Positions 1 to 20,000 of a stretch of 20,000 nucleotides of DNA are shown here, piece after piece. Each line of letters opens with the position of its first letter. Positions within the stretch are counted from its first letter, which is position 1. Origin of the DNA: Mobula hypostoma (Eukaryota); contig NW_026948141.1 in assembly GCF_963921235.1 (NCBI RefSeq), positions 235,061 through 255,060 on the forward strand, read 5' to 3'. The translations under genes were made by a program, and so were the position numbers. The notes under the pieces were generated by a model that worked only from the letters and a program-made list of their open reading frames with translations, searched no databases and was not told the origin of the DNA.

Positions 1-10
1 TAGAAACCTT

Positions 11-349
11 TTCCTGGCTTTACCCTTTCCCTTCCCACTCTAGCCTCTTACCTCTTCTCCTCATCTGCCTATCACCTCCCCATGGTGCCCCCTCCTCTTT
101 CCCTTTTTCCCATGGTCCACTCTCGTCTCCTATCAGATTTCCTCTTCTATCAGATTTCTTTTTCTCCAGCCCTTTACCTTTTCCTCCAATCACCTCCCCG
201 CTTCCTACTTCCTCCCCCACTCCCCCACGTACCCAGTCTCACCTATCACCTTCTAGCTTGCTCTCTTTTCCCTAACCCCAACTACTTATTCAAGCGCCTT
301 GCCCCTTCCTTTCCGATGAAGGGTCTCAGCCCGAAACTTTGACTGATTA
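11..349 (+). mobile_element. Penelope-like element (PLE) terminal segment, pyrimidine-rich, ending in a hammerhead-like motif; interrupted at ~349 by an RLE-type LINE
   Basis: CT-rich tract (ctatcacc, ctatcagatt, ctccagcccttt) followed by gatgaagggtctcagcccgaaac...gactg. From memory this is the layout of PLE termini in fish and elasmobranch genomes. The sequence resumes at 2365. No database search was done. Confidence 0.65.
313..345 (+). ncRNA. Degenerate minimal type I hammerhead ribozyme motif (PLE-associated), probably inactive
   Basis: CCGATGA-A-GGG-tctcag-CCC-GAAAC-TTT-gactg. Core boxes resemble CUGAUGA and GAAA and flank a GGG/CCC stem II. CUGAUGA reads CCGAUGA, the GUC/GUH triplet reads UUU, and the cagtc partner of gactg is missing. 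Confidence 0.5.
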
Positions 350-2364
350 TTTTTGTGTTAGCCATGGAGGTCATTGTGAGGGCTGCAGAATCAGTGGGAC
401 CAGGTGTCGCACTTGATGGCAGAGGGGAGTTACCACCAATATGAGCATTCATGGACGATTTCACCCTTTTGGGTCCCAGCAACGGAGGCAGTGGAAAATG
501 TACTATCTAGACTCGAGGAGCTAATGGATTGGGGAAGAATGAAGTTCAAGACCAAGAAGTCAAGGAGCCTTGTTCTTAGGAGAGGAAAGCTGGTTGACTT
601 TCATTTCACCCTTTGTGGAGAGGAGATTCCATCCATTCAGGACCAACCAGTTAAGAACCAGAGGAGCTGAGAGTCACCAAGAGGGTTCAAGAGACAGGAG
701 GACAGATCAGCAGAGGTCTGATGTCTGTTGACAAGCGTGGCTTGCCTGGCAAGTTGAAGTTGTGCTTGTAGTACAGACTGATGCCACAGATAATGTGGCC
801 ATTAACTGTCTGTGAAGTGGCAATGTCCCACGTTGAGGCAATGGAACGGAAGATCAACAAGTATGTGAAGAAGTGGCTTGGAGTACTGAGCAGCCTCACC
901 AATGTTGCAATCCACAATAGCCAGACAAAGCTTACCATCCCAGTGCAATCCCTTGTTGAGAAAGTCAAGGTAGCTAAGGTAAGATCATTCTTGATGCTTC
1001 GAGACTCAAAAGACCCTGTCATCAAGAACGCCCAGCCGGATGTGAGATCAGGCAGGAAGTGGTCAGCCCATGTAGCAGTTGATGAGGCAGAGTCTAGATT
1101 GAAGCACAAGGAGATGGTTGGGGCTACCCAGCTAAGCCGCCAGGGACTTGGATGGACAACCCACAAGTGGTGGTCATCTTCCACAGGTAAGGAGCTTGTA
1201 ACACAAGAAGTACGAGAGGTAGAAGAGGAGAAGAGGTTAGCTAAAACAGCTGGCCTGGCCAAACAAGGGGCTTGGACCTGGTGGGAAAGTGTTGAACAAC
1301 GACATCCATCTTGGAATGTTCTGTGGCAGATGGAACCACTCCGCATTTCTTTTCCACACAGAGCAATGTACGATCTGCTCCCAACACCTGCCAACCTCAG
1401 CACCTGGTATGAAGATAAGACAGACAGGTGTGCTGCTTGTGGCGAGAAGGGAAAATATTTTGAGTCCATGCAGAGTCAATCTTTCCAGTGGCATGTACAC
1501 TTGGAGACATAACAACGTTCTCAAAATTGTAACAGAAGTGGGTGAGCAGAGAGTACTTCAGCACAACTTATCTCATGCCCCATGCTGCACAGAACATCGC
1601 ATATCATTTGTGAAAGAAGGCTCCAAGTCAAGGGTGTACAGCGCAGGCTCACGATCAAGCATACTTTCCTCAGCCAATGATTGGTGTGTCAAGGCTGACC
1701 TGGATGGGAAAGGCAGTTTCCCGGAGCAAATAGCTTTCACCACATTGCGTCCAGATATAATCGTATGGTCTGACACCAGTAGAGAAGTGGTTATTGGTGA
1801 ACTCACAGTCCCCTGGGAAGACAACATCGATGAAGCCCATGAGCGCAAGTTAACCAAGTATGCAGAGTCAAGATCAGAGTGCAGAGACAGAGGGTGGAAG
1901 GTCTCATGCTATCCATTCGAAGTAGGCTGCCATGGGTTTATTGCGTTCACTTTCCAGAAGTGGCTGCGTGACCTTGGCTTCACTAGAAGAGAGATCAAGT
2001 CAACCAGCAGGGCTGTAGCTGAGGCAGCAGAGACAGGACCAGCATGGGTGTGGACCAAGTATGTCCAGAGGGGCAGAGAGTCGGACAGTGTATCCATCTT
2101 TTGCAAACCCTTCAGTAGTTGCATAGACACCTGAAGAGTAGACTATCTGTTGGATGGAAGCAACCAACAACTCTGATAGAGGCAGATGCCAAGTTTTTAA
2201 GCTCACCAGTGGGAGGTGGTGCTTTAGCACTGCTGATCCACCACCTCGAGGGAGCCTTGATCATAAGCGGGCCGAAACTCCTGAAGACAGGTGGCAGATC
2301 AACTGATGATCCCTCTGGTGATAGCACAGGACAGTTAACATCTTAGTCCACGTGTATTTTGTAA
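350..2364 (+). mobile_element. 5'-truncated non-LTR retrotransposon with restriction-like endonuclease (Hero/R2-group), including 3' UTR
   Basis: Domain order RT C-terminal half, zinc knuckle, then RLE. Starts abruptly inside RT (FVLAMEVIVRAA). About 230 nt of 3' UTR. Flanked on both sides by PLE-type sequence. Confidence 0.85.
352..2134 (+). pseudogene. Disrupted RT / Zn-knuckle / RLE polyprotein of the Hero-like element
   Basis: FMDD catalytic motif at 448-459, preceded by an in-frame TGA at 442-444. RMKFKTKKSRSLVL in ORF 404-670. KKWLG and YDLLPTPANL...CAACGEKG in ORF 781-1512. NILSPC...YTWRHN and RPDIIVW...ELTVPWE...KLTKY...PFEVGCHG in ORF 1289-2134. Several frameshifts; the His of the CCHC knuckle is lost at the ~1450 break. 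Confidence 0.85.
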
Positions 2365-2460
2365 CTCTTTCCCTCACTTGACTGACTTGCTGAGTTCCTC
2401 CAGCATTTTGTGTGTGTTGCCTGGATTTCCAGCATCTGCAGAACCTCCTGCATTTGTGAT
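2365..2460 (+). mobile_element. Continuation of the PLE terminal segment after the Hero-like insertion
   Basis: ctgacttgctgagttcctccagcattttgtgtgtgttgcctggatttccagcatctgcaga is, from memory, the sequence that follows the hammerhead motif in this repeat type. Confidence 0.65.
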
Positions 2461-2511
2461 CTGCTACCATTCTCTACCAGCTGCAGTTCCCTCATCTGTC
2501 ACCTTATCCTC

Positions 2512-2552
2512 GTGTGGGTGTGTGTGTGTTTGTGGGTGTGTGCGTGTGTGTG
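2512..2552. repeat. Imperfect (TG)n microsatellite
   Basis: gtgtgggtgtgtgtgtgtttgtgggtgtgtgcgtgtgtgtg seen directly. Confidence 0.9.
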
Positions 2553-3019
2553 CTCTGTCTCTCCCCTAACTGAAGGCTGGGCCTTGCGCCCAGCCCCCAT
2601 TCTGAGTCCTTTAACCTGTTCTCCTTTCTCTTTTAAGATGCTCCTAACAGCTATTTGTGGCTTGACTAAAATCCTTCTTTGTTTAATTCATTATTCATTG
2701 AAGGAAAGTGTGTTTCGCAGGCTGAGCCTGTCTTTAATTGCCTGACGCTGAGTTACCCTGGACAAAGTGGCGATGAGCTCTGTAGTCCTTGTGGTTTGGG
2801 TATCATTTTGTCCACAGGCTCCACTTTAATTTTGCTTCCTCTTGTGTGTATTGTGACCTTTCTGTGTTAAAAGCATTATATAAATGCAAATGACTGATGT
2901 TACCATGGTGCATTTGACAAGAGGAAGATTGTATCAGTCTGAAAAATTCTATTTCAGTGTTCATAAATAAGATATAAACTAATGTCCCTAGTTAAAGACT
3001 AAAAAGGGGCATCCTAGTA

Positions 3020-3297
3020 AAAGAAGCGACGTCCATTTACAACAAAGATGAGGAGGAATTTCTTTATCCAGAGGGTGGTGAATCTGTGGAATTCATTGCC
3101 ACAGACAGCTGTAGAGGCCAAATCATTGAGTATGTGTAAAGCAGAGGTTGATATGTTCTTGATTAGTCAGGGCGTCAAAGGTTACAGGGAGAAGGCAGAA
3201 GAATGGGGTTGAGAGGGATAATAAATCAGTCATGATGGAATGGTGGGGCAGACTTGATGGACCGAATGGCCTAATTCTGCTCCTGTCTTATGTTCTT
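3020..3297 (+). mobile_element. CR1 LINE 3' fragment (ORF2 C-terminus plus 3' UTR)
   Basis: Translates as MRRNFFIQRVVNLWNSLPQTAVEAKSL, the CR1 ORF2 C-terminal motif. Ends in the gatggaccgaatggcctaattctgctcct-type CR1 tail. Confidence 0.85.
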
Positions 3298-3304
3298 ACA
3301 GAAT

Positions 3305-3643
3305 ACTTGCCCCTCAGGTCCTCTTAAATCTCTTCCTTAAAACCGTGCCCTCTAGTTTTAGACTCCCCTACCCTCGGGAAAATCCTTTGACTTATCTTTG
3401 CCTCTCATTACTAACCGTAACCCATGACCTCTGGTTGTAGTCCCACCCAACCTCAGTGGAAAAAGCCTGCTTGCCTTTACCCTATCTATATCCCTCGTAA
3501 TTTTGCATACCTGTATCAAATCTCCTCTCAGTCTTCTACATTCTGAAGAATATAGTCTTAACCTATTCAATCATTACTCATAACTCAAGTCCTCTAGACG
3601 CGACAACATCCTCGTAAGTTTTCTCTGTACCCTTTCAACCTTG
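3305..3643 (-). mobile_element. Degraded CR1 fragments, probably two joined near 3410
   Basis: ORF 3358-3570 (RLRLYSSECRRLRGDLIQVCKI...RLFPLRLGGTTTRGHGL) is homologous to the C-terminal part of the ORF at 4286-5683. cctcagtggaaaaagcctgcttgc is shared between ~3451 and ~4397. Confidence 0.85.
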
Positions 3644-3764
3644 AAAAGGAAAATAAAAGGCACCACACATCAAAGTCCAATCTCTTCGTGCACAAACAGT
3701 TGGAGCTCAAGGACCTTCTTCTTCACCCTGCGACCCCTCGGACCACCTCGACCGGCCGCCACTA

Positions 3765-3945
3765 TGGAGTAGTCAGTATGTGGAATGAGCTGCCAGACGT
3801 AAGAACAGCAACAACATTGAACAATGTCTGATTGATCAGGGCACAGAGGGATGTGGGATTCACCCAAGTAAGTTGGATTAGTGTCAGTGAGCTTGATGTT
3901 CAGCATAGATATGGTGGGCCGAAGGGCCTGTGGCAACGTCCTATG
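3765..3945 (+). mobile_element. Old CR1 3' fragment
   Basis: tatgtggaatgagctgccaga (WNELP) and a tail-like atggtgggccgaagggcctgt. Heavily diverged; boundaries approximate. Confidence 0.6.
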
Positions 3946-4084
3946 TCAATGTTGGCTGCTCATTCAGAATTGGGTTTATTATCACTGACACGATGTGAGC
4001 TTTATTGTTTTGTAGCAACAGTGCCATGCAAGTTTCAAAACTTATGAGAGACCTAGATGGGGTTTATAGTCAGAATCTCTTTCC

Positions 4085-5684
4085 ATAGAAAAACTACAGA
4101 ACCATAGAAACTGCAGCACAGAAACAGGCCCTTTGGCCCTTCTTGGCTGTGCCGAACCATTTTCTGCCTAGTCCCACTGACCTGCACACAGACCATATCC
4201 CTCCATACACCTCCCATCCATGTATCTGTCCAATTTATTCTTAAATGTTAAAAAAGAACCCGCATTTACCACCTCATCTGGCAGCTCATTCCATACTCCC
4301 ACCACTCTCTGTGTGAAGAAGCGCCCCCCCAATGTTCCCTTTAAACTTTTCCCCCCTCACCCTTAACCCATGTCCTCTGGTTTTTTTCTCCCCTTGCCTC
4401 AGTGGAAAAAGCCTGCTTGCATTCACTCTATCTATACCCATCATAATTTTATATACCTCTATCAAATCTCCCCTCATTCTTCTACGCTCCAGGGAATAAA
4501 GTCCTAACCTATTCAACCTTTCTCTGTAACTGAGTTTCTCAAGTCCCGGCAACATCCTTGTAAACCTTCTCTGCACTCTTTCAACCTTATTTATATCCTT
4601 CCTGTAATTTGGTGACCAAAACTGAACACAATACTCCAGATCCGGCCTCACCAGTGCCTTATACAACCTCATCATAACATTCCAGCTCTTATACTCAATA
4701 CTTCGATTAATAAAGGCCAATGTACCAAAAGCTCTCTTTACGACCCTATCTACCTGTGACGACACCTTTAGGGAATTTTGTATCTGTATTCCCAGATCCC
4801 TCTGTTCCACTGCACTCCTCAGTGCCTTACCATTAACCCTGTATGTTCTACCTTGGTTTGTCCTTCCAACGTGCAATACCTCACACTTGTCAGTATTAAA
4901 CTCCATCTGCCATTTTTCAGCCCAATTTTCCAGCTGGTCCAAGTCCCTCTGCAGGCTCTGAAAACCTTCCTCATTGTCTACTACACCTCCAATCTTTGTA
5001 TCATCAGCAAACTTGCTGATCCAATTTACCACATTATCATCCAGATCATTGATATAGATGACAAATAACAATGGACCCAGCACTGATCCCTGTGGCACAC
5101 CACTAGTCACAGGCCTCCACTCAGAGAAGCAATTCTCTACCACCACTCTCTGGCTTCTTCCATCGAGCCAATGTCCAATCCAATTTACCACCTCTTCATG
5201 TATACCTAGCGACTGAATTTTCCTAACTAACCTCCCATGCGGGACCTTGTCAAAGGCCTTACTGAAGTCCATGTAGACAATATCCACTGCCTTCCCTTCA
5301 TCCACTTTCCTGGTAACCTCCTTGAAAAACTCCAATAGATTGGTCAAACATGACCTACCATGCACAAAGCCATGTTGACTCTCCCTAATAAGCCCTTGTC
5401 TATCCAAATGCTTGTAGATTCTGTCTCTTAGTACTCCCTCCAATAACTTACCTACTACTGACGTTAAACTCACCGGCCTATAATTTCCCGGATTACTTTT
5501 CGATCCTTTTTTAAACAACGGAACAACATGAGCCACTCTCCAATCCTCCGGCACCCCACCTGTAGACAGCGACATTTTAAATATTTCTGCCAGGGCCCCC
5601 GCAATTTCAACACCAGTCTCCTTCAAGGTCCGAGGGAACACCCTGTCAGGTCCCGGGGATTTATCCACTTTAATTTTCCTCAAG
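4085..5684 (-). mobile_element. Young 5'-truncated CR1 LINE with 3' UTR and short-repeat tail
   Basis: Long RT ORF, 3' UTR at ~4110-4200 and a catagaa-type repeated tail at 4084-4110. Candidate target-site duplication ATAGA at 4085-4089 and 5685-5689. Confidence 0.93.
4286..5683 (-). pseudogene. CR1 ORF2 reverse transcriptase, N-terminally truncated (no endonuclease) with a C-terminal frameshift
   Basis: KSPGPD, NYRPVSLTS, QHGF, YMDFSKAFDKVPH, GVPQGSVLGP, KFADDTK and RRMRGDLIEVYK are all in one frame. The expected FFTQRVVGVWNELP continues in another frame after ~4325. There is no real start codon. Confidence 0.92.
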
Positions 5685-5771
5685 ATAGAGTAGAGTTGTC
5701 AAACATAAGTTGGAATCAAGACCAACACAACAGCATGAACCAAGTTGCCCATCCATTGCTGTTCTATTCTC

Positions 5772-8700
5772 CTACTTAAGCCGATTACCAGCAACAGCTC
5801 ACCACAGTCCTCTATCCTGGGCCGATTGAAGATTGATCAACCCCTGTGGGTTCTGATTTCACCACGTGACTTCATATGCCTTCCAGGCAAAGACCTTTTC
5901 TCTCCGAAGGATGAGATCTTTGGAGCTTCTGTTTCTGTTTCTGTAGCTCTGGGTTTTTACAGGATGGGGTTGCTAGTGCCATGTTCAACTCTCCTCCTTT
6001 CACAGCCGGGTTTGGGACTGTCCATGGGGAGTTCATACCCGTTCCTCCTCCTTTCACAGCCAGGTTTGGGACTGTCCATGGGGAGTTCATACCCAACCCT
6101 CCTCCTTTCACAGCCGGGTTTGGGACTGTCCTTGGGGAGTTCATACCCAACCATCCTCCTTTCACAGCCGGATTTGGGACTTTCCATGGGGAGTTCATAC
6201 CTGTTCCTCCTCCTTTCACAGCCGGGTTTGGGACTGTCCATGGGGAGTTCATACCCGACCCTTCTCCTTTCACAGCCGGGTTTGGGACTGTCCATGGGGA
6301 GTTCATACCCGTTCCTCCTCGTTTCACAGCCAGGTTTGGGACTGTCCATGGGGAGTTCATACCCGTTCCTCCTCCTGTCACAGCCAGGTTTGGGACTGTC
6401 CATGGGGAGTTCATACCCAACCCTCCTCCTTTCACAGCCAGGTTTGGGACTGTCCTTGGGGAGTTCATACCCAACCATCCTCCTTTCACAGCCGGATTTG
6501 GGACTTTCCATGGGGAGTTCATACCTGTTCCTCCTCCTTTCACAGCCGGGTTTGGGACTGTCCATGGGGAGTTCATACCCGACCCTTCTCCTTTCACAGC
6601 CAGGTTTGGGACTGTCCATGGGGAGTTCATACCCAACCCTCCTCCTTTCACAGCCAGGTTTGGGACTGTCCATGGGGTTCATACCCCCTCCTCCTTTCAC
6701 AGCCGGGTTTGGGACTGTTCATGGGGAGTTCATACCCAACCCTCCTCCTTTCACAGCCGGTTTGGACTGTAGGTCAGCCGTTTGGGACTCATGGGGAGTT
6801 CATACCCGTTCCTCCTCCTTTCACAGCCGGGTTTGGGACTGTCCATGGGGAGTTCATACCCAACCCTCCTCCTTTCACGTTCATACCCGTTCCTCCTCCT
6901 TTCACAGCCGGGTTTGGGACTGTCCATGGGGAGTTCATACCCAACCCTCCTCCTTTCACAGCCGGGTTTGGGACTGTCCATGGGGAGTTCATACCCAACC
7001 CTCCTCCTTTCACAGCCGGGTTTGGGACTGTCCATGGGGAGTTCATACCCAACCCTCCTCCTTTCACAGCCGGGTTTGGGACTGTCCATGGGGAGTTCAT
7101 ACCCAACCCTCCTCCTTTCACAGCCGGGTTTGGGACTGTCCATGGGGAGTTCATACCCGTTCCTCCTCCTTTCACAGCCGGGTTTGGGACTGTCCAGGGG
7201 AGTTCATACCCGTTCCTCCTCCTTTCACAGCCGGGTTTGGGACTGTCCATGGGGAGTTCATACCCAACCCTCCTCCTTTCACAGCCGGGTTTGGGACTGT
7301 CCATGGGGAGTTCATACCCAACCCTCCTCCTTTCACAGCCGGGTTTGGGACTGTCCATGGGGAGTTCATACCCAACCCTCCTCCTTTCACAGCCGGGTTT
7401 GGGACTGTCCATGGGGAGTTCATACCCAACCCTCCTCCTTTCACAGCCAGGTTTGGGACTGTCCATGGGGAGTTCATACCCGTTCCTCCTCCTTTCACAG
7501 CCGAGTTTGGGACTGTCGATGGGGAGTTCATACCCGTTCCTCCTCCTTTCACAGCCGGGTTTGGGACTGTCCATGGGGAGTTCATACCCGTTCCTCCTCC
7601 TTTCACAGCCAGGTTTGGGACTGTCCATGGGGAGTTCATACCCGTTCCTCCTCCTTTCACAGCCGGGTTTGGGACTGTCGATGGGGAGTTCATACCCGTT
7701 CCTCCTCCTTTCACAGCCGGGTTTGGGACTGTCCATGCAGAGTTCATACCCGTTCCTCCTCCTTTCACAGCCGGGTTTGGGACTGTCCATGGGGAGTTCA
7801 TACCCGTTCCTCCTCCTTTCACAGCCGGGTTTGGGACTGTCGATGGGGAGTTCATACCCGTTCCTCCTCCTTTCACAGCCGGGTTTGGGACTGTCCATGC
7901 GGAGTTCATACCCAACCCTCCTCCTTTCACAGCCAGGTTTGGGACTGTCCATGGGGAGTTCATACCCGTTCCTCCTCCTTTCACAGCCGTGTTTGTGACT
8001 GTCGATGGGGAGTTCATACCCGTTCCTCCTCCTTTCACAGCCGGGTTTGGGACTGTCCATGCGGAGTTCATACCCAACCCTCCTCCTTTCACAGCCGGGA
8101 TTGGGACTGTCCATGGGGAGTTCATACCCGTTCCTCCTCCTTTCACAGCCGGGTTTGGGACTGTCCATGGGGAGTTCATACCCAACTCTCCTCCTTTCAC
8201 AGCCGGGTTTGGGACTGTCCATGGGGAGTTCATACCCGTTCCTCCTCCTTTCACAGCCGGGTTTGGGACTGTCCATGGGGAGTTCATACCTGTTCCTCCT
8301 CCTTTCACAGCCGGGTTTGGGACTGTCCATGGGGAGTTCATACCCGTTCCTCCTCCTTTCACAGCCGGGTTTGGGACTGTCCATGGGGAGTTCATACCCG
8401 TTCCTCCTCCTTTCACAGCCGGGTTTGGGACTGTCGATGGGGAGTTCATACCCGTTCCTCCTCCTTTCACAGCCGGGTTTGGGACTGTCCATGCGGAGTT
8501 CATACCCAACCCTCCTCCTTTCACAGCCGGGTTTGGGACTGTCCATGGGGAGTTCATACCCGTTCCTCCTCCTTTCACAGCCGGGTTTGGGACTGTCCAT
8601 GGGGAGTTCATACCCGTTCCTCCTCCTTTCACAGCCGGGTTTGGGACTGTCCATGGGGAGTTCATACCCAACCCTCCTCCTTTCACAGCCGGATTTGGGA

Positions 8701-11700
8701 TTTTCCATGGGGAGTTCATACCTGTTCCTCCTCCTTTCACAGCCGGGTTTGGGTCTGTCCATGGGGAGTTCATACCCGACCCTTCTCCTTTCACAGCCAG
8801 GTTTGGGACTGTCCATGGGGAGTTCATACCCAAGCCTCCTCCTTTCACAGCCAGGTTTGGGACTGTCCATGGGGAGTTCATACCCAACCCTCCTCCTTTC
8901 ACAGCCGGGTTTGTGACTGTCCATGGGGAGTTCATACCCAACCCTCCTCCTTTCACAGCCGGGTTTGGGACTGTCCATGGGGAGTTCATACCCAACCCTC
9001 CTCCTTTCACAGCCGGGTTTGGGACTGTCCATGGGGAGTTCATACCCGTTCCTCCTCCTTTCACAGCCGGGTTTGGGACTGTCCATGGGGAGTTCATACC
9101 CGTTCCTCCTCCTTTCACAGCCGGGTTTGGGACTGTCCATGGGGAGTTCATACCCGTTCCTCCTCCTTTCACAGCCGGGTTTGGGACTGTCCATGGGGAG
9201 TTCATACCCAACCCTCCTCCTTTCACAGCCGGGTTTGGGACTGTCCATGGGGAGTTCATACCCAACCCTCCTCCTTTCACAGCCGGGTTTGGGACTGTCC
9301 ATGGGGAGTTCATACCCGTTCCTCCTCCTTTCACAGCCAGGTTTGGGACTGTCCATGGGGAGTTCATACCCGTTCCTCCTCCTTTCACAGCCGGGTTTGG
9401 GACTGTCGATGGGGAGTTCATACCCGTTCCTCCTCCTTTCACAGCCGGGTTTGGGACTGTCCATGCGGAGTTCATACCCGTTCCTCCTCCTTTCACAGCC
9501 GGGTTTGGGACTGTCCATGGGGAGTTCATACCCGTTCCTCCTCCTTTCACAGCCGGGTTTGGGACTGTCCATGCGGAGTTCATACCCAACCCTCCTCCTT
9601 TCACAGCCGGGTTTGGGACTGTCCATGGGGAGTTCATACCCGTTCCTCCTCCTTTCACAGCCGGGTTTGGGACTGTCCATGGGGAGTTCATACCCAACTC
9701 TCCTCCTTTCACAGCCGGGTTTGGGACTGTCCATGGGGAGTTCATACCCGTTCCTCCTCCTTTCACAGCCGGGTTTGGGACTGTCCATGGGGAGTTCATA
9801 CCTGTTCCTCCTCCTTTCACAGCCGGGTTTGGGACTGTCCATGGGGAGTTCATACCCGTTCCTCCTCCTTTCACAGCCGGGTTTGGGACTGTCCATGGGG
9901 AGTTCATACCCGTTCCTCCTCCTTTCACAGCCGGGTTTGGGACTGTCGATGGGGAGTTCATACCCGTTCCTCCTCCTTTCACAGCCGGGTTTGGGACTGT
10001 CCATGCGGAGTTCATACCCAACCCTCCTCCTTTCACAGCCGGGTTTGGGACTGTCCATGGGGAGTTCATACCCGTTCCTCCTCCTTTCACAGCCGGGTTT
10101 GGGACTGTCGATGGGGAGTTCATACCCGTTCCTCCTCCTTTCACAGCCGGGTTTGGGACTGTCCATGCGGAGTTCATACCCAACCCTCCTCCTTTCACAG
10201 CCGGGTTTGGGACTGTCCATGGGGAGTTCATACCCGTTCCTCCTCCTTTCACAGCCGGGTTTGGGACTGTCCATGGGGAGTTCATACCCAACTCTCCTCC
10301 TTTCACAGCCGGGTTTGGGACTGTCCATGGGGAGTTCATACCCGTTCCTCCTCCTTTCACAGCCGGGTTTGGGACTGTCCATGGGGAGTTCATACCTGTT
10401 CCTCCTCCTTTCACAGCCGGGTTTGGGACTGTCCATGGGGAGTTCATACCCGTTCCTCCTCCTTTCACAGCCGGGTTTGGGACTGTCCATGGGGAGTTCA
10501 TACCCGTTCCTCCTCCTTTCACAGTCAGGTTTGGGACTGTCCATGGGGAGTTCATACCCGTTCCTCCACCTTTCACAGCCGGGTTTGGGACTGTCGATGG
10601 GGAGTTCATACCCGTTCCTCCTCCTTTCACAGCCGGGTTTGGGACTGTCCATGCGGAGTTCATACCCGTTCCTCCTCCTTTCACAGCCGGGTTTGGGACT
10701 GTCCATGGGGAGTTCATACCCGTTCCTCCTCCTTTCACAGCCGGGTTTGGGACTGTCCATGGGGAGTTCATACCCGTTCCTCCTCCTTTCACAGCCGGGT
10801 TTGGGACTGTCCATGGGGAGTTCATACCCAACCCTCCTCCTTTCACAGCCGGGTTTGGGACTGTCCATGGGGAGTTCATACCCGTTCCTCCTCCTTTCAC
10901 AGCCGGGTTTGGGACTGTCCATGGGGAGTTCATACCCGTTCCTCCTCCTTTCACAGCCGGGTTTGGGACTGTCCATGGGGAGTTCATACCCAACCCTCCT
11001 CCTTTCACAGCTGGGTTTGGGACTGTCCATGGGGAGTTCATACCCAACCCTCCTCCTTTCACAGCCGGGTTTGGGACTGTCCATGGGGAGTTCATACCCG
11101 TTCCTCCTCCTTTCACAGCCGAGTTTGGGACTGTCCATGTGGAGTTCATACCCAACCCTCCTCCTTTCACAGCTGGGTTTGGGACTGTCCATGGGGAGTT
11201 CATACCCAACCCTCCTCCTTTCACAGCCGGGTTTGGGACTGTCCATGGGGAGTTCATACCCAACTCTCCTCCTTTCACAGCCGGGTTTGGGACTGTCCAT
11301 GGGGAGTTCATACCCGTTCCTCCTCCTTTCACAGCCGAGTTTGGGACTGTCCATGTGGGAGTTCTATCCGTTCATACCCAACCCTCCTCCTTTCACAGCT
11401 GGGTTTGGGACTGTCCATGGGGAGTTCATACCCAACCCTCCTCCTTTCACAGCCGGGTTTGGGACTGTCCATGGGGAGTTCATACCAAACCCTCCTCCTT
11501 TCACAGCCGGGTTTGGGACTGTCCATGGGGAGTTCATACCCGTTCCTCCTCCTTTCACAGCCGGGTTTGGGACTGTCCATGTGGAGTTCATACACGTTCC
11601 TCCTCCTTTCACAGCTGGGTTTGGGACTGTCCATGGGGAGTTCATACCCAACCCTCCTCCTTTCACAGCCGGGTTTGGGACTGTCCATGGGGAGTTCATA

Positions 11701-14700
11701 CCCAACGATCCTCCTTTCACAGCCGGGTTTGGGACTGTCCATGCGGAGTTCATACCCGTTCCTCCTCGTTTCACAGCCGGGTTTGGGACTGTCCATGGGG
11801 AGTTCATACCCGTTCCTCTTCCTTTCACAGCCGGGTTTGGGACTGTCCATGGGGAGTTCATACCCAACCCTCCTCCTTTCACAGCCGGGTTTGGGACTGT
11901 CCATGGGGAGTTCATACCCGTTCCTCCTCCTTTCACAGCCGGGTTTGGGACTGTCCACGGGGAGTTCATACCCGTTCCTCCTCCTTTCACAGCCGGGTTT
12001 GGGACTGTCCATGGGGAGTTCATACCCAACCTTCCTCCTTTCACAGCCGGGTTTGGGACTGTCCATGGGGAGTTCATACCCAACCCTCCTCCTTTCACAG
12101 CCGGGTTTGGGACTGTCCATGGGGAGTTCATACCCGTTCCTCCTCCTTTCACAGCCGGGTTTGGGACTGTCCATGGGGAGTTCATACCCGTTCCTCCTCC
12201 TTTCACAGCCGGGTTTGGGACTGTCGATGGGGAGTTCATACCCGTTCCTCCTCCTTTCACAGCCGGGTTTGGGACTGTCCATGCGGAGTTCATACCCGTT
12301 CCTCCTCCTTTCACAGCCGGGTTTGGGACTGTCCATGGGGAGTTCATACCCGTTCCTCCTCCTTTCACAGCCGGGTTTGGGACTGTCGATGGGGAGTTCA
12401 TACCCGTTCCTCCTCCTTTCACAGCCGGGTTTGGGACTGTCCATGCGGAGTTCATACCCAACCCTCCTCCTTTCACAGCCGGGTTTGGGACTGTCCATGG
12501 GGAGTTCATACCCGTTCCTCCTCCTTTCACAGCCGGGTTTGGGACTGTCCATGGGGAGTTCATACCCAACTCTCCTCCTTTCACAGCCGGGTTTGGGACT
12601 GTCCATGGGGAGTTCATACCCGTTCCTCCTCCTTTCACAGCCGGGTTTGGGACTGTCCATGGGGAGTTCATACCTGTTCCTCCTCCTTTCACAGCCGGGT
12701 TTGGGACTGTCCGTGGGGAGTTCATACCCGTTCCTCCTCCTTTCACAGCCGGGTTTGGGACTGTCCATGGGGAGTTCATACCCGTTCCTCCTCCTTTCAC
12801 AGCCGGGTTTGGGACTGTCGATGGGGAGTTCATACCCGTTCTGCCTCCTTTCACAGCCGGGTTTGGGACTGTCCATGCGGAGTTCATACCCAACCCTCCT
12901 CCTTTCACAGCCGGGTTTGGGACTGTCCATGGGGAGTTCATACCCGTTCCTCCTCCTTTCACAGCCGGGTTTGGGACTGTCGATGGGGAGTTCATACCCG
13001 TTCCTCCTCCTTTCACAGCCGGGTTTGGGACTGTCCATGCGGAGTTCATACCCAACCCTCCTCCTTTCACAGCCGGGTTTGGGACTGTCCATGGGGAGTT
13101 CATACCCGTTCCTCCTCCTTTCACAGCCGGGTTTGGGACTGTCCATGGGGAGTTCATACCTGTTCCTCCTCCTTTCACAGCCGGGTTTGGGACTGTCGAT
13201 GGGGAGTTCATACCCGTTCCTCCTCCTTTCACAGCCGGGTTTGTGACTGTCCATGCGGAGTTCATACCCAACCCTCCTCCTTTCACAGCCGGGTTTGGGA
13301 CTGTCCATGGGGAGTTCATACCCGTTCCTCCTCCTTTCACAGCCGGGTTTGGGACTGTCCATGGGGAGTTCATACCCAACTCTCCTCCTTTCACAGCCGG
13401 GTTTGGGACTGTCCATGGGGAGTTCATACCCGTTCCTCCTCCTTTCACAGCCGGGTTTGGGACTGTCCATGGGGAGTTCATACCTGTTCCTCCTCCTTTC
13501 ACAGCCGGGTTTGGGACTGTCCATGGGGAGTTCATACCCGTTCCTCCTCCTTTCACAGCCGGGTTTGGGACTGTCCATGGGGAGTTCATACCCGTTCCTC
13601 CTCCTTTCACAGCCAGGTTTGGGACTGTCCATGGGGAGTTCATACCCGTTCCTCCTCCTTTCACAGCCGGGTTTGGGACTGTCGATGGGGAGTTCATACC
13701 CAACTCTCCTCCTTTCACAGCCAGGTTTGGGACTGTCCTTGGGGAGTTCATACCCGTTCCTCCTCCTTTCACAGCCGGGTTTGGGACTGTCCATGGGGAG
13801 TTCATACCCAACCCTCCTCCTTTCACAGCCGGGTTTGGGACTGTCCATGGGGAGTTCATACCCAACTCTCCTCCTTTCACAGCCGGGTTTGGGACTGTCC
13901 ATGGGGAGTTCATACCCAACCCTCCTCCTTTCACAGCCGGGTTTGGGACTGTCCTTGGGGAGTTCATACCCGTTCCTCCTCCTTTCACAGCCGGGTTTGG
14001 GACTGTCCATGCGGAGTTCATACCCGTTCCTCCTCCTTTCACAGCCGGGTTTGGGACTGTCCATGGGGAGTTCATACCCGTTCCTCCTCCTTTCACAGCC
14101 GGGGTGGGACTGTCGATGGGGAGTTCATACCCGTTCCTCCTCCTTTCACAGCTGGGTTTGGGACTGTCCATGCGGAGTTCATACCCAACCCTCCTCCTTT
14201 CACAGCCGGGTTTGGGACTTTCCATGGGGAGTTCATACCCGTTCCTCCTCCTTTCACAGCGGAGTTTGGGACTGTCCATGGGGAGTTCATACCCGTTCCT
14301 CCGCCTTTCACAGCCGGGTTTGGGACTGTCCATGGGGAGTTCATACCCAACCCTACTCCTTTCACAGCTGGGTTTGGGACTGTCCATGGGGAGTTCATAC
14401 CCGTTCCTCCTCCTTTCACAGCCGGGTTTGGGACTGTCCATGGGGAGTTCATACCCGTTCCTCCTCCTTTCACAGCCGAGTTTGGGACTGTCCATGTGGA
14501 GTTCATACACGTTCCTCCTCCTTTCACAGCTGGGTTTGGGACTATCCATGGGGAGTTCATACCCAACCCTCCTCCTTTCACAGCTGGGTTTGGGACTGTC
14601 CATGGGGAGTTCATACCCAACCCTCCTCCTTTCACAGCCGGGTTTGGGACTGTCCATGGGGAGTTCATACCAAACCCTCCTCCTTTCACAGCCGGGTTTG

Positions 14701-17700
14701 GGACTGTCCATGGGGAGTTCATACCCGTTCCTCCTCCTTTCACAGCCGGGTTTGGGACTGTCCATGTGGAGTTCATACACGTTCCTCCTCCTTTCACAGC
14801 TGGGTTTGGGACTGTCCATGGGGAGTTCATACCCAACCCTCCTCCTTTCACAGCTGGGTTTGGGACTGTCCATGGGGAGTTCATACCCAACGATCCTCCT
14901 TTCACAGCCGGGTTTGGGACTGTCCATGCGGAGTTCATACCCGTTCCTCCTCGTTTCACAGCCGGGTTTGGGACTGTCCATGGGGAGTTCATACCCGTTC
15001 CTCTTCCTTTCACAGCCGGCTTTGGGACTGTCCATGGGGAGTTCATACCCAACCCTCCTCCTTTCACAGCTCGGTTTGGGACTGTCCATGGGGAGTTCAT
15101 ACCCAACCCTCCACCTTTCACAGCCGGGTTTGGGACTGTCCATGGGGAGTTCATACCCGTTCCTCCTCCTTTCACAGCCGGGTTTGGGACTGTCCATGGG
15201 GAGTTCATACCCGTTCCTCCTCCTTTCACAGCCGGGTTTGGGACTGTCCATGGGGAGTTCATACCCAACCCTCCTCCTTTCACAGCCGGGTTTGGGACTG
15301 TCCATGGGGAGTTCATACCCGTTCCTCCTCCTTTCACAGCCGGGTTTGGGACTGTCCATGGGGAGTTCATACCCAACTCTCCTCCTTTCACAGCCGGGTT
15401 TGGGACTGTCCATGGGGAGTTCATACCCGTTCCTCCTCCTTTCACAGCCGGGTTTGGGACTGTCCATGGGGAGTTCATACCTGTTCCTCCTCCTTTCACA
15501 GCCGGGTTTGGGACTGTCCGTGGGGAGTTCATACCCGTTCCTCCTCCTTTCACAGCCGGGTTTGGGACTGTCCATGGGGAGTTCATACCCGTTCCTCCTC
15601 CTTTCACAGCCGGGTTTGGGACTGTCGATGGGGAGTTCATACCCGTTCTGCCTCCTTTCACAGCCGGGTTTGGGACTGTCCATGGGGAGTTCATACCCAA
15701 CCCTCCTCCTTTCACAGCCGGGTTTGGGACTGTCCATGGGGAGTTCATACCCGTTCCTCCTCCTTTCACAGCCGGGTTTGGGACTGTCCATGCGGAGTTC
15801 ATACCCGTTCCTCCTCCTTTCACAGCCGGGTTTGGGACTGTCCATGGGGAGTTCATACCCGTTCCTCCTCCTTTCACAGCCGGGTTTGGGACTGTCATGG
15901 GGAGTTCATACCCGTTCCTCCTCCTTTCACAGCCGGGTTTGGGACTGTCCATGCGGAGTTCATACCCAACCCTCCTCCTTTCACAGCCGGGTTTGGGACT
16001 GTCCATGGGGAGTTCATACCCGTTCCTCCTCCTTTCACAGCCGGGTTTGGGACTGTCCATGGGGAGTTCATACCCAACTCCTCCTCCTTTCACAGCCGGG
16101 TTTGGGACTGTCCATGGGGAGTTCATACCCGTTCCTCCTCCTTTCACAGCCGGGTTTGGGACTGTCCATGGGGAGTTCATACCCGTTCCTCCTCCTTTCA
16201 CAGCCGGGTTTGGGACTGTCCATGGGGAGTTCATACCCGTTCCTCCTCCTTTCACAGCCGGGTTTGGGACTGTCCATGGGGAGTTCATACCCGTTCCTCC
16301 TCCTTTCACAGCCGGGTTTGGGACTGTCCATGGGGAGTTCATACCCGTTCCTCCTCCTTTCACAGCCGGGTTTGGGACTGTCCATGGGGAGTTCATACCC
16401 AACCCTCCTCCTTTCACAGCCGGGTTTGGGACTGTCCATGGGGAGTTCATACCCGTTCCTCCTCCTTTCACAGCCGGGTTTGGGACTGTCCATGGGGAGT
16501 TCATACCCGTTCCTCCTCCTTTCACAGCCGGGTTTGGGACTGTCCATGGGGAGTTCATACCCAACCCTCCTCCTTTCACAGCCGGGTTTGGGACTGTCCA
16601 TGGGGAGTTCATACCCGTTCCTCCTCCTTTCACAGCCGGGTTTGGGACTGTCCATGGGGAGTTCATACCCGTTCCTCCTCCTTTCACAGCCGGGTTTGGG
16701 ACTGTCGATGGGGAGTTCATACCCGTTCCTCCTCCTTTCACAGCCGGGTTTGGGACTGTCCATGGGGAGTTCATACCCGTTCCTCCTCCTTTCACAGCCG
16801 GGTTTGGGACTGTCCATGGGGAGTTCATACCCGTTCCTCCTCCTTTCACAGCCGGGTTTGGGACTGTCCATGGGGAGTTCATACCCAACTCCTCCTCCTT
16901 TCACAGCCGGGTTTGGGACTGTCCATGGGGAGTTCATACCCGTTCCTCCTCCTTTCACAGCCGGGTTTGGGACTGTCCATGGGGAGTTCATACCCGTTCC
17001 TCCTCCTTTCACAGCCGGGTTTGGGACTGTCCATGGGGAGTTCATACCCGTTCCTCCTCCTTTCACAGCCGGGTTTGGGACTGTCCATGGGGAGTTCATA
17101 CCCGTTCCTCCTCCTTTCACAGCCGGGTTTGGGACTGTCCATGGGGAGTTCATACCCGTTCCTCCTCCTTTCACAGCCGGGTTTGGGACTGTCCATGGGG
17201 AGTTCATACCCAACTCTCCTCCTTTCACAGCCGGGTTTGGGACTGTCCATGGGGAGTTCATACCCGTTCCTCCTCCTTTCACAGCCGGGTTTGGGACTGT
17301 CCATGGGGAGTTCATACCCAACCCTCCTCCTTTCACAGCCGGGTTTGGGACTGTCCATGGGGAGTTCATACCCAACCCTCCTCCTTTCACAGCCGGGTTT
17401 GGGACTGTCCATGGGGAGTTCATACCCAACCCTCCTCCTTTCACAGCCGGGTTTGGGACTGTCCATGGGGAGTTCATACCCGTTCCTCCTCCTTTCACAG
17501 CCGGGTTTGGGACTGTCCATGGGGAGTTCATACCCGTTCCTCCTCCTTTCACAGCCGGGTTTGGGACTGTCCATGGGGAGTTCATACCCGTTCCTCCTCC
17601 TTTCACAGCCGGGTTTGGGACTGTCCATGGGGAGTTCATACCCGTTCCTCCTCCTTTCACAGCCGGGTTTGGGACTGTCCATGGGGAGTTCATACCCAAC

Positions 17701-19477
17701 CCTCCTCCTTTCACAGCCGGGTTTGGGACTGTCCATGGGGAGTTCATACCCGTTCCTCCTCCTTTCACAGCCGGGTTTGGGACTGTCCATGGGGAGTTCA
17801 TACCCGTTCCTCCTCCTTTCACAGCCGGGTTTGGGACTGTCCATGGGGAGTTCATACCCGTTCCTCCTCCTTTCACAGCCGGGTTTGGGACTGTCCATGG
17901 GGAGTTCATACCCAACTCTCCTCCTTTCACAGCCGGGTTAGTGACTGTCCATGGGGAGTTCATACACGTTCCTCCTCCTTTCACAGCCGGGTTTGGGACT
18001 GTCCATGGGGAGTTCATACCCGTTCCTCCTCCTTTCACAGCCGGGTTTGGGACTGTCCATGGGGAGTTCATACCCGTTCCTCCTCCTTTCACAGCCGGGT
18101 TTGGGACTGTCCATGGGGAGTTCATACCCATCCCTCCTCCTTTCACAGCCGGGTTTGGGACTGTCCATGGGGAGTTCATACCCGTTCCTCCTCCTTTCAC
18201 AGCCGGGTTTGGGACTGTCCATGGGGAGTTCATACCCGTTCCTCCTCCTTTCACAGCCGGGTTTGGGACTGTCCATGGGGAGTTCATACCCGTTCCTCCT
18301 CCTTTCACAGCCGGGTTTGGGACTGTCCATGGGGAGTTCATACCCGTTCCTCCTCCTTTCACAGCCGGGTTTGGGACTGTCCATGGGGAGTTCATACCCG
18401 TTCCTCCTCCTTTCACAGCCGGGTTTGGGACTGTCCATGGGGAGTTCATACCCGTTCCTCCTCCTTTCACAGCCGGGTTTGGGACTGTCCATGGGGAGTT
18501 CATACCCGTTCCTCCTCCTTTCACAGCCGGGTTTGGGACTGTCCATGGGGAGTTCATACCCGTTCCTCCTCCTTTCACAGCCGGGTTTGGGACTGTCCAT
18601 GGGGAGTTCATATCCCAACGTTCCTCCTCCTTTCACAGCCGGGTTTGGGACTGTCCATGGGGAGTTCATACCCAACCCTCCTCCTTTCACAGCCGGGTTT
18701 GGGACTGTCCATGGGGAGTTCATACCCGTTCCTCCTCCTTTCACAGCCGGGTTTGGGACTGTCCATGGGGAGTTCATACCCGTTCCTCCTCCTTTCACAG
18801 CCGGGTTTGGGACTGTCCATGGGGAGTTCATACCCGTTCCTCCTCCTTTCACAGCCGGGTTTGGGACTGTCCATGGGGAGTTCATACCCGTTCCTCCTCC
18901 TTTCACAGCCGGGTTTGGGACTGTCCATGGGGAGTTCATACCCGTTCCTCCTCCTTTCACAGCCGGGTTTGGGACTGTCCATGGGGAGTTCATACCCGTT
19001 CCTCCTCCTTTCACAGCCGGGTTTGGGACTGTCCATGGGGAGTTCATACCCAACCCTCCTCCTTTCACAGCCGGGTTTGGGACTGTCCATGGGGAGTTCA
19101 TACCCGTTCCTCCTCCTTTCACAGCCGGGTTTGGGACTGTCCATGGGGAGTTCATACCCGTTCCTCCTCCTTTCACAGCCGGGTTTGGGACTGTCCATGG
19201 GGAGTTCATACCCGTTCCTCCTCCTTTCACAGCCGGGTTTGGGACTGTCCATGGGGAGTTCATACCCGTTCCTCCTCCTTTCACAGCCGGGTTTGGGACT
19301 GTCCATGGGGAGTTCATACCCGTTCCTCCTCCTTTCACAGCCGGGTTTGGGACTGTCCATGGGGAGTTCATACCCAACCCTCCTCCTTTCACAGCCGGGT
19401 TTGGGACTGTCCATGGGGAGTTCATACCCGTTCCTCCTCCTTTCACAGCCGGGTTTGGGACTGTCCATGCTGGAGTT
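5772..19477 (-). mobile_element. Short non-autonomous bipartite RTE-derived element (5' UTR head fused to 3' tail) whose first 54 nt are tandemly amplified
   Basis: Downstream of the array on the minus strand: catggcactagcaaccccatcctgtaaaaacccagagctac (resembles RTE 5' UTR), then ggcccaggatagaggactgtggtgagctgttg (AQDRGLW, resembles RTE ORF C-terminus), then gcttaagtag (TAAG-type tail). Family assignment is from recall. Confidence 0.65.
5980..19477. repeat. 54-bp tandem array (minisatellite/satellite), about 250 copies, 13.5 kb
   Basis: Unit cataccc(gtt/aac)cctcctcctttcacagccgggtttgggactgtccatggggagtt. First unit 5980-6033, last unit 19423-19477. 13498 bp divided by 54 is about 250. Confidence 0.99.
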
Positions 19478-19485
19478 ACTGTTGC
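19423..19485 (-). ncRNA. Twister ribozyme-like sequence (terminal copy; all array units are homologous), degenerate
   Basis: Minus strand UAA-CUCC-AGC-AUGG-ACAG-UCCCAAAC-CCGG-CUGUGAAA-GGAG-GAGG, compared with the rice twister as recalled, UAA-CACU-GCC-AAUG-CCGG-UCCCAAGC-CCGG-AUAAA-AGUG-GAGG. P2 covaries (CUCC/GGAG). T2 and P4 are damaged. Confidence 0.7.
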
Positions 19486-19517
19486 TGTATGTTCTATGTG
19501 AAACTTGGAGGAATGAT

Positions 19518-19725
19518 GAATGCTTTGGAGCTTTTCAAAGAGGTAGGTGAAGGGATAGAGGAAGGTAGGGCAGTAGATAGGACATGGAACACTACAGCAC
19601 AGGAACAGGCCCCTCAGCCCACGATATTGTTGAGAAACAAGTGATCAATTTATGCCTCCATTTTCCTCACATTCGACTTGATGAGCCAAGGGGCCTGTTT
19701 CAGCACTGTACAATTCTCTGTCTAT
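19518..19725. mobile_element. Small CR1 remnants in both orientations
   Basis: 19518-19578 (+) reads LELFKEVGEGIEEGRAVD, similar to LEFFKEVTRKVDEGKAVD in the 4286-5683 ORF. 19580-19632 (-) acagcacaggaacaggcccctcagccc resembles the tail at 4112-4140. 19675-19725 (+) is tail-like (gatgagccaaggggcctgttt). Confidence 0.65.
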
Positions 19726-20000
19726 TTTAAATGTATCATTGGACTGGACTGGATTTTATTGATTTCTTTAATGTAAAAAGAATTCAAGTGGCTTCAGAAA
19801 CGTTTTACAATAAATGCCCATGTCTGGGGATAAATTATTTCTATATATACCACTCTTCGCATATTTAAGTCCACTTCAGACTAATGTCCAGGCATTAGCA
19901 AGCAGGGGAAGTGTTTTGGCAGTATTTGTCGGTTTAAATGCCATCATTCTTGCCGATAATCGAATGACTCACCCCGTTATTTGGGAAATTACTTGTTCTG

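Follow-up and report, generated by a model that had tools for sequence, protein, structure and literature searches.

A 13.5-kb tandem array in a 20,000-nucleotide stretch of the Mobula hypostoma genome (contig NW_026948141.1; hereafter the window) is most readily explained as a DNA satellite, formed when the first 54–55 nt of a single non-LTR retroelement insertion were amplified in tandem. In this reading, to which we assign a probability of about 0.78, the parent family is headed by a P3-less type-P1 twister ribozyme module, and the amplified units are predicted not to cleave. A full-text literature search brought up no paper with a title or abstract on a twister-derived satellite. On that basis, the array would be the first case of satellite DNA arising from the twister class, in parallel to the hammerhead satellites. 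The 5' twisters of RTE-type retrotransposons have been studied experimentally in Schistosoma only, and the P3-less relative reported here stands at the head of an element family that numbers thousands of copies in a large genome. Since the first base of these copies falls exactly at the predicted cleavage site, they extend the evidence that ribozyme processing sets the 5' ends of retroelements. The locus also offers a clean case for studying how a satellite is born: founder element, target-site duplication, resident edge units and the sister arrays on other element copies can all still be read. The units themselves are probably dead, which makes the satellite more probably a relic than a functional RNA device and limits its importance.

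Anatomy of the array and its founder element

TRF reported a single array in the window, at 5991–19477 (period 54, 249.8 copies, 94% matches, 0% indels, score 22330), as expected from the original prediction of a 13.5-kb satellite with about 250 copies. The true limits lie slightly beyond those of TRF: the first unit begins at plus-strand position 19477, and the last module stops near 5979. TRF, anchoring on AACTCC, covariance-model matches and the unit tally together place about 248 tandem 54-nt units on the minus strand at 5979–19477. With the AACTCC anchor, in minus-strand sense, 248 unit starts can be placed; of the 247 distances between successive starts, 232 measure exactly 54 nt. The per-position majority of these 232 clean units on the minus strand is AACTCCCCATGGACAGTCCCAAACCCGGCTGTGAAAGGAGGAGG(AAC/GTT)GGGTATG, which equals the unit string first proposed; positions 45–47 take the AAC form in about 66% of units and the GTT form in about 34%. 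There are 51 distinct 54-mers in the array, the two most frequent occurring 88 and 40 times, and no higher-order repeat of fixed length was found within it. Each 54-nt unit corresponds to positions 1–55 of the parent element, that is, the twister module, 5 further bases and the element's ATG, minus one base.

On the minus strand, the array opens at T|AACTCC beside unique flanking sequence, and its last unit passes into about 240 bp of element body. The first unit (19423–19477) starts at A+1, has the parental length of 55 nt and carries private changes (AACTCCAGCATGG); its A+1 start is the 5' end of the original insertion. The last module (5979–6033), which has private changes in its 3' half (GGAGGAGAGTTGAACATGG), runs on into the body and tail of a short, internally deleted LINE-derived element (5763–5978, minus strand), recognized by sequence comparison and ending in ...GGCTTAAGTAGGAGAATAGAA. 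This body is 75–86% identical, across 139–243 nt, to the element bodies at loci L005–L009. A target-site duplication brackets array, body and tail: the upstream copy (19478–19488) reads ACAGCAACAGT in minus-strand sense, its final T being position -1 of the twister cleavage site, and the downstream copy (5752–5762, minus-strand sense) reads ACAGCAATGGA. The two copies agree at 8 of 11 positions, of which the first 7 are consecutive. The array thus runs without a break into one parent-element copy, and this physical continuity weighs more than any covariance-model score.

An open reading frame for a CR1-type reverse transcriptase (RT) lies on the minus strand at 4286–5698, immediately downstream of the array, with its nearest clusters mostly from Chordata. 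The possibility that it belongs to the element was rejected: the target-site duplication and the element tail end at 5763, and its LINE type is different. Likewise, neither a plus-strand ORF of 4603 aa nor the long ORFs on the minus strand across the array were accepted as coding: a 54-nt unit equals 18 codons without stops, and therefore any reading frame through the array stays open.

Twister features retained and lost in the units

The array units have an N|AA cleavage site, a 4-bp P2 and a GAGG strand after P2', as type P1 twisters do. When the motifs were tallied over the 232 clean units, AA and CUCC were found in all 232, GGAG in 224 and GAGG in 210, the full GAGGG being present in 58 and GAGGA in 151. 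In P4, the 3' strand CCG occurs in 204 of the units; the 5' strand is CGG in none and CAG in 227, which yields a helix of C-G, A.C and G-C, and a P4 helix closing the 8-nt L4 loop is missing. L4 reads UCCCAAGC in 0/232 units and UCCCAAAC in 222/232, while L2 is GC in 19 and CC in 209; the T2 pseudoknot, in which the GC of L2 pairs with the GC ending UCCCAAGC, is lost. The tally agrees with the retained and damaged features that were originally read from the sequence. The minimum-energy fold of the unit places a shifted 6-bp hairpin where P4 should be. For units, one dimer and two copies of the parent, thermodynamic folding limited to nested structures gave no significant energy signal (z between -1.57 and +0.60).

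At the Rfam gathering threshold (67.2 bits for twister-P1, RF03160), no match was found in the window. In a permissive cmscan, twister-P1 ranks first of 4227 families for the minus-strand unit. It accounts for 14 of 26 matches in 5900–7100 (best E 0.026 in 1.2 kb) and for 122 of 124 across the whole array (18.5–24.6 bits, E 0.15 in 13.7 kb).

The units are probably catalytically dead, since the parental P4 or L4 (CGG or AAGC) is kept in 0/232 clean units, and the earlier expectation that most units would be inactive fits the sequence. Twister activity is strongly lowered by mutating conserved nucleotides, the pseudoknots or P4 (PMC6154101). Might the units nevertheless be active variants, whose transcripts are cut to 54-nt monomers and possibly circularized, as in hammerhead satellites and retrozymes? 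Units hardly vary in A+1/A+2, P2, GAGG, the T1 partners or the AAA block, the unit folds with a P2-like helix and a 6-bp hairpin where P4 sits, and P1 is not needed for cleavage (PMC6154101). The units are also more uniform than the attached bodies are alike, but such uniformity is the expected product of satellite homogenization without selection. We regard continued self-cleavage as very unlikely: L4 G pairing in T2 is found in no unit, L2 GC in just 19, and the P4 change from CGG to CAG in 227; the alternative hairpin ACAGUC/GGCUGU ties up L4 bases that T1 requires; units score 18.5–24.6 bits against 39–47 for the parents; and the unit mutations also turn up sporadically, as decay, in dispersed copies.

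The parent family and its 5' module

The element related to the array's body is about 290 bp long and is dispersed on many contigs across the 3.5-Gb genome. A search for this family gave at least 41 scored matches out of 5324 first-look candidates; our genome searches score the best candidates only, and every count is a lower bound and not a census. With the twister-P1 model, at least 9 scored parent matches reach 39.0–46.9 bits (best E 3.7e-6 in 3.5 Gb), and 10 of 20 further parent loci match at 25–40 bits. The best parent modules are statistically significant genome-wide yet remain under the gathering score, because P3 is deleted and P1 is derived from the flank. P3 is optional, occurring in 78% of twisters, and P1 is dispensable for cleavage (PMC6154101). 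A covariance-model check had been proposed for unit and parent, and it gave matches for both, all of them below 67.2 bits.

The covariance-model alignment of the parent module pairs UAAC:CCGC, CGGUCCCAAGCCCG and AAAGG:GGAGGG, and agrees block by block with the twister core. The module holds all conserved blocks, namely UAA, P2, GC, P4, UCCCAAGC, AAA, P2' and GAGGG, and is without P3. Among 38 dispersed copies, each core block is the commonest state (18–33 copies per block), and all blocks are intact in only 6 of the 38, in a sample that includes copies chosen by covariance-model score. The copies at loci L004 and L006 have a complete core. There are also 5 + 5 extra bases around P4 (CAUGG ... 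CUGYG), which could lengthen P4 and compete with the active fold.

Homology among the dispersed copies begins at A+1, the predicted cleavage site, with A at +1 in 36 of 39 rows, and base -1 varies among 29 copies picked by similarity (T11, A9, C6, G3). The copies thus start at the site of cleavage, and flanking sequence gives N-1 and the 5' strand of P1, as is characteristic of non-LTR elements with a 5' twister. The comparison with dispersed parent copies suggested at the outset shows a module that fits both the twister core and Perere-3-type 5' ends. In contigs from four of 24 public runs, a set with a single run recorded as RNA, loose ends read CGGAGTTA and then unrelated sequence; at the level of contig sequence, diverged element copies and both unit variants are present. 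The exact 5' end could instead reflect an internal promoter that initiates transcription at that base.

These results bear on whether the twister resemblance is due to chance and the satellite unconnected with any ribozyme. Every covariance-model score is under the curated Rfam threshold, and the unit matches have modest E-values, 0.026 for 1.2 kb and 0.15 for 13.7 kb. However, the element that the array runs into has a 5' module with a genome-wide E of 3.7e-6, that module fits every conserved twister block, its copies begin at the predicted cleavage site, and it has about 45 bases in common with published, experimentally active Perere-3 twisters. Chance resemblance is already contradicted, and its probability is practically negligible. 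Twister-P1 being the top family for the unit, the significant parent and the continuity of the array with a parent copy uphold the twister-derived origin claimed in the original prediction.

Judged by sequence, the ~290-bp element derives by internal deletion from a LINE that has endonuclease, RT and the same 5' module. One LINE copy was examined, on contig C45. Its 5' end reads T|AACTCTGCC..., its motifs include GDFNA and FADNIAHLS, and its 3' end matches positions 145–247 of the short element. This copy has the layout of an autonomous partner, with an APE endonuclease and RT behind the ribozyme and a 3' end common with the short form. Pfam searches of decayed LINE fragments gave nothing or weak matches (Exo_endo_phos_2, E 0.0074), and a protein atlas comparison of the LINE gave no informative match. 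The layout and the 5' sequence common to Perere-3 suggest a putative place in the RTE clade.

Proposed seeding, growth and spread of the satellite

The family consists of the endonuclease + RT LINE and its far more numerous ~290-bp internal-deletion derivative. Most likely, the parent twister acts as in Schistosoma Perere-3, a read-through transcript cutting itself between N-1 and A+1. This cut would set the 5' end of the RNA to be reverse-transcribed and would expose the ATG four bases downstream of the ribozyme. We infer this processing step in the parent from its exact 5' ends, experimental demonstration being confined to Schistosoma. The copy that was amplified appears to have decayed beforehand (P4 ACGG to ACAG, L4/T2 AAGC to AAAC, and loss of one base of GCC). 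A founder decayed in this way would give rise to units without T2 and with a mismatched P4, predicted not to cleave. Growth and homogenization of the array presumably followed ordinary satellite dynamics, that is, unequal exchange and block duplication.

How the first duplication arose can be considered at two levels. At the RNA level, RT that had reached the ribozyme-cleaved A+1 could have jumped back near position 55 and copied the module a second time; the seed would then have been born during retrotransposition and have grown later at the DNA level. The unit junction fuses position 54/55 straight to A+1, and the outer edge of the array is the element's 5' end within the target-site duplication. 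The left breakpoint of the duplicated segment coincides with the cleavage site to the base, for which the chance with a random breakpoint is about 1 in 55, and the same phase is seen in 54/55-nt arrays and in a diverged trimer (L045). But one shared origin would explain the common phase, which then counts as a single coincidence. A second module lies nearby in only 1 of 68 dispersed loci, with 27 unrelated bases between the two; template switching is therefore no regular outcome of insertion, and a multi-module 5' end as a recurrent family trait was rejected on the same count. In addition, an independent array on contig C55 (58 bp), whose unit includes about 9 non-element bases, resembles a plain DNA-level duplication. 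An RNA-level seed is thus possible but unlikely. Equally doubtful is the fuller proposal that the satellite is a by-product of ribozyme-defined retrotransposition, in which an RT switch from the self-cleaved 5'-OH end at A+1 to about position 55 seeds a repeat bounded by the RNA cleavage site, and the array then colonizes the 5' modules of other copies. In a bolder extension, cleavage and release of 54-nt RNAs would persist in some units or in arrays at other genomic sites.

The satellite was found at no fewer than 19 other places in the genome. In the 12 array loci compared (11 and the window), the element body adjoins the array in 11, and the 5' flanks are unrelated in all 12. The commonest units of the arrays in the window, C45 and C91 are 87–100% identical, the attached bodies are 71–86% identical, and the AAC and GTT variants are both present in all three arrays. 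Unit variants are thus common to the 5' ends of much more diverged element copies, which suggests that the satellite spread or was homogenized between loci, probably with resident 5' modules serving as homology.

Arrays might instead have been brought to these loci by retrotransposition of a master element with several units already at its 5' end, and not by exchange among existing copies. The order flank, units, body at 11 of the 12 loci, with flanks all different, would accord with such insertions, and arrays L042, L044 and L047 start mid-unit, as 5'-truncated insertions would. Yet the bodies beside near-identical arrays are just 71–86% identical and fall into two structural subtypes. Moreover, within the young group, 4 of 6 arrays have an outermost unit with the parental 55-nt spacing and private substitutions, and inner units of the 54-nt type, which fits resident modules at array edges. 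We consider spread from a master element quite improbable.

Relation to known ribozyme-bearing elements and satellites

The occurrence of twisters at the 5' ends of RTE-type retrotransposons, part of the original argument, is confirmed in print (PMC8501958; PMC7761336). The Perere-3-type LINEs described by Liu et al. (2021, PMC8501958) are like the Mobula element in that a twister forms the very 5' end of a LINE with endonuclease and RT. In both, the target site adjoins the cleavage site, the 5' strand of P1 comes from the flank, and an ATG follows the ribozyme. The strings CUCC/GC/..CGGUCCCAAGCCCGG../AAAGGAGGAGGGUUGGGCAUGGGG are common to the elements in that report and the one here, and the post-ribozyme GCATGGGG and core strings of the parent also appear in its Schistosoma, arowana and Sinocyclocheilus entries. 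Unlike those elements, the module here has P3 replaced by CAUGGA and 3 bases inserted after P4; six strings diagnostic of this P3-less form are absent from the supplement of Liu et al. (PMC8501958). The Mobula family differs further from the elements described there in that its commonest form is the ~290-bp internal-deletion derivative, the module of one copy is now a 13.5-kb satellite, and the ribozyme is a predicted one.

Citing work in preparation, de la Pena et al. (2020) mention RTE-superfamily retrotransposons with 'truncated but catalytically competent' twisters at their 5' ends (PMC7761336). Those twisters have the same position and the same proposed role, namely 5' processing of read-through transcripts and translation initiation, as the module described here. 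The passage in PMC7761336 mentions no satellite derivative, and RTE membership is putative for the LINE here.

Hammerhead ribozymes occur in satellites and SINE-like tandem repeats, including newt satellite 2, Schistosoma Sm-alpha, Dolichopoda pDo500 and metazoan retrozymes (PMC6765202, PMC7761336). As described in these sources, such repeats resemble the present array in having one small-ribozyme module per tandem unit and a link to retroelements; their units are 150–500 nt long, with active hammerheads and self-cleaved or circular RNAs. In contrast, the array here belongs to the twister class, its unit of only 54 nt is little more than the module itself, and no unit has an unmutated core. 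The analogy to hammerhead satellites drawn in the original prediction thus holds for architecture and probably not for self-cleaving transcripts, which are not expected from the mutated cores.

Satellites are known to arise from parts of transposable elements, and mouse L1 carries tandem 5' monomers. As in those cases, a short internal or terminal segment of an element is present here in tandem, and the arrays are associated with dispersed copies of the element. The array described here differs in that the amplified segment is a ribozyme module, the first base of which is the RNA cleavage site.

The 54-nt array and its surroundings

The original prediction of a 54-nt satellite of about 250 copies was borne out by Tandem Repeats Finder, which places one large tandem array at 5991-19477 with a score of 22330; its 249.8 copies have a period of 54, match at 94% and contain no indels, and its majority unit is identical to the predicted string. 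Across the array GC content is 0.56-0.57, as against ~0.45 in the flanks. Anchoring on AACTCC in minus-strand sense yields 248 starts of units; of the 247 intervals between them, 232 measure exactly 54 nt. Per position over 232 units, the majority unit is AACTCCCCATGGACAGTCCCAAACCCGGCTGTGAAAGGAGGAGG(AAC or GTT)GGGTATG, positions 45-47 having the AAC form in ~66% and the GTT form in ~34%. There are 51 distinct 54-mers in the array, the two commonest occurring 88 and 40 times; multi-unit blocks recur within it, and a fixed higher-order period was looked for and not found. Long open frames run through the array because the 54-nt unit corresponds to 18 codons without stops, and a stop-free plus-strand frame of 4603 aa (5739-19550) was rejected as coding, being an artefact of this unit. 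On the minus strand, the ATG of the parent element stays in frame within the unit, and MNSPWTVPNPAVKGGGTG is repeated.

A CR1-type reverse-transcriptase frame of 470 aa (4286-5698, minus strand; Pfam RVT_1, E 1e-36), whose nearest protein clusters are mostly from Chordata and so hint at a vertebrate host, was rejected as part of the twister-bearing element, since it sits just past the target-site duplication of that element and is unrelated. On the plus strand, 772-2134 holds two overlapping frames, 246 and 297 aa long and without a Pfam match, that are probably left over from another mobile element. At 2512-2552 there is a (GT)n microsatellite with ~20 copies.

The parent element

The array can be traced to a dispersed non-LTR retroelement of ~290 bp, with the 3' terminus ...GGGCTTAAGAAGAA, that carries a twister module at its 5' end. 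We searched the 3.48-Gb assembly (200 contigs) with RF03160, the Rfam model of type-P1 twisters. Among the best 62 of 198,712 first-look candidates, which were scored, there were at least nine matches of ~55 nt at 39.0-46.9 bits, under the gathering score, with a genome-wide best E of 3.7e-6. The sequence of these matches is (T)AACTCCGCCATGGACGGTCCCAAGCCCGGCTGCGAAAGGAGGAGGGTTGGGCATGGGG...; upstream of the module the loci have unrelated flanks, and downstream of it they have ~250-290 bp in common. When one element copy was used as a DNA query, 5324 candidates gave at least 41 scored matches, spread over many contigs and ~82-89% identical; copy counts are lower bounds, as only the best candidates are scored in such searches.

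In the covariance-model alignment of parent copies, all conserved twister blocks are matched (UAAC:CCGC, CGGUCCCAAGCCCG and AAAGG:GGAGGG), with a 5-base linker in place of P3 and a 3-base insertion after P4. RF03160 also matches 10 of 20 further element loci, at 25-40 bits. Passages of one review (PMC6154101) state that P0, P3 and P5 are optional in twisters, P3 being present in 78%, that P1 is dispensable, and that activity is strongly lowered by mutations in conserved nucleotides, pseudoknots, P2 and P4.

The homology shared by the copies starts exactly at A+1, the base after the predicted cleavage site. A stands at position +1 in 36 of the 39 rows, which represent 38 distinct loci; position -1 is T in 11, A in 9, C in 6 and G in 3 of the 29 copies chosen by DNA similarity, five of which have diverged first bases and hence less certain ends. 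The same A+1 boundary is found in loose ends of contigs from four public runs (four organism codes), which read CGGAGTTA and then unrelated sequence. The family does not generally have more than one module at the 5' end: a second module near the 5' end occurs at one of 68 dispersed loci, with a 27-base spacer. Beside a dispersed copy (locus L025, 425-537) lies a long near-perfect palindrome, both strands of which match Rfam Plastid-psbJ-4 (36.5 and 32.7 bits, under the 55.2-bit threshold); it is probably an unrelated inverted-repeat element.

An autonomous LINE partner

The short element has an ATG four bases 3' of the end of the ribozyme model, opening MGLATPSHKNPELQK..., and ends before its tail in ...QDRGLWRAAVGGLCPSRGDGLKKK. 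Its C-terminal peptide was found at 30 loci, 27 of which carry a twister module 108-232 nt upstream and are therefore the short form. One of the other three, on contig C45, is a LINE that starts T|AACTCTGCCATGGAGAGTCCCAAG... and whose 5' part aligns with short-element positions 1-143. Its middle holds endonuclease-like (GDFNA) and RT-like (FADNIAHLS) frames, broken by a CR1-type insertion, and its 3' end corresponds to short-element positions 145-247. The one LINE copy examined thus carries both ends of the short element, which is therefore its internal-deletion derivative. Pfam gives weak or no matches on the decayed LINE frames, and we infer that the LINE belongs to the RTE clade.

The array as part of one insertion

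In minus-strand sense the array starts ...ACAGCAACAGT|AACTCCAGCATGG..., with a first unit that has the parental length of 55 nt and carries private substitutions. The last unit runs unbroken into element body for ~240 bp (identity to other copies 75-86%), and body and tail end at 5763 with ...GGCTTAAGTAGGAGAATAGAA. This continuity with an element whose twister module is significant genome-wide supports the predicted twister origin of the satellite. The 11-base stretches outside both ends, 19488-19478 and 5762-5752, have 8 of 11 positions in common, the first seven of them consecutive, and form a target-site duplication around array, body and tail; the array is therefore the 5'-terminal 54-55 nt of a single insertion, repeated ~248 times. 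At all internal junctions position 54/55 is followed directly by A+1, and this coincidence of unit boundary and RNA cleavage site is the sole feature that could hint at a new mechanism.

Decay of the twister in array units

At gathering thresholds, Rfam has zero matches anywhere in the window. At permissive thresholds, RF03160 is the best of 4227 families for the minus strand, with 14 of 26 matches in 5900-7100 (15.4-23.6 bits, best E 0.026) and 122 of 124 across the whole array (18.5-24.6 bits; gathering score 67.2). Its alignments to units cover the full model with P3 deleted. The reverse-complemented unit thus matches the model below threshold and below the parent modules, and unit scores alone are only suggestive of twister identity.

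The predicted damage to T2 and the P4 5' side is present. All units lack one base of the GCC of intact parent modules; ACAG replaces the parental ACGG on the 5' side of P4 in 227 of 232 units; in L4, 222 units have UCCCAAAC and not one has UCCCAAGC; and GC in L2 is kept in only 19. The minimum-energy fold of the unit keeps a P2-like helix, and a predicted shifted hairpin, ACAGUC/GGCUGU, takes up L4 bases; no fold differs significantly in energy from shuffled sequences. The unit mutations are also seen one at a time among dispersed copies, where they look like ordinary decay. The founder of the array was therefore already decayed, and an active ribozyme was not needed for amplification. The array units are probably catalytically inactive.

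The satellite at other loci

With four array units as query, the satellite was found in at least 19 places outside the window, with 27 further matches beyond those. Twelve listed places are on C45 (0.85-4.6 Mb, 92-98% identity), and contigs C91, C22, C12, C50, C55, C18 and C67 have one each (71-93%). The 11 arrays fetched have periods of 53, 54 or 58 bp and 3.7 to 154 copies. When these and the window array are compared, the 5' flanks of all 12 are unrelated, and element body adjoins the sense 3' side in 11, the exception (L051) leading into unrelated sequence.

The window, C45 and C91 arrays have both the AAC and GTT variants in common. Their commonest units are 87-100% identical, whereas the element bodies next to them fall into two structural subtypes and share only 71-86% identity; in four of six arrays of this group the outermost unit has the parental 55-nt spacing and private changes. 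Most simply, element copies that already existed and had diverged would have taken up or swapped the same satellite via their homologous 5' modules, with ectopic conversion, unequal exchange and circular DNA as candidate mechanisms. The satellite-specific AAC variant and the parental variant are both present in contigs of all four public runs.

The array on C55 (L044, G000:C55:78200000-78203400, 1490-1878; 58 bp, 6.7 copies of the twister module) keeps GCC and TAACTCTGCC. Its unit includes ~9 non-element bases, which together with the retained GCC marks the array as an independent amplification. A satellite relative on C22 (L040, G000:C22:115014300-115024299) spans 8 kb with 153 copies of 53 bp and has at one end (locus positions 9371-9766) a short opposite-orientation stretch whose units still have AAGC in L4. 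On C18 (L045, G000:C18:4586600-4589800, 1535-1697), three strongly diverged tandem modules in 55|1 phase, an old trimer, stand ahead of element body.

Relation to published twisters

Neither RTE-type elements headed by a twister nor satellites derived from TEs are new in themselves. Liu et al. (PMC8501958) report that their twister variants cut themselves both in vitro and in reporter constructs, that this permits downstream translation, and that target-site duplications adjoin the cleavage site and provide the P1 5' strand. The sequences printed there include the form CTCCGCC-P3-(G)CCGGTCCCAAGCCCGG-(A/G)TAAAGGAGGAGGGTTGGGCATGGGG, found in Schistosoma, arowana and Sinocyclocheilus; further teleosts and two snakes contribute other variants. 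The parent element has the same strings as these Perere-3-type twisters, including GCATGGGG past the ribozyme; this goes further than a motif match and makes the element a relative of their family. A review from another group (PMC7761336) describes twisters that are truncated yet competent as a conserved feature of the 5' ends of RTE-superfamily retrotransposons.

New forms of these known kinds are seen here: a satellite consisting of the twister module alone, and the short, P3-less derivative from which it arose. Six strings diagnostic of the P3-less form are absent from the Liu et al. 2021 supplement (PMC8501958). Among titles and abstracts from full-text searching, no twister-derived satellite or twister-headed SINE-like element is described, and the ribozyme satellites named in the excerpts of reviews and recent papers are hammerhead only. 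One catfish twister entry of that supplement (Ictalurus punctatus) apparently has no P3 and repeats a 19-base segment 2.5x just upstream of the L4 region; short tandem duplication within twister modules therefore also occurs elsewhere.

Follow-up and report, generated by a model that had tools for sequence, protein, structure and literature searches.

A 54-nt minisatellite derived from the twister-P1 head of an RTE-type retroposon and phased at the predicted ribozyme cut site

The 13.5-kb minisatellite in the window (the whole 20,000-nt stretch of DNA analysed here) is the multiplied head of one bipartite RTE-type retroposon of about 260 nt, the body of which runs from 5979 to about 5770. Each unit begins at the base that follows the predicted cleavage site of a type-P1 twister ribozyme, and this phase suggests, short of proof, that the retrotransposition machinery made the first duplication. 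The features of the locus, all read on the minus strand, are listed from the 5′ flank to the 3′ flank of the element.

19479..19497, minus strand: candidate target-site duplication (TSD), 5′ copy, decayed, with a 4-nt indel, ending at −2 (anchored alignment).
19477..19478, minus strand: predicted twister scissile bond between U−1 (19478, flank or untemplated) and A+1 (19477), which is the 5′ end of the retroposon (RF03160 alignment; ends of dispersed copies; kin conserved from +1 only).
19423..19477, minus strand: terminal (outer) head, 55 nt, AGC at +7..+9, 21.6 bits against a gathering score of 67.2, predicted inactive.
5980..19422, minus strand: about 247 further heads, mostly 54 nt, with the seam ...GGGTATG/AACTCC and degenerate twister-P1 cores of 18-23 bits (TRF period 54).
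5980..6033, minus strand: last (inner) head, 54 nt, ending in CATG (family position +55) and continuous with the element body (sequence reading).
5855..5979, minus strand: rest of the RTE-type 5′ UTR and first codons of the LINE ORF, opening with a hairpin whose 5′ arm holds the +55/+56 breakpoint (L005 alignment).
5768..5830, minus strand: LINE-like 3′ end with a decayed TAAG-type tail (family depth at 5791-5829, single-copy level below 5778).
5753..5767, minus strand: candidate TSD, 3′ copy (anchored alignment).

TRF assigned a period of 54 nt and 249.8 copies to the whole array (5991-19477), from which 248 units could be parsed, 236 of them 54 nt long. Across the outer edge, the minus strand reads from the flank ...CAGT into AACTCC AGC ATGG. 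The first-pass annotation, made from the letters alone, had described the array as ending sharply at 19477 with a minus strand opening AACTCC. The final array base is indeed 19477, but the edge is sharp only approximately: full identity to an internal unit ends at 19469, past which the match is confined to the 6-nt block 19472-19477. In the terminal unit, AGC replaces the CC that stands at this site in 222 of the 248 units, so that this unit measures 55 nt and loses full identity at 19469; its length may be that of the family, retained, or may reflect a later 1-nt insertion. The annotation was correct in placing U/AA in the terminal copy alone, since the array together with base 19478 contains a single TAACTC, at 19477, and ATG directly precedes 246 of the 253 AACTC motifs. 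Its reading of the inner edge also held: the last unit (6033-5980, 54 nt) finishes with CATG and is followed by non-repeated sequence of the element body. Both edges carry private letters, namely AGC in the outer head and CATG plus a GG-to-AA change in the inner head.

Within the array (5980-19477), the main dimorphism of the unit lies at +45..+47, where AAC and its 3-nt reverse complement GTT both occur, GTT being present at +45/+46 in 79 of 236 units. GTT is the family state at these positions, and one 58-nt unit near 18610 holds both GTT and AAC. We rejected the idea that the AAC variant was copied from the flank, which is out of register and offers nothing in support. The array is disturbed near its inner edge (6625-6960), where partial units of 27, 51, 70 and 81 nt were found. 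A scan for viral contigs gave 0 matches.

No Rfam family matched the window at gathering level. When filters were relaxed, the array units matched twister-P1 (RF03160) with the low scores listed above, short of the gathering threshold. In this alignment, Infernal placed 19478 at the U and 19477 at the first A of the twister-P1 UAA, and the twister cut has been placed at the U-A of this UAA in the available text of Liu et al. 2021 (PMC8501958). The earlier proposal that the phase of the seam corresponds to the twister scissile bond is supported by these two placements. The heads of related elements scored 38-51 bits against the same model in 8 of 9 loci, and intact kin without P3 also remained under the gathering threshold.

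The non-repeated sequence identifies the host element. Over the 210 nt that follow the array, the sequence can be aligned with the 5′ UTR of L005, a metagenome element, as far as the ATG that opens the L005 ORF, and this ORF matches the APE-type endonuclease families PF03372 and PF14529. Beyond an internal deletion, the sequence resembles a LINE 3′ end and closes, near 5779-5768, with a TAAG-type tail that has decayed. Alignment of the 3′ part with the 3′ end of a mini-element (L022) was weak, its score of 24 equalling the best of 30 shuffles. Among the contig matches listed, joints that skip 85-114 nt represent shorter versions of the same element. We take the element to be putatively of RTE type from its resemblance to Perere-3, not from a tree, and regard its 3′ part as a candidate RTE 3′ end. 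Bipartite RTE derivatives composed of 5′ and 3′ ends are already known (Kojima 2018, PMC5786205, available text).

The candidate TSD pair has 11 identities and a 4-nt gap, and 89 of 3107 random pairs were as good (p≈0.03), which makes it no more than suggestive. Because this candidate TSD ends at −2, the T at −1 would be either a flank base or an untemplated base, and the same arrangement of TSD and −1 base was found at the metagenome locus L021. The 3′ part of the locus with its flank was recovered from sequencing run X5 (205 nt, 7 differences), and the 3′ flank was covered in run X10, indicating that the insertion is older than the split of these species labels.

A hairpin lies directly after the twister (5963-5982, minus strand, +53..+71; columns 63-81 of alignment A1) and is conserved in RTE-type 5′ UTRs. 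In the kin, two-sided changes were found at 3 of 6 pairs and 83% of cells were paired, the latter measure being reached in 105 of 500 whole-structure shuffles; this covariation would lend modest support to the predicted hairpin. Covariation of P4 and T1 in the same alignment was discarded as circular, the search pattern having fixed those letters, and the downstream hairpin is the sole free test. An explanation of the unit end at +55 by a start codon was also rejected: a 36-codon frame opens at 5982, but the kin have GTG and there was no Pfam match.

Two further retroelements were observed in the window. A decayed non-LTR element occupies 380-2134 (plus strand) in several frames with no Pfam match, and a motif near its end is presumably of the restriction-like endonuclease type. 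An open reverse transcriptase frame of 470 aa (4286-5698, minus strand; PF00078, 1e-36), which we take to be CR1-like, is 5′-truncated near the 3′ flank of the retroposon.

To locate the 5′ ends of dispersed copies, contigs of 4 of the 23 sequencing runs were aligned to 5700-6065 at 80% likeness; X1, X5 and X10 are DNA runs, and the fourth, X16, is presumably an RNA run. Among the best 24 of 838 loose-end rows, the largest loose end lay behind 6027, the place homologous to the array start, with 251 of 3708 contigs in X1, 222 of 3414 in X5 and 259 of 3900 in X10, totals that include contigs never reaching the head. The consensus at this loose end reads CGGAGTT, then A, then AT-rich letters, with an agreement of 0.43-0.45 over 30 letters, indicating about seven shared letters followed by unrelated flanks. 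The annotation had expected the 5′ ends of dispersed copies to pile up at AACTCC, and 222-259 contigs per DNA run leave the reference at the start of the head. It had also named the observation that would speak against it, copies sharing sequence well upstream of AACTCC including this flank. Instead, homology was lost just upstream, the flank of this locus was not shared by dispersed copies, and invertebrate kin behaved likewise.

The family head thus starts with AACTCC-GCC-ATGG, extends 55 nt to CATG and has no common upstream sequence. Some 250 contigs per run give GCC as their consensus here, and an L4 with AAGC was seen, among the matches listed, in a 6-contig loose end of X10. Dispersed copies start at the predicted cut and their flanks are unrelated to one another, the cut itself being deduced from the family. 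The annotation had defined the unit as the first 54 nt of a ribozyme-processed transcript; this stands for its start, which is at once the element's 5′ end and the twister cut site, but the unit is the 55-nt family head minus one base.

The kin support the same boundary. They comprised 25 metagenome loci, 23 of which had enough upstream DNA; a short head was present in 15, and a subset of 11 was non-redundant and had flanks of 20 nt or more. Across this subset, the commonest letter accounted for 27-55% at −12..−1 and for 73-100% at +1..+12, where +1..+9 are conserved partly by the filter used. Candidate TSDs of 8-10 nt were present in 5 of the 15 short-head loci and were convincing in L022 and L021/L024. 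L022:1330-1550 and L021:360-735 are short twister-headed elements on invertebrate-type metagenome contigs with 10-nt TSDs beside the predicted cut, and the L022 element is about 175 nt long with a TAAG tail.

At the seam, element position +55 (ATG) abuts +1 (AAC); no flank letters stand between them, and microhomology is absent (T versus G on the left, A versus G on the right). The annotation had seen no microhomology at either junction, and we also found no letter common across the seam on either side. According to a model calculation, zero microhomology is expected about 56% of the time for a random blunt join, so its absence is uninformative with respect to blunt joining. In similar calculations, a random 55-nt duplication would start at +1 in 1 of 206 placements within the element, or in 1 of 10 if the duplication must hold the whole twister core that made the array noticeable. 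Under random duplication, the +1 start of the unit would therefore be expected in 0.5-10% of cases, a coincidence that is real but moderate. The tetranucleotide AACA occurs in register at −6..−3 in the 5′ flank (19480-19483) and in the end of the last unit (5982-5985); internal seams keep the family GG. It was rejected as a slippage microhomology, the seam it predicts differing from the observed one at 5 of 7 letters, and the shared AACA looks like a later coincidence.

The same seam was found outside the assembled array. Among the matches listed (best 15 of 66 joint rows), all joints that go back to an earlier position fit this seam and none fit another phase. The seam is present in X5 and X10 too, indicating that the array or its seed is old. 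Several seam variants of X1, X5 and X10 were absent from this array, so the seam also exists elsewhere, or else on another haplotype or in an unassembled part. In one X5 contig (depth 49, near single copy; a related species), CATG is joined directly to a diverged head that keeps GCC. The first letters of this second head match the family-type head at 13 of 17 positions (p≈1e-5) and the array unit at 5 of 17, and both derived marks of this array are missing from it. Because the +55 break is common to both, the simplest reading is descent from one double-headed founder; the contig may also record an independent event at a hot spot, or the edge of an orthologous array. The annotation had suggested looking for other loci with a same-phase duplication of the head: this X5 contig (+55/+1) may be one. 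Speaking against a general pattern, among the 25 metagenome loci none had a second head, nor a second twister 3′ motif in the DNA fetched.

Three further observations concern related junctions. At the metagenome locus L007:499-582, a 29-nt direct repeat (19 nt of flank and 10 nt of twister head), with copies 55 nt apart, spans +1 out of phase and likewise speaks against a general pattern. The filler between the copies holds a short head fragment, and the junction is a rearranged 5′ junction of a twister-headed element. A 51-nt unit variant (5993-6040) reached a depth of 508 in X10, where single-copy depth is about 15, indicating that the X10 species amplified a different unit with the same seam. 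High depth at 6038-6065 was discarded as proof of many arrays, as short single-head contigs can sit in either unit.

We then considered whether the units could still cut. The A+1, the A+2, P2 (CUCC/GGAG) and the general-base G in GAG are present in most units, as judged from the alignment and unit counts. P1 is dispensable and all four bases, G among them, are tolerated at −1 (PMC11662667), and the seam recurs in runs X5 and X10. These observations would fit a functional self-processing ribozyme satellite in which the terminal U/AA copy or the internal copies still cut, a reading that we nevertheless consider very improbable. The T2 pseudoknot, formed by GC at +7,+8 and GC in L4, is intact in no unit: its 5′ strand is CC in 222 of 248 units and GC in just 20, and L4 has AAC in 241 of 246, with CCCAAAC in 239 units and CCCAAGC in 0. 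At the T1 pseudoknot (CCC with GGG), GAGGG is kept in 63 of 246 units and GAGGA stands in 159, the terminal unit included. Any change at the equivalent G30 lowers activity below 0.2 (PMC5113685, available text). The scores of 18-23 bits, compared with 38-51 in 8 of 9 kin loci, point the same way. Folding z-scores of the units (minimum free energy) were near 0, which says little against activity, an intact kin head being near 0 too, so that this test does not separate dead from intact heads. With T2 broken on both strands, the array units are predicted to be unable to cut. The annotation had treated the terminal U as the mark of a canonical copy. The U is real, but because every base at −1 is tolerated it says nothing about activity, and the 11 kin carry T4, C3, G2 and A2 at this position.

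The growth to about 250 copies left a different kind of record. Of 389 differences from the consensus in 54-nt units, 370 were common to at least two units, and repeated blocks held up to 4 rare unit types, compared with at most 2 in 200 shuffles. Because variants are shared and blocky, we conclude that the copies arose through iterative exchange at the DNA level and not in one rolling-circle run. Rolling-circle reverse transcription of a circularised 54/55-nt head fragment, which the annotation had offered as an origin of the seed duplication and which could in a retrozyme-like manner have made the seed or the array, has precedents: metazoan retrozymes are hammerhead tandem repeats with expressed circles, proposed to spread by reverse transcription of these circles (PMC7229834, available text), and a dimer with two active heads, once it existed, could release unit-length RNA. 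We give this origin hardly any credence. Besides the shared and blocky variation, no second cut site exists at +55 of a monomer, the array runs on into an ordinary LINE-like 3′ end and its tail, and L4 with AAGC occurs in 0 units, any change at the equivalent G30 leaving activity below 0.2 (PMC5113685). Known retrozyme units also measure 150-450 bp in the available text of PMC7229834.

Any process that puts the ribozyme-defined end onto +55 explains the phase of the seam outright. On balance, we favour an origin in which the machinery of retrotransposition attached a 5′ end cut by the ribozyme onto +55 of a different head, with subsequent expansion by DNA-level exchange. The type-P1 twister with which a short bipartite RTE-type retroposon begins would free the transcript, every copy starting at A+1, and on one occasion a free +1 end would have been joined to +55 of another head to give a head-head-body form. 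The single likeliest route, put forward tentatively, is a restart or jump of the polymerase during one insertion. The reverse transcriptase would run off or stall and jump to an RNA template at its 5′ end, or the polymerase would start again from the cDNA 3′ end while the 5′ junction is made; the stop point may be given by the hairpin at +53..+71, which could be a stall site in this second variant. Template jumping, as the annotation had proposed for the seed, is a reasonable route, and the same seam could result from re-priming at the cDNA end or from nested insertion. Nested insertion of one copy in the head of another, followed by collapse or by re-mobilisation from the outer ribozyme, appears unlikely as the actual route; model calculations gave 0.02 to 28 expected nested insertions for assumed copy numbers of 2,000-50,000. 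What is left of our confidence in a machinery-made seam falls to mixed routes. In its double-headed form the element probably reached more than one locus. At this locus the heads then grew to about 250 by unequal exchange and slippage in DNA, as the shared variants show, and the ribozyme decayed, all units being predicted inactive. Related events are known from R2, where about 20 nt of 28S-derived sequence stand three times over at one 5′ junction, tandem duplications match the predicted cut site in length, and a dead inner cut site lets the duplication propagate in the proposed model (Eickbush et al. 2013, PMC3774820, available text).

The main competitor to this machinery-made seam is a chance tandem duplication at the DNA level after insertion, by staggered nicks and end joining or by slippage, that happened to start at the first base, which would make the array an ordinary retroposon-derived satellite. 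Such satellites are common and have many phases in reptiles (PMC10702118, available text), the phase costs only 1 in 10 once the whole core is required, a blunt join lacks microhomology 56% of the time, and the L007 duplication over a twister junction is out of phase. The weak candidate TSD of the insertion (p≈0.03) was also counted against a machinery-made seam. We nevertheless judge chance duplication the less probable of the two, a possibility of about half the weight: the phase costs 1 in 206 if the duplication may be placed anywhere in the element, the listed joints that go back (best 15 of 66 rows) share one seam, and X5 has a diverged seam in the same phase. For slippage in particular, microhomology is needed, and the internal seams are at odds with the in-register AACA. 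The case for a seam made by the retrotransposition machinery is essentially that of one event, with the X5 contig as a single record.

A more general version of the preferred origin would be that the reverse transcriptase of RTE elements recurrently copies the ribozyme-cut 5′ end of its RNA anew, as far as the hairpin at +53..+71, generating fixed-phase head duplications, double-headed elements and satellites of pure ribozyme cores. We consider this doubtful at present. If true, recurrent re-copying would be a path by which the ribozyme heads of LINEs turn into ribozyme satellites, seen here once the ribozyme had died. A recurrent phase would also document the way in which non-LTR elements complete their 5′ ends, the step of insertion that is understood least, and would offer an origin for ribozyme-bearing satellites. 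If there was a single seed, the array is a neat fossil and little more.

Several parts of this picture are already known, namely RTE 5′ ends cut by a twister (Perere-3), bipartite derivatives of RTE elements and retroposon-derived satellites. A satellite with a twister-head unit phased on the cut site was not found in the open-access literature; copies from fish may be listed among the supplementary T-variants of PMC8501958. The closest relative is the T-variant twister of Perere-3 (RTE clade, Schistosoma mansoni; PMC8501958, available text). As in our element, a type-P1 twister stands at the LINE 5′ end, copies start at the AA of the cut, −1 and the 5′ strand of P1 come from the flank or TSD, and the tail is of the GTAA/TAAG type. 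In contrast to Perere-3, the element described here is a derivative shortened by internal deletion and situated in a vertebrate-like genome, with a head that lacks P3 and is multiplied about 250 times; the passages of that paper that use the word tandem describe no duplication of the head. RTESINE1/2, WALLSI3, MAR4 and Bov-A (PMC5786205, available text) and the R2 SIDEs (as cited in PMC3774820) also join LINE 5′ and 3′ ends with the ORF deleted and the ribozyme head kept. Bov-A2 is a dimer of the whole unit (PMC5786205), whereas only the first 55 nt were multiplied here.

Non-LTR retrozymes (Cervera and de la Pena 2020, PMC7229834, available text) are, like this array, genomic tandem repeats each with a self-cleaving motif. 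They contain active type I hammerheads in units of 150-450 bp and are expressed as circles, whereas the present array has a twister in a 54-nt unit that is predicted to be dead and an attached LINE-like 3′ end. An active ribozyme in each unit defines retrozymes, and T2 is broken in all units of this array. R2 5′ junction duplications (PMC3774820, available text) resemble it in being tandem repeats at a 5′ junction with a length that follows the ribozyme cut; they consist of 13-28 nt of the 28S target, mostly from upstream cleavage, whereas 55 nt of the element's own head were duplicated here. In the sSats of squamates (Vassetzky et al. 2023, PMC10702118, available text), the array likewise grew in place from part of a retroposon, the remainder of which stands at the array end, and the present array agrees with this type (four or more tandem units), its units stemming from one part of a short retroposon whose other part lies next to them. 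The sSat units are various internal or terminal segments of tRNA-headed SINEs, whereas the boundary of the unit described here is the ribozyme-defined 5′ end of the element.
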